DNA from: Escherichia coli | Lineage (GTDB): Bacteria > Pseudomonadota > Gammaproteobacteria > Enterobacterales > Enterobacteriaceae | Assembly: GCF_003019035.1 (NCBI RefSeq) | Contig: NZ_CP027447.1 | Length of the DNA: 64,000 nt | Direction: 5' to 3' (one strand) | Part shown: piece after piece, positions 1-64,000 of the stretch | Position numbering within the stretch: position 1 is the stretch's first letter | How the letters are laid out: each line of letters starts with the position of its first letter | Notes under the pieces: model-generated | What the model was told of the DNA's origin: nothing | Seen by the model: only the letters and a program-made list of their open reading frames with translations | Database searches by the model: none | Made by a program: the position numbers and the translations under genes

Positions 1-434
1 TCCGTCTTCACATTGTTTGCGATGTCCCTGATGAACTTATTGATTTCACGTTTGAATGGAAAGGTCTGAAGAAATTATGCGTGGCAGTCTCCTTTCGGTC
101 AATAATAGCAGAACAAAAGAAAGAGCCCGAAATGACGGTCAGATATTATATCAGTTCTGCTGATTTAACCGCAGAGAAGTTCGCCACAGCAATCCGAAAC
201 CACTGGCACGTGGAGAATAAGCTGCACTGGCGTCTGGACGTGGTAATGAATGAAGACGACTGCAAAATAAGAAGAGGAAATGCAGCAGAATTATTTTCAG
301 GGATACGGCACATCGCTATTAATATTTTAACGAATGATAAGGTATTCAAGGCAGGGTTAAGACGTAAGATGCGAAAAGCAGCCATGGACAGAAACTACCT
401 GGCGTCAGTCCTTGCGGGGAGCGGGCTTTCGTAA
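1..434 (+). mobile_element. C-terminal part of an ISAs1-family / H-repeat-associated transposase-like protein; reading frame is open to position 1, so the gene is cut by the window edge (K-12 has a yafF H-repeat pseudogene here)
   Basis: ORF translation ...[39 protein letters not shown]... typical of H-repeat/ISAs1 transposase C-termini; no stop in frame between 3 and 80. Confidence 0.6.
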
Positions 435-482
435 TCTTGCCCTGACCCGTAGTCTTACCCCGGCCCTAAACACAACCCCCAC

Positions 483-1262
483 TCACCACAACCTAAACTC
501 ATCCGCATCCTGCCATGCCGGAAACTTTTCTCTATATTCCCGCAATGCCATCATCGACAGCTCCGCATCAATGCGCGTTGCCTGATGCGCGTCGGCGGTG
601 GCAATAATCTCGCCTTGTGGATTAATCACCCGGCTGTCACCGCGATAATGGCAGCCGTTGCCATCGCTGCCGACGCGATTGCATCCCGCCACATACGCCT
701 GATTCTCAATCGCGCGGGCTGTCAGCAATGCCTGCCAGTGCAGAGAGCGCGGAGCAGGCCAGTTGGCGACGTACAGGGCGAGGTCATAATCGTTGAGATT
801 GCGCGACCACACAGGAAAACGTAAGTCGTAGCACACCAGCGGCAAAATACGCCAGCCGCGCCATTCCACAATTACTCGCGCATTGCCCGCTTTATAATGC
901 AGATGCTCATCTGCCATGCGGAACAGATGACGCTTATCATAAAAATGTACCGTGCCGCCCGGCTCAACCAGCAAAAAGCGGTTAACCGAACCAGACTCCG
1001 TTTGTAATGCAACACTGCCTGCAATCAGCGCATTGCACTGCTGCGCTTTAGCTGTCATCCAGTTCACTACGTCATTTTGTGCTAGCGACGAAGCTGCCGC
1101 TTCCATGGCAAAGCCGCTGGTAAACATCTCCGGTAGAACGATCACATCGCGCCCGGTAATACCTTCCAGTTGACGATCAAAATGGCGCAGGTTGGCAGGG
1201 CCATCCATCCACACCAGTGGTTGCTGCAAAAGCGTAATCTTCAAACCAGGCACGGTGTACAA
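483..1262 (-). CDS. yafV: Carbon-nitrogen hydrolase family amidase (omega-amidase YafV)
   Basis: 259-aa ORF with nitrilase-superfamily features (catalytic Cys context ...LPLVCYDLRFP...); conserved position next to ivy. Confidence 0.85.
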   Translation of the reverse strand: MYTVPGLKITLLQQPLVWMDGPANLRHFDRQLEGITGRDVIVLPEMFTSGFAMEAAASSLAQNDVVNWMTAKAQQCNALIAGSVALQTESGSVNRFLLVEPGGTVHFYDKRHLFRMADEHLHYKAGNARVIVEWRGWRILPLVCYDLRFPVWSRNLNDYDLALYVANWPAPRSLHWQALLTARAIENQAYVAGCNRVGSDGNGCHYRGDSRVINPQGEIIATADAHQATRIDAELSMMALREYREKFPAWQDADEFRLW

Positions 1263-1406
1263 CTCCTTTATGCGAAGGGTTTTATAACTCTAACACCTTA
1301 TCAGGCAGTTGCCTTAGCGCAGAATAAATTGATAACAAATGCTGATATTGGAAATATCTGATTTGCAAATTATCGTGTTATCGCCAGGCTTTAGGAGGTT
1401 AATAAC

Positions 1407-1880
1407 ATGGGCAGGATAAGCTCGGGAGGAATGATGTTTAAGGCAATAACGACAGTCGCCGCTCTGGTCATCGCCACCAGTGCAATGGCGCAGGATGATT
1501 TAACCATTAGCAGCCTTGCAAAGGGCGAAACCACCAAAGCTGCGTTTAATCAGATGGTGCAAGGGCATAAGCTGCCTGCCTGGGTGATGAAAGGCGGTAC
1601 TTATACCCCTGCACAAACCGTAACGTTGGGAGATGAGACGTATCAGGTGATGAGCGCGTGCAAACCGCATGACTGTGGCTCGCAACGTATCGCTGTGATG
1701 TGGTCCGAGAAATCTAATCAGATGACGGGGCTGTTCTCGACCATTGATGAGAAAACGTCGCAAGAGAAACTCACCTGGTTGAATGTGAACGATGCGCTTT
1801 CTATTGATGGTAAAACGGTGCTGTTCGCGGCGTTGACCGGCAGCCTGGAAAACCATCCGGATGGCTTTAATTTTAAATAA
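1407..1880 (+). CDS. ivy: Inhibitor of vertebrate lysozyme (periplasmic)
   Basis: 157-aa ORF with signal peptide and CKPHDCG loop motif characteristic of Ivy. Confidence 0.9.
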   Translation: MGRISSGGMMFKAITTVAALVIATSAMAQDDLTISSLAKGETTKAAFNQMVQGHKLPAWVMKGGTYTPAQTVTLGDETYQVMSACKPHDCGSQRIAVMWSEKSNQMTGLFSTIDEKTSQEKLTWLNVNDALSIDGKTVLFAALTGSLENHPDGFNFK

Positions 1881-1895
1881 TTAGCGGATAAAGAA

Positions 1896-1916
1896 ACGGA
1901 GCCTTTCGGCTCCGTT
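1896..1916. terminator. Bidirectional hairpin terminator between convergent ivy and fadE
   Basis: Perfect palindrome ACGGAGCC-TTTC-GGCTCCGT immediately after both stop codons, flanked by A/T runs. Confidence 0.6.
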
Positions 1917-1922
1917 ATTCAA

Positions 1923-4367
1923 TTACGCGGCTTCAACTTTTCGCACTTTCTCCGGCAACTTTACCGGCTTCGTCGCCAGCTCTTCCGGATCAAAGTCATC
2001 AACATTAATACTGCGCAGACGGCTTTCTTCAGCTTTCACAAGAATAGCGGCTTCATCTTTATCAATCAGCCCCTTCGCCAGCGCGTTATGCGCCAGTTCA
2101 TCCAGACGGGTAAATGGCAGGTTTTTACCCAGCTCTTTACAGATCCTCTGATGAATTGGGTCGGCGGCAATCACATCCACCAGTGCCTCTTCCAGTAAAC
2201 CAACCGGGTTATGCTCGCTCGGCGTCAGGTACTGACCGCGGCCAATACGTGAGCGGGTGGCGTTTGGCACTTGTAAAATCTTCGCCACTTTATGATCCAG
2301 CTTGTCAGACGGTGCCAGATAATGACGTCCGGTCGGGAAGATCACCACATTCAGCAGCCCGGCAACCACGCGGTTCGGGAAGTTTTGCAGTAAATCGTCC
2401 ATCGCCTGCTCTGCCTGATACAGCGCATCCTGTACGCCCCAGTGCACCAGCGGCAGGTCGGCTTCATTACGGCCTTCGTCGTCATAACGCTTCAGAACGG
2501 CAGAGGCGAGGTAAAGCTGGCTTAAAATATCCCCCAGACGTGCCGAGATGCGCTCGCGACGTTTCAGGCTGCCGCCCAGCACCGCCATCGAGACATCAGA
2601 AAGCAGGGCGAGGTTGGCGCTCAGGCGGTTAAGATGCTGATAGTAGCGTTTAGTGGCATCGCCGGTTGGCGTGCTGCTGGTTAAACCGCGCGTCAGGCCC
2701 AGCCAGAAGCTGCGAACTTTGTTGCTACCGACGTGACCGATATGTTTGAACAGCAGTTTATCGAACGCGTTAACGTCATTGTTCTTCGCCGCTTCCATCT
2801 CTTCCAGCACGTACGGATGGCAACGAATCGCCCCCTGGCCGAAGATCATCATACTGCGGGTCAGAATGTTGGTCCCTTCAACGGTGATGGCAATCGGTGC
2901 GCCCTGATAAGCACGGGCCAGGAAGTTGCTCTGCCCGAGCATAATGCCTTTACCGCCGGTAATATCCATTGCATCAATAATTGACTGCTGCCCGCGGTGG
3001 GTACAGTGATACTTAACGATAGCCGACAGCACGGCAGGTTTTTCACCGAGCATAATGCCGTAGGTAATCAGCGATGCCGCAGCATCCATCACGTAGGCAT
3101 TACCGGCAATACGCGCCAGCGGCTCTTCAATCCCTTCCATCTTACCAATAGAGATTTTGAACTGACGGCGGATGTGCGCATACGCACCCGTTGCCAGCGC
3201 TACCGATTTCACGCCGCCGGTTGAGTTGGAAGGCAGGGTGATACCGCGGCCTACCGAGAGGCACTCCACCAGCATCCGCCAGCCTTGCCCGGCCATTTTC
3301 GGCCCGCCGATGATGTAATCGATCGGCACGAAGACATCTTTACCGCGCGTCGGTCCGTTCTGGAACGGTACGTTCAGCGGGAAGTGGCGACGACCAATTT
3401 CCACGCCCGGCGTGGTGGTCGGGATCAGCGCACAGGTAATACCTAAATCTTCTGTACCGCCGAGTAATTTCTCCGGGTCGGAGAGTTTAAACGCCAGCCC
3501 AAGCACGGTCGCAATCGGTGCCAGCGTAATGTAACGTTTGTTCCAGGTCAGTCGCATCCCCAGCACCTGCTGGCCCTGCCACTCGCCCATGCAAACAATC
3601 CCGGTATCCGGAATCGCGCCCGCATCGGAACCCGCTTCGGGGCTGGTCAGTGCAAAGCAAGGGATCTCCTGACCACGCGCCAGACGCGGCAGATAGTGAT
3701 CTTTCTGCTCGTCAGTGCCGTAATGTTGCAGCAGCTCGCCCGGACCTAATGAGTTCGGCACGCCGACGGTAATCGCCAGGATCCCGCTCACGCCGGAGAG
3801 TTTTTGCAGCACGCGAGACTGGGCATAAGCCGAGAACTCCAGCCCGCCGTACTCTTTTTTGATGATCATCGCGAAGAAGCGATGCTCTTTAAGATACGCC
3901 CACAGCTCCGGCGGCAAATCCGCCAGCTCATGGGTAATCTGGAAATCATTCGCCATCCGGCAGGCTTCTTCTACCGGACCGTCGAGAAACGCTTGCTCTT
4001 CAGCGGTCAGGCGCGGCTGCGGATAGTTATGCAGCTTTTTCCAGTCCGGCTTGCCCTGGAACAAATCGCCTTCCCACCAGGTGGTGCCCGCATCAATCGC
4101 TTCTTTCTCCGTGCGCGACATCGGCGGCATCACCTTACGGAAACCGCGAAATACCGGCGCGGAAATCATCGACCTACGCATAGGCGCAAAGTTAAATGGC
4201 ACGAGGATAATGGCCAGAGGCACCAGTACCCACACCGACCACAGACCAGCGACGCCGAGGGCGGCTGTCCAGGCGAGCAAAATCAGACTGCTGATAAATA
4301 AGCTCACGCGGTGATAGAACAACGCGCCGAGCAGGACAACCGTAGCGAGAATACTCAAAATCATCAT
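1923..4367 (-). CDS. fadE: Acyl-CoA dehydrogenase FadE (start taken at the internal [10 protein letters not shown]... Met; ORF track extends 26 codons further)
   Basis: 814-aa ORF, N-terminal membrane segment plus acyl-CoA dehydrogenase domains; ATGATG at 4367. Confidence 0.9.
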
Positions 4368-4389
4368 AACGAAAAGCCCCTTACTTGTA

Positions 4390-4406
4390 GGAGGTCTGAC
4401 CACTTG
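4390..4406. promoter_or_regulatory. Candidate FadR operator upstream of fadE
   Basis: GGTCTGACC palindrome (FadR half-site pattern GGTC-N-GACC) about 25 bp upstream of the fadE start. Confidence 0.4.
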
Positions 4407-4606
4407 TGATGATATGGTTGTAGTGGATGTGAAAACATTTAGCAATGCGTTTACAATATAATTACAACAAAGCTCACATTGTTGCTGTTTTTATCCGCAC
4501 TTCAGGTCAAAAAGTCCTGGTCATAGCACCTGCCCGTACTTCTCGCTTTTGGCGGTATCCGGTACACTGCATTTTGTCTATTACATTTATGCTGAAGGAT
4601 ATCCTC

Positions 4607-5185
4607 ATGTACCAGGATCTTATTCGTAACGAACTGAACGAAGCGGCGGAAACGCTGGCTAACTTTTTAAAAGATGACGCCAATATTCACGCCATTCAGC
4701 GCGCGGCGGTCCTGTTAGCAGACAGCTTTAAAGCCGGTGGCAAAGTGCTTTCCTGCGGCAACGGCGGCTCCCATTGCGACGCTATGCACTTTGCCGAAGA
4801 GTTGACCGGTCGCTACCGTGAAAACCGTCCGGGCTACCCGGCGATTGCCATTTCTGACGTTAGTCATATTTCCTGCGTCGGTAACGATTTTGGTTTCAAT
4901 GATATTTTCTCCCGTTACGTTGAAGCGGTAGGTCGCGAAGGCGATGTACTGCTGGGGATCTCTACCTCCGGTAACTCTGCAAACGTGATCAAAGCGATCG
5001 CAGCGGCGCGTGAGAAGGGGATGAAAGTGATCACCCTGACCGGTAAAGATGGCGGCAAAATGGCTGGCACGGCGGATATTGAAATTCGCGTTCCGCACTT
5101 TGGTTATGCCGACCGCATTCAGGAGATCCACATTAAAGTGATCCATATCCTGATCCAGTTAATTGAAAAAGAGATGGTTAAGTAA
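4607..5185 (+). CDS. gmhA: Sedoheptulose-7-phosphate isomerase (phosphoheptose isomerase)
   Basis: 192-aa ORF from [13 protein letters not shown]..., SIS domain; GAAGGA RBS at 4594; ORF-track N-terminal extension discarded. Confidence 0.9.
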
Positions 5186-5192
5186 GGTCTTT

Positions 5193-5227
5193 TCTCCCTT
5201 TCAGGGAGAGGGCCGGGGTGAGGGTAA
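5193..5227. repeat. GC-rich hairpin repeat unit (CTCCCT-loop-AGGGAG followed by GGCCGGGGTGAGGG)
   Basis: Same family recurs at 8476, 14941, 24661, 24735, 33951 and 34026. Confidence 0.6.
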
Positions 5228-5300
5228 CAACCTGCACCTTTGTACTTTTTAATCAATCTTCGCCGGGGGCCATGCGCTCCCGCTGTTGTGGAGGTTACCC

Positions 5301-6068
5301 ATGTGCGAATTGCTCGGGATGAGCGCCAACGTCCCTACCGATATCTGCTTTAGTTTCACCGGACTTGTACAGCGTGGTGGTGGAACCGGGCCACATAAAG
5401 ATGGCTGGGGCATTACCTTTTACGAAGGTAAAGGCTGTCGCACATTTAAAGATCCGCAACCCAGCTTTAATTCCCCCATCGCCAAACTTGTCCAGGACTA
5501 CCCGATAAAATCCTGTTCGGTGGTGGCTCATATTCGCCAGGCGAATCGGGGAGAGGTGGCGCTGGAAAATACTCACCCGTTTACCCGCGAGTTATGGGGG
5601 CGTAACTGGACTTATGCCCATAATGGACAACTGACGGGCTACAAATCACTGGAAACCGGCAACTTCCGCCCGGTCGGTGAAACCGATAGCGAAAAAGCCT
5701 TTTGCTGGCTCCTGCATAAATTAACGCAGCGTTACCCGCGCACACCGGGCAACATGGCGGCAGTGTTTAAATATATCGCCTCACTGGCGGATGAACTGCG
5801 GCAGAAGGGCGTTTTCAACATGCTGCTTTCTGACGGGCGCTATGTAATGGCGTATTGCTCGACTAATTTACACTGGATCACCCGCCGCGCGCCGTTTGGC
5901 GTGGCAACGTTGCTGGATCAGGATGTGGAAATCGACTTCAGCTCGCAGACCACACCGAATGATGTGGTTACGGTGATTGCGACACAGCCGCTGACGGGCA
6001 ATGAAACCTGGCAAAAGATTATGCCAGGCGAATGGCGCTTATTTTGCCTCGGGGAGCGTGTAGTTTGA
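5301..6068 (+). CDS. yafJ: Class II glutamine amidotransferase domain protein
   Basis: N-terminal MCELLGM (Cys2 nucleophile) typical of class II GATase; GGAGG RBS at 5290. Confidence 0.85.
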
Positions 6069-6779
6069 TGCCAGCTGTGGTTGCACAACTTCGTGGCTTA
6101 ACGGCTTGCTGACCACGTAACGGCCATTGACCACAGAAACGGTCGGTGGCTTACGGGTTTGCTCAAAGTAGTCGTAACCTGGCTTCAGCTGCTCCCAGAA
6201 GTCCTTAAAGTTGGAATATTTATGGCGCTTCATATTGGCGTCGGTCATGCGGAACGGGTAAATACTCACTTGCACGCTCGGCTGACCAAAAACCAGCGCA
6301 CCAGTAACGAACTGGAAGATCTCATCAATACCCTGATTGGTCATCGCGTAGCAGCCGATGGAAACACAATCGCCGTGGATCATCAGATATTTCCCTTCAT
6401 AACCATGCGCACGGTCATAGGCATTGGGGAATCCAATATTAATCGCTTTGTAGTAACGGCTGTCTGGTTTTAACTGATTACGCTGGACGCTATAAAACCC
6501 TTCCGGGCTTTTGAAATCGCCCTGACGCTGTTTTGGCCCTAAGCCGCCGGAATATTTACAGATTTTATAGCTGTCGAGCAGTTGATATTGCTCGCCCATT
6601 TTGACGTAGAGATCGAGCGTACGTTCTTCCTTGAAGATCTGGATGTAGACAGGGGATCCCATCAACTGCTGCTTATACTCTTTGCTCACTGGCGTGGTCG
6701 AGCTACTGCTGCCCAGCAAACCGGCAAACGAAACGCACGGGATCAACAACATCGCAAGAATTAATGCGATTTTACGCAT
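6039..6779 (-). CDS. yafK: L,D-transpeptidase family periplasmic protein (YkuD domain)
   Basis: 246-aa ORF with signal peptide and YkuD-like HGxxxxxxxSxGC motif (...[14 protein letters not shown]...). Confidence 0.85.
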
Positions 6780-6934
6780 ACTGCTTATTCCTTGATAAAA
6801 CGGTTACACACGCCAGGACGGCAAAATGGATCCCAAATCGGAATAGTCTGGATTGGGAAGGCTCACATTATCACCAAAAGAGTTTTACGCAAGCCTGTCG
6901 GCGCAGGGTTTACAAATTTCATCGGCAGCGGGCT

Positions 6935-7213
6935 TTACCCAAAGAGCGCCGCGTGAGTTCCAGTTCTCTCAAATCGTAAAAGTTTATCGGTAAGTTTGTA
7001 AATCAGGATCCAGTCCGGTTCGACATGAGCATCGCGATAACCTTTCCATGAACCTTGCAGCGGGTGGTCTTTATAAACAGCTGGAAGCAGTAAAGTATTA
7101 TTGATAAGAAGCGTCATAAGATATTTCAATTTATTCATATCCTTATGACGCTTTTGTGCAAGTTTTACATCCTTTGAAAATTGTCCCGAGTATTCAATAT
7201 CCCTTTGAATCAT
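6935..7213 (-). CDS. yafQ: RelE/YafQ family toxin (mRNA interferase)
   Basis: 92-aa ORF immediately downstream of the antitoxin gene, RelE-like sequence. Confidence 0.85.
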   Translation of the reverse strand: MIQRDIEYSGQFSKDVKLAQKRHKDMNKLKYLMTLLINNTLLLPAVYKDHPLQGSWKGYRDAHVEPDWILIYKLTDKLLRFERTGTHAALFG

Positions 7214-7215
7214 AT

Positions 7216-7476
7216 TTAAATTCCTAATTTATCAAATAAATCATCGGCGTCTTTGGCCTTATGAACACCAACGCCAGCTTCGCTGTTTTTGATTGATTGA
7301 ATAGTTAATTGATTAGGCTCGCGTAAATCAAACGGCAATGCCTTTTCACGCGCGACTTTTGTGAGGGTTATGCGAACCAGGTCAGAGATGGTCAGCCCCA
7401 TCCCGGCCAGTACGTCCGCCGCCTGATTCTTCAGATCTTCATCGATTCGGGCGCGAACAAACGCGTTAGCAGCCAT
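7216..7476 (-). CDS. dinJ: DinJ antitoxin (RHH fold)
   Basis: 86-aa ORF, 2-bp gap to yafQ, LexA box just upstream. Confidence 0.85.
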   Translation of the reverse strand: MAANAFVRARIDEDLKNQAADVLAGMGLTISDLVRITLTKVAREKALPFDLREPNQLTIQSIKNSEAGVGVHKAKDADDLFDKLGI

Positions 7477-7492
7477 TGGGGTATCTCCTGTG

Positions 7493-7508
7493 CTGTATAT
7501 TTATTCAG
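7493..7508. promoter_or_regulatory. LexA (SOS) box upstream of dinJ-yafQ
   Basis: CTGTATATTTATTCAG matches CTG-N10-CAG consensus, 17 bp upstream of the dinJ start. Confidence 0.7.
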
Positions 7509-7661
7509 CTTGAATTGTAGCTCAAATGAGCAACAGCGACAATCCATGAGTAATTTAATAAACGGATGTTTTTACATAATTAACTGAAATATATTTATTA
7601 ATTTTATAATAATGGTTTATTAAGTTTGTTCAGGTACGGGCCGGGATACACTGCAACATCA

Positions 7662-8435
7662 ATGCATGACCAGCCATTATTGAGAATGTCTTTGCCGTCG
7701 ATTCCCTCTTTTGTGTTGTCGGGATTATTGTTGCTTTGCTTGCCGTTTTCTTCATTTGCCAGCGCCACCACATCACATATCTCTTTCAGCTACGCCGCCC
7801 GCCAGCGGATGCAAAACCGTGCGCGTTTATTAAAACAGTACCAAACCCATCTGAAAAAACAGGCCAGCTATATTGTGGAAGGCAATGCCGAAAGCAGAAA
7901 GGCGCTGCGCCAGCACAACCGCGAACAGATAAAACAGCATCCAGAATGGTTTCCTGCGCCGCTCAAGGCGAGTGACAGACGCTGGCAGGCGCTGGCGGAG
8001 AACAACCATTTCTTAAGCAGCGACCATCTACACAACATCACCGAAGTGGCGATTCACCGCCTGGAGCAGCAGCTTGGCAAGCCTTACGTCTGGGGCGGCA
8101 CGCGGCCCGATCAAGGCTTCGACTGTAGCGGGTTGGTTTTTTATGCCTACAACAAGATCCTCGAGGCGAAACTCCCGCGCACGGCTAATGAGATGTATCA
8201 CTACCATCGGGCAACGATTGTGGCGAATAACGACCTGCGCCGGGGAGATTTGCTGTTTTTCCATATTCACAGCCGCGAGATAGCCGATCATATGGGGGTG
8301 TATCTGGGAGACGGTCAGTTTATCGAGTCACCACGTACCGGCGAAACCATTCGGATAAGCCGGTTAGCTGAACCTTTCTGGCAGGATCATTTTTTAGGCG
8401 CGCGGCGGATTTTGACGGAAGAGACGATTTTGTAG
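7662..8435 (+). CDS. yafL: NlpC/P60 family peptidoglycan endopeptidase-like lipoprotein
   Basis: Signal peptide, then NlpC/P60 core (...YVWGGTRPDQGFDCSGLVFYAY...HMGVYLGDGQFIES...). Confidence 0.85.
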   Translation: MHDQPLLRMSLPSIPSFVLSGLLLLCLPFSSFASATTSHISFSYAARQRMQNRARLLKQYQTHLKKQASYIVEGNAESRKALRQHNREQIKQHPEWFPAPLKASDRRWQALAENNHFLSSDHLHNITEVAIHRLEQQLGKPYVWGGTRPDQGFDCSGLVFYAYNKILEAKLPRTANEMYHYHRATIVANNDLRRGDLLFFHIHSREIADHMGVYLGDGQFIESPRTGETIRISRLAEPFWQDHFLGARRILTEETIL

Positions 8436-8475
8436 GACGGCAATACTGCGAAAAAGTTAAAGTCGTACACGTTTT

Positions 8476-8505
8476 TCTCCCTCGCCCCAAAGGGGCGAGG
8501 GGACA
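8476..8505. repeat. GC-rich hairpin repeat unit (CCTCGCCCC-AAA-GGGGCGAGG) at the left edge of the Flag-2 locus
   Basis: Perfect 9-bp stem; member of the repeat family listed at 5193. Confidence 0.6.
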
Positions 8506-8532
8506 GTCCGAGACCTTATATAGTCTCCCCCA

Positions 8533-10626
8533 TCAACTCAACGCCCCCATAATCTTCAACTCCAGCTCGTCCGGCACTTCGTTATACGACAGCACATGCA
8601 GCCCCGGCGCAAACAATCTCGCATAGCGCGCCAGCAAAGGGCGCAACTGCGGTGGCACCAGCAGCACAGGGTCTTTCCCCGCCGCTTTCATCTGCTCCTT
8701 CACTTGCGGCATCGTACTCTGGAACTGGTTGAGCATATTCGGGTCAACCGGCACGCTGTCGAGCATCACTTTGCCGGCCTGTTGCGCCTGATTCACCACG
8801 TTGGTCAGCAGATTTTCCAGCTCATTATTCAGCGTATACACCGTCAGCTCCTGCTTGCGAACGAACGGATGGGTAATGCTGCGCCGCAGCGCCAGGCGCA
8901 CATCTGCCGCCAGCAGAATATGATCTTTGGTCACCGCACTACTGGCGACAAGCACGGTGGCGATGGTGACGATATCGCGCAGGGAAACGCCTTCAGTCAG
9001 CAGCGCCCGGTACACTTTCAGCAACTGGCTGTAATTCAGCGCCGCGCTCAAATCCTCCGCCAGGCGCGGTGCCATCGACGACAAACGGTTATGCAGCTGA
9101 GTAATATCGTCATAGTTAAACAAATCAGGAATATAGCTGCGCACAATCTTATTCACATGTGTGGCAATTACGCTGGCGCTGTCGATCACCTGATACCCCA
9201 TATTCAGCGCCTTCGCCTTCTGCGCGGGCTGGATCCAGGTGACCGGCATCCCATATGCCGGGTCATTCCCCAGTACGCCGTCAATCTCGCCGTAGGTTTC
9301 GCTGGAGGGCAGGGCCATCAGTTTATCCGCCGGAATATCCGCTTCATCAGCCTTAATGCCGTTGATGAAAATGGCGTACTGGCTGGGCTTGAGACGGAAG
9401 TTTTCCCGAATACGGATCTCCGGCAGCAGCACGCCGTTACCGTCGGATATCACCTGCCGCACGCCGCGAATCCGCTGGGTGAGCGGGTTCCCCTGCGCTT
9501 TGTCCACCAGCGCCACCAGCTTGTAGCCGAGGCTTAAGCTGATGGGCTCGATCAGCGGAATGGTTTCCCAACTGACCTGTTGCTCGCTGGTTTCGGTGAT
9601 GGTTCGGGTCAGCGTTTCGAGGCTTTTCTCCTCCGCCTCCGCCGCCTGCGGGCGTTTGCTCATCCGCCAGCCGGTAAAGCCAAGCAGGGCGCTGAACAGC
9701 AAAAATGGCAGATGCGGCATCCCCGGCACCACCGCCAGCACAAACATGATCCCGGTGGCGGTGTAGAGCACCGACGGACTTGCCAGCAGCTGGTGGCGCA
9801 CGTCATGGGCGATATCGCCGTTGTCGCTGACGCGGGTGACGATAATTGCCGCCGCGGTGGAGAGCAGCAGGGACGGGATCTGCGCCACCAGCCCGTCGCC
9901 GATGGTCATCAGCACATATTGCTGGAAGGCGGCGTCGGCGCTCAGGTTGTATTTGAAGATCCCGATACAGACGCCGCCGATCAGGTTGATCGCCAGAATC
10001 ATCATCCCGGCGATGGCATCGCCGCGCACAAACTTCGATGCCCCGTCCATCGCGCCGTAGAAATCGGCCTCGCTGGCAACATCTTTACGCCGGGTTTGCG
10101 CCTGCGCCTGGTTGATCAATCCGGCGTTAAGATCGGCGTCAATCGCCATCTGCTTGCCGGGCATCGCGTCCAGGGTAAAGCGGGCAGAAACCTCGGAAAT
10201 ACGCTCGGCCCCTTTGGTGACGACGATAAAGTTGATGATCATCAGGATGATAAACACCACAAAGCCGACGACAAAGTTGCCGCCAATCACCACCTGACCA
10301 AATGACTCAATCACCTTACCCGCCGCGCCTGCGCCGAGATGCCCGTGCAGCAGCACCACGCGCGTAGAAGCAACGTTAAGCGTCAGGCGCATTAGGGTGG
10401 TGATCAGCAAAATGGTCGGGAACAGGCTGAATTCCAGCGGTCGTTTCGCCGACACCGCCACCAGCAGCACCATCACCGCCAGCACAATGTTGAAGGTGAA
10501 CAGAATATCCAGCAACGCAGGCGGCAGCGGCAGAATAACCATCGCCAGAATACACAGGATCACCAGCGGCACGCCGAGATTGCCGCCGCGCAGCAGCGCG
10601 AGGAACGATTTAGTTGTTTTCGCCAT
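8533..10626 (-). CDS. lfhA: Flagellar export apparatus protein FlhA homologue
   Basis: 697-aa ORF; N-terminal TM region and FHIPEP motifs. Confidence 0.9.
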   Translation of the reverse strand: MAKTTKSFLALLRGGNLGVPLVILCILAMVILPLPPALLDILFTFNIVLAVMVLLVAVSAKRPLEFSLFPTILLITTLMRLTLNVASTRVVLLHGHLGAGAAGKVIESFGQVVIGGNFVVGFVVFIILMIINFIVVTKGAERISEVSARFTLDAMPGKQMAIDADLNAGLINQAQAQTRRKDVASEADFYGAMDGASKFVRGDAIAGMMILAINLIGGVCIGIFKYNLSADAAFQQYVLMTIGDGLVAQIPSLLLSTAAAIIVTRVSDNGDIAHDVRHQLLASPSVLYTATGIMFVLAVVPGMPHLPFLLFSALLGFTGWRMSKRPQAAEAEEKSLETLTRTITETSEQQVSWETIPLIEPISLSLGYKLVALVDKAQGNPLTQRIRGVRQVISDGNGVLLPEIRIRENFRLKPSQYAIFINGIKADEADIPADKLMALPSSETYGEIDGVLGNDPAYGMPVTWIQPAQKAKALNMGYQVIDSASVIATHVNKIVRSYIPDLFNYDDITQLHNRLSSMAPRLAEDLSAALNYSQLLKVYRALLTEGVSLRDIVTIATVLVASSAVTKDHILLAADVRLALRRSITHPFVRKQELTVYTLNNELENLLTNVVNQAQQAGKVMLDSVPVDPNMLNQFQSTMPQVKEQMKAAGKDPVLLVPPQLRPLLARYARLFAPGLHVLSYNEVPDELELKIMGALS

Positions 10627-11749
10627 CCAGTTTAAGCACCTCTTTGGGAATGGAAATATGTCTGTTCAGAGCCGGGCGCGGCTGTGCGCCCTCGCGCCAG
10701 TGTTTCATTTGCAGGACGTAGGTCAGAACGTGGGCGATAGCCCGGTAAAGCTGAAACGGAATTTGCTGGTTCACCTGGGTGGTGTAGTAAACCGAGCGCG
10801 CCAGTCGCGGGAACTCGACCACTTCCACCTGATTCTCAGTGGCGACCTGGCGAATATAGAGGGCGATTTCATCGGTGCCTTTCGCCACCACAAACGGCGC
10901 GGCGGCGCGAGACTGGTCATACTGCAACGCCACGGCGTAGTGGATCGGGTTGGTGATCACCACGTTGGCTTTCGGCACCACTTTGCGAATTTGCCCCATC
11001 GCCAGTTGCCGTTGCAGCCGCCGCACGCGCGCCTTCACTTCCGGCTTGCCTTCCTGATTTTTGTACTCTTCTTTCAGCTCCTGTTTGGTCATCTTCAGCC
11101 CTTTGGTAAACAGGGCTTTCGCCAGCGGTACGTCGATCAGCGCGAAGAAGATAAACAGGATGACAAAGTTGCGCATCACGCTGGCGTAGAGCGATAAACC
11201 ATCGTTAATTGCCAGTTTGAACGGCAGCGCCTGCAGGCCGAGAAAGGCGGCAAAGTTATTGCGCAGGCTTACCCACAGCATCACCAGTATCACCACCGAC
11301 TTCACCGTCATCTTTCCCGTTTCCGCCAGATGCTCGCTGGAAAACAGCCGCCCAATCCCTTTTAACGGACTGATTTTGCTGAAATCAGGGAGGATTTTTT
11401 TCGGCAGAAACAGCCAGCCGCCAGGCACCAGCGAGGAGAGCAGTGCGGCGGCGGGCATCGGCAGCAAGGTAAGAATAAACTTGCCGAGAATTAACAGGTG
11501 ATGGCGCAGAAACTGGCCGATCACATCCGGGTTATTAATCTCCTGCGCGTACTGATGCACGCTGATAAAACTCTCGCGCACAAAATCGGCATACCACGGG
11601 AAGCTGCTGGAGATCACCACAAATGCCGCAAACAGGCTCGCCGCCAGCCCCATATCCTTCGAGCGCGGCAGTTGCCCCTCTTCACGCGCTTTACGCAGCT
11701 TTTGCGCCGAGGGTTTCTCTGTTTTTTCTTCGCTGCTGCTATCCGCCAT
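10610..11749 (-). CDS. lfhB: Flagellar export apparatus protein FlhB homologue
   Basis: 379-aa ORF; N-terminus ...EKTEKPSAQKLRKAREEGQ... and NPIH(Y) autocleavage-type motif. Confidence 0.9.
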   Translation of the reverse strand: MADSSSEEKTEKPSAQKLRKAREEGQLPRSKDMGLAASLFAAFVVISSSFPWYADFVRESFISVHQYAQEINNPDVIGQFLRHHLLILGKFILTLLPMPAAALLSSLVPGGWLFLPKKILPDFSKISPLKGIGRLFSSEHLAETGKMTVKSVVILVMLWVSLRNNFAAFLGLQALPFKLAINDGLSLYASVMRNFVILFIFFALIDVPLAKALFTKGLKMTKQELKEEYKNQEGKPEVKARVRRLQRQLAMGQIRKVVPKANVVITNPIHYAVALQYDQSRAAAPFVVAKGTDEIALYIRQVATENQVEVVEFPRLARSVYYTTQVNQQIPFQLYRAIAHVLTYVLQMKHWREGAQPRPALNRHISIPKEVLKLDGENN

Positions 11750-12521
11750 AGTGACCTTTCAGCGCGTCGAGTTGCTGCAACACAAAATTCGCCAGATGCA
11801 GATAGTGATCCGGCAGGTTGTAGAGCAGGGTGGCGAAGCAAACCAGCCCCGCCAGCATGTTGATGGGAAAGCCGAGCGAAAAAAGGTTCAGCGGCGGCGC
11901 AATGCGGTTAAGCAGGCCAAAGCAGCCCTGCACAATCAGCATGATAAAAGTGGTCGGCAGCGCCAGCAGTGATGCGGACGCCAGTACCCAGCTAAAGGCC
12001 AGCGCGATGGTGCGCAGGGTTTGCGGATGCAGCGCGTTGCCAATCGGCCAGTAGGTGAAGCCCTTATACAGCACGCTTACCAGCAGCAGATGCCCGTCCA
12101 TGGCAAAAAACAGCAGGATCGCGTAGACGTTAATTAATTCCGCCAGCACGGTTGTTGATGCGCCGCTGCTCGGGTCGTTCATCACCGCCATGCTCATCCC
12201 CATATTGAACGAGAGAATTTGCCCGGCCAGTTGCAGCGCCAGAAACAGAAACTGAAACATCAGCCCGAACAACATGCCCCATAAGATTTGCTCCACCGTC
12301 AGGATCAAACTGTTGAGCGAGAGCAAATCATGGGGAATGGGATGGGGGATCAACGGCGTGATGATGATTGCCAGCGCCAGCGACAAAATAATCCGCACGC
12401 GCACGGTCAGGGCGCTGTTATCCAGCACCGGCACATAGCGCAGAAACGCCATAATGCGCACGAAGGGAAACCACAGCCCCAGCGCCAGATCCATCAGTTG
12501 CGTAACGTCGCTTGTGCGCAT
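11739..12521 (-). CDS. lfiR: Flagellar export apparatus protein FliR homologue
   Basis: 260-aa polytopic membrane ORF; start set at the Met immediately after the lfiQ stop. Confidence 0.85.
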   Translation of the reverse strand: MRTSDVTQLMDLALGLWFPFVRIMAFLRYVPVLDNSALTVRVRIILSLALAIIITPLIPHPIPHDLLSLNSLILTVEQILWGMLFGLMFQFLFLALQLAGQILSFNMGMSMAVMNDPSSGASTTVLAELINVYAILLFFAMDGHLLLVSVLYKGFTYWPIGNALHPQTLRTIALAFSWVLASASLLALPTTFIMLIVQGCFGLLNRIAPPLNLFSLGFPINMLAGLVCFATLLYNLPDHYLHLANFVLQQLDALKGHYGG

Positions 12522-12522
12522 C

Positions 12523-12795
12523 TTAATGCACCAGCAGGGCGGCCTGGGTAAACAGGTGAATGCAGAGATCATGCAACTGGATAATCATCCATTTGCCGCA
12601 CACGCCCAGCACCACCAGCGTGACAATCAGCCTCGGCAAAAAGCTCAGGGTCTGTTCGTTAATCTGCGTCACCGCCTGGAACACGCTCACCAGCAGGCCG
12701 ACCAGCAGGCTTGGCACCACCAGTACCGAAACCAGCAAAATCACTACTTTAATGCCGCTGGCGACAATGTCGGCGGCTACGTCTACGGTCAACAT
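12523..12795 (-). CDS. lfiQ: Flagellar export apparatus protein FliQ homologue
   Basis: 90-aa two-TM ORF in conserved fliPQR order. Confidence 0.85.
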   Translation of the reverse strand: MLTVDVAADIVASGIKVVILLVSVLVVPSLLVGLLVSVFQAVTQINEQTLSFLPRLIVTLVVLGVCGKWMIIQLHDLCIHLFTQAALLVH

Positions 12796-12797
12796 AA

Positions 12798-13550
12798 TCA
12801 GCCCAGCCCCAGCCCGCGAATGCTGGTGGTGAGCGTGCCGATGGTCAGCGACCAGCCGTCAATCAGCACAAACAGCATCAGTTTAAAGGGCAGCGAAACA
12901 ATCAGCGGCGACAGCATCATCATCCCCATCGCCATCAATACGCTGGCGACAATCAGGTCGATAACCAGAAACGGGATGTAAATCATAAAGCCAATCTGGA
13001 AAGCGGTTTTCAGCTCGCTCAGTACATAGGCGGGCACCACGATGGAGAGATCCTGGTCGGCGGCATTGCCCTTCGCGCCGCCGATGGTCATGATTTGCGC
13101 CATCGCTTTTTTGTCGGTCTGCGCCAGCATAAAGCGTTTTAGCGGCGTCGCGGCGGTGCTTAACGCATCGGTCAGGGTAATCCGATCGTTTTCGAACGGC
13201 ACCACCGCGTGGTCGTAAATATTGAGCCAGATGGGGCGCATCACCAGCAGGGTGAGTGAGAGCGCAATACCTATCAGAATGCGGTTCGGCGGCGTTTGTT
13301 GCAGCCCCAGCGCCTGGCGCAGCAGCGACAGCACGATAATAAAGCGCGTAAAGCAGGTCATCATCAGCACCATCGTCGGCAGCAAACCGACGAGGGTCAT
13401 CAGAATCAGTACCTGAATTTTGACGCTGTACTCCTGAGTGTTGCCGTGGGTCACCACGTTAAGTAGCGCAATATCGCCACCCTGGGCCAACGCCAGCGGC
13501 GCAAGCGCCAGCAGCCCAAGGCCCAGCGCCAGTTGAGTGCGGCGTTTCAT
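12798..13550 (-). CDS. lfiP: Flagellar export apparatus protein FliP homologue
   Basis: 250-aa ORF with signal peptide and FliP family membrane core. Confidence 0.9.
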   Translation of the reverse strand: MKRRTQLALGLGLLALAPLALAQGGDIALLNVVTHGNTQEYSVKIQVLILMTLVGLLPTMVLMMTCFTRFIIVLSLLRQALGLQQTPPNRILIGIALSLTLLVMRPIWLNIYDHAVVPFENDRITLTDALSTAATPLKRFMLAQTDKKAMAQIMTIGGAKGNAADQDLSIVVPAYVLSELKTAFQIGFMIYIPFLVIDLIVASVLMAMGMMMLSPLIVSLPFKLMLFVLIDGWSLTIGTLTTSIRGLGLG

Positions 13551-13918
13551 GGTGCCAGGTCGTTGATATCGCGGGTGTTAAACTCCAGCACGCGCAGGCC
13601 GTACTTCTCGTTGACCACCACCACTTCCGCTTTGCCCAGCAGGATATTGTTCACTTTGATATCCAGCGGCTCCCCGGCGAGCTTATCCAGCTCAATCACC
13701 GTGTCGTCGTCGATGTTAAGCAGGTCGGCTAACATAATTTCCACCGACGACACTTCCAGCGTTAAGGTCACCGGAATGCGTTTCAGCAGCGTCATCGAGT
13801 CGGAAAAGCGGTCTTCCAGGCGGGTGACCAGCGTTTCGGCGTCGGCGGATTTCGTGACAGGCGCAACTTCATCGGCGAGGCCAAAATCCCCGGCTAAAAT
13901 ATCGTCTTGTTTACTCAT
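13547..13918 (-). CDS. lfiN: Flagellar motor switch protein FliN homologue
   Basis: SpoA/FliN C-terminal domain (...TLTLEVSSVEIMLADLLNIDDDTVIELDKLAGEPLDIKVNNILLGKAEVVVV...); start at the Met after the lfiM stop. Confidence 0.85.
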   Translation of the reverse strand: MSKQDDILAGDFGLADEVAPVTKSADAETLVTRLEDRFSDSMTLLKRIPVTLTLEVSSVEIMLADLLNIDDDTVIELDKLAGEPLDIKVNNILLGKAEVVVVNEKYGLRVLEFNTRDINDLAP

Positions 13919-14762
13919 GGCTATTCTCATTCTTGCCCGCCAGCTCCGACAAAAACAGTTTGTCTTTGTCTTCCACAATCAGGGCGCTAAATAATTCAGA
14001 TTGCCCAATCGCCACCGGGAACGTTTCTCCCAGCGAGATGGGTAAAATATCCCCGGCTTTTATCTGCGCCAGATCGGCGACATTCATCGATAGCTCGGCG
14101 ATTTTGACGTTCAGGGTCAGCGGCAGGGAGCGGATGATTTCTTTAATCAGGGCCGGTTTATTAACGGATTTCGCCACCTGCTGCGGTTTACTGTGCTCGC
14201 TGTGGCGGATCAGATTCAAAATAAAATCGGTGTGGGCGTCGTCGAGCAAAATACGAAAACTGCTCTCTTCATCGCCCGCAAGGGTAAAGGTTAATTGATA
14301 CGCCCAGTGGGTAATCACCGTGCTGCTGTCCAGTTTTAATTTCAGCGCAATACCGGAGGTTTGCAGATTAAAGATCAGCGTGCAGATATCCAGCGCGAGT
14401 CGGTTCTTTAACCGCGTTTCGGTTTTGGTCGGCAGCCCGTTATGCGCTTTCGCCTCTTCAAGAGAGGACTCCAGACCATAAAAATTGCCCAGCAGCATTA
14501 ACAGCAAGGAGCGATCAATATCAAACGCCAGATGCCCGACCTGGGAAACCATCAGTTCGGCGTTTTTATTAATAATATCCATTTCGCAGCCAATCTTTTT
14601 TAAGGTGATATTGCTGCGATGCTTTTTGAGAAAGTAGCTGCCAAGATGCGAATCAATCACGTCAAAATTCCCCGTAAACAGGGTCGGCAGGCGATGGTAG
14701 GGGCGTCCGAGCCGATTACCTTCTAATTTAAAGATGCCTGGCGTTTTACTGTACTTCAGCAT
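13911..14762 (-). CDS. lfiM: Flagellar motor switch protein FliM homologue
   Basis: 283-aa ORF directly upstream of lfiN, FliM-like. Confidence 0.8.
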   Translation of the reverse strand: MLKYSKTPGIFKLEGNRLGRPYHRLPTLFTGNFDVIDSHLGSYFLKKHRSNITLKKIGCEMDIINKNAELMVSQVGHLAFDIDRSLLLMLLGNFYGLESSLEEAKAHNGLPTKTETRLKNRLALDICTLIFNLQTSGIALKLKLDSSTVITHWAYQLTFTLAGDEESSFRILLDDAHTDFILNLIRHSEHSKPQQVAKSVNKPALIKEIIRSLPLTLNVKIAELSMNVADLAQIKAGDILPISLGETFPVAIGQSELFSALIVEDKDKLFLSELAGKNENSHE

Positions 14763-14940
14763 GGCTTACTTTCTCTGCTGTAATGGTATGGGTGTTTCTG
14801 TGCACGCAAATCCGGCTGTGACACAAGGTGAGGTATTAAATAGAGGGGGAGTGAAAGGGGCAAATTATTAATAGGGTGAAAAAATAATTAATCGATTAAT
14901 TGCTTAATGGGAGTTATTTTCGCCAATCAGTCTGCGGTCT

Positions 14941-14981
14941 GTCCCCTCGCCCCATCCGGGGAGAGGGTTAGGGTGAGGGGG
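14941..14981. repeat. GC-rich hairpin repeat unit in the lfiM-lafK divergent intergenic region
   Basis: CCCCTCGCCCCATCCGGGGAGAGGGTTAGGGTGAGGGG; same family as 5193 and 8476. Confidence 0.6.
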
Positions 14982-15134
14982 CATCACAGATGTCGAAATT
15001 AACAGTATTAATATCTAACTAATTGTTTACCATCAAATAATATTTTTATTATCGTTTAATTCGAACTTGTTAATCCCGCCGGTGATACGCTTCAGAACAT
15101 CCTGTTTTCTGTCGCTACTGATATCGTTCACCCT

Positions 15135-16121
15135 ATGTCTGAACTTATTGCAACTGCCGCTTCCAGCATTAACGCTTTTACTCTGGCAAAGCGTGTCGCC
15201 GCCTTTAACGTGCCGGTGCTCATTCAGGGCGAAACCGGTGCGGGCAAAGAGTGCGTGGCGAAATATATTCACACAGTCGCCTTTGGTGAAAATGAAAGCG
15301 CACCCTATGTCGGCGTGAACTGCGCGGCGATCCCGGAAAATATGCTGGAATCTACCTTATTTGGCTACGACAAAGGCGCATTTACCGGCGCAATTGCCAG
15401 CGTGCCAGGAAAAATGGAACTGGCGAATAACGGCACCTTATTACTCGATGAAATTGGCGATATGCCGCTGGCGTTACAGGCCAAAATATTACGCGTATTG
15501 CAGGAACAACAGGTTGAGCGATTAGGCAGCAACCGACAAATTAAACTCAATTTTCGCCTGATTGCCTGTACCAATAAAAACCTTGAACAGGAAGTTGCCA
15601 CCGGGCGTTTTCGTGAAGATCTCTATTATCGTCTGGCGGTGATTCCTATTACCATGCCGCCGCTGCGTGAACGTCTGAACGATATTATTCCGCTGGCAGA
15701 GTCATTTATTAAAAAATACTCCACGGTGCTGGTGAAAAATATCACCCTGTCGGAATCTACCCGCCGGGCGCTGCTCAATTACCGCTGGCCCGGCAACGTG
15801 CGCCAGCTCGAAAACGCCATTCAGCGTGGAATGATTTTAAATCGCGACGGCGTGATTTTCCCGGATGCCTTAGGCCTGCCGGAAACAGACGTTGCCGACC
15901 ACAGTGAACTGCAATGGCCTGTTCAGCCTGCCGTCCACATTGCCGAAACCAGCGATTTAGGCCAGCACGGACGAAGTGCGCAATATCAATATATCGCCGA
16001 CCTGATGCGTAAATATCAGGGCAACCGCAGCAAAATTGCCGACCTGTTAGGCATTACCCCGCGCGCACTGCGCTATCGACTGGCCTCCATGCGCAAGCAC
16101 GGTATCGAAGTTTTCTCCTGA
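15135..16121 (+). CDS. lafK: Sigma54-dependent transcriptional activator lacking an N-terminal receiver/regulatory domain (AAA+ core plus C-terminal HTH only)
   Basis: Walker A GETGAGKE 30 aa from the start, GAFTGA motif, C-terminal HTH (...IADLLGITPRALRYRL...); no in-frame upstream extension. Confidence 0.8.
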   Translation: MSELIATAASSINAFTLAKRVAAFNVPVLIQGETGAGKECVAKYIHTVAFGENESAPYVGVNCAAIPENMLESTLFGYDKGAFTGAIASVPGKMELANNGTLLLDEIGDMPLALQAKILRVLQEQQVERLGSNRQIKLNFRLIACTNKNLEQEVATGRFREDLYYRLAVIPITMPPLRERLNDIIPLAESFIKKYSTVLVKNITLSESTRRALLNYRWPGNVRQLENAIQRGMILNRDGVIFPDALGLPETDVADHSELQWPVQPAVHIAETSDLGQHGRSAQYQYIADLMRKYQGNRSKIADLLGITPRALRYRLASMRKHGIEVFS

Positions 16122-16135
16122 CCCGGAAGTTAAAA

Positions 16136-16477
16136 ATGAGCATTACCACAATCAACAGCACCATGCAGGCGCAAATCATGCAGGACGTGCAGCGGATGCA
16201 GGCCAACGCCCAGGCACCGGTGCTGCCCGCCATGACCTTCAGTTCCACCGACCCGGACGTTTCGTTTAACCGCATTATGAGCGGTGCGCTCGGTCATGTT
16301 GACCAGTTCCAGCAGGTGGCGGAGCAGCAGCAAACGGCTGTCGACACGGGCAAAAGTGATGACCTGGCAGGGGCGATGATCGCCAGCCAGCAGGCGTCGC
16401 TCTCGTTCTCCGCGCTGGTTCAGGTGCGCAACAAAATCGCCACCGGATTTAACGATCTGATGAGTATGTCGATCTAA
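16136..16477 (+). CDS. lfiE: Flagellar hook-basal body protein FliE homologue
   Basis: 113-aa ORF preceding the MS-ring gene. Confidence 0.8.
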   Translation: MSITTINSTMQAQIMQDVQRMQANAQAPVLPAMTFSSTDPDVSFNRIMSGALGHVDQFQQVAEQQQTAVDTGKSDDLAGAMIASQQASLSFSALVQVRNKIATGFNDLMSMSI

Positions 16478-16481
16478 CCCT

Positions 16482-18128
16482 ATGAATGAAAAAATAAAGA
16501 AGTTAACCCAGGTGTTTCCGGCGTTTCGACTGCGTCTTGCAGATAACAAACGCTGGGCGCTGATGGCGGGAGTGGGGCTTGCCGTGGCGGCGACGGCGAT
16601 TATCGTTAGCGTGCTGTGGACCGGTAATCGCGGCTACGTCTCGCTCTACGGACGCCAGGAAAATCTGCCCGTGTCGCAGATTGTCACCGTGCTGGACGGC
16701 GAAAAGCTCAGCTACCGCATCGACCCGCAAAGCGGGCAGATTCTGGTGCCGGAAGATGAACTGTCGAAAACGCGTATGACCCTTGCCGCGAAAGGCGTGC
16801 AGGCGATCTTGCCCAGCGGCTACGAGCTGATGGACAAAGACGAAGTGCTCGGCAGCAGCCAGTTCGTGCAGAACGTGCGCTACAAACGCAGCCTCGAAGG
16901 GGAGCTGGCGCAGAGCATTATGTCGCTGGACGCGGTGGAGAGCGCGCGGGTGCATCTGGCGCTCAACGAAGAGAGCTCGTTTGTGGTCAGCGATGAGCCG
17001 CAAAACAGCGCCTCGGTGGTGGTGCGTCTGCATTACGGCGCGAAGCTGAATATGGACCAGGTGAACGCCATTGTGCATCTGGTTTCCGGCAGCATTCCGG
17101 GGCTGCACGCCAGCAAAGTTAGCGTCGTCGATCAGGCGGGAAATCTGCTGACCGACGGCATTGGCGCGGGCGAAGCGGTTTCAGCCGCTACCCGTAAACG
17201 CGATCAGATCCTCAAAGATATTCAGGACAAAACCCGCGCCAGCGTGGCGAACGTGCTGGATTCGCTGGTCGGCAGCGGGAATTACCGCGTCAGCGTCATG
17301 CCGGATCTCGACCTCAGTAATATCGATGAAACTCAGGAACACTACGGCGACGCGCCGAAAATCAACCGCGAAGAAAACGTGCTGGACAGCGATACCAATC
17401 AGGTGGCGATGGGTGTGCCCGGTTCGCTCAGTAACCGTCCGCCGATTGCAGCGAATCAGATGACCAACGGTACGGAAGAAAACCGCTCGCCGGAAGCCCT
17501 TTCGAAACACAGCGAAAGCAAGCGCGATTACTCTTACGACCGCAGCGTCCAGCATATTCAGCATCCCGGCTTTGCGGTGAAACGCCTTAACGTGGCGGTG
17601 GTGCTCAATCAAAACGCTCCGGCGCTGAAAAACTGGAAGCCGGAGCAGACCACGCAACTGACCGCGTTGCTGAACAATGCCGCCGGGATCGACGTCCAGC
17701 GCGGTGACAATCTCACCTTATCGCTGCTTAACTTTGTGCCGCAGGCGGTGCCGGTCGAACCAATTATTCCGCTGTGGAAAGACGACAGCGTGCTGGCCTG
17801 GGTGCGGCTGATTGGCTGCGGCCTGCTGGCGCTGTTGTTGCTGTTCTTTGTGGTGCGCCCGGTAATGAAACGGCTGACGGCGGTACGTGCACCGGTTATC
17901 ACACCAGAACCGGAAGCCGTCAGCGAACCGTGGATCGCCATGCCGGAAGAGGAGCGCAAAAACGTCGATCTGCCGTCGCTACCCGGCGATGACAGCCTGC
18001 CTTCGCAGAGTTCCGGCCTCGAAGTAAAACTCGAGTTCCTGCAAAAACTGGCCATGAGCGACACCGATCGCGTAGCCGAAGTTCTCAGACAATGGATCAC
18101 CAGCAATGAGCGAATTGACAACAAATAA
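16482..18128 (+). CDS. lfiF: Flagellar MS-ring protein FliF homologue
   Basis: 548-aa ORF with N- and C-terminal TM segments. Confidence 0.9.
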   Translation: MNEKIKKLTQVFPAFRLRLADNKRWALMAGVGLAVAATAIIVSVLWTGNRGYVSLYGRQENLPVSQIVTVLDGEKLSYRIDPQSGQILVPEDELSKTRMTLAAKGVQAILPSGYELMDKDEVLGSSQFVQNVRYKRSLEGELAQSIMSLDAVESARVHLALNEESSFVVSDEPQNSASVVVRLHYGAKLNMDQVNAIVHLVSGSIPGLHASKVSVVDQAGNLLTDGIGAGEAVSAATRKRDQILKDIQDKTRASVANVLDSLVGSGNYRVSVMPDLDLSNIDETQEHYGDAPKINREENVLDSDTNQVAMGVPGSLSNRPPIAANQMTNGTEENRSPEALSKHSESKRDYSYDRSVQHIQHPGFAVKRLNVAVVLNQNAPALKNWKPEQTTQLTALLNNAAGIDVQRGDNLTLSLLNFVPQAVPVEPIIPLWKDDSVLAWVRLIGCGLLALLLLFFVVRPVMKRLTAVRAPVITPEPEAVSEPWIAMPEEERKNVDLPSLPGDDSLPSQSSGLEVKLEFLQKLAMSDTDRVAEVLRQWITSNERIDNK

Positions 18129-19116
18129 GAGCAACAGCTACCTGGAACAGGCGGCGATCCTGCTACTGTGCCTTGGCGAAGAAGCGGCGGCGACGGTGAT
18201 GCAAAAACTCAGCCGCGAAGAAGTGGTGCGCCTGAGCGAAAACATGGCGCGGCTTTCCGGTGTCAAAACCAGCATGGCGCGCAAAGTGATCAACAACTTC
18301 TTTGATGAGTTCCGCGAACAGAGCGGGATCAACGGCGCGTCGCGATCTATGTTGCAGGGCATTCTCAACAAAGCGCTAGGCACCGAGATCGCCAGCAGCG
18401 TGATCAACGGCATCTACGGCGATGAGATCCGCTCGCGGATGGCGCGCCTGCAATGGGTGGAACCACGCCAGCTGGCGATGCTGATCTCCGAAGAACATCT
18501 GCAATTGCAGGCGGTGTTCCTCGCGTTTCTGACGCCGGAAATCTCGGCAGCGGTGCTTTCGTATCTCAACGAATCGGTGCAAAACGAAATTCTCTATCGG
18601 GTGGCGAAACTCAACGACGTCAACCGCGACGTGGTGGATGAACTGGACAGGCTGATCGAACGCGGCCTGTCGGTGCTTTCGGAGCACGGCTCGAAGGTGA
18701 AAGGCATCAAACAGGCGGCGGATATCGTCAACCGCTTCCAGGGCAACCAGCAGGTGATCCTCGACCAGATGCGCGAGCGCGACGAAGACGTGCTGGAGCA
18801 GTTGCAGGATGAGATGTACGACTTCTTTATTCTCAGCCGCCAGAACGAAGAGGTGCGCCGTCGCCTGCTCGACGAAGTGCCGATGGAAGACTGGGCGGTG
18901 GCGCTGAAAGGCACCGAAGCTCTGCTGCGTCGCTCCATTTACGCGGTAATGCCAAAACGTCAGGTGCAGCAACTGGAAGCGATCACTGCGCGCCTGGGGC
19001 CGGTGCCGGTCAGCCGTATCGAACAGATCCGCCGCGAAATCATGGGCATTGCCCGTGAACTGGAAGAGGCGGGCGAAATTCAGCTACAGCTCTTTGCGGA
19101 ACAGACGGCGGAGTAA
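18106..19116 (+). CDS. lfiG: Flagellar motor switch protein FliG homologue
   Basis: 336-aa ORF, 23-nt overlap with lfiF. Confidence 0.9.
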   Translation: MSELTTNKSNSYLEQAAILLLCLGEEAAATVMQKLSREEVVRLSENMARLSGVKTSMARKVINNFFDEFREQSGINGASRSMLQGILNKALGTEIASSVINGIYGDEIRSRMARLQWVEPRQLAMLISEEHLQLQAVFLAFLTPEISAAVLSYLNESVQNEILYRVAKLNDVNRDVVDELDRLIERGLSVLSEHGSKVKGIKQAADIVNRFQGNQQVILDQMRERDEDVLEQLQDEMYDFFILSRQNEEVRRRLLDEVPMEDWAVALKGTEALLRRSIYAVMPKRQVQQLEAITARLGPVPVSRIEQIRREIMGIARELEEAGEIQLQLFAEQTAE

Positions 19117-19119
19117 CCC

Positions 19120-19830
19120 ATGACCATTGAAACACTGCGCGGGCGCTATCGCCTGCATCGTTTCCCGCCGCGCCAGCGTGCGGTGACCGGAGAACCGCTC
19201 ACCGCCAGCATCAGCGCCGCCGATTACCAGCGCCAGTTGATGGACGGTTTTCAGGAAGGGCTGCAAAAAGGGTTTGCTCAGGGAATGACCGAAGGCCAGG
19301 AGCAGGGCTTTAGCGAAGGTCATCAACAAGGTTTTGCCGAGGGGCGACGCCAGGGCTACACCGAAGGCAGCCTCGCCGGGCAGCAGGAAGGGCGCAAACA
19401 GTTTGTTGACGCGGCACAGCCGCTGGAAGCCATCAGCGGAAAAGTGAACGACTTCCTCGCCCATATCGAACGTAAACAGCGGGAAGATTTGCTGCAACTG
19501 GTGGAAAAAGTCACCCGCCAGGTGATCCGCTGCGAACTGGCGCTGCAACCGACGCAGTTGCTGGCGCTGGTGGAAGAGGCACTGGCGGCCTTCCCGGCAA
19601 TGCCGGAGACCCTCCAAGTGATGCTAAGTACGGAAGAATTTAACCGCTTGCGCGACGCGGTGCCGGAAAAGGTCAGCGAATGGGGGCTGACGCCTTCGCC
19701 GGATCTGCCGCCGGGTGAATGCCGGGTGATTACCGATAAATCTGAACTGGATATCGGCTGCGAGCACCGCCTTGAACAGTGCATGACCGCGCTGAAAGAA
19801 ACACTCACGCCGGAGTCGCAGGGTGAGTGA
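19120..19830 (+). CDS. lfiH: Flagellar export ATPase regulator FliH homologue
   Basis: 236-aa ORF between fliG and fliI homologues. Confidence 0.8.
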   Translation: MTIETLRGRYRLHRFPPRQRAVTGEPLTASISAADYQRQLMDGFQEGLQKGFAQGMTEGQEQGFSEGHQQGFAEGRRQGYTEGSLAGQQEGRKQFVDAAQPLEAISGKVNDFLAHIERKQREDLLQLVEKVTRQVIRCELALQPTQLLALVEEALAAFPAMPETLQVMLSTEEFNRLRDAVPEKVSEWGLTPSPDLPPGECRVITDKSELDIGCEHRLEQCMTALKETLTPESQGE

Positions 19831-21160
19831 TTTTTCCGCTTTCGATAACGCCCTGCGCTCGCTGGAGTCGATCCCGCTGGCCCGCGTCGCCGGGCGGCTG
19901 GTGCGCCTTAATGGCATCCTGCTGGAGAGCGTCGGCTGCCCGCTAATGACCGGGCAGCTGTGTCGCATCGAAAGCGCCAATCACACGCTGATCGACGCGC
20001 AGGCCGTGGGCTTTAATCGCGACATCACTTACTTAATGCCGTTTAAACAACCGGTCGGCCTGATGGCAGGCGCGCGCGTCTTCCCGGAAGAAAAAGCCCA
20101 CGACATCCTGATTGGCGAAAGCTGGTTAGGCCGCGTGGTTAACGGCCTCGGCGAACCGCTGGATGGCAAAGGCCGCCTGAACGGCAACGACCTTCTGTCG
20201 CCGCTGCCGCCGTCGGTTAATCCCTTAACCCGCCGTTCGGTGGACGAACCGCTGGACGTGGGCGTGAAAGCGATCAACGGCCTGCTGACCATCGGCAAAG
20301 GCCAGCGTGTCGGGCTGATGGCGGGCAGCGGCGTCGGGAAAAGCGTGCTGCTGGGGATGATCACCCGCCAGACCAAAGCCGACATTGTGGTGGTCGGGTT
20401 GATTGGCGAACGCGGGCGCGAAGTAAAAGAGTTTATCGACCACTCGCTGGGCGCGGACGGGCTGGCAAAGTCTATCGTCGTCGTCGCGCCCGCCGATGAA
20501 TCGCCGCTGATGCGCCTGAAAGCCACCGAACTGTGCCACTCCATCGCTGCCTGGTTTCGCGACCGCGGGCATCACGTTTTACTGCTGGTGGATTCCCTGA
20601 CCCGTTACGCGATGGCCCAGCGGGAAATAGCTCTCTCGCTCGGCGAACCGCCCGCCACCAAAGGCTATCCGCCGTCGGCATTCGGCATGATCCCCAAACT
20701 GGTCGAGAGCGCAGGCAACAGCGAAAGCGCGGGATCGATGACCGCCATCTACACCGTGTTGGCGGAAGGCGACGATCAGCAAGATCCGATTGTCGACTGC
20801 GCCCGTGCGGTGCTGGACGGGCATATCGTATTAACCCGCAAACTGGCGGAAGCGGGGCACTATCCGGCTATTGATATCGGCCAGTCGATCAGCCGTTGCA
20901 TGAATCAGGTGACCAGCCTGGAACATCAGCAATCCGCCCGTGCGTTAAAGCAAAACTACGCCGCGTATATGGAGATCAAACCGCTGATCCCGCTCGGCGG
21001 CTACGTGGCAGGTGCCGACGCCAGCGTCGACAAAGCGGTAAAAATGTTCCCGGCTATCGAGCGTTTTTTGCGCCAGGAGATGTGCGAACCCGCCTCCCTG
21101 GAACTGGTGCAAAGCCGCCTGCAAATTCTCTTTCCTGGCGTCAAAAAGGCAGAACAGTAA
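19823..21160 (+). CDS. lfiI: Flagellum-specific ATP synthase FliI homologue
   Basis: Walker A (GSGVGKS) and F1/T3SS ATPase core. Confidence 0.9.
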   Translation: MSDFSAFDNALRSLESIPLARVAGRLVRLNGILLESVGCPLMTGQLCRIESANHTLIDAQAVGFNRDITYLMPFKQPVGLMAGARVFPEEKAHDILIGESWLGRVVNGLGEPLDGKGRLNGNDLLSPLPPSVNPLTRRSVDEPLDVGVKAINGLLTIGKGQRVGLMAGSGVGKSVLLGMITRQTKADIVVVGLIGERGREVKEFIDHSLGADGLAKSIVVVAPADESPLMRLKATELCHSIAAWFRDRGHHVLLLVDSLTRYAMAQREIALSLGEPPATKGYPPSAFGMIPKLVESAGNSESAGSMTAIYTVLAEGDDQQDPIVDCARAVLDGHIVLTRKLAEAGHYPAIDIGQSISRCMNQVTSLEHQQSARALKQNYAAYMEIKPLIPLGGYVAGADASVDKAVKMFPAIERFLRQEMCEPASLELVQSRLQILFPGVKKAEQ

Positions 21161-21162
21161 CC

Positions 21163-21597
21163 ATGCGACAAATCATCGACACCCTGGCGCAGTTGCAGCG
21201 CCTGCGGGATAAATCGGTCAAAGACAAAACCGTCGAGCTGGCAAAGCAAAAACAGATTTGTGCGGGTTATGACAACAATATCAAAGCATTAGGCTACCTG
21301 GTGGAGAAAACATCTGCGGGCGCGGCAGCGTCGGTGGAATCGCTGAAAAACGTCAGCGGTTACAAAGGTACGCTGCGCAAGGTGATCGCCTGGCAGGAGC
21401 AGGAAAAAACGCTAGCTAGCATCAAAGCCACGCGAATGCAGAAAAACCTCACGGCGGCGGCGTGCGAAGAGAAAGTGGTGGCCCTGACGCTGGACGACAA
21501 ACGCCGCGAGCAGCAAGAAAGTGCCACGGCGAAAGCGCAAAAAGCGGTGGATGACATCGCCGTCCAGTGCTGGCTGCGGCATAAGTTAGCGGAGTAG
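21163..21597 (+). CDS. lfiJ: Flagellar export chaperone FliJ homologue
   Basis: 144-aa coiled-coil ORF following fliI; ORF-track upstream extension discarded. Confidence 0.75.
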   Translation: MRQIIDTLAQLQRLRDKSVKDKTVELAKQKQICAGYDNNIKALGYLVEKTSAGAAASVESLKNVSGYKGTLRKVIAWQEQEKTLASIKATRMQKNLTAAACEEKVVALTLDDKRREQQESATAKAQKAVDDIAVQCWLRHKLAE

Positions 21598-21599
21598 CC

Positions 21600-22004
21600 A
21601 TGAAAACGGTCATCACCTTCGGCACCTTCGATGTGTTTCATGTCGGTCATCTGCGCCTTTTACAACGCGCCCGCACGCTGGGCGAACGGCTGCTGGTCGG
21701 CGTATCGTCCGACGCCTTAAATATCGCCAAAAAGGGCAGAGCACCGGTTTACCCTCAGGATGACCGCATGGCGATTATCGCCGGGCTGGCGTGCGTGGAT
21801 GGCGTATTTCTCGAAGAATCGCTGGAGCAGAAAGCGGAGTATTTGCGCGGGTACAGTGCGGATATTTTGGTGATGGGCGATGACTGGGCAGGGAAGTTTG
21901 ATAGCTTTGCGTATATTTGTGAGGTGGTGTATTTCCCCCGTACGCCGTCGGTGTCGACGACGGGGATTATTGAGGTGATTAGGGGGAAATCAGCAACCTA
22001 CTGA
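21600..22004 (+). CDS. Glycerol-3-phosphate cytidylyltransferase (TagD-like, makes CDP-glycerol)
   Basis: N-terminal ...ITFGTFDVFHVGH... (HxGH nucleotidyltransferase motif) and ...MGDDWAGKFD...CEVVYFPRT.SVSTTGI... closely parallel Bacillus TagD as recalled. Confidence 0.8.
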   Translation: MKTVITFGTFDVFHVGHLRLLQRARTLGERLLVGVSSDALNIAKKGRAPVYPQDDRMAIIAGLACVDGVFLEESLEQKAEYLRGYSADILVMGDDWAGKFDSFAYICEVVYFPRTPSVSTTGIIEVIRGKSATY

Positions 22005-22052
22005 TTTAATTCCCGAAGTGAGAGAAGATGATGCCGTTTGGCTATGTTAAAT

Positions 22053-22155
22053 ATGTTTAAAAAATCGCGTTTTTTCGACATATCCCCAAAACATGTCGAT
22101 GGCATAAACGTATTCCAACGACATGTTTAAAAATCGCATTTTATCGACATATCCC
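22053..22155. repeat. Two imperfect 33-bp direct repeats 70 bp apart, containing a TCGACAT/ATGTCGA inverted motif
   Basis: ATGTTTAAAAAATCGCGTTTTTTCGACATATCCCC (22053-22087) and ATGTTTAAAAATCGCATTTTATCGACATATCCC (22123-22155); second copy overlaps the stop of the minus-strand transferase gene. Confidence 0.7.
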
Positions 22156-24612
22156 TGACGATTCCTTGCCCGCCAACGTCTCCACAATCACCATCGCCGC
22201 CCGTTCTCCCGCCTTGCCATCCATAAACGCATCGCAATAGTGATGACGAATCTTCGTAAGCCGCGCCTGCACCGCACCCCAGTCAAACGCCTCTGACAAC
22301 AAATAACGCAGTTCCGCAACATCATGAGCCACCGGCAATATTTCGCGGATTCGCTGGTCGGCGCTCTCCGGCGTGGAGTAGCTTTTCTCGCCGTCGAGCA
22401 ATTCACTCATGCCCGGAAAGTCGAGCAGGATCACCCGCTTATCGACATGGATAGCATCGAAAATAAAGCCGCTGTTATCGGTCAGCACGTAATCGGCCTT
22501 TGCCAGCAGCGCCAGCGTGTGGCGGGCGGAGTCGGTGCGCTGTTTTAAATGTCTGCGCGCGAGTGCCAGCGATGCAGTTTCTTCCGGGCGCGAGCAGGTG
22601 CCGTGGTGCAGTTTGCAAATCAGGTTCACATCATCGCTTAAGCGCCCCAATTTTTCTGCCCAGTGGGGCAGGGAGCTTAATGCGCCAAACGTTGGGGCGT
22701 AGAGCACCGTAGGTTTACGGGAATCGGGTTGAATATTTTCTGGCAGAATGCGGTCAAACGTGCCGTTATGCCAGGCGTCGAAGCGCGGGTTGCCGACTGC
22801 TTTTGCATTGCCGAAATGCGCCAGCGCCCGCTGGCTGTAGTGGCTGTAACACAAAATGCGCTGATAAAAACGGTTCCAGTCGGCGTGGTTCCACGTCTCT
22901 TTGGCTAAGCCGTACATGGCGCGAACGTTCACCGCTGCCAGGCCATTGAGCGCGGGCGTGTGGTAGGGGCTGACCAGGCATTTCACCCGCTGACCGTGTG
23001 CCTGCATTTCAGATAAGCGCATTCCTTTAAGCTGCGGATCGTCGATGCTTTTTAGCGTCTCCAGCATTTCATCCAGAAACGGTTTAAACACGCGGTCATT
23101 GATCACCAGTGTGCAGCTCTGCCCCTGCGCCTGTAGAGCGGTGATGATTGGGCGATACAGCGAGTAGTGGAATGAGGTTTCCATAAAAAAGCCGATGGTG
23201 TTGGCGATGGGGAATGCGGATGGTTTTGTAACTACGGGTAACTTATTGAAATAGTGACTAATGTTGTCGGTCACTTTTTTCTCGATGTCACTAAAGCCCG
23301 GTCGCTGATAACTAAGGCTCGGGTAACAGGCCAGCCATTTGTCGGCGCGCAGCAGCGGCTGCCAGCACTCTTCCAGCGAGTGCTCACCGTTGCCCATCTG
23401 CTGTGCCAGTTGCGGGTAGTAGCGGCTGTTCACCAGATAAGCACACACTTTGCGGCAGTCCCGCGCGTGCACCAGCCCCGGCAAACTTTTTAGCATCGTT
23501 CCCTGCGAAATTTCGCCGCCAAGGATCATCACCTGCCAGGGAATTTTCGCCAGGCTCGCCAGCAGCGTGTTCAGCACCTGAATATGTTTCTCCTGCTTGA
23601 GAATAACCGCGTCATCTTCCAGCAGCAGATAGTTTTGCCAGCCGTGCTGTTGCGCCAGGCGCAGCGCCTGCAAGTGCGACAGGCGGCGGCCCCGTTGACC
23701 GTTTTCATCTTCACAGGCGGCAAGGCGGGTGATTTTCTCGGGCGGAATATGCAGCAGTGCCAGTTCTTCACGGATCTGTTGTAAGCGATCCGGGCGTTTA
23801 TCCAGATTGATCAATACGACCTGATCGATCGCCTGATGGTTGATCGCCTGGTGATGAGTGGCGTTATGCAGACTCAGATAAGCATTGCGGAGCAGCGGAT
23901 CGCGGACGATATCCGTAAGCGCCGCGTTTACTGGCGTGCTGGCCCCGAGAATAAAGTCTTTATCAAAGGTGTTGTGGCTGTGCGAGATACACAAAATCGT
24001 GCGCTCGCCGGGCAGTTGTAGCGGGTTAGCGCTGAAATTGTCGGTGAAACTTTTCTCTTCGCCTAAATTGCAATCGTCATCGTAGCGGTGCTTTTTCAGG
24101 TAGTTACGGTGATAGCAAAAGGTGCCGTTGAGGATGTTATGCGGGCCGAAGCTGCGGCTTTGAAAGATGCGATTGATGTGGCTGTACCAGATGGGGATCT
24201 GGTCGGAACCGGAGATGAGCGCCCGGTTTTTTTGCATCATAGCGATGGTGTAAGAGATTTTATCTGCCGGGTAGTAGTCGTCATCGTCCATGCAGAGGAT
24301 GTATTCGCCGCGCGCCAGTTCGTTGAGCATATTGCGTTTTTTGCCCAGCGGCAGTTTTTCCGGGTGATGGATGTAGCGGATGTTGAAGGCTTCCTGTGTG
24401 CCATTGGTCAGGCGGTCGATGATGTGTTGATGGCTTTGCGGGGAATCGTCGAGGATGATGAGTTCGCGGCGGTCTGCCGGGTAGTCCTGATAGCGGTACA
24501 TATAAAGCAGGTACGGCAGGAATGCGCTGCGGTTCCAGGTTGGCGTGACGACGCTGACGAACGGTTTTTCGCGCTGGGTGGCGAGTGTTTTGATAATGGT
24601 TGGTGTTGGCAT
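22141..24612 (-). CDS. Three-domain transferase: N-terminal GT2-like, central GT25-like, C-terminal TagF/TagB-like CDP-glycerol glycerophosphotransferase domain
   Basis: GT2-like VSVVTPTWNRSAF...ILDDS...CMDDDDYY; GT25-like VVLINLDKRPDRL; TagF-like LYAPTFG and VLTDNSGFIFDAI motifs; start set at MPTPTIIK because the longer ORF runs into a repeat. Confidence 0.75.
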   Translation of the reverse strand: MPTPTIIKTLATQREKPFVSVVTPTWNRSAFLPYLLYMYRYQDYPADRRELIILDDSPQSHQHIIDRLTNGTQEAFNIRYIHHPEKLPLGKKRNMLNELARGEYILCMDDDDYYPADKISYTIAMMQKNRALISGSDQIPIWYSHINRIFQSRSFGPHNILNGTFCYHRNYLKKHRYDDDCNLGEEKSFTDNFSANPLQLPGERTILCISHSHNTFDKDFILGASTPVNAALTDIVRDPLLRNAYLSLHNATHHQAINHQAIDQVVLINLDKRPDRLQQIREELALLHIPPEKITRLAACEDENGQRGRRLSHLQALRLAQQHGWQNYLLLEDDAVILKQEKHIQVLNTLLASLAKIPWQVMILGGEISQGTMLKSLPGLVHARDCRKVCAYLVNSRYYPQLAQQMGNGEHSLEECWQPLLRADKWLACYPSLSYQRPGFSDIEKKVTDNISHYFNKLPVVTKPSAFPIANTIGFFMETSFHYSLYRPIITALQAQGQSCTLVINDRVFKPFLDEMLETLKSIDDPQLKGMRLSEMQAHGQRVKCLVSPYHTPALNGLAAVNVRAMYGLAKETWNHADWNRFYQRILCYSHYSQRALAHFGNAKAVGNPRFDAWHNGTFDRILPENIQPDSRKPTVLYAPTFGALSSLPHWAEKLGRLSDDVNLICKLHHGTCSRPEETASLALARRHLKQRTDSARHTLALLAKADYVLTDNSGFIFDAIHVDKRVILLDFPGMSELLDGEKSYSTPESADQRIREILPVAHDVAELRYLLSEAFDWGAVQARLTKIRHHYCDAFMDGKAGERAAMVIVETLAGKESSGICR

Positions 24613-24660
24613 GGTGTTTGGGTGAGTTAATGGGTGAATGTGATGAATGTGCGTGCTGAT

Positions 24661-24770
24661 GCCCTCACCCCGACCCTCTCCCACAGGGAGAGGGAGAAAA
24701 CCAGCGCCGATTTTAACACCGTGCTCGATCGGTTCCCTCGCCCCTTTGAGGAGAGGGTTAGGGGGAGGGG
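24661..24770. repeat. Two GC-rich hairpin repeat units (24661-24696 and 24735-24770) between the transferase gene and the upstream 309-aa gene
   Basis: CCCTCTCCC-ACA-GGGAGAGGG and CCCTCGCCCC-TTTG-AGGAGAGGGTTAGGGGGAGGGG; same family as 5193. Confidence 0.6.
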
Positions 24771-24790
24771 AAAAGCGCGCACAGAGCGAC

Positions 24791-25720
24791 TCACGTCAGC
24801 AGCGAAAATGCTGACAGCAGCGGCTCTGCCGCACATAACGACTGGAGCTGCTGGCGAATCGCCGCAGCATTTTCACTCTCTCGCCAGCGTTCAAACACCG
24901 CAAAAAGGGCGAAAATATCCTCCTTCCGCAGCGGTGAACCATCCAGCGTCCATAAACTGATTAACGTGCGGATGAGATAAAAATCACACACCAGCGGGCA
25001 ATAATCTGCTCCGTCTGCCTGCCCAATCACGTCGTGATAAACGCGGTAAATCAGCCAGTTGCGCATCATCCACGGCGCGGCGGCAAAATGCTGTTGCCAG
25101 GTGGTTTGCCACTGCACCTTAAGCTGCTGTTGCAACAAAGCTTCGCTGTTGGCGTCATGCAACGTCAGCAAAGTCACCTGCAACGGTAGCGAGGCTTTGC
25201 GCGGGCTTTCCGGCAAAATCGACCAGTCAAACGCAAAACTCCCGAGCAGCGTCACCAGTTGGCGCGCCAGTTGTGGCACGGGTGGGAGTTGGGCGAACTG
25301 TGCCTGTAGCGTGCCTTTTTGTGCATGATCCCCCAGCGCCTGTGGCAGCGTTGTCAAGCGGGCAAGAATATCTCCGTCTCTGCCCGGCATTTTACTGGCG
25401 CGGGAGAGCAAAATCCCGACGGCATACAGGGAAAGCTCCGGGGTTAAATCGGGGAGCGTAAGGGTACTCAAAATTATCTGGTTGACTATCGCATCGCGCG
25501 CGGATAGCTCGGCGGCATTGTCTTCCACAGGGCGGTAGGTGAGCTGTAAATCAAAGGCCCTGGCATCGTTGAGCACCGCTTTGCAACTTTCAATATCGGT
25601 CAATGCCAGGCTCTGGCGAATCTCATTCTTCCAGACCTTGCGGACGTACAAAGGCGAATCGGGATATTGCGTCATAAAATTGCGCACGTATTCCGGTTCG
25701 TAACATTCAATAAAACTCAT
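24791..25720 (-). CDS. Hypothetical protein (309 aa) in the Flag-2 variable/modification region
   Basis: Long ORF co-oriented with lfgN and the transferase gene; no motif I can assign; start chosen at the first ATG (ORF-track start is TTG). Confidence 0.6.
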   Translation of the reverse strand: MSFIECYEPEYVRNFMTQYPDSPLYVRKVWKNEIRQSLALTDIESCKAVLNDARAFDLQLTYRPVEDNAAELSARDAIVNQIILSTLTLPDLTPELSLYAVGILLSRASKMPGRDGDILARLTTLPQALGDHAQKGTLQAQFAQLPPVPQLARQLVTLLGSFAFDWSILPESPRKASLPLQVTLLTLHDANSEALLQQQLKVQWQTTWQQHFAAAPWMMRNWLIYRVYHDVIGQADGADYCPLVCDFYLIRTLISLWTLDGSPLRKEDIFALFAVFERWRESENAAAIRQQLQSLCAAEPLLSAFSLLT

Positions 25721-25847
25721 AGGTGGCTTCCAGTCTTTATTACTTTGCGGAATGTGCAATAAGCGTGCCGGGAATTTTTGTAATCAAAAACAAGGGATTG
25801 AGAATCAGGCGGAAAATCCGTTTCCGCGATGGGGGAAGGAATTGTCG

Positions 25848-26276
25848 TTATTCCTGGTACAGAAAATCTGCTTCGCCGCCTAAAAAAGACTGAATAAATT
25901 CATACTGGCGAATCAACAGCTCGCCGTTTTTGTCGTTGTAGGCTTTGCAGCGTTCCGCTTTTTGCTCAAGGCGTTGCCACAACTGTTGTGCTGCTGCTTT
26001 TTGCACAGCCGGAAGCCAGGCAAAAACCTGCGCCAGACCGTCACGATTTACACTGACATTGAGCATTTTCAGCAGGCTGTGTCGCTGATGGCTATGCCCA
26101 TGCAACTGCTCATAGTGATGTGTTATCTCGTCGTTTACCGCCAGCAGATCTTCGCTGGCGCGGCGAATCATGCAGATCCGCTGACGCTGGAGAAGTTCGC
26201 GCAGGGAATCGTACAGTGCGTCGTCGTCACGAATGCCCTGCAACAACGCCTTCACCTGTTGTAACCGGATACTCAC
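25848..26276 (-). CDS. lfgN: Flagellar export chaperone FlgN homologue
   Basis: 142-aa helical ORF downstream of the flgM homologue. Confidence 0.75.
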   Translation of the reverse strand: MSIRLQQVKALLQGIRDDDALYDSLRELLQRQRICMIRRASEDLLAVNDEITHHYEQLHGHSHQRHSLLKMLNVSVNRDGLAQVFAWLPAVQKAAAQQLWQRLEQKAERCKAYNDKNGELLIRQYEFIQSFLGGEADFLYQE

Positions 26277-26288
26277 TTCATCGGCCTC

Positions 26289-26567
26289 TTAGTTCTGGAA
26301 AAAACTCAGCATGTCGCTGGCTAACTGTTCGGTGTCCACTTGCAGGCTGCCGGACGCCAGCATCGCTTGCATTTGCGCCACTTTGTCGCTGTCGATATCG
26401 CTCTCTTGCTGGTCGTTCAGCGTTTGCTGGGCAGACTGCAATCCCGCCTGGGTAATGTCGTCGGCGCTCAGCGTCGTGGCGGTGGTCGCCGTGCTTTTGC
26501 GCGGCTGACTGGAGCCTGCCATTGTGGCTGTCGGGCGATTGCCTGGCATCGTCGGGGTGATTTTCAT
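26289..26567 (-). CDS. lfgM: Anti-sigma28 factor FlgM homologue
   Basis: 92-aa ORF with FlgM-like C-terminal helices (...KVAQMQAMLASGSLQVDTEQLASDML...). Confidence 0.8.
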   Translation of the reverse strand: MKITPTMPGNRPTATMAGSSQPRKSTATTATTLSADDITQAGLQSAQQTLNDQQESDIDSDKVAQMQAMLASGSLQVDTEQLASDMLSFFQN

Positions 26568-26647
26568 CGCAACCTCGTCTCGGTATTTGGGTGGGTTACT
26601 CCGGTAAAGCGGTTAACAGGCGGCAAAACTTTAATCGCCTGCGCAAA

Positions 26648-27406
26648 TTACTCCGCGCTTACCGTCGTCACCACGCCGCTTTCTGCCACCATTGCGCTGA
26701 TGACCCGCTGGCTGCTGGCGTTACGTACTTTCACCATCTCGCCTTTGCGGCCATTTTTCAGCGCCACGCCGGGCATCGAGGCGGTGATCCCCGCGCTCTG
26801 GTAAACAATCATCACCGGCTCATCGCGTTCGACCAGCACTGGCGAAACCAGCTCTTCTTTGGTGATTGGTCTGCCCGGTTGCAACGCGTGCTTACTGCTG
26901 AAACCAATTGCGTCATCGAGCTCCATCAGCACATCCCGCCGCTGGGCGCTGACGTTGTAGGGCTTCAGCTCCACATCATTTGCCGTGAGCGGCGTATCGC
27001 GGGCAATCAGTGACTTTGCCATCACCACCGGCACCAGAACATCCGGGCGCACCGCGACGTTCATCTGCCAGCTTTGCGGGCAACTGACGGTGAAGTTCAT
27101 CCGGTTAAGGGCGATTTCCGCAGGCGACGTCAGCGTGACGCCGGGTGACGTTGTACAGGGCGCGGCGGTCGCAATCTGCGACGGAATATAGACCTTAAAG
27201 GTGTAGCGATAGTCATGCCATTGCCGCTGCTGCGCCAGCGATTCAATTTTTTGGCTCGCGGCATTCAGTACCTGGGCGTTGATTTGTTCCCGCGCGCTAT
27301 GTTGCACGGGATGGACGGCGGCGTAGCCCGGTAAGGCCAGCGCCAGGAGGAAATAAAACTTCCGCCTGCAAAATTGAAAACTCATAAACCCTTTCTCATC
27401 AGTCAC
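26648..27406 (-). CDS. lfgA: Flagellar P-ring assembly chaperone FlgA homologue
   Basis: 252-aa ORF with signal peptide, divergent from the flgB operon. Confidence 0.8.
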   Translation of the reverse strand: MTDEKGFMSFQFCRRKFYFLLALALPGYAAVHPVQHSAREQINAQVLNAASQKIESLAQQRQWHDYRYTFKVYIPSQIATAAPCTTSPGVTLTSPAEIALNRMNFTVSCPQSWQMNVAVRPDVLVPVVMAKSLIARDTPLTANDVELKPYNVSAQRRDVLMELDDAIGFSSKHALQPGRPITKEELVSPVLVERDEPVMIVYQSAGITASMPGVALKNGRKGEMVKVRNASSQRVISAMVAESGVVTTVSAE

Positions 27407-27414
27407 TTAAAAAT

Positions 27415-27430
27415 TGGCACAGCGATTGCA
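27415..27430 (+). promoter_or_regulatory. Sigma54 (-24/-12) promoter upstream of lfgB
   Basis: TGGCAC-AGCGA-TTGCA, exact match to TGGCAC-N5-TTGCW. Confidence 0.7.
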
Positions 27431-27466
27431 TAGCGTATGCGGATTGAAGCAGGAGTGACGCAGGAA

Positions 27467-27802
27467 ATGGGGATCAGTTTTCAGCAGGCATTGGGAGTAC
27501 ATCCGCAGGCAGTGAAGTTACGTCTTGAGAGGACCGAGCTACTGACTGCGAATCTGGCGAATGTCGATACGCCAAATTTCAAGGCTAAAGATATTGATTT
27601 TGCCAGGGAGATGCAACGGGCAAATAACGCGGCGGTGGATGTCCAGTACCGCGTGCCGATGCAGCCGTCAGAAGATGGCAACACCGTGGAACTGAACAGC
27701 GAACAGGCACGGTTTTCACAAAATAGTATGGATTATCAAAGCAGTCTGACCTTTCTGAATCTGCAAATCAGCGGCATCAGAGAGGCCATTGAAGGGAAAT
27801 AA
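27467..27802 (+). CDS. lfgB: Flagellar basal-body rod protein FlgB homologue
   Basis: ...LLTANLANVDTPNFKAKDIDF... rod-protein N-terminal motif; start set downstream of the predicted sigma54 transcription start (ORF track 27437). Confidence 0.8.
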   Translation: MGISFQQALGVHPQAVKLRLERTELLTANLANVDTPNFKAKDIDFAREMQRANNAAVDVQYRVPMQPSEDGNTVELNSEQARFSQNSMDYQSSLTFLNLQISGIREAIEGK

Positions 27803-27804
27803 GC

Positions 27805-28236
27805 ATGTCATTTACTGATATCTATCAGATTTCCGGCTCGGCGATGACGGCGCAAACGCTACGTCTGAATACCGTCGCCAGTAACCTGGCGAATGCTAAT
27901 GCACCTGCCGGCAGCGAGGCGCAGGCGTATAAAGCGCGCAGCCCGGTGTTTGCGGCGGTGTATCACCACAGCTTGCTGGTGGGTACACATCGTCATGCCA
28001 TTGATGGTGCCAGCGTGCAGGTGCAGGACGTGCTGCAAACCGGCGGGGCGGTGAAACGCTATGAACCGCATTCGCCGCTGGCGGATGCTAACGGGGATGT
28101 CTGGTATCCCGACGTCAACGTGGTGGAACAGATGGCGGACATGATGTCGGCCTCGCGCGATTTTGAAACCAATGTCGATGTGCTCAACAACGTGAAAAGT
28201 ATGCAGCAAAGCCTGCTGAAACTGGGAGAAGCCTGA
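27805..28236 (+). CDS. lfgC: Flagellar basal-body rod protein FlgC homologue (uninterrupted)
   Basis: 143-aa ORF with rod-protein N-terminal (...ASNLANANA...) and C-terminal motifs. Confidence 0.85.
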   Translation: MSFTDIYQISGSAMTAQTLRLNTVASNLANANAPAGSEAQAYKARSPVFAAVYHHSLLVGTHRHAIDGASVQVQDVLQTGGAVKRYEPHSPLADANGDVWYPDVNVVEQMADMMSASRDFETNVDVLNNVKSMQQSLLKLGEA

Positions 28237-28949
28237 TGAATACCCTGGCGCTGAATGCGCAATCGCCGCAGCCGACCGCCACGGCGGAAAGCAACAACGT
28301 GGCGGCCAGCGACACGCAAAGTAGCAGCGATAGCTCGCCCGTCGATACCTTCCTGACGCTGTTTGTCGCTGAGATCCAAAACCAGGACCCGACCGACCCG
28401 ACCGACGCCACCGAATATATCGACCAGCTTTCGTCAATGGCGCAGGTGGCGATGATGGAAGAGATGAGCGTGCAGGCGAATACCAACGCGGTGTTGATGA
28501 GCAACATTCAGGTGATGGCGCTCGGCAACCTGGTGGGCGACGACATTATGGTGCAGACCACCGCCTTGCAGGTGAGTGACCAGACCATTAACGGTCGCGC
28601 CACGCTTGACGACGCCTGTACCACCGCCGATCTCCACTTTACCGATGCCGCAGGCGATGACTATACGGTGTCGCTGATCCCGGAAGGGAGTTCGTCCGTC
28701 GGGCCAGGCCAGGTGGATTTCTCGGTGAATCCCGCGGATTACGGTATCCCGCCGGGTGATTACGACGTCTCGGTGGTCACCAACACCGGGGAAGAAGAGG
28801 TGCCGATTGAAGTCTCCGGCGAAGTGGAAGATGTGCGCATCCCGCTCGACGGCAGCTCTCCGGTGCTCAATGTTGCAGGTGTAGGCGAAGTGCCGTTCAC
28901 CATGATTAGCCAGTTTGGCGTACCCGATGCCGACAGTGATGTGGCGTAA
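28236..28949 (+). CDS. lfgD: Flagellar hook cap/assembly protein FlgD homologue
   Basis: 237-aa ORF between the flgC and flgE homologues. Confidence 0.8.
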   Translation: MNTLALNAQSPQPTATAESNNVAASDTQSSSDSSPVDTFLTLFVAEIQNQDPTDPTDATEYIDQLSSMAQVAMMEEMSVQANTNAVLMSNIQVMALGNLVGDDIMVQTTALQVSDQTINGRATLDDACTTADLHFTDAAGDDYTVSLIPEGSSSVGPGQVDFSVNPADYGIPPGDYDVSVVTNTGEEEVPIEVSGEVEDVRIPLDGSSPVLNVAGVGEVPFTMISQFGVPDADSDVA

Positions 28950-28971
28950 GAACAATTAACAGGAAGAAACA

Positions 28972-30174
28972 ATGAGTTATGAAATTGCCGCAACGGGGCT
29001 GAATGCCGTTAACGAACAGCTGGACGGGATCAGTAACAACATCGCCAACGCCGGAACGGTAGGCTATAAGTCGATGACCACCCAGTTTTCAGCCATGTAT
29101 GCCGGAAGTCAGGCGATGGGCGTCAGCGTGGCAGGCACCGCGCAAAGTATTTCGCGCGGCGGTTCGCTGGTATCCACCGGTAACGCGCTGGATCTGGCGA
29201 TTAACGACGACGGTTTTTTTGTTACCTGCGACAGCGCGGGCAACATTTCTTATACCCGCGCCGGATCGTTTGAAACCGACAAAAACGGCTATATCGTCAA
29301 CGCCTCAGGCGCTTATTTGCAGGGCTATCCGGTCGATGACACGGGCACCCTGCAAACCGGTACAGTCACCGATATCCAGATCAAAACTGGCAATATTCCG
29401 GCGCAGGCCAGCAGCAGCCTGACCTTTACCGCCAACTTCGATGCCAGCGACGACGCTATCGACCGCACTACCGTACCGTTCGACGCGACCAACAGCAGCT
29501 CGTACACCGACAGCTACACCACCACGGTGTACGACTCATTAGGCAACGAACATTCGGTATGCCAGTACTTCACCAAAACCAGCGACAACACCTGGGAAGT
29601 GCAGTACACCTTCGACGGTCAGCAGCAGACCGGCGTTCCAGCGACGACGTTAACCTTCGACCCGAACACCGGGAAGCTGACTTCGCCAACTACGCCGCAG
29701 ACCATTGAATTTCAGACCGACGCCGCCGCACCCATCGACTTAACCGTCGATTACTCCACCTGTACGCAATACGGTTCTGAATTTTCTGTCACCACCAACG
29801 CCGCCGACGGCTACGCCTCCGCGACTCAGAACGGTGTGCAGGTCGATGACGATGGCAAAGTTTACGCCACCTACAGCAACGGCGAGCGCATGTTGCAGGG
29901 CCAGGTGGTGCTGGCGACTTTCCCTAACGACGACGGCCTGCAAGCCGTAAGCGGTACCGCGTGGGTACAAACCGGGGAATCCGGCACGCCACTGATTGGT
30001 GTTCCCGGTTCCGGAACCTGCGGCACGCTCACGTCGGGAGCGCTTGAGAGCTCTAACGTCGATATTACCAGCGAACTGGTTAACCTGATGACCGCCCAGC
30101 GTAACTATCAGGCCAACACCAAAGTGATCGCCACCAGCACGCAGCTCGATGACGCGCTGTTCCAGGCAATGTAA
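28972..30174 (+). CDS. lfgE: Flagellar hook protein FlgE homologue
   Basis: 400-aa ORF with conserved axial-protein N and C termini (...LVNLMTAQRNYQANTKVI...). Confidence 0.9.
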   Translation: MSYEIAATGLNAVNEQLDGISNNIANAGTVGYKSMTTQFSAMYAGSQAMGVSVAGTAQSISRGGSLVSTGNALDLAINDDGFFVTCDSAGNISYTRAGSFETDKNGYIVNASGAYLQGYPVDDTGTLQTGTVTDIQIKTGNIPAQASSSLTFTANFDASDDAIDRTTVPFDATNSSSYTDSYTTTVYDSLGNEHSVCQYFTKTSDNTWEVQYTFDGQQQTGVPATTLTFDPNTGKLTSPTTPQTIEFQTDAAAPIDLTVDYSTCTQYGSEFSVTTNAADGYASATQNGVQVDDDGKVYATYSNGERMLQGQVVLATFPNDDGLQAVSGTAWVQTGESGTPLIGVPGSGTCGTLTSGALESSNVDITSELVNLMTAQRNYQANTKVIATSTQLDDALFQAM

Positions 30175-30911
30175 TGGATCGCTTGATTTATACCGCCCTG
30201 AGCGGGGCTTCTCAGACGTTGTATGAGCAGCAGATTAGCGCCAACAACCTGGCGAACGTCAACACCAACGGTTTTCGCGCCGATATGGCAATGGCGACCA
30301 ATGACAAGGTGAAAGGCGGCGGCTTCGACACTCGCTATATGGCGCAGGAAGGGGCCAGCGGCGTGAACGACAGCACGGGTGCGGCGGAGAAAACCGAACG
30401 CCCGCTGGACGTGGCGATTCAGGGCGCGGGTTACATTGCGGTGCAGGATAAAAACGGCAACGAAGTCTATACCCGCAACGGCAACATTCAGCAGGACGAC
30501 CAGGGGCAACTGACCATCGACGGCAATCTGGTGCTGGGGGATAACGGGCCGATCATTCTGCCGCCGAACGCTATTGCTTCGTTTGGCAGCGACGGCACGC
30601 TGTCGGTGACGCCCGATGACGGCGACGTGACCGCGACGATGGATATCGACCGCCTGAAGCTGGTGGATATTCCGGTTGCTAACCTGGCGAAAAATCCTGA
30701 AGGGATGCTGATAACGGCGGATGGCGTTCCGGCCCAGCGCGATGAAAACATCAAAGTCAGCGGCGGTTTTCTCGAAGGCAGCAACGTCTCGGCGGTGAGC
30801 GAAATGATGTCGTCCATCGCCATGAATCGCCAGTTTGAAGCGCAGATCAAGATGATGAAAACCGCCGAAGATATCAGCGACGCGGGCAACCGCTTATTGC
30901 GCGGCTCGTAA
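30174..30911 (+). CDS. lfgF: Flagellar basal-body rod protein FlgF homologue
   Basis: 245-aa rod-family ORF. Confidence 0.85.
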   Translation: MDRLIYTALSGASQTLYEQQISANNLANVNTNGFRADMAMATNDKVKGGGFDTRYMAQEGASGVNDSTGAAEKTERPLDVAIQGAGYIAVQDKNGNEVYTRNGNIQQDDQGQLTIDGNLVLGDNGPIILPPNAIASFGSDGTLSVTPDDGDVTATMDIDRLKLVDIPVANLAKNPEGMLITADGVPAQRDENIKVSGGFLEGSNVSAVSEMMSSIAMNRQFEAQIKMMKTAEDISDAGNRLLRGS

Positions 30912-30921
30912 CCGCACATCG

Positions 30922-30957
30922 TAGGCCGGATAAGGCGTTCACGCCGCATCCGGCAAC
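30922..30957. repeat. REP (repetitive extragenic palindromic) element
   Basis: GTAGGCCGGATAAGGCGTTCACGCCGCATCCGGCAA. Confidence 0.8.
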
Positions 30958-30989
30958 TGCGGCCCAAAAATAACACGGAATTTACCACC

Positions 30990-31775
30990 ATGAACGCAGC
31001 ACTATGGATCAGCAAAACCGGCCTCTCGGCGCAGGATGCTGAAATGAGCGCGATTGCCAACAACATCGCCAACGTTAACACCACCGGCTTCAAGCGCGAT
31101 CGGGTGATGTTTCAGGATCTGTTCTACCAGACCCAGGAAGCGCCGGGCGCGATGCTCGACCAGAACAACATCATGCCGACCGGGCTGCAATTCGGGAGCG
31201 GCGTACGCATTGTCGGTACCCAGAAAACCTTCACCGAAGGCAACGTTGAGACCACCGACAACGCGATGAATGTCGCCATTATGGGGCAGGGATTTTTGCA
31301 GGTGCAAAAGGCCAACGGCGATATCGCCTATACCCGCGATGGCAACTTACAGGTGAACGCCGACGGCGTACTGACCAACTCGCAGGGCTTGCCGTTGCAG
31401 CCGGAAATCGACGTTCCGGCGGGGGCGACCAACGTTGCGTTTGGTGAGGACGGCACGGTGACGGCGATCTTACCCGGCGACAGCGATGTGACCGAGTTAG
31501 GGCAACTGACACTGGTGAACTTCGCTAACCCGGCGGGGCTCTCCGCCGAGGGCGACAACCTGTATCTGGAAACCGCTGCCAGCGGTCAGCCGACCGAAGG
31601 CGTACCGGGCGAAGATGGGCTTGGCACCTTGCAGGATAACGCGCTGGAAGGATCGAACGTGGATATCGTCAACGAGATGGTGGCGATGATTACGGTGCAA
31701 CGCGCGTACGAGATGAACGCCAAAATGGTCTCGGCGGCAGACGATATGTTGCAGTACATCAGTCAGACGCTGTAA
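30990..31775 (+). CDS. lfgG: Flagellar distal rod protein FlgG homologue
   Basis: 261-aa rod-family ORF. Confidence 0.9.
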   Translation: MNAALWISKTGLSAQDAEMSAIANNIANVNTTGFKRDRVMFQDLFYQTQEAPGAMLDQNNIMPTGLQFGSGVRIVGTQKTFTEGNVETTDNAMNVAIMGQGFLQVQKANGDIAYTRDGNLQVNADGVLTNSQGLPLQPEIDVPAGATNVAFGEDGTVTAILPGDSDVTELGQLTLVNFANPAGLSAEGDNLYLETAASGQPTEGVPGEDGLGTLQDNALEGSNVDIVNEMVAMITVQRAYEMNAKMVSAADDMLQYISQTL

Positions 31776-31793
31776 GGCCGAAATGTCGGATGC

Positions 31794-31825
31794 GACGCTG
31801 ACGCGTCTTATCCGACCTACAAGAG
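31794..31825. repeat. REP-like palindromic element inside the lfgG-lfgH spacer
   Basis: GTCGGATGCGACGCTGACGCGTCTTATCCGAC. Confidence 0.7.
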
Positions 31826-31857
31826 CACATAACTCACTGTATTTAAACAGGCAGAAC

Positions 31858-32523
31858 GTGAAAAATTATCTCTGGCTGGTGGCGCTGCTTCCCCTGCTTA
31901 GCGGGTGTGAATCGCAGGCCATTCTGGTCAAAAAAGACGACGCATACTTTGCGCCACCAACCACCGAAGCGCCGCCTCCGGCAGACGGGCGTGCCGGGGG
32001 CGTGTTTGAAACCGGCTACAACTGGTCGCTAACCGCCGACCGGCGGGCTTACCGCGTGGGCGATATCCTGACGGTGATCCTCGAAGAATCCACCCAGTCG
32101 AGCAAACAGGCGAAAACCAACTTCGGCAAAAGCAACACCGTTGATATCGGCGCGCCGACCATTTTTGGGCACACCAAAGATAAGCTTTCCGGCTCTATCG
32201 ACGCCAACCGCGACTTTGACGGCAGCGCCACTTCCCAGCAGCAGAACAGCCTGCGTGGGGAGATCACTGTTTCCGTCCATGCGGTGCAGCCTAACGGTAT
32301 TCTCGAAATTCGCGGCGAGAAATGGCTCACCCTCAACCAGGGCGATGAGTACATCCGCTTAAGCGGCCTGGTACGCGCCGACGACATCCAGAACGACAAC
32401 TCGGTTTCCTCTCAGCGGATCGCCGATGCCCGCATCTCCTATGCCGGACGCGGCGCGTTAAGCGACGCCAACGCCGCAGGCTGGTTGACGCGGCTGTTTT
32501 ACCATCCTCTGTTCCCGATTTAA
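31858..32523 (+). CDS. lfgH: Flagellar L-ring lipoprotein FlgH homologue (probable GTG start; ORF-track start at 31783 lies in the REP element)
   Basis: Lipoprotein signal ...LLPLLSGC followed by FlgH family sequence. Confidence 0.8.
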
Positions 32524-32537
32524 TGCCGGAGAGTGCA

Positions 32538-33638
32538 ATGCAAAACTGGATAAAGGCCGCAGCGATCGCTGTAAGTCTGACGCTGCCCGGCGTGGCGCTG
32601 GCGCAATCGCTGGAGTCGCTGGTCAACGTACAAGGTGTGCGTGAAAACCAACTGGTCGGCTACAGCCTGGTGGTCGGCCTTGACGGCACGGGTGATAAAA
32701 ACCAGGTCAAATTTACCAACCAGACCATCACCAATATGTTGCGCCAGTTTGGCGTGCAACTGCCGAATAAAATCGACCCGAAAGTGAAAAACGTCGCCGC
32801 GGTAGCGGTGAGCGCCACGCTGCCGCCGATGTACTCGCGCGGGCAGACCATCGATGTCACTGTTTCGTCGATTGGCGATGCTAAAAGTATTCGTGGCGGC
32901 ACTTTGTTGCTGACCCAGTTGCACGGCGCGGATGGCGAAGTTTATGCGCTGGCGCAGGGCAGCGTGGTGGTGGGCGGGATGAATGCCACCGGGGCCAGCG
33001 GTTCGAGCGTAACGGTTAATACGCCAACCGCCGGGTTAATTCCTAACGGCGCAACGGTAGAGCGCGAGATCCCCAGCGATTTTCAGATGGGCGACACTAT
33101 CACCCTCAACCTGAAACGTCCGTCGTTTAAAGATGCCAACAATATTGCGGCGGCGATTAACGCCTCGTTTGGCGGCATTGCTACTGCGCAGAGCTCTACC
33201 AACGTCAGCGTGCGCGCGCCCACCAGCCCCGGCGCGCGGGTGGCATTTATGTCGCAACTGGATGATGTACAGGTGCAGGCAGAGAAAATCCGCGCCCGTG
33301 TGGTGTTTAACTCGCGTACCGGCACGGTGGTGATGGGCGATGGCGTTGCGCTGCACGCGGCGGCGGTGTCGCACGGCAGTTTGACCGTCTCGATTAACGA
33401 AACCAGCAACGTCAGCCAGCCGAATGCCTTTGCGAGTGGGCGCACGACGGTAACGCCGCAGAGCAATATCGCGGTGAATCATGCCCGTCCGGGCGTGGTG
33501 AGTTTGCCGGAGTCGAGCAGCCTGAAAACGCTGGTCAATGCGTTGAACAGTTTGGGCGCGACGCCGGACGACATTATGTCGATTTTACAGGCGCTGCATG
33601 AGGCGGGCGCGCTGGATGCCGACCTGGAGGTGATCTGA
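32538..33638 (+). CDS. lfgI: Flagellar P-ring protein FlgI homologue
   Basis: Signal peptide plus FlgI family sequence; start at MQNWIK. Confidence 0.9.
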
Positions 33639-33937
33639 TGAAAGTGAACGCCAGCGGCGGGATTGATGGCAGCGATGCGTTAATGGGGCCGAAGGTTCAG
33701 GCCAATGATATTAAGCAGGCCGCGGAGCAGTTTGAGGCGATTTTTTTACGCAACATGCTGAAAGAGATGCGTAAAACCAACGAGTTGTTCGATTCGAAAG
33801 ATAACCCATTTAACAGCGATTCGGTGCGCATGATGCAGGGGTTTTATGACGATGAGTTGTGTAACACCCTGGCGCAGCAGCACGGGATTGGGATTGCGGC
33901 GATGATTGTGAAGCAGTTGTCGCCGAAGGGGAAATGA
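33638..33937 (+). CDS. lfgJ: FlgJ-like rod-binding domain protein (99 aa, no muramidase domain)
   Basis: Matches the N-terminal rod-binding part of FlgJ (...QAAEQFEAIFLRNMLKEMR...); ORF ends before any glucosaminidase domain. Confidence 0.75.
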   Translation: MKVNASGGIDGSDALMGPKVQANDIKQAAEQFEAIFLRNMLKEMRKTNELFDSKDNPFNSDSVRMMQGFYDDELCNTLAQQHGIGIAAMIVKQLSPKGK

Positions 33938-33950
33938 GGGGCGCGCTTTG

Positions 33951-34060
33951 CCCCTCACCCTAACCCTCTCCCCAAAGGGGCGAGGGGACCGATTGAGCGC
34001 GGAGGTGAATATGGCGCAGGTTTTCGCCCTCTCCCTGTGGGAGAGGGCCGGGGTGAGGGC
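33951..34060. repeat. Two GC-rich hairpin repeat units (33951-33987 and 34026-34060) between lfgJ and lfgK
   Basis: CCCTCTCCCC-AAA-GGGGCGAGGGG and CCCTCTCCC-TGT-GGGAGAGGGCCGGGGTGAGGG; same family as 5193. Confidence 0.6.
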
Positions 34061-34142
34061 ATCAGCGCGCACCATTATCCACTTAAGAATCCCCATCTTC
34101 ACGCCGCTTTTAACCGGCACGATTTACCGGTAAGGATCCAAC

Positions 34143-35519
34143 ATGGACATGATTAACATCGGCTACAGCGGCGCATCAACCGCGCAGGTAGAGCTGAACG
34201 TCACGGCGCAAAACACCGCCAACGCCATGACCACGGGCTACACCCGTCAGGTGGCGGAGATCAGCACCATCGGCGCCAGCGGTGGTTCGCCGAACAGCGC
34301 CGGTAACGGCGTGCAGGTCGACAGCATTCGCCGCGTCTCTAACCAGTATCAGGTGAATCAGGTGTGGTATGCCGCCAGCGATTACGGCTATTACAGCACC
34401 CAGCAGGGGTATCTCACGCAACTGGAAGCGGTACTGAGCGACGATAACAGCAGCCTGAGCGGCGGCTTCGATAACTTCTTCGCCGCCCTTAACGAAGCGA
34501 CCACCAGCCCCGATGATTCCGCCCTGCGCGAACAGGTGATCAGCGAAGCCGGGGCGCTGTCGTTGCGTATCGACAACACGCTGGATTACATCGACTCGCA
34601 AAGCACGGAAATCATCAGCCAGCAGCAGGCGATGGTGTCGCAAATCAACACGCTCACCAGCGGTATCGCCAGCTATAACCAGCAAATCGCCCAGGCTGAA
34701 GCCAACGGTGATAATGCCTCCGCGCTGTATGACGCCCGTGACCAGATGGTGGAAGAGCTTAGCGGGATGATGGATGTGCAGGTCAATATCGACGACCAGG
34801 GCAACTACAACGTCACCCTGAAAAACGGTCAGCCGCTGGTGAGCGGGCAACAAAGCTCGACCATCGCGCTGGAAACCAACGCCGACGGTACGCCGACCAT
34901 GTCGCTGACGTTCGCTGGCACCACCTCGACGATGACTACCGACACCGGCGGTTCATTAGGCGCACTGTTTGATTATCAAAACGACGTGCTGACGCCGCTG
35001 ACCGACACCATCAACAGCATGGCGTCGCAGTTTGCCGATGCGGTCAACAATCAACTGGTGCAGGGCTACGATCTCAACGGTAACCCCGGCGAGCCGCTGT
35101 TTATTTACGATGCCAGCAATGCCGATGGCCCGCTGACCGTTAACCCGGATATCACCGCCGATGAACTGGCGTTCTCCAGTTCGCCGGATGAAAGCGGCAA
35201 CAGCGACAACCTCCAGGCGCTGATCAATATCTCCACCGAACCGCTGGAGATAGCCAACCTTGGCAGCGTGACGGTCGGGCAGGCGTGCTCGTCAATCATC
35301 AGCAATATCGGCATTTACAGTCAGCAAAATCAGACGGAAGTCGATGCCGCGTCCAATGTCTATTCCGCAGCGCAAAACCAGCAGAGTAGCGTCAGCGGCG
35401 TCAGCATGGACGAAGAAGCGGTGAACCTGATCACCTATCAACAAATTTATGAAGCTAATCTGAAAGTCATTTCCGCCGGGGCCGAGATTTTCGATTCGGT
35501 GCTGGAAATGTGCAGCTAA
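34143..35519 (+). CDS. lfgK: Hook-associated protein 1 FlgK homologue
   Basis: 458-aa ORF with axial-protein N-terminus (...GYSGASTAQVELNVTAQNTANA...). Confidence 0.85.
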   Translation: MDMINIGYSGASTAQVELNVTAQNTANAMTTGYTRQVAEISTIGASGGSPNSAGNGVQVDSIRRVSNQYQVNQVWYAASDYGYYSTQQGYLTQLEAVLSDDNSSLSGGFDNFFAALNEATTSPDDSALREQVISEAGALSLRIDNTLDYIDSQSTEIISQQQAMVSQINTLTSGIASYNQQIAQAEANGDNASALYDARDQMVEELSGMMDVQVNIDDQGNYNVTLKNGQPLVSGQQSSTIALETNADGTPTMSLTFAGTTSTMTTDTGGSLGALFDYQNDVLTPLTDTINSMASQFADAVNNQLVQGYDLNGNPGEPLFIYDASNADGPLTVNPDITADELAFSSSPDESGNSDNLQALINISTEPLEIANLGSVTVGQACSSIISNIGIYSQQNQTEVDAASNVYSAAQNQQSSVSGVSMDEEAVNLITYQQIYEANLKVISAGAEIFDSVLEMCS

Positions 35520-35533
35520 GCGGGAGCGCGAAA

Positions 35534-36463
35534 ATGCGAGTAACCACCCAACAAACCTACGTCTCGATGACGCAAAGTTTTAATAATCTCTCCGGCTCTC
35601 TGGCGCATGTGGTCGAGCAGATGGCAACCGGCAAGGAAATTTTGCAGCCGTCGGATGACCCGATCGCCGCCACGCGTATCACCCAGTTGAACCGCCAGCA
35701 GTCGGCGATTGAGCAGTATCAAAGCAATATTGACTCTGCGTCGGCGGGGTTAAGCCAGCAGGAGTCGATTCTCGATGGCGTCAACAACAGCCTGCTGGCG
35801 GTGCGCGACGACCTGCTGGAAGCGGCGAACGGCACCAATACCGCTGATTCGCTCGCAAGCCTCGGGCAGGATATTCAGTCGCTCACCGAATCGATGGTGG
35901 CGGCGCTCAATTATCAGGACGAAGACGGGCATTACGTGTTTGGCGGTACCATCAACGATCAGCCGCCGATTGTGGCGGTGGACGATGATGGCGATGGCGT
36001 GACCGACAGCTATAGCTATCAGGGCAACAGCGACCACCGCCAGACCACGGTGTCGAACGGCGTGGAAGTGGATACCAACGTGGCGGCGAGCGATTTCTTC
36101 GGCAGCAATTTAGATGTGCTCAACACGCTCAATTCGCTCTCTCAGGAGTTGCAAGACCCAAACGTTGACCCGGCCGATCCGCAGGTGCAGAGCGATATTC
36201 AGAACGCCGTTGATGTGGTGGACACCGCTTCGGACGATCTCAACGCCTCGATTGCGTCGCTTGGCGAGACGCAGAACACCATGTCGATGCTGAGCGATGC
36301 GCAGACCGATATTTCTACCTCTAATGATGAGTTGATTGGTTCTTTACAGGATCTCGATTACGGCCCGGCGTCGATCACCTTTACCGGACTGGAAGTGGCA
36401 ATGGAAGCTACCCTCAAGACTTACTCGAAAGTGAGTGAGTTGAATTTATTCAGCGTTCTCTAA
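35534..36463 (+). CDS. lfgL: Hook-associated protein 3 FlgL homologue
   Basis: 309-aa flagellin-like junction protein; start at MRVTTQQ. Confidence 0.8.
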   Translation: MRVTTQQTYVSMTQSFNNLSGSLAHVVEQMATGKEILQPSDDPIAATRITQLNRQQSAIEQYQSNIDSASAGLSQQESILDGVNNSLLAVRDDLLEAANGTNTADSLASLGQDIQSLTESMVAALNYQDEDGHYVFGGTINDQPPIVAVDDDGDGVTDSYSYQGNSDHRQTTVSNGVEVDTNVAASDFFGSNLDVLNTLNSLSQELQDPNVDPADPQVQSDIQNAVDVVDTASDDLNASIASLGETQNTMSMLSDAQTDISTSNDELIGSLQDLDYGPASITFTGLEVAMEATLKTYSKVSELNLFSVL

Positions 36464-36479
36464 CTCTTTCAGGAACCGT

Positions 36480-37457
36480 ATGCAGGTCGGACTTACTTCT
36501 TCGTCACTCACCACCGGCGGCGCGCATAGCGCTGCGGTATCGTCGTCAACCGTTGCGCCCACTCAGGCGGTGCGGCAAAAACTCCCGGCGACGGCGAGTG
36601 AATATCCGGCCTCGCCGCTGATTACCACTCGCCCGCAGCGTTACAGTGTGCAGCTTAACGATCAGCTCACCACGTTGCAGCAGGCGGATCACTATCTCGG
36701 GCAACTGGAACAGCAGTTGCTCGATTACCGTCACAGCCAGCGTAAGGGCGGGCAGGCGCAGAGTTCAGCGCTGATGCAGATGCTGGACAAACGCACCGCG
36801 CTTTCCGGCGGCGCGGTGGACCGCCAGTTGCAGCCAGTGTTGCAGGGGGAAGCGCGGGTGACTTTTCACTCGCCGGATCTGACGAATCTGGTACACAATC
36901 CCACGCCGGGAACGCGCATGTTCAGTGTCACTGGCGGGCGGCAGACCCAGCTTTCGGCGGTGATGCTGTCTGAGGATGACAGCGCCGCGCAGTATCAGAC
37001 GCGGCTGACCAACGCTCTGCGCCGCGTGGGTGTGCAACTGCATCAGCAAGCGGACGGCATCAGCTTCTCCACCACTGAAAAACAGTGGCCCCATATCGAG
37101 CGCACCTTAAGCGTGCGCACCGATGGCGATAAGTCGGCGTTTATGCCGCTGAAAACCTTTGCCGAACCGTCACAGGCGGACCGCTTAGCGCAAAGCCTGC
37201 AACAAGGCGGGGCGGGAATTTCTCAAATGCTGGAAAACATTAATCAGCAGCGCGCGCAAATGGCGGTGCAGCAGGAAAAAGCGCGGCAGTTGATCGACGG
37301 CATGTCCCGCTTCCCGCAAACGGAAAGCGCCGTGCAGGCGTCGGAAAATCTCGGCGGCGTGCTGGATAGCGCCAATCATAACTATCAAGTTTTATTGCAG
37401 GCGGTGAACGGTCAGGCACGGATTTCCAGCCAGACGGTGAGGAGTTTATTGGGGTAG
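36480..37457 (+). CDS. lafW: Hypothetical Flag-2 protein (325 aa), no recognisable family
   Basis: Ser/Thr/Gln-rich ORF in the position given as lafW in the Flag-2 nomenclature as I recall it. Confidence 0.6.
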   Translation: MQVGLTSSSLTTGGAHSAAVSSSTVAPTQAVRQKLPATASEYPASPLITTRPQRYSVQLNDQLTTLQQADHYLGQLEQQLLDYRHSQRKGGQAQSSALMQMLDKRTALSGGAVDRQLQPVLQGEARVTFHSPDLTNLVHNPTPGTRMFSVTGGRQTQLSAVMLSEDDSAAQYQTRLTNALRRVGVQLHQQADGISFSTTEKQWPHIERTLSVRTDGDKSAFMPLKTFAEPSQADRLAQSLQQGGAGISQMLENINQQRAQMAVQQEKARQLIDGMSRFPQTESAVQASENLGGVLDSANHNYQVLLQAVNGQARISSQTVRSLLG

Positions 37458-37547
37458 TGTTATTGAAAATCAATCAAATGAGGCTGTTGTAAAAAATCAT
37501 TTCAGTGCAGAATATGCTATAACTCTACGGGTTAAAAAAGGAATGAA

Positions 37548-37691
37548 ATGACCACTCTCAAGCAACTGATGGATAAGCAAAGCCCTGAAAGTCGTAGGCG
37601 AATAATAAAAAAAGCAGAACGAATCCGGCAAACTATCATTAATAAAAAGCTAGAGTTACCAATAACTAAAACTATCAGCAATTCCGATTGA
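37548..37691 (+). CDS. Possible small ORF (47 aa, basic)
   Basis: ATG with AAGGA RBS 5 nt upstream; MTTLKQLMDKQSPESRRRIIKKAERIRQ...; AT-rich with rare codons, so may not be translated. Confidence 0.25.
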   Translation: MTTLKQLMDKQSPESRRRIIKKAERIRQTIINKKLELPITKTISNSD

Positions 37692-37710
37692 TTTCATTCG
37701 GGATTTTCGT

Positions 37711-37746
37711 TGGCCGGATAAGACGCGTTTAGCGTCGCATCCGGCA
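37711..37746. repeat. REP element
   Basis: GGCCGGATAAGACGCGTTTAGCGTCGCATCCGGCAT. Confidence 0.8.
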
Positions 37747-37760
37747 TATATTGGCACTCG

Positions 37761-38603
37761 TCAGCATTTCTGCACAGTATTTAACAACTTCTCTAAATTC
37801 TGATACATCGCGCGATTAATATCGCTGTTCTGCCAGCCTTCCACATTAAAAGTTAATTGCCAGCTACCATTGCACTGGTTGCGCAGAACAATATCACTTT
37901 CCAGTCGGTTACGAACATATTTATAATAAGTTGTCATTGTCATATTATGCGCTGACAATAAATTATCGAGTTTGTCTTTTCCTGGTTCGAGGGTTTGTGA
38001 CAGTAACGGTACGGAATTATTTTCCTTTCCAGAACTAAGATGAAATATTTTTATTCTTGGACTGTTAATTGACTCTTTTACCAGTTGCGGGGCGTCAGGT
38101 GTACTTTTCAAGTGTGAATACCCCACGGTCGAGCCAATAAATATAACAGCCGCGGTCAACGCTAACCCCATCAGTCCTTTATGTTTTTTTCTAACTGGTA
38201 CAGGCGGTGTTGTCGAAGATATCTCTTCTGACACAGTTTCCTGTACCTGGTCGGTAATCATCAGCTTTTCCGCAGGCGATAACTCCGGCAAAGACACATA
38301 CTCTTTATTGCACAAGTAACCTTTCTTCGGAATTGTTTTAATAATGTTCTGTTGTTTGCCATCATCGTCGATAGCAACGCGTAACGCATGGATCGCCGTC
38401 GGCAGGCTGTTACCGCCGACTATGCGGTTCTTCCATACTTCGGCACATAAATAAGATCGCGATAAAACCACATCGGCATTTTTTGCTAATGTTTCCAGCA
38501 AAATAAAATGGTATTCGCCGAGACGACGTGTTTCACCCGTTTCGCAATGTATTAAGGCATTAAGCGACGGGTCCATCCGCCAGTTGTTGATAATAATACT
38601 CAT
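37761..38603 (-). CDS. lafZ: ToxR/CadC-like membrane-anchored transcriptional regulator (N-terminal winged-helix domain, one TM helix, periplasmic C-terminal domain)
   Basis: Winged-helix core ...LSRSYLCAEVWKNRIVGGNSLPTAIHALRVAID...; hydrophobic segment GLMGLALTAAVIFIGSTVGY; gene is markedly AT-rich. Confidence 0.75.
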   Translation of the reverse strand: MSIIINNWRMDPSLNALIHCETGETRRLGEYHFILLETLAKNADVVLSRSYLCAEVWKNRIVGGNSLPTAIHALRVAIDDDGKQQNIIKTIPKKGYLCNKEYVSLPELSPAEKLMITDQVQETVSEEISSTTPPVPVRKKHKGLMGLALTAAVIFIGSTVGYSHLKSTPDAPQLVKESINSPRIKIFHLSSGKENNSVPLLSQTLEPGKDKLDNLLSAHNMTMTTYYKYVRNRLESDIVLRNQCNGSWQLTFNVEGWQNSDINRAMYQNLEKLLNTVQKC

Positions 38604-39089
38604 AGTTGAGTTTACCTTAGCAAGGGATAAATGTTTCCTGATAGTGCTTTGCATAAAGCACAGTCTTATACGTCCCTGAGAAGATGATTTTTCTGCGTGA
38701 TAATTAATATTTTATGGTAATAGGATTATTCTTAATCACTATATGGCGTGGAAATGTAACGAAATGACAGGACAGGTACAATAGCCAAATGTGTACTATT
38801 TGCAACGCAATGTAAATTTTGGCATCAGTACATTGAGAACAAAACGCGATAATTGATGACAATCTTAACTATATCAAGCATTTGATAAAGACATATTTTG
38901 ATACCTGGCCATGTGGCAGATATTGCTAATAATCTTTTTATCTGAATTTAAACTCTGCTTTTTTTTAGCTAAAAGTGGCATCGGATAATACGTGGCGAAA
39001 AAATTTTAACGGCGATTTTAAGTTTGCTCCTGAGGTGTCGTTTTTACAGGGTATCGAAACGAAAACGATTAATCCCAAGGAGCAGTATC

Positions 39090-40004
39090 ATGTTATCTAT
39101 TAACACCAATAACGCCTCAATGGCCGCCGTTAATGCAATCAGCAAAAGCAGCTCTTCTCTGTCTACATCTATGGAACGCCTGGCAACGGGTAACCGGATT
39201 AACTCTTCTGCCGATGACGCAGCGGGCAAACAAATTGCTAACCGTCTGACAGCACAGTCCAGCGGTATGGGTGTGGCGCTGAGCAACATCAATGATGCCA
39301 CCGCGATGCTGCAAACCGCCGACAGCATGTTCGACGAAATGTCTGATGTGCTGGGTCGTATGAAAGACCTGTCAACTCAGGCAGCGAACGGCACCTACAG
39401 CGACGACGATCTACAGGCGATGCAGGACGAATACGACGAACTGGGTCAGCAGATGTCTGACATGCTGCAAAACACCACTTACGGCGGCACCAACCTGTTC
39501 GGTGTTTCCGGTACCAGCAACACCGGTACTGACGGTCTGTTCCAGAGCGCAGTAACTTTCCAGGTGGGCGCGGAATCTTCCGACACCATGACCGTGAATA
39601 TTTCAAGCCAGCTGAATACCCTGGTGACGGATCTTTCTGCTATCAGCAACTCCTTCAGTGCGGATCAGGCTGACACCACTGGCACCGCAGGCGTTTCTGG
39701 CGGTACTGAGCTGACTGCGTCTGGCTCGGCTAACCAGATGATTACCAGCATTTCGACCGCGATGGATGATGTTTCGCAGATCCAATCCAAGCTGGGTGCG
39801 TCTATTAACCGTCTGAACGACACTGCCAACAACCTGACCAGCATGCAGGACAACACCGAAGTCGCTATCGGTAACATTATGGATACCGACTACGCGACGG
39901 AAGCGTCCAACATGACTAAACAGCAGGTGCTGATGCAGACCGGCATCACCATGCTGAAACAGTCCAACAGCATGTCCAGCATGGTTTCCAGCCTGCTGCA
40001 GTAA
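39090..40004 (+). CDS. lafA: Lateral flagellin
   Basis: 304-aa ORF with flagellin N-terminus (MLSINTNNASMAAVNAI...RLATGNRINSSADDAAG) and C-terminus (...MTKQQVLMQTGITMLKQSNSMSSMVSSLLQ); AGGAG RBS. Confidence 0.9.
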   Translation: MLSINTNNASMAAVNAISKSSSSLSTSMERLATGNRINSSADDAAGKQIANRLTAQSSGMGVALSNINDATAMLQTADSMFDEMSDVLGRMKDLSTQAANGTYSDDDLQAMQDEYDELGQQMSDMLQNTTYGGTNLFGVSGTSNTGTDGLFQSAVTFQVGAESSDTMTVNISSQLNTLVTDLSAISNSFSADQADTTGTAGVSGGTELTASGSANQMITSISTAMDDVSQIQSKLGASINRLNDTANNLTSMQDNTEVAIGNIMDTDYATEASNMTKQQVLMQTGITMLKQSNSMSSMVSSLLQ

Positions 40005-40014
40005 TGGCGGACTT

Positions 40015-40045
<31 letters not shown>

Positions 40046-40162
40046 ACGAACAACACCGCCTGCGGGCGGTGTTGTGCTTTCTGCGGCAGGCGTATTTCCG
40101 CCAGACCGGAAATGGCTTTTCCGCCTGTTTTTCAATCTATTGATTCTTCACATAAAAAATAT

Positions 40163-40177
40163 TGGCACGCCTTTTGC
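40163..40177 (+). promoter_or_regulatory. Sigma54 (-24/-12) promoter upstream of lafB
   Basis: TGGCAC-GCCTT-TTGC, about 30 bp upstream of the lafB start. Confidence 0.7.
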
Positions 40178-40209
40178 CAATAACCTGACATCGTTATCCG
40201 GAGTCATCA

Positions 40210-41526
40210 ATGATCAACCCAAGAACCATTGCGCAAGAAATCGCCTATGCGGATGTTGCCACTCAGGCGGCAAACTTGCAGGAGAAGCAGAGCGAGCTGG
40301 ATGCTGAAAGCAGCGGCCTGGACTCGCTCAGCTCAGCGTTGAGCGATTTTCAGAGCGCCGTTGACGCGCTGAACAGCGATACTGACGGCCCGGTGACGTT
40401 TGCCGCCACCAGCAATAATGACTCGGCGACCGTTTCCGCTAACTCGCAGGCACAGGCGGGAAGCTACTCGTTTTTCGTTGAGCAACTGGCGCAGGGGCAG
40501 CAAACCACGTTCAGTATGGGCGACGACGCCTTTTCCGCCACCGGCACTTTTGAACTGACGATGGGCGACAGCACCATGGATATTGATCTGTCGGCGGCGG
40601 ATCAAAACGGTGACGGCGACGGTTTTATCGACGCCAGTGAACTGGTGAATGCGATTAACGACTCTGATGACAATCCGGGCGTGTCGGCGGCACTGGTAAA
40701 AACCGACGGCACCACCACCATTATGCTCACCTCCGATAGCACCGGGGCGCAGAGCGCATTTTCGGTGAGCGTAACGGGGCATGACACCAGCAACGATAGC
40801 GCCAGCGCGCCCGTTGCCACGGATGTTTCCTCCGCTCAGGACGCGATTATTCATCTCGGCAGTGCCACAGGGCCTGAGATCACCAACAGCAGCAATACGT
40901 TTGATGATGTGATCCCCGGTGTCACCATGACTTTCACCGAAGTCAGCGATTCTGACAGCGACCTCACTACCTTTAACATTAGCGAAGATTCCAGCGCCAG
41001 CCAGGAGAAAGTGCAGACCTTTGTCGATGCCTATAACACCCTGATCGATACGGTTGATTCGCTAACCACCCACGGTGATGACAGTACCAGCGCCGGGGTA
41101 TTTGCAGGCGACGCAGGACTCAGTTCACTGGCGAACCAGCTCGATGATATCGCCCATGCCAGCTACAACGGGGTATCGATTGTTGACTATGGCATCACGC
41201 TTGATTCTCACGGCCACTTACAGATTGACTCCGACCAGTTCAACGACGAAATGGCGAAAAATCCTGACGGTCTGACCTCTATTTTCGTTGGCGACAACAG
41301 CATGGTGGCACAGATGGACGACCTGATTAACACCTACACGGACTCCAGCAACGGCATCATCACCCTGCGCCAGCAGAACATTGACGATCAGATGAGCAAA
41401 ATTCAGGACGAAGGCGATCAGCTTACTGATACCTATAACGCCAACTACGACCGTTATCTCGAGGAGTACACCAACACGCTGGTCGAGGTGTACACCATGA
41501 AAGCCAGCATGGCGGCATTCGCGTAA
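40210..41526 (+). CDS. lafB: Flagellar filament cap protein FliD homologue
   Basis: 438-aa ORF immediately after the flagellin gene. Confidence 0.8.
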   Translation: MINPRTIAQEIAYADVATQAANLQEKQSELDAESSGLDSLSSALSDFQSAVDALNSDTDGPVTFAATSNNDSATVSANSQAQAGSYSFFVEQLAQGQQTTFSMGDDAFSATGTFELTMGDSTMDIDLSAADQNGDGDGFIDASELVNAINDSDDNPGVSAALVKTDGTTTIMLTSDSTGAQSAFSVSVTGHDTSNDSASAPVATDVSSAQDAIIHLGSATGPEITNSSNTFDDVIPGVTMTFTEVSDSDSDLTTFNISEDSSASQEKVQTFVDAYNTLIDTVDSLTTHGDDSTSAGVFAGDAGLSSLANQLDDIAHASYNGVSIVDYGITLDSHGHLQIDSDQFNDEMAKNPDGLTSIFVGDNSMVAQMDDLINTYTDSSNGIITLRQQNIDDQMSKIQDEGDQLTDTYNANYDRYLEEYTNTLVEVYTMKASMAAFA

Positions 41527-41548
41527 CTCAGAAGGAATATCCCTAAAG

Positions 41549-41941
41549 ATGTACCAAGTACAGGACGGCTATTCGCAATATAAAGAGATCGATCTCGCGG
41601 CGCGTACTGCGGCGGCATCGCCTCTGGAACTGGTGCTGGTGCTGTTTTCTGGTCTGATGGACGAGCTGGAACGCGCCAAAAGCCATATTGAAGGGCGGCG
41701 TTTCGAGAAGAAAGCCCAGAGCATCAATAAATGCATCGACATTCTCAATGCGCTCACCAGTTCGCTGGAGTTTGAAACTGGCGGCGAGCTGGTGGTCAAC
41801 CTTTCGCGCCTCTATGACCACTGTGTGTATCGCTTGTATGAGGCTAGCGGCGAACTGTCGGCAGAGAAAATCGATGAAGTGATGCTGATCTTAAGCAACC
41901 TGCGTGAAGGCTGGGAAGGGCTTTCGGGCAAGCTGGGTTAA
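41549..41941 (+). CDS. lafC: Flagellin chaperone FliS homologue
   Basis: 130-aa four-helix ORF (...LELVLVLFSGLMDELERAK...). Confidence 0.85.
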   Translation: MYQVQDGYSQYKEIDLAARTAAASPLELVLVLFSGLMDELERAKSHIEGRRFEKKAQSINKCIDILNALTSSLEFETGGELVVNLSRLYDHCVYRLYEASGELSAEKIDEVMLILSNLREGWEGLSGKLG

Positions 41942-41945
41942 GACG

Positions 41946-42257
41946 ATGGAAAAACAACGCAGGCAACTTTTCGCGCTGGTTGAAGCGATGAACGAAGCCC
42001 TCGACAAGCAACGCTGGCGACGCCTTCCGGCACTGCATCAGCAGTTGATGCGCCAGTTTCACGATTACGTGGCGGCGGAAACCGACGCGGCGCAGTTGTG
42101 TGCGGTGAAGGCGCAGCTGTACGGCGCGTTTAATGCCCTGATTAAACGGCGCGAGCAGCGTGCAGAAGTGTTGACGGCGCGTATGGAACAGCATCAGCGG
42201 CATCAGGAAGGCGTACTGGCCTACTCAATTGTTAATTTACTTTCGGAGAAGTCATGA
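41946..42257 (+). CDS. lafD: FliT-like flagellar chaperone (small helical protein)
   Basis: 103-aa ORF following the fliS homologue; assignment by position. Confidence 0.55.
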   Translation: MEKQRRQLFALVEAMNEALDKQRWRRLPALHQQLMRQFHDYVAAETDAAQLCAVKAQLYGAFNALIKRREQRAEVLTARMEQHQRHQEGVLAYSIVNLLSEKS

Positions 42258-43312
42258 ATCCGGCATTGCTTGCCACGCTCGGAACACTTGCGGAAACGGC
42301 GTCGCTGAAAGCGGATATTTTACCGCCGGTGAGTAGTGAAAACGCGCCCGCGTTTACCCTGCCGAAAATGGCGGTCGCGGCGGTGGCGGAGCGCGTTCAT
42401 AGCGCAAAAACCAGTCAGCAACAGGCGACGCGCCCGCAGGAGAACGATCCGGTGGCGATGCAGGCGCTAATGGCGCTGTTACTTCCGCAACCTGCCGCGC
42501 CGCATCAGGTCACGCCGCAGCCGCGAAACGTCGCAACATCGCCGGTTATCCAGCAATTGACGAAAGCGGTGGTGCAAAACGCGCCGCAACGCCCGACGCA
42601 GCAGCAGGAATTCACGCCGTTGCCGCCGCAGTTGCAGGAGCTGATCAGTCAGTTGCCGCAGGCGAAACCCGAACAGCAGGCCAGACTGGCAATTTACGCC
42701 AGTGAAGATTTACATGCCATTGCGCCGACGCAGCCGCGCGTCTCAACACAGCCAGCTCGCCCGAAACCTGAACTAACCCGTGTGAACGCGCGCCCGCAGG
42801 TCGAGCGTAAAACGGAAAAAGTGCCGGACAGCGAACCGGTTATTGCGCGTGCGGTGTTGCAGGTTAAGACGCCGGATCTGGTCAGCGAACATCAGGAGAT
42901 TGTCGCCAAACCAGCCACGCTTTCGATGGACGAACTGGGCGAAAAACTGACGACGCTGTTGAAAGATCAGATCCACTTTCAGCTCAACAAACAACAGCAG
43001 ATCTCCACCATCCGTCTCGATCCACCGTCGCTTGGCAAGCTCGAGATCGCCGTACAACTCGACAACGGCAAACTGATGGTGCACATCGGCGCGAACCAAA
43101 GTGAAGTTTGCCGCGCGTTACAGCAGTTTAGCGACGATCTCCGCCAGCATCTGACGGCGCAAAATTTTATGGAGGTGAACGTACAGGTTTCCTCCGAAGG
43201 GCAGTCGCAGCAACAACAGTCGGGCCATCAGCAGGAAGAGGTGAGTGCCGCCTTACAGCTTGATGATGCGCCTCAATTTCAACAGAACGAATCCGTTTTG
43301 ATCAAAGTGTAA
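42254..43312 (+). CDS. lafE: Hook-length control protein FliK homologue
   Basis: Pro/Gln-rich central region and FliK-like C-terminal domain (...IRLDPPSLGKLEIAVQLDNGKLMVHIGAN...). Confidence 0.8.
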   Translation: MNPALLATLGTLAETASLKADILPPVSSENAPAFTLPKMAVAAVAERVHSAKTSQQQATRPQENDPVAMQALMALLLPQPAAPHQVTPQPRNVATSPVIQQLTKAVVQNAPQRPTQQQEFTPLPPQLQELISQLPQAKPEQQARLAIYASEDLHAIAPTQPRVSTQPARPKPELTRVNARPQVERKTEKVPDSEPVIARAVLQVKTPDLVSEHQEIVAKPATLSMDELGEKLTTLLKDQIHFQLNKQQQISTIRLDPPSLGKLEIAVQLDNGKLMVHIGANQSEVCRALQQFSDDLRQHLTAQNFMEVNVQVSSEGQSQQQQSGHQQEEVSAALQLDDAPQFQQNESVLIKV

Positions 43313-43319
43313 AGGCAAT

Positions 43320-43787
43320 ATGAAGAAAATCGTGGTGGCGGGCGTGGTCAGCGCCGTTCTGGCGTTGGTGGTCGGCGCTGGAGCTGGATGGGGTGTCTGG
43401 CATCATTATGCCGGAAAAGGAAAACCGACTGCCGTTGCGCGGACGGAAGCGGTAGAAACCCTGGATGAAAGCAAAAGCGTGTTTGTGACGCTGCCGGAAA
43501 CCATTGTCACGCTGCATGACAACAACGGCGCGGACCATTATTTGTCGGCGGAATTAGTGATGGTGGTTGCCAGTGACAAAGAAGCGGAAAAAATAAAGCA
43601 TCAGGAGCCGTTGTATCAAAGTATTGCGGTTGAATGCCTGACGGAAATGAAATTTGAAGATTTGCGGGGCATGAAAATATCTGCCATCCGCAAACTGATT
43701 TCGGATGCGTTAAAGAAAGATCTTCAGCGTCGCAAAATGAGCGCACCGTATAAGGATTTGCTGGTGAAAAAAGTGGTCTTCCAGTAA
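43320..43787 (+). CDS. lafF: Flagellar basal body-associated protein FliL homologue
   Basis: 155-aa ORF with single N-terminal TM helix. Confidence 0.8.
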   Translation: MKKIVVAGVVSAVLALVVGAGAGWGVWHHYAGKGKPTAVARTEAVETLDESKSVFVTLPETIVTLHDNNGADHYLSAELVMVVASDKEAEKIKHQEPLYQSIAVECLTEMKFEDLRGMKISAIRKLISDALKKDLQRRKMSAPYKDLLVKKVVFQ

Positions 43788-43806
43788 TCACCAGGCGGAT
43801 ATAAAC

Positions 43807-44526
43807 ATGCTACAGGACGTATTATTCGAGTCAGAAGAATTTGCTGCCGCGCCGGTATTAACCCCGCAGCAGGAGAGCCACTACTTGCAGGCCTATTTAC
43901 CACTGGTGCGTAAAGTGGTGCGGCAACTTGCCCCGCAGTGTAATTGCATTATTGATCGTCAGGATATGGAACAAACGGCGTTAATGGGGCTGCTTAATGC
44001 CATTCGCCGCTACGGGCTGCCGGACGAAGGTTTTGCGGGCTATGCCGTGCACCGTATTCGCGGCGCGATCCTGGATGAGCTGCGCGCTCTCGACTGGCGA
44101 CCGCGCCAGCTGCGACAGAAATATCATCAGATGAAAGACCTGATTCGCGAAACGCGTAAAAAACTGGGGCACGAACCGGAGTGGCAGGAGCTGGCTGAGG
44201 AAGGGATCTCGCATGAAGATTATCTCGAATATCAGCAACTGGAAGGGGCGGAAACGCTCGCCAGCCTGGACGAACTGCTGAACGGCGAAGGGCCAGGCAT
44301 TCCGCTTGCTGGCAGAGACCTGGAAGATCAGTTTGTCACGCAGAAAATGCTGCAACACGCGCTTTCACAATTAAGCGAAAAAGAGCAACTGATCCTCTCC
44401 ATGTATTACCAGCATGAGATGAATCTCAAAGAGATTGCGCTGGTATTAGGGCTAACCGAGGCCCGAATTTGTCAACTGAATAAACAGATCGCGCAGAAAA
44501 TTCGTGATTTTGTCTATCCGAATTAA
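43807..44526 (+). CDS. lafS: Flagellar sigma factor (sigma28/FliA family)
   Basis: 239-aa ORF with sigma70 region 2 and region 4 HTH (...LKEIALVLGLTEARICQLNKQ...). Confidence 0.85.
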   Translation: MLQDVLFESEEFAAAPVLTPQQESHYLQAYLPLVRKVVRQLAPQCNCIIDRQDMEQTALMGLLNAIRRYGLPDEGFAGYAVHRIRGAILDELRALDWRPRQLRQKYHQMKDLIRETRKKLGHEPEWQELAEEGISHEDYLEYQQLEGAETLASLDELLNGEGPGIPLAGRDLEDQFVTQKMLQHALSQLSEKEQLILSMYYQHEMNLKEIALVLGLTEARICQLNKQIAQKIRDFVYPN

Positions 44527-44538
44527 AGTGAAGAAATC

Positions 44539-45402
44539 ATGCAAAAAATATTAGGTTTACTGGTGGTGCTCGGCTGCGTATTTGGCGGTTATTTTGAAGC
44601 GGGCGGCCAATTAGTGGCTATCTGGCAGCCTGCAGAGATAGTTATTATTTTAGGTGCTGGTTTCGGGGCGATGATTATTGGGAACCCGAAACATGTGCTG
44701 AAAGAGATTGCCCATCAAATTAAAGGCGTGATCAGTAAAAAACAGCTCGGGCCGGAGTTTCAGCGCCAGCTATTAATGTGCCTGTATGAGTTGCTTGAAA
44801 TGGTACAAAACGGCGGTCTGCGGATGTTGGATCAGCATATTGAGCAGCCGGAAGAGAGTACCGTTTTCCAGAAATACCCGCTGGTGTTAACCCAGAAGCG
44901 GCTGGTGACTTTTATTGCCGATAACTTTCGCCTGATGGCGATGGGTAAAATCGACGCCCATGAACTGGAAGGCATTCTCGATCAGGAGCTGGACACCGCT
45001 GAAGAGTCGCTGTTAACGCCGTCACGCTCGCTGCAACGGACCGCCGAAGCGATGCCGGGATTTGGTATTTGCGCGGCAGTGCTGGGCATCATCATCACCA
45101 TGCAGTCAATTGACGGTTCTATCGCCCTGATTGGCCTGAAAGTGGCGGCAGCGCTGGTGGGGACATTTTTAGGCGTGTTTATTTGCTACTGCCTGATGGA
45201 CCCGCTCGCCAACGCCATGGAACAGCAGGCGCGGGCGGAACATTCGCTGCTGGAGTGTGTGCGTACCGTGCTGGTGGCCCAGGCGGGCGGCAAACCGACG
45301 CTGCTGGCGGTGGACGCCGGGCGTAAGCTGCTGCATCTGGCGTCCAAACCGACCTTCGCCAACCTCGATGCATGGGTGAATGCGATGCTGGAGCAAGAAT
45401 AA
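44539..45402 (+). CDS. lafT: Flagellar motor stator protein MotA homologue
   Basis: 287-aa four-TM ORF. Confidence 0.85.
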   Translation: MQKILGLLVVLGCVFGGYFEAGGQLVAIWQPAEIVIILGAGFGAMIIGNPKHVLKEIAHQIKGVISKKQLGPEFQRQLLMCLYELLEMVQNGGLRMLDQHIEQPEESTVFQKYPLVLTQKRLVTFIADNFRLMAMGKIDAHELEGILDQELDTAEESLLTPSRSLQRTAEAMPGFGICAAVLGIIITMQSIDGSIALIGLKVAAALVGTFLGVFICYCLMDPLANAMEQQARAEHSLLECVRTVLVAQAGGKPTLLAVDAGRKLLHLASKPTFANLDAWVNAMLEQE

Positions 45403-45404
45403 GC

Positions 45405-46328
45405 ATGAGAAAGACGGGCAACCGCCGCGAGCGTGGGGCAAAAACCACCATCGTCCGGCGGCAGATCAAAAAGAATCATGCCGGGCACCACGGCGGGGCG
45501 TGGAAGGTAGCGTTCGCCGACTTTACCCTGGCGATGATGGCGCTATTTATGACGCTGTGGATTGTCAATAGCGTCAGTAAATCCGAGCGTGAAAGCATTA
45601 TCGCCGCGCTGCACGGGCAGTCGATTTTTAACGGTGGTGGGCTGTCGCCGTTAAATAAAATCAGCCCGTCTCATCCGTCAAAACCTGCCACCGTGGCGGT
45701 GCCGGAAGAGACGGAGAAAAAAGCGCGCGACGTCAACGAGAAAACGGCGCTGCTGAAGAAGAAATCCGCCACCGAGCTTGGTGAGCTGGCAACCAGCATC
45801 AACACCATTGCCCGTGATGCGCATATGGAAGCGAATCTGGAGATGGAGATTGTCCCGCAGGGATTACGCGTGCTGATTAAAGACGACCAGAATCGCAATA
45901 TGTTCGAACGCGGCAGCGCGCAGATTATGCCGTTCTTTAAAACGCTGCTGGTGGAGCTCGCGCCAGTGTTCGACTCGCTCGATAACAAAATTATTATTAC
46001 CGGGCATACCGATGCGATGGCCTACAAAAACAATATCTACAACAACTGGAACCTTTCGGGTGACCGCGCGCTTTCGGCTCGTCGGGTGCTGGAAGAGGCA
46101 GGAATGCCGGAAGATAAAGTGATGCAGGTGAGCGCAATGGCGGACCAGATGCTGCTGGACGCGAAAAATCCGCAAAGCGCGGGCAACCGGCGCATTGAGA
46201 TTATGGTGCTGACTAAAAGCGCGTCCGATACGCTGTATCAATACTTTGGTCAGCATGGGGATAAAGTGGTGCAGCCGCTGGTGCAAAAGCTGGATAAGCA
46301 GCAGGTGCTTTCGCAGCGAACGCGTTAA
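45405..46328 (+). CDS. lafU: Flagellar motor stator protein MotB homologue (OmpA-like C-terminal domain)
   Basis: N-terminal TM plug region and OmpA-like domain (...TGHTDAMAYKNNIYNNWNLSGDRALSARRVL...); start at MRKTGNRRE. Confidence 0.85.
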   Translation: MRKTGNRRERGAKTTIVRRQIKKNHAGHHGGAWKVAFADFTLAMMALFMTLWIVNSVSKSERESIIAALHGQSIFNGGGLSPLNKISPSHPSKPATVAVPEETEKKARDVNEKTALLKKKSATELGELATSINTIARDAHMEANLEMEIVPQGLRVLIKDDQNRNMFERGSAQIMPFFKTLLVELAPVFDSLDNKIIITGHTDAMAYKNNIYNNWNLSGDRALSARRVLEEAGMPEDKVMQVSAMADQMLLDAKNPQSAGNRRIEIMVLTKSASDTLYQYFGQHGDKVVQPLVQKLDKQQVLSQRTR

Positions 46329-46366
46329 ATGCTGAATCTTTACGCATTTCTCAAACCCTGAAATCA

Positions 46367-46382
46367 CTGTATACTTTACCAG
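46367..46382. promoter_or_regulatory. LexA (SOS) box upstream of dinB
   Basis: CTGTATACTTTACCAG matches CTG-N10-CAG. Confidence 0.75.
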
Positions 46383-46398
46383 TGTTGAGAGGTGAGCA

Positions 46399-47454
46399 AT
46401 GCGTAAAATCATTCATGTGGATATGGACTGCTTTTTCGCAGCGGTGGAGATGCGCGACAATCCTGCCCTGCGCGATATCCCTATTGCTATTGGCGGCAGC
46501 CGCGAACGTCGGGGGGTGATCAGCACCGCCAATTATCCCGCGCGTAAATTTGGCGTACGTAGCGCTATGCCGACAGGGATGGCACTCAAATTATGCCCAC
46601 ATCTCACGCTGCTTCCAGGGCGCTTTGACGCCTACAAAGAAGCCTCAAATCATATCCGCGAAATTTTCTCGCGCTATACCTCGCGCATTGAACCGTTATC
46701 ACTGGATGAAGCCTATCTCGACGTCACCGATAGTGTGCATTGCCACGGTTCTGCGACCCTCATCGCCAAGGAAATCCGTCAGACGATCTTTAACGAGCTG
46801 CAACTGACGGCATCTGCGGGCGTTGCGCCGGTAAAGTTTCTCGCCAAAATTGCTTCCGACATGAATAAACCCAACGGTCAGTTTGTGATTACGCCGGCAG
46901 AAGTTCCGGCATTTCTGCAAACCTTACCGCTGGCAAAAATTCCCGGCGTCGGCAAAGTCTCGGCGGCAAAACTGGAAGCGATGGGGCTGCGGACCTGCGG
47001 TGATGTGCAAAAGTGTGATCTGGTGACTCTGCTCAAACGTTTTGGCAAATTTGGCCGCATTTTGTGGGAGCGTAGTCAGGGGATTGACGAGCGCGACGTT
47101 AACAGTGAACGGTTGCGAAAATCCGTCGGCGTGGAACGCACGATGGCGGAAGATATTCATCACTGGTCTGAATGTGAAGCGATTATCGAGCGGCTGTATC
47201 CTGAACTTGAACGCCGTCTGGCAAAGGTAAAACCTGATTTACTGATTGCTCGCCAGGGGGTGAAATTAAAGTTTGATGATTTTCAGCAAACCACTCAGGA
47301 GCACGTCTGGCCGCGGCTGAATAAAGCTGATCTAATCGCCACCGCGCGTAAAACCTGGGATGAACGTCGCGGCGGGCGCGGTGTGCGTCTGGTGGGGCTG
47401 CATGTGACGTTACTTGACCCTCAAATGGAAAGACAACTGGTGCTGGGATTATGA
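46399..47454 (+). CDS. dinB: DNA polymerase IV (Y-family translesion polymerase)
   Basis: 351-aa ORF beginning [22 protein letters not shown]... Confidence 0.95.
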
Positions 47455-47903
47455 ATAACATACAAATAAGAAACTATCAGCCTTGCGATTTTCAGCAACT
47501 ATGCGCTATTTTCATTAGAGCAGTTACGATGACCGCCAGTCAGCACTATTCTCCACAGCAAATTGCCGCCTGGGCGCAGATTGACGAATCTCGCTGGAAA
47601 GATAAACTCGCGAAATCACAAGTGCGGGTTGCAGTCATTAATGCACAACCGGTTGGTTTTATTTCCCGCATTGAACATTATATCGATATGTTATTTGTTG
47701 ACCCGGAATACACCCGCCGTGGGGTTGCCAGCGCTTTGTTAAAACCTTTGATTAAGTCTGAATCCGAACTTACGGTGGACGCCAGCATAACCGCAAAGCC
47801 CTTTTTTGAACGTTATGGTTTTCAGACAGTTAAGCAGCAGCGCGTTGAATGCCGGGGAGCGTGGTTTATTAATTTTTATATGCGTTATAAACCGCAACAT
47901 TAA
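47451..47903 (+). CDS. yafP: GNAT family N-acetyltransferase
   Basis: 150-aa ORF overlapping the dinB stop by 4 nt. Confidence 0.85.
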
Positions 47904-47980
47904 ATCCAGCTTGCAATGAAAATAACGCCCGCCTAGTATGTGTGCGTTTTCTTATTCCACAAACTGCAAGGAGGTAAATC

Positions 47981-48028
47981 ATGACAAATCCTTTATCAAT
48001 GACTCTTTGCAGACCTTTCCAGGATTAA
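47981..48028 (+). CDS. Possible 15-codon upstream ORF / leader peptide ahead of rtcB2-prfH
   Basis: ATG preceded by strong SD AAGGAGGT with 7-nt spacing; MTNPLSMTLCRPFQD. Confidence 0.3.
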   Translation: MTNPLSMTLCRPFQD

Positions 48029-48081
48029 TTCTTTTTTTCTTGCCCTGGATTCGTCTGCCATTTCCTGATTTTTATTCATAA

Positions 48082-49233
48082 ATGGAATGGTACATGGGCA
48101 AATATATTCGTCCCTTATCCGATGCGGTATTTACCATCGCATCTGATGACCTGTGGATCGAGAGTTTAGCGATCCAACAATTACACACCACGGCAAATTT
48201 ACCCAACATGCAACGCGTAGTAGGGATGCCAGATTTACATCCCGGACGCGGCTATCCGATTGGCGCAGCGTTCTTCTCCGTAGGCCGTTTTTACCCGGCA
48301 CTGGTCGGCAATGATATCGGCTGCGGTATGGCGCTATGGCAAACAGATATTTTCGCGCGCAAATACAACGCCGATAAGTTTGAAAAGCGATTATCTGCGC
48401 TGGATGACGTTGCTGAAGAAAGCTGGCTGGAGGAAAACCTGCCGTCAGCGTTAGCACAGCATCCGTGGCGCAGCTCGCTGGGTTCCATCGGTGGCGGAAA
48501 CCACTTCGCAGAACTGCAACAAGTTGATCAAATTATCGACGCTGAACTGTTTGCACTGACAGGTCTGGATGCGCAGCATCTGCAACTGCTGGTTCATAGC
48601 GGCTCGAGGGGGCTGGGGCAGTCTATTTTACAGCGGCATATTGCCTCGTTTTCGCATCATGGTTTGCCTGAAGGCAGTGACGACGCGCTACGGTATATTG
48701 CGGAACATGACGATGCGCTGGCGTTTGCGCGTATTAATCGCCAGATGATCGCTTTGCGCATAATGCAACAGGTTAAGGCCACCGGAAGTCCTGTTCTGGA
48801 TGTGGCGCATAACTTTGTTAGCGCCTGTCAAATCGGCGATCAACAGGGCTGGTTGCATCGTAAAGGTGCCACGCCGGATGACAACGGTCTGGTGATTATT
48901 CCCGGTTCACGCGGTGATTACTCCTGGCTGGTTAAACCTGTTGCGAACGAAAAAACACTCCACTCGCTGGCGCATGGGGCAGGGCGTAAATGGGGGCGCA
49001 CCGAGTGTAAAGGGCGTCTGGCAGCGAAATACACGGCGACGCAACTCTCGCGTACTGAACTTGGCAGTCGGGTAATTTGTCGCGATAAACAACTCATCTT
49101 TGAAGAAGCGCCACAAGCCTATAAATCGGCTGAAAGCGTGGTGCAATGTCTGGTGCAGGCCGGTTTAATTATTCCTGTCGCGCGGCTGCGTCCGGTGCTA
49201 ACGCTCAAAAACAATGGAGGGAAAAAAGGATGA
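48082..49233 (+). CDS. rtcB2: RtcB-family RNA ligase paralogue (full-length counterpart of the K-12 ykfJ pseudogene)
   Basis: RtcB motifs (...[19 protein letters not shown]...[11 protein letters not shown]...); stop overlaps the prfH start. Confidence 0.85.
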
Positions 49234-49844
49234 TCTTGCTACAACTCTCCTCAGCTCAGGGGCCGGAAGAATGTTGCCTGGCAGTGAAAAAGGCGCTGGA
49301 CAGGTTGATTAAAGAAGCTACCCGACAAGACGTCGCGGTAACGGTGCTGGAAACAGAAACGGGTCGCTACTCTGACACACTGCGTTCGGCGCTGATTTCT
49401 CTGGATGGCGATAACGCATGGGCTCTAAGCGAAAGCTGGTGTGGCACTATCCAGTGGATTTGTCCGAGTCCGTATCGGCCTCATCATGGGCGCAAAAACT
49501 GGTTTCTGGGCATTGGGCGTTTTACCGCTGATGAGCAGGAACAATCCGACGCGATCCGTTATGAGACGCTGCGTTCGTCGGGGCCGGGCGGTCAACATGT
49601 CAATAAAACCGACTCGGCGGTACGCGCCACGCATCTGGCATCCGGTATTAGCGTGAAGGTTCAGTCAGAGCGCAGTCAGCATGCTAACAAACGGCTGGCG
49701 CGATTACTGATTGCCTGGAAGCTGGAACAACAGCAACAGGAAAATAGCGCGGCGCTGAAATCGCAGCGGCGAATGTTCCATCATCAAATTGAACGTGGCA
49801 ATCCGCGACGGATATTTACCGGGATGGCTTTTGTTGCTGTGTAA
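49230..49844 (+). CDS. prfH: Peptide chain release factor homologue PrfH (GGQ-domain protein)
   Basis: 204-aa ORF with GGQ motif (...[17 protein letters not shown]...); translationally coupled to rtcB2. Confidence 0.85.
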
Positions 49845-49905
49845 TTGAGGAATGTCTCCCGCCGTTTTCTATATGAAAGCGGCGGGCAAAACGAAAGGAA
49901 TCGTC

Positions 49906-50415
49906 ATGTTTATCGGTCATCTTCCGGCTGGTTATTTAATAACTTGTACTTTAGTGAAACGCTTGCCACTGATTGCTCGTCATGCGCGCTGGGCGATGGT
50001 TATTGGCTTAGTTGGGGCCATTGCGCCCGATTTTGATCTTTTCTGGTGCTATCTGGTTGATAACGGGCAACGCCATCATCATCTTTACCCGTCTCATTGG
50101 CCATTATTATGGTTTGCTCTGCTGGCGGCGACATTAGTTTGGGCCGCAATTGCGAAGAATAAACTTCCGGCGTGGTTGGGCGTGGTGTTTTGCCTGAATG
50201 GTATCGTGCATTTATTACTCGATACGCTGGTCGGTGATATCTGGTGGTTGATGCCTTTCGTTAACCAACCCTTTGCACTCTTTCATATTACGGCGGTACA
50301 TCATCCGTGGTGGCTCAATTTTTTATTACACTGGTCGTTTTTACTTGAACTGGCATTAGTGGTTGCCGCCATTGCCATGTGGTACAGGCGTAATGCCAAA
50401 ATGGTAAATGCATGA
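49906..50415 (+). CDS. Membrane-bound metal-dependent hydrolase family protein (YdjM/DUF457-like)
   Basis: 170-aa polytopic ORF beginning MFIGHLPAGYL... with His-rich segments; AAAGGAA RBS. Confidence 0.65.
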   Translation: MFIGHLPAGYLITCTLVKRLPLIARHARWAMVIGLVGAIAPDFDLFWCYLVDNGQRHHHLYPSHWPLLWFALLAATLVWAAIAKNKLPAWLGVVFCLNGIVHLLLDTLVGDIWWLMPFVNQPFALFHITAVHHPWWLNFLLHWSFLLELALVVAAIAMWYRRNAKMVNA

Positions 50416-50690
50416 AAAAATAATTCTGACTTTAAGCGGCGTAACATGTTTCCTGGGGAAATTCTCCCGTGGCTAAGTATGTTTTCCTGACTTTGCCCCA
50501 GGCTCTGAACATATAAAAATTCTGCTTTTCACCCTTAAGTTCTTTCACGGATTCCAGCGCAAAACTTTCTTTGGTGATCAGAAACTCCCCCCATGAAATA
50601 TGGTCGCAGCTATATAAATATGCGACCTTTTCATGAGTTTCATAATGTTTTGTTATTTCGATATAGATAGCCATTGGCTTCAAACAGAAG

Positions 50691-50710
50691 TCCACGCCCG
50701 CAGGCGTGGA
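50691..50710 (-). terminator. Probable intrinsic terminator of pepD
   Basis: TCCACGCC-CGCA-GGCGTGGA hairpin 12 bp after the pepD stop, followed on the minus strand by a U-rich tract. Confidence 0.55.
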
Positions 50711-50721
50711 CATTATCGTAA

Positions 50722-52179
50722 TTACTTCGCCGGAATTTCTTTCAGCAGTTCAGTCAGCAGTGTCCAGTAATGGCCTACGCTTTCGATGTGAACTTGCTCA
50801 TCCGGAGAGTGTGGACCGGTGATGGTTGGCCCGATTGAAACCATGTCCATTTCCGGATACGGTTTTTTAAACAGACCACATTCCAGGCCCGCGTGGATAA
50901 TCTGGATGTTCGGCGTCTTGTTGAACAGACGCTGATAGGTTTCACGTACCAGATGCATCACCGGAGAATTAGCGTCCGGCTGCCAGCCAGGATATGCGCC
51001 TTTCGCTTCGGTTTTCGCGCCAGCCAGTTTACCCAGAGAATCCAGCATGCTCACCACGTAGTCTTTACCGCTGTCGATCAGAGAACGGATCAGGCAGTGA
51101 ATTTCTACGTTATTGTCAGTCATGGTCACCACACCCACGTTCAGGGAGGTTTCGACCACGCCTTTTGCCACGTCGGAGTTGCGGATCACACCGTTCGGGG
51201 TGGCGTTCAGCAGACGAATAAAGGTATCGCGAGATTTCGCAATCAGGGCAGCTTTATCGTTCGCAACAGAGTCCAGCAGCAATGCCAGATTTTTCTCTTT
51301 CTCTGCCAGCTCGTTTTTCAGGATCTCCTGATAGGTATTCACCAGAGATTTCAGTGCGTCGACTTTATCAGCTGCGACAGCAATCGTCGCAAAGGCTTCA
51401 CGCGGGATGGCGTTACGCAGTGTACCACCGTTGAAATCGATAAGGCGCAGGTCCAGCTCTTCCGCATGACCCGCCAGGAAGCGCACCAGCAGTTTGTTGG
51501 CATTACCCAGGCCAACGTGGATTTCACCGCCGGAGTGACCGCCTTTCAGACCTTTTAAGGTTAACTTGAAGGTTTCAAAACCAGCTGGAACCGCTTCACG
51601 ATCTAAATGCAGGTTGGAGGTGAAGTCGATACCCCCCGCACAACCCATGTAGATTTCACCTTCTTCTTCGGAGTCGGTGTTAATCAGAATATCAGCCTGC
51701 AACCAGTTGCTCTGTAAGCCAAAAGCACCGTCCATACCGGCTTCTTCGGTCATGGTCAGCAGCACTTCCAGCGGGCCGTGAACCACGTTTTCGTCAGCCA
51801 GAACCGCCAGTGCAGAGGCCATACCAATGCCGTTATCCGCACCCAGCGTGGTGCCGCGCGCTTTAACCCATTCGCCATCAATATAAGGCTGGATAGGATC
51901 TTTAGTGAAGTCATGCACGGTGTCGTTATTTTTCTGCGGCACCATATCGAGGTGGGCCTGCAAGACGACCGGTTTACGATTTTCCATACCTGCGGTAGCA
52001 GGTTTACGAATCAGGATATTACCTACCTGATCGCGTTCGACATGGAAACCTTTCTCTTTTGCCCAACCAACAATGTATTCAGCGAGTTGCTCTTCATGAT
52101 AGGACGGGTGAGGAATAGAACAGATTTTGGCAAAAATATCCCACAGCGGCTGTGGAGATAATTGAGACAGTTCAGACAC
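50722..52179 (-). CDS. pepD: Cytosol non-specific dipeptidase (aminoacyl-histidine dipeptidase)
   Basis: 485-aa M20-family ORF. Confidence 0.95.
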   Translation of the reverse strand: MSELSQLSPQPLWDIFAKICSIPHPSYHEEQLAEYIVGWAKEKGFHVERDQVGNILIRKPATAGMENRKPVVLQAHLDMVPQKNNDTVHDFTKDPIQPYIDGEWVKARGTTLGADNGIGMASALAVLADENVVHGPLEVLLTMTEEAGMDGAFGLQSNWLQADILINTDSEEEGEIYMGCAGGIDFTSNLHLDREAVPAGFETFKLTLKGLKGGHSGGEIHVGLGNANKLLVRFLAGHAEELDLRLIDFNGGTLRNAIPREAFATIAVAADKVDALKSLVNTYQEILKNELAEKEKNLALLLDSVANDKAALIAKSRDTFIRLLNATPNGVIRNSDVAKGVVETSLNVGVVTMTDNNVEIHCLIRSLIDSGKDYVVSMLDSLGKLAGAKTEAKGAYPGWQPDANSPVMHLVRETYQRLFNKTPNIQIIHAGLECGLFKKPYPEMDMVSIGPTITGPHSPDEQVHIESVGHYWTLLTELLKEIPAK

Positions 52180-52439
52180 GTTAAGTCTCCTTGTCGATCA
52201 CCCGCAAAACAGTATTGCAGGTCACAGGGTTAGCAGAAAATGTTGTCAACACAAGACAGGCTTGCGAGATATGTTTGAGAATACCACTTTATCCCGCGTC
52301 AGGGAGAGGCAGTGCGTAAAAAGACGCGGACTCATGTGAAATACTGGTTTTTAGTGCGCCAGATCTCTATAATCTCGCGCAACCTATTTTCCCCTCGAAC
52401 ACTTTTTAAGCCGTAGATAAACAGGCTGGGACACTTCAC

Positions 52440-52898
52440 ATGAGCGAAAAATACATCGTCACCTGGGACATGTTGCAGATCCATGCACGTAAACTCGCAA
52501 GCCGACTGATGCCTTCTGAACAATGGAAAGGCATTATTGCCGTAAGCCGTGGCGGTCTGGTACCGGGTGCGTTACTGGCGCGTGAACTGGGTATTCGTCA
52601 TGTCGATACCGTTTGTATTTCCAGCTACGATCACGACAACCAGCGCGAGCTTAAAGTGCTGAAACGCGCAGAAGGCGATGGCGAAGGCTTCATCGTTATT
52701 GATGACCTGGTGGATACCGGTGGTACTGCGGTTGCGATTCGTGAAATGTATCCAAAAGCGCACTTTGTCACCATCTTCGCTAAACCGGCTGGTCGTCCGC
52801 TGGTTGATGACTATGTTGTTGATATCCCGCAAGATACCTGGATTGAACAACCGTGGGATATGGGCGTCGTATTCGTCCCGCCAATCTCCGGTCGCTAA
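52440..52898 (+). CDS. gpt: Xanthine-guanine phosphoribosyltransferase
   Basis: 152-aa ORF with PRPP-binding motif (...[14 protein letters not shown]...). Confidence 0.95.
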
Positions 52899-52989
52899 TC
52901 TTTTCAACGCCTGGCACTGCCGGGCGTTGTTCTTTTTAACTTCAGGCGGGTTACAATAGTTTCCAGTAAGTATTCTGGAGGCTGCATCC

Positions 52990-54234
52990 ATGACACAGGC
53001 AAACCTGAGCGAAACCCTGTTCAAACCCCGCTTTAAACATCCTGAAACCTCGACGCTAGTCCGCCGCTTTAATCACGGCGCACAACCGCCTGTGCAGTCG
53101 GCCCTTGATGGTAAAACCATCCCTCACTGGTATCGCATGATTAACCGTCTGATGTGGATCTGGCGCGGCATTGACCCACGTGAAATCCTCGACGTCCAGG
53201 CACGTATTGTGATGAGCGATGCCGAACGTACCGACGATGATTTATACGATACGGTGATTGGCTACCGCGGCGGCAACTGGATTTATGAGTGGGCTACCCA
53301 GGCGATGGTGTGGCAACAAAAAGCCTGTGCGGAAGAAGATCCGCAACTCAGTGGTCGTCACTGGTTGCATGCGGCTACGTTGTACAACATTGCCGCCTAT
53401 CCTCATCTGAAAGGAGATGATCTGGCCGAGCAAGCGCAGGCTTTGTCAAACCGTGCCTATGAAGAGGCCGCCCAACGTCTGCCGGGCACGATGCGGCAGA
53501 TGGAGTTTACCGTACCCGGCGGTGCGCCCATCACCGGCTTTTTGCATATGCCGAAAGGTGATGGCCCGTTCCCGACAGTATTAATGTGTGGTGGTCTGGA
53601 TGCGATGCAGACGGACTATTACAGCCTGTATGAACGTTATTTTGCGCCGCGCGGCATTGCGATGCTGACTATTGATATGCCGTCGGTGGGCTTTTCTTCA
53701 AAATGGAGGCTCACCCAGGACTCCAGCCTGTTGCATCAGCACGTCTTAAAGGCGCTGCCTAACGTACCGTGGGTAGATCACACTCGCGTCGCGGCCTTTG
53801 GTTTCCGTTTCGGCGCTAACGTTGCCGTGCGTCTGGCATACCTTGAATCGCCGCGTCTGAAAGCGGTTGCCTGTCTTGGTCCGGTAGTTCATACCCTGTT
53901 GAGTGATTTTAAGTGCCAGCAACAGGTGCCGGAAATGTATCTTGACGTTCTGGCGAGCCGTTTGGGGATGCATGATGCTTCCGACGAAGCGTTGCGCGTG
54001 GAGCTGAATCGCTATTCATTAAAAGTGCAAGGATTGCTGGGACGTCGCTGCCCAACGCCAATGTTATCAGGCTACTGGAAGAACGATCCGTTCAGCCCGG
54101 AAGAGGACTCACGCTTAATCACCTCATCATCTGCTGACGGTAAATTGTTAGAGATCCCATTTAACCCGGTGTATCGGAATTTTGACAAAGGTCTTCAGGA
54201 AATCACCGACTGGATCGAAAAACGATTGTGTTAA
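52990..54234 (+). CDS. frsA: Esterase FrsA (alpha/beta hydrolase)
   Basis: 414-aa ORF in conserved position between gpt and crl. Confidence 0.9.
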
Positions 54235-54693
<459 letters not shown>

Positions 54694-54731
54694 GTGAAAT
54701 GTGCCGGATGCATCACATCCGGCAATATCCA

Positions 54732-55787
54732 TTAAAACTGATAGGTCATGCCAACCGCGACAATATCATCATTATTGATGTTCAGCTTATTATCGCTATC
54801 CAGTTGGTTTATTTTATAATCAACAAATGCCGACATATTTTTGTTGAAATAATACGTAGCACCGACGTCGATATAATTAACCAGATCTTCATCACCGATG
54901 CCCTCAATATCTTTCCCTTTCGATAAGACATAACCCAGCGACGGACGCAGACCAAAGTCAAACTGGTATTGAGCGACCGCTTCAAAGTTCTGTGTCTTAT
55001 TGGCAAAGCCGCCAGAGATTGGCGTCATTTTACGCGTTTCAGAATAAAAAGTTGCCAGATAAATATTATTGGCATCGTATTTCAGACCTGTTGCCCATGC
55101 TTCTGCACGCTTGCCTGTACCACGGCTTTGCAGGTTCTGCTCGTTGGTGCGATCAGAGTTGGTATAGGCTCCACTGATGGCGAAATCGCTGCCACCAAAG
55201 TCATATGTCAATGACGTGCCGAAGCCATCGCCGTTTTGCTTTTTAACGTCGCGGTTTTCGTTTTTCCCTTGATATTGCAGGGTTAAGTTCAGACCATCGA
55301 TAACGCCGAAGAAGTCGGTGTTCCTATACGTCGCCAGACCGCTGGCACGTTTGGTCATAAAGTTGTCGGTCTGTGCGGAGGAGTCGCCACCAAACTCCGG
55401 GAACATATCGGTCCAGGCTTCCACGTCATACAGCGCGCCCAGGTTACGACCATAATCGAAAGAACCCAAATCTTTATATTTCAACCCGGCAAAAGCGAGA
55501 CGCGTTTTTTGCTGTGCAGTATCACTCTCCGCTTTATTACCGGCAAACTCTGCTTCCCACCGACCATAACCCGTCAGTTGATCGTTAATTTGTGTTTCGC
55601 CTTTAAAACCAAAACGGATATAACTTTGGTCGCCATCTTTACTGTCATTATCGCTCATATAATGCATGGCTTTAACTTTGCCATAGACATCCAGTTTATT
55701 ACCGTCTTTGTTATATATTTCTGCGGCCTGTACGGATGCCGATGCCACAATGCCCATCACCACTAATGCCAGAGTGCTCTTTTTCAT
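54732..55787 (-). CDS. phoE: Outer membrane phosphoporin PhoE
   Basis: Signal peptide plus general porin family sequence ending ...VAVGMTYQF. Confidence 0.95.
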
Positions 55788-55869
55788 TTTCATTCCTGAT
55801 TTTAATTAACGCGCGAATATTCAGCGGGAGAGCCCCGTTGAAAACAGGAAAGTTTTTAACCTGAGATTG

Positions 55870-55886
55870 TTAAAGATATATTACAG
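55870..55886 (-). promoter_or_regulatory. Candidate Pho box (PhoB binding site) upstream of phoE
   Basis: Minus-strand CTGTAATATATCTTTAA resembles pho-box direct repeats. Confidence 0.4.
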
Positions 55887-56074
55887 ATTAATGATATTCT
55901 TAAAATGTGGTAATTTATTAAATCTGTAATAAAAGCGTAAACAACTGCCGCTACGCTTGCTGATCCCGCGCAACAAAACGCCATGCTTTGCTTGCAGATG
56001 GTTGGCAACCGACGACAGTCCTGCTAAAACGTTCGTTTGATATCATTTTTCCTAAAATTGAATGGCAGAGAATC

Positions 56075-57178
56075 ATGAGTGACAGCCAGACGCTGGTGGT
56101 AAAACTCGGCACCAGTGTGCTAACAGGCGGATCGCGCCGCCTGAACCGTGCCCATATCGTTGAACTTGTTCGCCAGTGCGCGCAGTTACATGCCGCCGGG
56201 CATCGGATTGTTATTGTGACGTCGGGCGCGATCGCCGCCGGACGTGAGCACCTGGGTTACCCGGAACTGCCAGCGACTATCGCCTCGAAACAACTGCTGG
56301 CGGCGGTAGGGCAGAGTCGACTGATTCAACTGTGGGAACAGCTGTTTTCGATTTATGGCATTCACGTCGGGCAAATGCTGCTGACCCGTGCTGATATGGA
56401 AGATCGTGAACGCTTCCTGAACGCCCGCGACACCCTGCGTGCGTTGCTCGATAACAATATCGTTCCGGTAATCAATGAGAACGATGCTGTTGCTACGGCA
56501 GAGATTAAGGTCGGCGATAACGACAATCTTTCTGCGCTGGCGGCGATTCTGGCGGGTGCCGATAAACTGTTGCTGCTGACCGATCAAAAAGGTTTGTATA
56601 CCGCTGACCCGCGCAGCAATCCGCAGGCAGAACTGATTAAAGATGTTTACGGCATTGATGACGCACTGCGCGCGATTGCCGGTGACAGCGTTTCAGGCCT
56701 CGGAACTGGCGGCATGAGTACCAAATTGCAGGCCGCAGACGTGGCTTGCCGTGCGGGTATCGACACCATTATTGCCGCGGGCAGCAAGCCGGGCGTTATT
56801 GGTGATGTGATGGAAGGCATCTCCGTCGGTACGTTGTTCCATGCCCAGGCGACTCCGCTTGAAAACCGCAAACGCTGGATTTTCGGTGCGCCGCCGGCGG
56901 GTGAAATCACGGTAGATGAAGGGGCAACCGCCGCCATTCTCGAACGCGGCAGCTCCCTGTTGCCGAAAGGCATTAAAAGCGTGACTGGCAACTTCTCGCG
57001 TGGTGAAGTCATCCGCATTTGCAACCTCGAAGGTCGCGATATCGCTCACGGCGTCAGTCGTTACAACAGCGATGCATTACGCCGTATTGCCGGACACCAC
57101 TCGCAAGAAATTGATGCAATACTGGGATATGAATACGGCCCGGTTGCCGTTCACCGTGATGACATGATTACCCGTTAA
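56075..57178 (+). CDS. proB: Glutamate 5-kinase
   Basis: 367-aa ORF from [16 protein letters not shown]...; ORF-track N-terminal extension discarded. Confidence 0.95.
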
Positions 57179-57189
57179 GGAGCTGGCCG

Positions 57190-58443
57190 ATGCTGGAACA
57201 AATGGGCATTGCCGCGAAGCAAGCCTCTTATAAATTAGCGCAACTCTCCAGCCGCGAAAAAAATCGTGTGCTGGAAAAAATCGCCGATGAACTGGAAGCA
57301 CAAAGCGAAATCATCCTCAACGCTAACGCCCAGGATGTTGCTGACGCGCGTGCCAATGGCCTTAGCGAAGCGATGCTTGACCGTCTGGCACTGACGCCCG
57401 CACGGCTGAAAGGCATTGCCGACGATGTGCGCCAGGTGTGCAATCTCGCCGATCCGGTGGGGCGGGTAATCGATGGCGGCGTACTGGACAGTGGCCTGCG
57501 TCTGGAGCGTCGTCGCGTACCGCTGGGGGTTATTGGCGTGATTTATGAAGCGCGCCCGAACGTGACGGTTGATGTCGCTTCGCTGTGCCTGAAAACAGGT
57601 AACGCAGTGATCCTGCGCGGCGGCAAAGAAACGTGTCGCACTAACGCGGCAACGGTGGCAGTGATTCAGGACGCCCTGAAATCCTGTGGCTTACCGGCGG
57701 GTGCCGTGCAGGCGATTGATAATCCTGACCGTGCGCTGGTCAGTGAAATGCTGCGTATGGATAAATACATCGACATGCTGATCCCGCGCGGCGGGGCTGG
57801 TTTGCATAAACTGTGCCGCGAACAGTCGACAATTCCGGTGATCACTGGTGGTATAGGCGTATGCCATATTTACGTTGATGAAAGCGCAGAGATCGCTGAA
57901 GCATTAAAAGTGATCGTCAACGCGAAAACTCAGCGACCGAGCACATGTAATACGGTAGAAACGTTGCTGGTAAATAAAAACATCGCAGATAGCTTCCTGC
58001 CCGCATTAAGCAAGCAAATGGCGGAAAGTGGCGTGACGTTACACGCAGATGCTGCTGCGCTGGCGCAGTTGCAGGCAGGCCCCGCGAAGGTGGTGGCTGT
58101 TAAAGCCGAAGAGTATGACGATGAGTTCCTGTCATTAGACTTGAACGTCAAAATTGTCAGCGATCTTGACGATGCTATCGCCCATATTCGTGAACACGGC
58201 ACGCAACACTCCGATGCGATCCTGACCCGCGATATGCGCAACGCCCAGCGTTTTGTTAATGAAGTAGATTCATCCGCTGTTTACGTTAACGCCTCTACGC
58301 GTTTTACCGACGGCGGCCAGTTTGGACTGGGCGCGGAAGTGGCGGTAAGCACACAAAAACTCCACGCGCGTGGCCCGATGGGCCTGGAAGCACTGACCAC
58401 TTACAAGTGGATCGGCATCGGTGATTACACCATTCGTGCGTAA
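57190..58443 (+). CDS. proA: Gamma-glutamyl phosphate reductase
   Basis: 417-aa aldehyde dehydrogenase-fold ORF following proB. Confidence 0.95.
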
Positions 58444-58557
58444 ATAAAACCGGGTGATGCAAAAGTAGCCATTTGATTCACAAGGCCATTGACGCATCGC
58501 CCGGTTAGTTTTAACCTTGTCCACCGTGATTCACGTTCGTGAACATGTCCTTTCAGG

Positions 58558-58633
58558 GCCGATATAGCTCAGTTGGTAGAGCAGCGCATTCGTAATGCGA
58601 AGGTCGTAGGTTCGACTCCTATTATCGGCACCA
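58558..58633 (+). tRNA. thrW: tRNA-Thr (anticodon CGU); phage attachment target
   Basis: GCCGATATAGCTCAGTTGGTAGAGCAGCGCATTCGTAATGCGAAGGTCGTAGGTTCGACTCCTATTATCGGCACCA; cloverleaf with CGT anticodon and encoded CCA end. Confidence 0.9.
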
Positions 58634-58647
58634 TTAAAATCAATAAG

Positions 58648-59811
58648 TTACACATCATTAGTACCTTCCTTATTTTTTGACTGGGACAAATTTGGGACCG
58701 ATGGGTTCAGGATCGAGTCTATTTGCCGTGCGTGTTCGGTAAGGTGATTAGGTGCAAGGTGAGCATATCGACGAACCATTTCGATAGACTCCCAGCCTCC
58801 CATTTCCTGTAACACTGACAACGGGACTCCGGCTTGAACCAGCCAACTTGCCCAGGTGTGTCTCAAGTCGTGAAATCTGAAATCATCAATACCAGCCCGT
58901 CTCAGCGCCGCTTTCCAGGCTGTGTTTGCGTCATACCGCATCTTCCTTACTGTTGGCGCTTTCGTTCCGTCTGGTTTGGTACAGCTTTCCTTGTACACAA
59001 ATACCCAACGGTGATGATTCCCGATTTGTTTTTTCAATACGCGACATGCAGTATCATTCAGCGCAACGCCAATTGCGCGGTTTGATTTACTCTCTTCCGG
59101 GTTTATCCATGCCACCCGGCGCTGCATATCTATTTGTTGCCATTCAAGGTTGATGATGTTCGAGCGTCTTAAGCCTGTTGCCAGTGCAAATTCAACAACA
59201 GACTTTAATGGCTCCGGACATTCATCAATCAGCCTTTGTGCTTCATGGGGTTCCAGCCAGCGGATCCGTTTATTCTTTGGTTGAGGCACTTTAATAATTG
59301 GTGCCTTATCCAGCATTTTCCATTCACGCTCTGCGGCTCTTAGTAGGGCCTTTATAAATGAAAGATGCGTAGCCTTCGTTGCAACGGACGCTGGTTTTGG
59401 CGTGTATTCTGGAACAGGTTTCCCTTTTTTTCTGCATGCTTCTGCCCTGAGTTTCCAGTTTTCCTCATGACGCCGGTTCGTCATTTTCTGCATTGCTGAA
59501 TAAATTTTTGATTCAGTAATGTCTCTTAGTTGCATTCCTGCGAAATGTTGAAGCCAGAATCCGATCCGGCTTTTGTCATCGTCCAGTGATTTTTTATGTG
59601 CTTTCTCTTCAAGCCACCTGACACACGCTTCCTCGAACGTTATATCAGGTATTTCACCAAGTTTGCTGACCCGCCATGCTTCGGCCTTTAGCTTGTCATG
59701 GAGTTCTGTCGCCTGCCTTTTGTCCTTTGTTCCAAGAGACTGTTTAAATCTTTTACCGTTCGGCAATGTGAAACTGGCGTACCATATTTCACCTCTGCGG
59801 AAGAGTGACAT
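58648..59811 (-). CDS. int: Phage tyrosine integrase (P22-type)
   Basis: 387-aa [27 protein letters not shown]... with catalytic ...HDLRHTWAS... and ...VRRYAHL... motifs. Confidence 0.9.
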
Positions 59812-60038
59812 TTTCTTTCCTCTGTTATGCCATCACCCGCGCTCACCTGGACAGTATGCAGCGGAGACTGAAGAGCCGCAATGCAGGCTTGTCGTGTTGT
59901 GAGGTAAGGAGATTTATTCTTAGTGGGATCTTTGCGTGTTGCCTGAAGACGCCCTGTGCGTATCCAGTTAATAGCAGTCGGTCTGGATATCTTGAGAAAA
60001 TGACAGGCCTCATCGAGTGTGAGGCTGTATGGCTCCAT
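59688..60038 (-). CDS. xis: Excisionase-like DNA-binding protein (116 aa), 3' end overlapping the int start
   Basis: HTH-like N-terminus ...[26 protein letters not shown]...; GAGGTG RBS; TAATG stop-start overlap with the upstream gene. Confidence 0.55.
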
Positions 60039-60382
60039 TATTTCACCTCTTGCTGTGACATTGTTGAAAAATGGATACCAGCTCGTTGCTGCCAGACGAT
60101 CCAACCGAGAGTCATATCCCATGCCATGTATTCGTTATCGCCGTTTTTTGCTCTCCGACGATCGACTGTTTTACCGAAACGCTTTTCCATAAATAATTCA
60201 TAGGCTACGCGTTCATCTGGCTCAACTTCCAGAGATGCCAGTGCAATCCGTGCCAGTTCTAAATCATTTTCAAGCTCAGCGCGAATCTCAGCGAATGCAC
60301 TCTGTGTTAAGGCGAACTCAATGCTCTGCACTTTATTCCGTGCGCGCTCAAGCAGTGCATGGTAGTTAATTTCGGTTGTCAT
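60038..60382 (-). CDS. Phage hypothetical protein (114 aa)
   Basis: ORF translationally coupled to neighbours on both sides. Confidence 0.6.
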   Translation of the reverse strand: MTTEINYHALLERARNKVQSIEFALTQSAFAEIRAELENDLELARIALASLEVEPDERVAYELFMEKRFGKTVDRRRAKNGDNEYMAWDMTLGWIVWQQRAGIHFSTMSQQEVK

Positions 60383-61257
60383 ACCCCTACCTCTTCGAAT
60401 TCCAATTCCAATTGATCACCCCAGATTTCACATGACTCTGAACACGAACCGGTATCGAATCGCCTGGCCTGTACCATCGCCTGATACAAATTTCTGTAGT
60501 CGCTGTTGGCAGACATTCTGGCAATTCCGTCAAGCGTCAGGTGACCACGGTACATAATGTCTTTACCTGTTCTGCGATGACCATCCCTGACGTGTTTGCC
60601 TGTAACCAGCTCATTAAAAACTCGCATCAGACCTGGTTCGTCTTTACATGCAAGCCCCAGCTTTTGCGTTGACTTTTTGATGCAGAAAACACAGTTCCCG
60701 AGATGCTCCGGGATTTGCAAATCAAAAGGTTGTTTTCGCCACCACCGGATAACATCCGACTTATCAAAATCTGACAGCTCGGCAAGATACCGGACGCCCG
60801 ATTTCGGTTTCAGCCTACGGGGTTCGTCTGCACGAATACCCAGCCATGTGATGTAATTACCTCGCCCGAAATGGTTATCGCAGTATTTCGTGAAAGGGAT
60901 GAGTTTTAGCCTGTCAGTACAGAACGCGCCGCCGATGTATGGCGTGCCGTACTTTTTAACCATGTCCATAAACGGTTTAAGCACCGGCATTCGTGTCTGA
61001 ATATCCTTTGGCTCCCATTCTGTATAACCATTTGGCTGCCCAAGCTCAGGATTTATATCGACCTGTAACACAGTTAGTGGTATGTCCCAGAACTTTACAA
61101 CCTCCCGGATAAAGCGGTATGTCAGCGGATGTTCGCAACCGGTATCCATAAAGATGTAGCAGACGTTATTGCCAGCCTTTCTTTGTTCTTCCATCAGGTG
61201 AACAAGATATGCGGATGTTCTCCCGCCAGAAAAACTAACTACATGAGTTATGCACAT
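60379..61257 (-). CDS. Phosphoadenosine phosphosulfate reductase-like (PP-loop ATPase superfamily) phage protein
   Basis: SGGRTS PP-loop motif near the N-terminus; start set at MCITHVVSFSGG (ORF track extends upstream). Confidence 0.7.
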   Translation of the reverse strand: MCITHVVSFSGGRTSAYLVHLMEEQRKAGNNVCYIFMDTGCEHPLTYRFIREVVKFWDIPLTVLQVDINPELGQPNGYTEWEPKDIQTRMPVLKPFMDMVKKYGTPYIGGAFCTDRLKLIPFTKYCDNHFGRGNYITWLGIRADEPRRLKPKSGVRYLAELSDFDKSDVIRWWRKQPFDLQIPEHLGNCVFCIKKSTQKLGLACKDEPGLMRVFNELVTGKHVRDGHRRTGKDIMYRGHLTLDGIARMSANSDYRNLYQAMVQARRFDTGSCSESCEIWGDQLELEFEEVGV

Positions 61258-61784
61258 TTGCGTAATTCCGATAACTCGTTGAAGCGTTCCATAAACATCC
61301 CGTAGGCATGGCCCGGTGCCAGTGGAATAACTTTGAACATCTCTGTTGCCGGGATACCTTCCAGTACAGGCCATAAAGAGCCATCATCAAGCCCGAGATC
61401 ACGGCGTTCGGTTGCCAGCATAATGAGATCGGCATATTTCACTGGCGTGCTCATAACAGGAGGTAACCCGTATTTCTCACGGATTACTGCATCTATTTTT
61501 TCTTCCATCCGTTTATAGTCAGGAAGAAGGCGTTTCAGTGGTGCGGGGATGTCCTGGCAATACGCTTCTGTTGCATCATGCATTAACGCTTCAAAAGCAA
61601 ATTCCTGCGGCACCAGCTGGCTGCAAAGCACCGCATGTTGGGCGACACTGTAGAAGTGAGAAAGATGACCGGCAAAGCGGCAGATATTTGAAAGGGAAAC
61701 CGCGATATCGTTAATCACGATGTCGTCTTTATTTATCTTGTCATAATAAAAATGCTTCCCGGAAAAAGTTTTAATAAATGACAT
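61248..61784 (-). CDS. HD-domain phosphohydrolase (YfdR-like 5'-deoxynucleotidase family)
   Basis: 178-aa ORF with HD motif context (...VAQHAVLCSQL...ALMHDATEAYCQDIP...); GGAG RBS. Confidence 0.7.
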   Translation of the reverse strand: MSFIKTFSGKHFYYDKINKDDIVINDIAVSLSNICRFAGHLSHFYSVAQHAVLCSQLVPQEFAFEALMHDATEAYCQDIPAPLKRLLPDYKRMEEKIDAVIREKYGLPPVMSTPVKYADLIMLATERRDLGLDDGSLWPVLEGIPATEMFKVIPLAPGHAYGMFMERFNELSELRKCA

Positions 61785-61911
61785 TTTGTTCTCCACGTAT
61801 ATGCGCTGCACCGCGCTGAATTCTGGTAAAAAGAATCCCTCACCATCCGGCGATTATTGAGTAAATTACGTTTCCATAAATGCCCCCGCAGGGGCATTTG
61901 CAGTAATGAAA

Positions 61912-62736
61912 TCAGGCGGTGAAAGTACCAATAAAGGTTTCTACTTTGCTGTCCTTGAATTTCTCAACAAGCAGATCACGAAATTCGTTAGCCATTTCTT
62001 CCTGCACCGCCTCCAGCTGAATAATGCGCAGAACCAGTACAGGACGATCTCCAGTGATAATACTGAGGCGTAATTTAAACGGACGTTCTTTCAGACCTTC
62101 AAACGGAACGCATTTAAATTCAAATGCCACTGGCATAATGTCTTTGGTCTTCGCTTCGACAGACTCCATCAGGGAGCGTTTGCCGCTGAAGTCATTATCT
62201 TCAAAATCAGCGGTCTGGTTTGCTTCAATCGTGATTTTACGGACAGCCGCAGCCGCTTTTGTTGCCTGAATAGCGTCACCATTAGCATCAAAGCCCACAA
62301 GATAGTCGGCCCAGTCTTCAATCCATTCTGCCAGTGACTTCTGGGAGTTACGCTCGCCGTTAACAGACAACAGAGCAGAGAACGGTGCTGTCTTTTTCAG
62401 TTTGAGTGTGGCGGTGTTATCTGCGTGACCTGGTTCATCAATAGTACCCAGGTTAAGCACACTGACGGCACGCATATTATCAGCATCGATAAAGCAGCGG
62501 GTGCCTTCATCTGCAAGATCTTTAGAATAACGGGTAAAGTCATCGATGCTGGCAGTGGAAAGCGCACCACGGAAACGGAAGCGATTTAAATTAAATTTTT
62601 CCAGATCATGAATGCGGAAATTCTCAGGCAATGCCACAGCATCGGCACCAATCTTACTGATAATTTCATTAACACCCTGAGCAGAAATAAGGGCATGGAT
62701 TTGATTAATTGCGGTTGCGTCTAAGTTCTGAGACAT
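61912..62736 (-). CDS. Phage-associated hypothetical protein (274 aa), resembles prophage CPS-53 YfdQ as recalled
   Basis: Long ORF in the leftward early operon; family assignment from memory only. Confidence 0.6.
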
Positions 62737-62801
62737 AATAAGTCCTCACTATATAAAGATATTCAGTGATGAGATAAATAATCAGTTAATTAAAAACGAT
62801 A

Positions 62802-63164
62802 TTAACGACCTGCTGCGCGGAGTTTTCCGTCAGGTTCACCGGCAAGAGTCAGTAACTGTCCCTGGTCTTCCTGCAGAATAGTCAGGCGACCACCGCGATT
62901 GACATACATCGGCGTTTCGGTGGTGTCTTCTTCGGAAATTTTCCCGCGGTTAGTCGGGCGAACATATGAGAGTTTGTGTTTGATTTTCACACGGTTCTCA
63001 TCAAATGGTTCGATTTCCAGGTTGAGTGAGACCTTACCTTTGGTTTTCGTGTTCATCACACCGGAAGCGACTTCACTGAGAACTGCGCCGATTTTGGTTT
63101 CAAATACGCCGCCGTCCAGCTCCCCGATAAATGCCTGCACATCAGTACTGCGTTCGCTAGCCAT
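62802..63164 (-). CDS. Phage hypothetical protein (120 aa)
   Basis: ORF with AGGAG RBS 8 nt upstream of the ATG at 63164; longer ORF-track version discarded. Confidence 0.6.
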   Translation of the reverse strand: MASERSTDVQAFIGELDGGVFETKIGAVLSEVASGVMNTKTKGKVSLNLEIEPFDENRVKIKHKLSYVRPTNRGKISEEDTTETPMYVNRGGRLTILQEDQGQLLTLAGEPDGKLRAAGR

Positions 63165-63212
63165 TTTGCTGCTCCTCATCATATCGACCCTGCAAGGCCG
63201 ATTAGTTTCTCC

Positions 63213-63301
63213 ACAAAACAGAGAAGAACACCTGCGGTGGCAGCCGCCCGGATGGATTGGGTTATGAGCCCGTCGTCCGGTGATGCTCTTCTCTGTTTTG
63301 T
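63213..63301. repeat. 15-bp perfect inverted repeat (ACAAAACAGAGAAGA / TCTTCTCTGTTTTGT) enclosing a 59-bp GC-rich spacer
   Basis: Arms at 63213-63227 and 63287-63301; a second hairpin GGTACCAGC-N17-GCTGGTACC follows at 63311-63345. Confidence 0.7.
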
Positions 63302-63601
63302 AAAAAGGACGGTACCAGCCGGAAGCAAGGGTACAAGCTGGTACCGCCAGGACTACACACAGCATAAAGTTGTGGTGCCGGGTGCCTCCCGGTGCCTGGC
63401 GAAGGTTGCACACCAGGCGGGTGGGTATCCACAGAAGGTCGACTGTCAGCCTCAACCTTAACCCGCGTGCGCTGAGCCGCATTCACCACAACGCTAAGGA
63501 TTCTCTCTGGTTGAAAATACTTAGCTGTTATGTGCCTGTCTTTTCACCACTTCAGGCTCGGTGGTATCCTTTTAAGCCCGTATACATAAAAGGAAAATCA
63601 A

Positions 63602-63847
63602 ATGACTTTTGATGAAAAAGAACTTGATAATGCAATTAATAAAATCATCGTAACGTCGCTCTTTTCCTGTCTCAGCGACACTCAGCAGAAACAGTTCTAC
63701 GAATCGGCTTTCAACATGATCGAGCGTTGTTGTTTCTGCGATGCCGACGAGTTACCTGAAAAAATCAGGAAACAGTTGGCTGATGCTCTTCGAGTGCGAC
63801 TTTCTGACCAATTTTCTGAAATGTGCTCTCCGAATTTGGACAAATAG
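63602..63847 (+). CDS. Phage hypothetical protein (81 aa)
   Basis: ORF with AAGGA RBS, rightward from the divergent intergenic region. Confidence 0.5.
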   Translation: MTFDEKELDNAINKIIVTSLFSCLSDTQQKQFYESAFNMIERCCFCDADELPEKIRKQLADALRVRLSDQFSEMCSPNLDK

Positions 63848-64000
63848 AAAAAGGCCATTTCCATTCAGGGTCTGATGGAAATACTTCAGCCTGTTCCAAA
63901 GCACGGCGTAAAGAGAACACAACTCCAGCCATAATCTGATGTTTCCCATTGGTCCAGCTATCGCCGCTCTGATCTACAGGGGCGGCTATGTCGTATGACC

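Follow-up and report, generated by a model that had tools for sequence, protein, structure and literature searches.

The ninC gene of phage lambda has been an orphan ever since the lambda genome was sequenced. As befits an accessory gene, it can be dispensed with for plaque formation on E. coli K-12 (PMC10695390). The PAPS-reductase domain of DndC, SspD and BrxP is a pyrophosphatase essential for phosphorothioate synthesis, and known phosphorothioate synthesis requires an NTPase partner (PMC12914056). When genes p0018 and p0019 of Vibrio phage 44E38.1 were moved into a sensitive phage, 1e11 PFU/ml were obtained on a Dnd+ host; since the swap brought two genes in at the cost of four others, two of them encoding methylases (bioRxiv 10.1101/2021.05.05.442762), the anti-Dnd effect is not assignable to the PAPS domain alone. 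YfdR of E. coli K-12 is an HD protein and a weak dNMP phosphatase (5'-deoxynucleotidase) with low nucleotide affinity, which binds to Phe46 in domain I of DnaA, in competition with DiaA and DnaB (PMC4776307).

Relatives of ninC and yfdR lie side by side in the DNA analysed here, a stretch of 64,000 nucleotides from E. coli (NZ_CP027447.1), referred to below as the window. A preliminary description had presented this end of it as a P22-like prophage at thrW, whose PP-loop (SGGRTS) and HD enzymes would act as a pair in anti-defence or host defence. All the features it listed are present where it had placed them (Table 1). Past the tRNA-Thr(CGT) gene, a leftward chain of overlapping genes runs through int, xis, p114, the PP-loop gene and the HD gene, followed by yfdQ and yfdP. 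The xis/int overlap is 124 nt, as it is in P22, p114 shares 4 nt (ATGA) with ninC and 1 nt with xis, and the end of yfdR overlaps the start of ninC by the 10 nt ATGTGCATAA, read directly in the sequence as the preliminary description had it. The gene boundaries are those of the RefSeq annotation in near-identical genomes. The genes from int to yfdQ are long open reading frames with database matches reaching down to E=1e-90 to 1e-120, so that chance is not at issue; yfdP gives no match in a Pfam search. Four frames of 331, 187, 144 and 226 aa from a mechanical list were set aside as real genes extended upstream, the 226-aa one being yfdP. The window reaches 5.4 kb into the prophage on its attL side and ends at 64000, so that the virion genes and the attR end, where SfV-type serotype-converting phages have the O-antigen modification genes gtrABV, fall beyond it; in the closest complete genome the prophage is only a remnant, cut by IS5.

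Table 1. Features of the thrW-proximal prophage arm (window coordinates).
Feature	Coordinates	Strand	Evidence
thrW, tRNA-Thr(CGT)	58558..58633	+	ARAGORN; Rfam tRNA, 71.8 bits
int, P22-type tyrosine integrase, 387 aa	58648..59811	-	PF00589 E=3e-48; 348/387 identical to P22 Int
xis, P22-type excisionase, 116 aa	59688..60038	-	101/116 identical to P22 Xis; phrog_2907 E=1e-50; HTH_17
p114, chimeric ORF, 114 aa	60038..60382	-	phrog_660 E=3.5e-24
ninC-like gene, PP-loop protein, 292 aa	60379..61257	-	PF01507 E=2e-8; phrog_424 E=1.1e-90
yfdR, HD protein, 178 aa	61248..61784	-	175/178 identical to K-12 YfdR; phrog_318 E=2.6e-109
yfdQ, DUF2303, 274 aa	61912..62736	-	PF10065 E=2e-92; 272/274 identical to K-12 YfdQ
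yfdP, 120 aa	62802..63164	-	WEM25 and K-12 have an annotated yfdP at the corresponding place; related loci matched by tblastn
Mosaic cassette, 1,002 bp	60248..61249	not assigned	blastn against SfV, K-12 CPS-53, Stx phage, lambda

The integration module is of the P22 type. Int is 90% identical to P22 Int, a likeness that had been noted for its N-terminus and in fact extends over the full length, and the excisionase, also described earlier as P22-like, is 87% identical to P22 Xis. The 46-nt att core, formed by the 3' part of thrW (from about 58588), is identical in the attP sites of P22 and SfV in a three-way alignment. The blastn match to P22 is confined to 58588-60038 (att core, int and xis), at 80% nucleotide identity; past 60038 the P22 homology in the visible prophage consists of two matches of 35-39 nt, and neither eaC nor other ea genes of P22 occur in this part. 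SfV homology begins at the same position, 58588, and proceeds in the same gene order at 98.3-98.4% identity over 58588-60247 and 61250-64000. In complete relatives the head genes are of the HK97 type and the terminase is of the P27 family, and a relative whose ninC is 100% identical combines a P27-family terminase with an HK97-family protease and capsid. Judged by nucleotide identity and synteny, this end of the window contains the attL arm of a lambdoid prophage of the SfV type, put into thrW by a P22-type Int/Xis. The insertion at thrW by such a module is thereby borne out, whereas the label of a P22-like prophage fits int, xis and the att core only, the remaining visible prophage being 98% SfV. 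Assignment to the P22-like phages (Lederbergvirus) is likewise not supported: int, xis and attP fit, but P22-type early-left genes are absent from the visible prophage. One relative of the prophage carries a KwaB-like gene after Q.

The leftward operon is a variant of the yfdP-yfdQ-yfdR-yfdS-yfdT block known from SfV (orf31-orf28 for yfdQ to yfdT) and from the cryptic K-12 prophage CPS-53. Gene order is kept, and yfdP, yfdQ and yfdR are 98-99% identical (YfdQ 99% and YfdR 98% at the protein level against K-12). It differs from both in that yfdS (DUF551) is missing, the 5' part of yfdT is swapped and ninC occupies the yfdS slot. By blastn, homology to SfV breaks off at 60247/60248 and resumes at 61249/61250; the cassette between these breakpoints carries ninC and the first ~45 codons of p114, and displaces 450 bp of SfV comprising orf29 (yfdS-like) and the 5' end of orf28 (yfdT-like). 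Consequently p114 consists of ~45 new N-terminal residues and a YfdT-like C-terminal part, which is 81-84% identical to K-12 YfdT (tblastn). The stretch in common with an Stx phage is limited to 60370-61259 (89.6%), i.e., the ninC reading frame itself. These boundaries point to a single recombination event, in which a single-gene ninC cassette would have been exchanged for yfdS and the 5' end of yfdT; ninC adjoins yfdR because the 1,002-bp cassette took their place. Both putative enzymes of the preliminary description are known lambdoid-phage accessory genes, namely a relocated lambda-type ninC and yfdR.

The close contact of the two genes is the starting point for the view that YfdR and NinC form a joint module acting on nucleotides or nucleic-acid modifications as one anti-defence or defence unit, in which, for example, the PP-loop enzyme would adenylate an intermediate nucleotide that the HD phosphohydrolase either provides or takes away. 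The 10-nt overlap implies translational coupling, nucleotides are substrates of both enzyme classes, and the joined unit recurs in 281 of the 5,426 complete E. coli genomes surveyed as well as in 58 of 80 close IMG/VR loci. However, yfdR overlaps yfdS by an equal 10 nt in K-12 and SfV, and the overlap therefore belongs to the 3' end of yfdR and not to the yfdR-ninC pair. The distribution is also unfavourable. In the same 5,426 genomes, yfdR occupies 3,882 places in 2,947 genomes and the ninC allele of the window 460 places in 422 genomes, 72 of these places being plasmid-borne, so that only ~7% of yfdR copies are accompanied by this ninC and ~93% are not. None of 66 loci carrying NinC of the lambda-type or P0102-type clades has YfdR within 5 kb; where flanking matches are available, these copies mostly follow ninB in the nin region, the typical site of the family, which the copy in the window does not occupy. 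Lambda, Stx phages and P1-like plasmids have NinC without YfdR. Among the 80 close IMG/VR loci, an unrelated 147-aa reading frame takes the place upstream of ninC in 12, and the downstream neighbour varies as well. The homology breakpoint, furthermore, falls exactly on the gene boundary. On this distribution yfdR and ninC are adjacent through mosaicism in one sub-clade and do not constitute a conserved two-enzyme module: the pairing proposed earlier goes back to a single cassette swap. A joint module is accordingly considered unlikely, even if the tight translational coupling and the 281 genomes leave room for some functional interplay.

The PP-loop protein, which begins MCITHVVSFSGGRTS, aligns with lambda NinC without gaps at 79% identity (226/285 residues) and matches the NinC family of PHROG as listed in Table 1; by these comparisons it is an orthologue of lambda NinC within the PAPS-reductase superfamily. 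Across 31 homologues, down to 51% identity, SxSGGRxS, DTGxEH and six cysteines (C113, C126, C189, C192, C272 and C276 in the numbering of the window protein) are invariant, and the conserved C-terminal motif reads GSCSESCE. PADLOC profiles match NinC at E=1.3e-14 for SspD, 2.8e-4 for BrxP and 5e-3 for DndC; the SspD alignment is limited to NinC residues 5-152, the PP-loop half (profile positions 2-125 of 277), and the DndC matches comprise no significant stretch of their own. From its sequence and predicted structure, NinC would be an ATP pyrophosphatase of the PP-loop type whose cysteines probably ligate a metal or an Fe-S cluster, bearing in mind that the model has pLDDT <50 from residue 266 onward and thus places the C-terminal CxxxC at low confidence.

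Phage proteins of this kind are often labelled auxiliary metabolic "PAPS reductases" in virome studies. On that view NinC would be a true CysH-like PAPS/APS reductase by which the phage raises assimilatory sulfate reduction during infection, a reading consistent with the PF01507 match, with the APS and PAPS reductases found as best PDB matches by Foldseek (E about 4e-5) and with the PHROG category "moron, auxiliary metabolic gene and host takeover". The structural matches, however, have TM-scores <0.5, the PDB sequence match spans only about residues 4-70 (E about 3e-3), and with the NCBIfam CysH model NF002537 NinC reaches 20.5 bits, far below the cut-off of 154. The PP-loop of NinC is the canonical SFSGGRTS, whereas in reductases the aligned position is degenerate (SFSGAE or SSSFGIQ). 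The C-terminal catalytic ECGLH, the established motif of CysH/APS reductases, occurs nowhere in the 292-aa translation, and the fusion partners of the family are DNA methyltransferases, not sulfur-metabolism genes. NinC resembles SspD, BrxP and DndC more than CysH in these comparisons, and a reductase function is highly improbable.

The gene fusions point toward DNA. Of nine long NinC-family representatives, six carry a fused N6-adenine DNA methyltransferase; both domain orders occur, and two Pfam families of the enzyme (PF05869 and PF02086) are represented. In 14 of the 66 nin-region loci a Dam gene lies within 5 kb of NinC, in most cases directly upstream of it; next to the copy in the window, a methylase gene is absent. 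The p0018 protein of Vibrio phage 44E38.1 (P0076) shares 55% identity with NinC along 283 aa, retains all Cys motifs and continues into a Dam domain. From this association with methyltransferases and from the anti-Dnd Vibrio-phage segment, a DNA target and an escape from restriction can be inferred. NinC most likely acts on DNA, with adenylate activation followed by sulfur insertion in an SspD/DndC/BrxP-like chemistry, the product of which would be a phosphorothioate or related mark. The window, in which ninC has yfdR, p114, xis and int for neighbours, encodes neither a DndD/SspC-type NTPase nor a nickase or cysteine desulfurase, and the related loci examined contain no DndD/SspC/BrxC-type NTPase gene; NinC may work alone, with a phage Dam-type methylase or through host Dnd/Ssp partners. 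Replicating phage DNA would thereby evade phosphorothioate-based restriction, and NinC is probably a DNA-directed counter-defence enzyme. PP-loop chemistry might instead be directed at RNA (tRNA thiolation or lysidine-type reactions) or at a small-molecule cofactor, retuning translation or metabolism during infection. This would be at odds with the recurrent fusion and adjacency to DNA adenine methyltransferases, with a Pfam search of NinC that returned no RNA-binding domain, and with the sole known phenotype of a homologue, which concerns a DNA-based restriction system; it is regarded as unlikely.

The activities described for K-12 YfdR, dNMP phosphatase and DnaA binding, are assumed to carry over to the 98%-identical copy in the window, which has its HD dyad at H69-D70 and matches the HD protein of PDB 2gz4 at E=5.5e-13. 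During lytic growth YfdR would then hold back the initiation of host replication. Translational coupling links all these genes in a single operon that precedes xis-int, a position from which expression would be expected upon induction or infection and not in the lysogen. A promoter scan found no promoter-like site on the strand of the operon genes; the three sites detected, against 8.1 in shuffled sequence, are weak evidence either way. Expression of this kind runs counter to a function as host-defence cargo of the prophage, whereby superinfecting phages would be kept out either through depletion of deoxynucleotides by YfdR or through a mark placed on host DNA by NinC. dNTP-depleting HD enzymes are known defences, NinC is similar to the component responsible for modification in Ssp, Dnd and BREX-4, and defence cargo does occur in prophages of this type, as exemplified by the KwaB-like gene mentioned above. 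Nevertheless, PADLOC gives no match for YfdR, YfdQ or p114, a restriction partner is absent nearby, and the nucleotide affinity of YfdR is low (PMC4776307), which makes host defence improbable, more so than a joint module or an RNA target. Of the roles proposed earlier, anti-defence is retained for the PP-loop gene as a reasonable candidate function, on account of the full-length, 55%-identical Dam fusion on the two-gene anti-Dnd Vibrio segment; for the HD gene, the weak dNMP phosphatase that binds DnaA, neither anti-defence nor defence is supported. Neither protein matches a well-characterised housekeeping function, NinC being an orphan and YfdR only partly characterised. Of the two genes, only ninC has a credible, if putative, link to the evasion of host DNA-phosphorothioate defences.

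Collectively, an SfV-type prophage that acquired ninC by a cassette swap, with NinC as a presumed evader of phosphorothioate-based defence, is assigned a probability of roughly 0.6. More tentatively, and with the balance somewhat against it, the whole NinC family, including lambda ninC, might be a widespread single-gene DNA-modification enzyme directed against Dnd, Ssp and type 4 BREX systems, often together with a Dam-type methylase; the phosphorothioate-type or related mark on phage DNA would then be made through adenylation by the PP-loop and a metal or Fe-S site bound by cysteines. If so, ninC beside yfdR would represent a portable counter-defence cassette, hopping among the nin region, the early-left operon and P1-like plasmids.

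Among known systems, P22 shares with this locus int, xis, the attP core and the thrW integration site, but not the rest of the visible prophage or the HK97-type heads of complete relatives, whereas SfV corresponds to it in nucleotide identity and synteny of the int-proximal early-left region on both sides of the cassette. Lambda NinC (290 aa) has the same length, PP-loop and six conserved cysteines and is likewise a dispensable accessory gene; its neighbours are ninB and ninD in the rightward nin region, while the copy in the window stands in a leftward operon between yfdR and the yfdT-derived frame, next to xis-int. With CysH and APS reductase NinC has the Pfam domain in common, yet the catalytic motif and the intact state of the PP-loop set them apart. 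SspD, DndC and BrxP are related to it through the homologous PP-loop domain, the conserved cysteines and, for SspD, a similar size (profile of 277 positions), but NinC aligns with them by its N-terminal half only and is a phage-borne single gene without a linked NTPase, nickase or desulfurase. The Vibrio protein p0018 differs from the window NinC in its C-terminal Dam domain, and phage 44E38.1, a podovirus of V. crassostreae, in host and phage type; p0018 nonetheless contains the complete NinC module and is the sole family member with a phenotype.

The window is a stretch of E. coli chromosome in which proB, proA and tRNA-Thr(CGT) are followed by a leftward gene block, whose boundaries match the RefSeq calls in near-identical genomes. 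The genes of this block are chained by overlaps of 124 nt (xis/int), 1 nt (p114, a 114-aa ORF, and xis), 4 nt (ATGA; the PP-loop gene, here ninC, and p114) and 10 nt (ATGTGCATAA; the HD gene and ninC). Gene calls and sequence bear out every observed detail of the adjacent, 10-nt-overlapping PP-loop and HD genes that the preliminary description had placed after int/xis at thrW. Searched against Rfam, the entire window gives thrW as its sole match. The promoter scan returns fewer sites than shuffled sequences and none on the coding strand of the leftward genes, so that no separate ninC promoter can be proposed; since these genes also lie upstream of xis-int, expression of the leftward operon after induction or infection is likely.

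Features at thrW in the window and two genes of the related prophage of E. coli ZYS9073 (own coordinates)
Feature	Position	Direction
tRNA-Thr(CGT) thrW	58558-58633	
int	58648-59811	leftward
xis	59688-60038	leftward
p114, 114-aa ORF	60038-60382	leftward
PAPS-reductase-family (PP-loop) protein, 292 aa	60379-61257	leftward
HD protein, 178 aa	61248-61784	leftward
yfdQ (DUF2303)	61912-62736	leftward
yfdP	62802-63164	leftward
ZYS9073 (L287) methyltransferase	27052-27705	
ZYS9073 (L287) KwaB-like gene	30615-31499	

The window covers the first 5.4 kb of the prophage, which is an SfV-type lambdoid element. Int shares 90% identity with P22 Int across all 387 residues, Xis shares 87% with P22 Xis across 116 residues, and the 46-nt attachment core within thrW is identical to the attP of P22 and of SfV. 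Since P22 homology ends at 60038 and the visible arm matches Shigella phage SfV at 98% identity throughout, except at 60248-61249, the earlier designation as a P22-like prophage fits just the integration module. In a relative, a complete prophage, the PP-loop gene is 100% identical and occupies the same site; its small terminase is of the P27 family, and its protease and capsid are HK97-family. The closest complete genome, WEM25 (99.2%), retains the prophage only as an IS5-cut remnant. Beyond yfdP, positions 63165-64000 show 98% SfV identity, and the WEM25 equivalent consists of two hypothetical genes, one frameshifted and one small. An 81-aa plus-strand ORF (63602-63847), accompanied by a promoter-like site (63602-63631), is unmatched in Pfam.

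Elsewhere in the window, an apparently intact Flag-2 (lateral flagella) cluster occupies 8533-46328 and comprises homologues of FlhA, FliF, FliI, FlgE, FlgK, FliD and MotA together with an 847-aa glycosyltransferase; 35.3 kb (10236-45557) are missing from WEM25, which keeps only flhA' and lafU stubs, as in K-12-like strains. At 46399-47903, dinB runs straight into yafP with a 4-nt overlap, and the yafN-yafO toxin-antitoxin pair that lies between them in WEM25 is absent from the window and from ZYS9073. A full-length rtcB-family RNA ligase gene (383 aa) and prfH (RF-1 domain), truncated pseudogenes in WEM25, are found at 48082-50415; after them comes an extra YdjM-family membrane-protein ORF (49852-50415), inside an 887-bp stretch (49833-50718) unmatched in WEM25.

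The PP-loop and HD genes had been proposed to act as a two-enzyme module, and this proposal is not borne out. The difference between the window and both SfV and CPS-53, a cryptic K-12 prophage, is a single cassette of 1,002 bp (60248-61249), which carries ninC and about 45 new p114 codons and stands in for 450 bp with a yfdS-like gene and the 5' end of a yfdT-like gene. The left breakpoint of the cassette lies exactly at the yfdR stop/ninC start, and the yfdR/yfdS overlap in K-12 and SfV consists of the same 10 nt, indicating that the overlap belongs to the end of yfdR, the HD gene. An Stx phage has in common only the ninC ORF itself (60370-61259, 89.6%), located there after an unrelated 147-aa ORF. 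The p114 ORF is a chimera of the cassette swap, its ~45 new N-terminal residues being in frame with a C-terminal section from YfdT that is 81-84% identical to the K-12 protein; the ORF has stayed intact, with translational coupling to both neighbours.

Of 5,426 complete E. coli genomes, 2,947 contain yfdR (3,882 places) and 422 contain this ninC allele (460 places, 72 on plasmids); the joined yfdR-ninC unit is present in 281. About 7% of yfdR copies thus carry this ninC, and about 61% of the copies of this one ninC allele follow yfdR. Upstream of ninC in 80 close IMG/VR loci, a set that was the same with a family-alignment query as with a single-protein query, YfdR is encoded in 58 and the 147-aa ORF in 12, and the downstream neighbour is variable. 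More diverse NinC loci came from queries with the distant family members P0009 and P0102. YfdR lies within 5 kb of NinC in none of 66 loci (26 lambda-type and 40 P0102-type), where the gene typically follows ninB. YfdR is likewise absent from the P1-like plasmid context (Phd/Doc, Ref), in which the ninC neighbours are small hypothetical genes, DUF968 and a metallophosphoesterase. The plasmids with the ninC allele measure ~92-115 kb, and the same allele (~92% nt) is found at 5001-5873 of L286, a 92,972-bp plasmid of E. coli O22:H8 strain 154. Collectively, the cassette, the overlap, the Stx phage and the counts provide four concurring lines of evidence that yfdR and ninC do not form a functional pair, and ninC behaves as a mobile cassette of one gene.

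The HD gene encodes YfdR, with 175 of 178 residues identical to the K-12 CPS-53 protein. It matches PHROG 318, annotated "deoxyribonucleoside 5' monophosphate phosphatase" (E=3e-109), and among solved structures the HD protein Atu1052 is closest. Binding of YfdR to DnaA domain I depends on Phe46 and is in moderate competition with DiaA and DnaB, and over-expression of yfdQRST inhibits initiation at oriC (PMC4776307). Together, yfdP-yfdQ-yfdR and the yfdT-derived p114 are a variant of the yfdQRST block. Interference with DnaA-dependent initiation is the sole known activity of that block (PMC4776307), which fits host takeover in lytic growth rather than defence. PADLOC gives no match for YfdR, YfdQ or p114. 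A nucleotide-depleting defence role was also considered and rejected.

The PP-loop protein is an orthologue of lambda NinC (226 of 285 residues identical, without gaps) and shares 93% identity with those that Stx2a phages encode in their early-left operon. Lambda ninC is not needed for plaque formation on K-12 (PMC10695390), and the literature searches found no paper centred on NinC or its function. The assignment of NinC as a sulfate-assimilation reductase, or sulfur-metabolism auxiliary gene, was rejected on both sequence and fold. In the PDB sequence search, APS/PAPS reductase matches are weak and N-terminal, spanning only about residues 4-70; the curated CysH model gives 20.5 bits against a cut-off of 154, and Foldseek TM-scores are below 0.5. 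The ATP-binding PP-loop is intact, with the canonical SFSGGRTS, where the aligned reductases have SFSGAE or SSSFGIQ. Furthermore, the ECGLH catalytic motif, a hallmark of the CysH/APS reductase family, is absent from the NinC sequence. The last two of the six conserved cysteines fall in the low-confidence tail of the structure model, and any metal site is a putative one.

A NinC profile search of 1.84 billion representatives identified 3,020 members of the family, of which 359 reach E<=1e-30. Fusion to an N6-adenine DNA methyltransferase is observed in six of nine long representatives tested, in both domain orders (P0121, P0130 and P0152 versus P0122 and P0123), and the fused enzymes, in metagenome representatives, belong to two Pfam families, Dam PF05869 and D12 PF02086 (P0128). 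Many other representatives, of ~340 aa, have a ~50-aa insertion near residue 150. Of the 66 nin-region loci, 14 have a Dam gene within 5 kb of NinC, in most cases immediately upstream. Together, the fusions and the nearby Dam genes point to DNA as the NinC substrate. No methylase adjoins the window copy of ninC. In ZYS9073, the rightward operon of the complete relative prophage at thrW includes a phage gene for an N6-adenine methyltransferase (Dam); on the other strand, right behind the Q antiterminator, is a KwaB-like (Kiwa) gene, in what looks like a defence cargo slot.

The p0018 protein of Vibrio phage 44E38.1 (P0076), one of the methyltransferase fusions, is 55% identical to the window NinC across 283 aa, all Cys motifs included. 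Transfer of p0018 and p0019 into a related phage, a swap that brought in two genes and displaced four others, allowed infection of Dnd-carrying V. crassostreae at 1e11 PFU/ml (Piel et al., bioRxiv 10.1101/2021.05.05.442762). A 2026 preprint lists phage PAPS reductases in Aca-regulated operons among candidate anti-defence genes. The anti-defence idea of the preliminary description survives for NinC alone, and not as a two-enzyme module.

The mechanism with the best support on this evidence is one in which NinC would be an ATP-dependent, DNA-directed enzyme for modification or sulfur insertion, or else would mimic host DndC/SspD and plug into host partners. Known phosphorothioate synthesis requires an NTPase partner (PMC12914056), and none is linked to the window ninC. 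NinC would shield replicating phage DNA from phosphorothioate-based restriction. While homology, fold, conserved motifs, fusions and the Vibrio phenotype rest on data, the substrate and product, like the metal site and any activity of lambda-type NinC, are predicted ones.

The locus is an ordinary mosaic of known kinds (SfV-type prophage, P22-type integration module, YfdR and NinC family); hundreds of E. coli genome sequences already hold annotated copies that are identical or nearly so, and the two-enzyme module is a false lead now removed. In the Vibrio phage, the PAPS domain implicated in anti-Dnd activity is a full-length NinC, with the lambda orphan ninC in the same family. In the literature found, no paper joins that domain to lambda NinC, connects the two with the SspD/DndC/BrxP enzymes, or notes the repeated fusion of the NinC family with DNA adenine methylases. 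This is a lead open to test and not a discovery, and it provides a concrete, cheap hypothesis for a classic orphan gene of the best-studied phage. Should the hypothesis prove true, the presence of NinC would be a common sign that an enterobacterial or Vibrio phage counters phosphorothioate-based immunity, useful for host-range prediction and therapeutic phage design. Lambda NinC is now linked with the PP-loop enzymes of the SspD/DndC/BrxP type and with the anti-Dnd-implicated Vibrio PAPS-Dam fusion, a link for which the repeated fusions to two DNA adenine methyltransferase families provide independent support.

Follow-up and report, generated by a model that had tools for sequence, protein, structure and literature searches.

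Several structured RNAs are known from, or are comparable with, the early-left leaders of lambdoid phages. In lambda itself, the PL transcript begins with the N leader, which contains a long duplex that is cut by RNase III, and mRNA leaders may also imitate tRNA, as in the thrS operator, which is a mimic of a tRNA anticodon arm. Phage HK022, a lambdoid phage without an N gene, encodes put RNA (ca. 70 nt, two stems) in cis, downstream of PL. Small RNAs are made from such regions as well: the small RNA PreS, which depends on Hfq, comes from the early-left operon of lambda (bioRxiv 10.1101/2024.10.31.621285), and DicF is produced by termination together with RNase III and RNase E processing of an operon transcript (bioRxiv 10.1101/2023.04.14.536235). 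PasD is a prophage small RNA discovered through Hfq RIL-seq and verified on northern blots, and STnc100 has been described as structurally related to it (bioRxiv 10.64898/2026.05.13.724894).

The segment described here lies within a 64,000-nt stretch of an Escherichia coli genome (GCF_003019035.1, contig NZ_CP027447.1), referred to as the window. A first-pass annotation, made from the letters alone, had noted a perfect inverted repeat followed by a second hairpin and had suggested a structured small RNA, a paired operator or a miniature inverted-repeat element. The comparisons reported below make it moderately probable that the segment is the 3' part of a long, folded leader driven by PL, in which a terminator of the DicF/STnc100 type is followed by a three-way junction that acts as an RNase III or stability element and carries a recognition loop.

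Genomic setting of the segment

The window runs through proB, proA and thrW (a tRNA gene at 58558-58630, identified with Rfam) into an SfV-like prophage, the genes of which all read leftward (int, xis ... yfdR, yfdQ, yfdP). In the list of open reading frames, int occupies 58648-59811, and a PAPS-reductase-like ORF is located between xis and yfdR. The first gene downstream of the leader is yfdP-like (62802-63164, minus strand; phrog_204, E = 1e-49), is labelled YfdP in RefSeq and orf32 in SfV, and is preceded by the Shine-Dalgarno sequence GAGGAG and by a small hairpin at 63185-63200.

A 436-nt query from the region is 99.8% identical to many E. coli chromosomes. It is 99.3% identical to phage SfV, where it falls in the gap between orf32 (yfdP) and orf33, and 91% identical to the e14 prophage of K-12, the e14 copy being annotated there as a protein gene, ymfH. 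The region is present in 2785 of 5426 complete E. coli genomes (about half), at a median of one place per genome and a maximum of five. In SfV, e14, mEp460, ST64B, sal3, F1055, phiES15 and phiNP, the element lies between the gene for a CI-type repressor and the first early-left gene, the latter being yfdP, kil or rdgC-like across the loci examined.

The ca. 430 bp that had been described as free of convincing ORFs correspond to 63165-63601 (437 nt), which is indeed crossed only by short or unconserved ORFs. The accompanying description of a divergent region, bounded by a rightward 81-aa gene, is doubtful: both SfV and RefSeq have a leftward ORF (orf33 in SfV) at the site of the supposed rightward one, and PL lies beyond the window end by comparison with SfV. 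The two overlapping small ORFs at this flank both match PHROG families of function unknown, and the searches favour neither as the real gene. Given the leftward ORF in SfV and RefSeq, a spacer within the leftward operon is a likelier reading of the region than a promoter region between divergent genes. In SfV, a consensus-like promoter (TTGACA-18-TAATGT), overlapped by CI operators, is situated directly after the cI terminator. The end of the window is identical to SfV at 398 of 399 positions up to position 64000, and PL, placed only by this comparison, would sit ca. 160-195 nt past the window end (about 64165-64195). A consensus promoter scan for a leftward RNA found none inside the window.

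In K-12, ymfH is a member of the 'YmfT iModulon' and has been handled as part of an intE-xisE-ymfH operon (PMC12133099), and its co-regulation with intE, xisE and other e14 genes constitutes indirect transcript evidence for the e14 copy. No study of the RNA was found in the literature on ymfH. Two recently described prophage small RNAs, svsR and HnrS, map elsewhere (to the cI 3' end and to the late genes, respectively), and these different locations rule them out as the identity of the element.

Structure and conservation of hairpin 1

The perfect 15-bp inverted repeat (63213-63227 and 63287-63301) around a GC-rich core of 59 nt was confirmed, and a repeat search extends its arms to 63213-63237 and 63277-63301 (25 nt, 84% complementary). 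The core itself (63228-63286) has a GC content of 66%, versus 53% for the window. Within the 64-kb window, the 15-mer ACAAAACAGAGAAGA occurs only at 63213-63227 on the plus strand and at 63287-63301 on the minus strand; the chance expectation is 0.12 matches, and two matches were obtained in none of 100 shuffles. As RNA, the 100-nt hairpin 1 segment folds with -49.1 kcal/mol on the minus strand (z = -7.5) and with -46.2 kcal/mol on the plus strand (z = -5.8), and none of 200 shuffles folds as well on either strand.

On the minus strand, hairpin 1 (63213-63301) forms a three-way junction, as illustrated by its minimum free energy (MFE) fold, by covariation, by RNAalifold and by a covariance model. 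The junction consists of a basal stem, P1 (63282-63301 paired with 63213-63232), the arm P2 (63248-63280) and a variable hairpin, P3 (63234-63247). In the window, P1 comprises 20 bp without bulges, or 23 bp in the MFE fold, and thus presents the approximately two turns of near-perfect duplex that characterise an RNase III substrate. Directly 3' of P1 is a conserved single-stranded tail, GGAGAAAC (63205-63212, minus strand), which is found in 119 of 123 distinct contexts and is almost invariant in an alignment of 41 versions of the element. Pairing of this tail with the terminator U-tract or with the terminator loop was considered and rejected, being weak and, as read by eye, lost in members with extra nucleotides or other loops.

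That alignment (A1) stems from viral contigs, which were scanned for the core sequence as a pattern and yielded at least 120 loci and 41 distinct versions of 99-131 nt; most homologues were found via sequence patterns, which favours conserved versions, and a second anchor (the P1 3' arm) offsets this only partly. Together with the 2785 complete E. coli genomes that contain the region, these loci provide homologous copies elsewhere in abundance. Across the 41 versions, 96.7% of the cells in P1 and P2 are paired, versus 41-50% when the partner is slid by 1-3 columns, and seven pairs (61 cells) have changes on both sides. Neither the observed percentage paired nor the covariation score was reached in any of 500 shuffles. 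RNAalifold, run without a supplied structure, returned the same P1 and P2 together with the third arm, P3, and nine pairs with compensatory change. Covariation, for which the first-pass annotation had proposed a search, is therefore present at seven to nine pairs.

The alignment also assigns the strand, since G·U pairs greatly outnumber A·C pairs (77 versus 10), which identifies the functional strand as the minus strand. A covariance model derived from this alignment gives the window a score of 117.5 bits on its minus strand, as opposed to 36 bits on its plus strand. The window contains no other match to the model, and Qin, phiES15 and HK022 contain none at all. In a scan of one genome per species, 17 of 18 matches are in species records of Enterobacterales (Citrobacter, Enterobacter, Klebsiella, Kosakonia, Mixta, Pantoea, Phytobacter, Pseudescherichia and Pseudocitrobacter), and the 18th, in a record labelled Chryseobacterium, is probably misassigned. 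The extent of the divergence is exemplified by the Pantoea version, in which P1 and the base of P2 are of unrelated sequence yet still pair, while GAC-GGGCUCAUAACCC-AAUCCA is unchanged. Rfam was searched across the entire window at the gathering threshold and, with permissive settings, across 4 kb and across hairpin 1 by itself; hairpin 1 matched none of the families and drew only miRNA and ribozyme noise. Hairpin 1 is thus well supported as a conserved three-way-junction RNA motif that is absent from Rfam and for which no description was found.

A terminator precedes hairpin 1

The initial suggestion of a structured RNA was correct in kind; it had, however, taken the segment as a single element of unassigned strand, whereas two distinct elements are present on the minus strand, a predicted terminator followed by the three-way junction. 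The second hairpin does exist, although its stem, given as 9 bp, is a perfect 10 bp (63310-63319 and 63337-63346). The whole of hairpin 2 (63302-63348, minus strand) has a stem of 13 pairs, two of them G·U (63336-63348 paired with 63308-63320), with a U-tract (63302-63306; C-UUUUU) directly after it. On the plus strand, no such U-run comes after the stem. Hairpin 2 has a long loop of 15 nt and only five U's in its tract, and it was missed by a consensus terminator scan because the scan is limited to loops of 8 nt. Its fold, its U-run and its match to the 3' hairpin of STnc100 agree in identifying hairpin 2, on sequence criteria, as the intrinsic (Rho-independent) terminator of a small RNA of the DicF/STnc100 type.

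Hairpin 1 is tightly linked to this terminator. Among the phage contigs, a U-tract lies just upstream of hairpin 1 in 118 of 123 distinct contexts, and in 117 of these 118 the U-tract is adjoined by a hairpin, with 60 distinct terminator sequences in total. The inner stem occurs as UACC/GGUA, CAUC/GAUG, CGUC/GACG and UUAUCC/GGAUAA, so that the terminator structure is maintained among relatives despite changes of sequence. Hairpin 1 nearly always lies 2 nt behind a terminator and in front of the conserved GGAGAAAC.

Upstream modules and relationship to STnc100 and DicF

Upstream of hairpin 2, the leader is built from further modules of the minus strand. Between the terminator and the next folded module lies an unpaired stretch, UUUAUGCUGUGUGUAGUCCU (63349-63368), which is a candidate small-RNA seed. 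Its sequence UGCUGUGUG(U/A)AG, followed by UC, is kept in phages of E. coli, Salmonella, Cronobacter, Citrobacter and Klebsiella despite their differing terminators, and mEp460-type phages have a different stretch, AGCCACUGCUUUGG, ahead of the same terminator. The adjoining multi-helix body (63369-63492) is STnc100-like and is closed by pairing of GUUGUGGUG (63484-63492) with CACCACAAC (63369-63377). Its helices are kept by compensatory changes across three sequence types (E. coli, Salmonella and phiES15/Cronobacter), as in the closing pair, which changes from G-C to A-U, and in CUGGUG/CGCCAG, which becomes CUGGU/ACCAG. Upstream of the body is helix B (63488-63531; AUAAC-A-GCUAAG ... CUUAGC-GUUGU), which is formed by unrelated sequence elsewhere (AUGAAGCGCAU/AUGCGCUUCAU in phiES15 and GAUGAGAGUAUU/AAUGCUCUCAUC in sal3) and which, in other phages, encloses inserts of up to ca. 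110 nt. A conserved block A, ACCACCGAGCCUGAAGUGGUGAAAAGACAGGCACAUAAC (63527-63565), is shared with e14, phiES15, sal3 and F1055, and occurs on its own in Klebsiella phages and in Rac (query positions 360-405).

A permissive Rfam search matched STnc100 (RF02076) over the full length of the model on the minus strand, from 63522 to 63299 (42.4 bits, E = 4.9e-7), the gathering score of 47 not being reached; hairpin 2 aligns to the 3' hairpin and U-tail of the model. The corresponding regions of relatives score 40.6 (phiES15), 37.5 (sal3), 35.1 (ST64B), 34.4 (Qin) and 29.2 bits (e14). Features that the window shares with STnc100 are the invariant CACCGGGAGGCACCCGGCACCA hairpin, a terminator at the 3' end and the closing helix UGGUGAAU...CACCA. 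In contrast, the internal helices of the body differ, and the setting is another one: canonical STnc100 copies belong to the late region, where they neighbour Q, stx and lysis genes and are reported downstream of stx2 and close to the late-region Pas sRNA genes, whereas the element in the window belongs to an early-left leader, between the repressor side and the first early-left gene.

The DicF model (RF00039) gives 15.9 bits for the window and 28.5 bits for e14, compared with 76.7 bits for true DicF, and neither reaches the gathering score of 48. With both families scoring below threshold, the leader RNA is called a relative of STnc100 and DicF rather than a member of either. The resemblance to the dicF locus of the Qin prophage is nevertheless extensive and amounts to homology. 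Like the leader in the window, DicF is encoded in the early operon of a lambdoid prophage, under repressor control and ahead of small kil-type or early genes, and a closed multi-helix body from the same family of modules lies before it. The order in the Qin leader is a closed body nearly identical to that of F1055, then DicF, then an STnc100-like body, then dicB. When the Qin leader is compared with those of the window, e14 and F1055, the terminators also agree: that of DicF begins with UUGGCGGUA.CAG and ends with CCGCC-CUUUUU (overall form UUGGCGG...CCGCC-U5), and UUGGCGGUA.CAG is the 5' arm of hairpin 2 as well. The predicted hairpin 2 small RNA is, in position and in sequence, the counterpart of DicF in Qin. 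There are two differences. The single-stranded part in the window is of other sequence than that of DicF, an Hfq-dependent RNA complementary to the ftsZ ribosome-binding site, and its targets are therefore probably different; and hairpin 1 is lacking from the Qin dicF locus.

The relationship to lambda is one of organisation only. The N-leader hairpin is likewise a long duplex in a PL leader but has no sequence similarity to P1, and lambda uses the N protein and nut sites, neither of which was found here. PreS offers a precedent for an Hfq-dependent small RNA from an early-left operon and has no sequence similarity to the window.

The P2 apex resembles the anticodon arm of initiator tRNA

A strictly conserved part of hairpin 1 is the apex of P2, CGGGCUCAUAACCC (63259-63272, minus strand), which consists of a 3-bp G-C stem and a 7-nt loop, CUCAUAA. 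These 14 nt are an exact copy of the tRNA-fMet anticodon stem-loop (metZ positions 28-41, read from an E. coli genome). Over 19 nt, the apex matches the metZ anticodon arm at 17 positions and keeps the three initiator-specific G-C pairs; three of the five anticodon-stem pairs are retained, and the two outer ones are replaced by an internal loop. As the first scan for homologues had required the apex motif, the search was repeated with the P1 3' arm and the tail as its only anchor. The exact core was again found in 138 of 159 matches, and the other 20 distinct matches differ by 1-2 scattered substitutions.

Beyond the apex, the similarity to tRNA ceases. Models of tRNA gave no match on hairpin 1 at E values up to 10, and thrW is the only tRNA that Rfam recognises in the window. 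The loop has no general complementarity to the downstream start region; pairing with AUGAG near the start codon was rejected as a general mechanism because AUGAG accompanies only genes of the YfdP type (49 of 76 contexts), and first genes of the RdgC type or of other kinds lack it. No description of an initiator-tRNA anticodon mimic of this sort was found in the searchable literature.

A model of the leader and its alternatives

The course of events that we infer, including transcription from PL, the efficiency of termination, processing and any binding partner, would be as follows. After loss of CI, leftward transcription of the minus strand would start at the CI-controlled PL and proceed into the untranslated leader. 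Some polymerases would stop at hairpin 2, giving rise to a small RNA of the DicF, STnc100 and PasD kind that comprises the STnc100-like body, the single-stranded stretch and the terminator, and that is possibly trimmed by RNase E to seed plus terminator, as in DicF. Hairpin 2 would by the same means attenuate transcription into yfdP-yfdQ-yfdR...xis-int. Those polymerases that read through would at once transcribe hairpin 1, with its 20-bp basal stem, its conserved anticodon-like arm and its variable third arm. By analogy with the dicF locus and the lambda N leader, the most likely role of hairpin 1 is that of an RNase III or stability element carrying a recognition loop: the P1 duplex (20-23 bp) would part the small RNA from the yfdP-int mRNA, and the invariant apex would be the recognition site for a trans-acting factor.

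These comparisons carry the DicF/STnc100/PasD group of prophage small RNAs into early-left leaders, namely those of phages like SfV, ST64B and e14, where the modules (body, seed and terminator) are shuffled and one phage may have another seed than the next. Recognition of a structured RNA also corrects the labels of hypothetical proteins (ymfH in K-12) in this region, which concerns about half of the complete E. coli genomes, and defines a motif, lacking from Rfam, whose loop, copying initiator tRNA, offers a concrete and testable hypothesis. The position of hairpin 2 further raises the question of how phages without N pass a terminator that heads their recombination and integration genes.

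Other explanations of the segment differ in the molecule on which they depend. It is scarcely credible that the region encodes a protein, be it YmfH-like or an N-terminal extension of YfdP, even though K-12 has ymfH annotated over the e14 copy, RefSeq places a frameshifted hypothetical protein here, and the window contains an ORF of 226 aa (62802-63482). Conservation of this ORF does not extend from e14 to the window, the substitutions compensate one another within helices, and an intrinsic terminator would lie inside the supposed gene; in addition, the homologues (99-131 nt) vary in length by steps other than multiples of three and Pfam gives no match for the e14 ORF, from which it follows that the region is not coding. 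Action at the level of DNA, whether as a paired operator, a cruciform or a miniature inverted-repeat transposable element, is equally remote. The arms of the repeat, 59 nt apart, covary (A-U to C-G and G-C to C-G) and do not keep half-sites, the CI operators of SfV (TGTACC-type, at PL and PR) are different sequences located elsewhere, and the preponderance of G·U over A·C pairs favours an RNA of one strand; the paired operator of the first-pass annotation is thereby contradicted, the perfection of the 15-bp repeat notwithstanding. A miniature inverted-repeat element would be in keeping with the behaviour of the segment 63166-63349 as a mosaic module among phages, but the element was found in a single copy per prophage, with one copy in the window and a median of one place in each E. 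coli genome, and it takes up one and the same position in the prophage at all loci examined; by eye, its flanks (UUUUUAC at the 5' side and GGAGAAAC at the 3' side) have no evident target-site duplication.

Two further explanations accept a structured RNA and assign it another function. In the one, the structured leader, including hairpin 1, would be a cis-acting device for processive antitermination or protection from Rho, like HK022 put RNA or rrn boxA, and would allow polymerase to pass hairpin 2 and later terminators in a phage without an N gene. This is quite unlikely: hairpin 1 comes after the terminator and so cannot affect that termination event. The need for such a device is plausible, as no N-like gene is annotated in the SfV, ST64B and mEp460 loci examined and a long untranslated leader needs protection from Rho. 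The likeness to put consists in an RNA that is structured, encoded in cis and located downstream of PL, in a lambdoid phage that lacks N; the architecture is different, and hairpin 1 follows the nearest terminator rather than preceding it. Although the PL-proximal leader of SfV has GUCCAGGAUGA in common with putL and putR, the similarity is not significant (29-40 of 300 shuffles for the SfV leader and 7 of 300 for the window). Nor have phiES15 and Qin conserved the stretch concerned, and on these grounds identity with put was rejected. The 3' arm of P1 reads GUGCUCUU in most members, which is boxA-like and a weak lead, but in P1 this hexamer is engaged in base pairs, and the sequence in the window is GUGUUCUU. 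In the other explanation, unlikely though conceivable, hairpin 1 would mimic the anticodon arm of initiator tRNA and bind or divert a reader of tRNA-fMet (the 30S P site with IF3, MetRS or a VapC-type toxin), acting in the leader or after excision by RNase III; directed at a VapC-type nuclease, it would be an anti-defence decoy. VapC of Shigella and Salmonella is said, from work of Winther and Gerdes in 2011, to cut tRNA-fMet in the anticodon loop. A parallel exists in the mimics of tRNA anticodon arms, where a hairpin of the leader reproduces the anticodon loop of one particular tRNA together with the upper part of its stem; unlike the thrS operator, hairpin 1 copies the initiator tRNA and belongs to a phage operon. 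The two share a resemblance only. The partial anticodon stem, with its outer two pairs turned into an internal loop, and the lack of any further tRNA feature or tRNA model match in the region argue against mimicry, and the match could also reflect descent from a tRNA fragment, the loop of which was recruited for another partner. In favour of mimicry are the exact 14-nt identity, the 17 of 19 matches that include the three initiator-specific G-C pairs, the strong purifying selection on the loop while the surrounding helices vary, and the recurrence of the motif in a stand-alone small RNA. If mimicry were true, the first RNA from PL would carry a phage-encoded mimic of initiator tRNA on a three-way junction, and the mimic would be present in a stand-alone small RNA as well, since the same apex motif occurs in another type of phage within an RNA of ca. 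150 nt that has its own promoter (TTGACG-17-TATATT) and its own terminator.

ymfH of the K-12 e14 prophage

In the e14 prophage of K-12 (L003), the annotated protein gene ymfH (4002-4313, minus strand) overlaps hairpin 1 (the three-way-junction RNA), hairpin 2 (the Rho-independent terminator) and part of the STnc100-like body of the DicF/STnc100-type small RNA. A Pfam search with ymfH gave no match and its ORF is not kept in the window, both of which make it doubtful as a protein; judged by sequence, ymfH is probably no real protein. In a published screen, the retron-Sen2 toxin RcaT was triggered by a ymfH clone (bioRxiv 10.1101/2020.06.22.160242), and this triggering could be an RNA effect.

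RNA elements in leaders and other phages

The motif at the apex of hairpin 1, GACGGGCUCAUAACCCAACCCAC, is also carried by a stand-alone small RNA of approximately 150 nt in another phage type (L033, 2293-2462, minus strand; also L034), which has its own terminator and a near-consensus sigma-70 promoter, adjoins a capsid-like gene and belongs to no Rfam family. Furthermore, the minus-strand leaders of four loci (L008, L009, L011 and L012) contain an extra closed domain upstream of STnc100-like or other bodies, and the two T-loop-like hairpins within it (CUGG-UUCGAUU-CCAG and GUCCG-UUCAAUU-CGGAC) suggest that these leaders hold further tRNA-like pieces.

In the right operons of mEp460 (L004, 6674-6862) and ST64B (L005, 6731-6919), isrK is followed by C4 antisense RNA, both scoring above their Rfam thresholds, with an antirepressor-like gene beside the pair: an RNA immunity module of the P1/P4 type, here carried by lambdoid phages. 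SfV, ST64B and phiNP have in common the PL-proximal leader AACAGGCAGGACGCCCACGAAGUAGCCGCC...GUCCAGGAUGA (minus strand; 5900-6000 in SfV, L002, equivalent to ~64065-64165, beyond the window end), whose end motif recurs in putL and putR, the antitermination RNAs of HK022. This leader may be a put-like element, although its likeness to HK022 put is not significant by shuffling.

Long-loop variants of the terminator occur on the minus strand in the ST64B type (L005, 4101-4170) and the Klebsiella type (L012, about 2605-2680), with AGGAGG...GUUCU conserved within the loop. This stretch resembles a Shine-Dalgarno sequence; no conserved start codon lies downstream of it in either type.

Other features of the window

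Block A (ACCACCGAGCCUGAAGUGGUGAAAAGACAGGCACAUAAC; 63527-63565, minus strand) is conserved on its own in Rac phages and in those of Klebsiella, Cronobacter and Salmonella, and includes an inverted repeat, ACCAC-N10-GUGGU; it could form a 5' hairpin, or serve as a processing site or a protein site. The rightward 81-aa ORF reported in the first-pass annotation (63602-63847, plus strand) and orf33, which SfV and RefSeq annotate in the leftward direction (63765-64000 and beyond, minus strand), overlap each other, and since both fall in PHROG families of unknown function, neither is singled out as the real gene. Finally, a weak second STnc100-like match (61741-61920, minus strand; 19.8 bits, E = 0.3) spans the short yfdQ-yfdR gap and contains the hairpin CCCCUGCGGGG.
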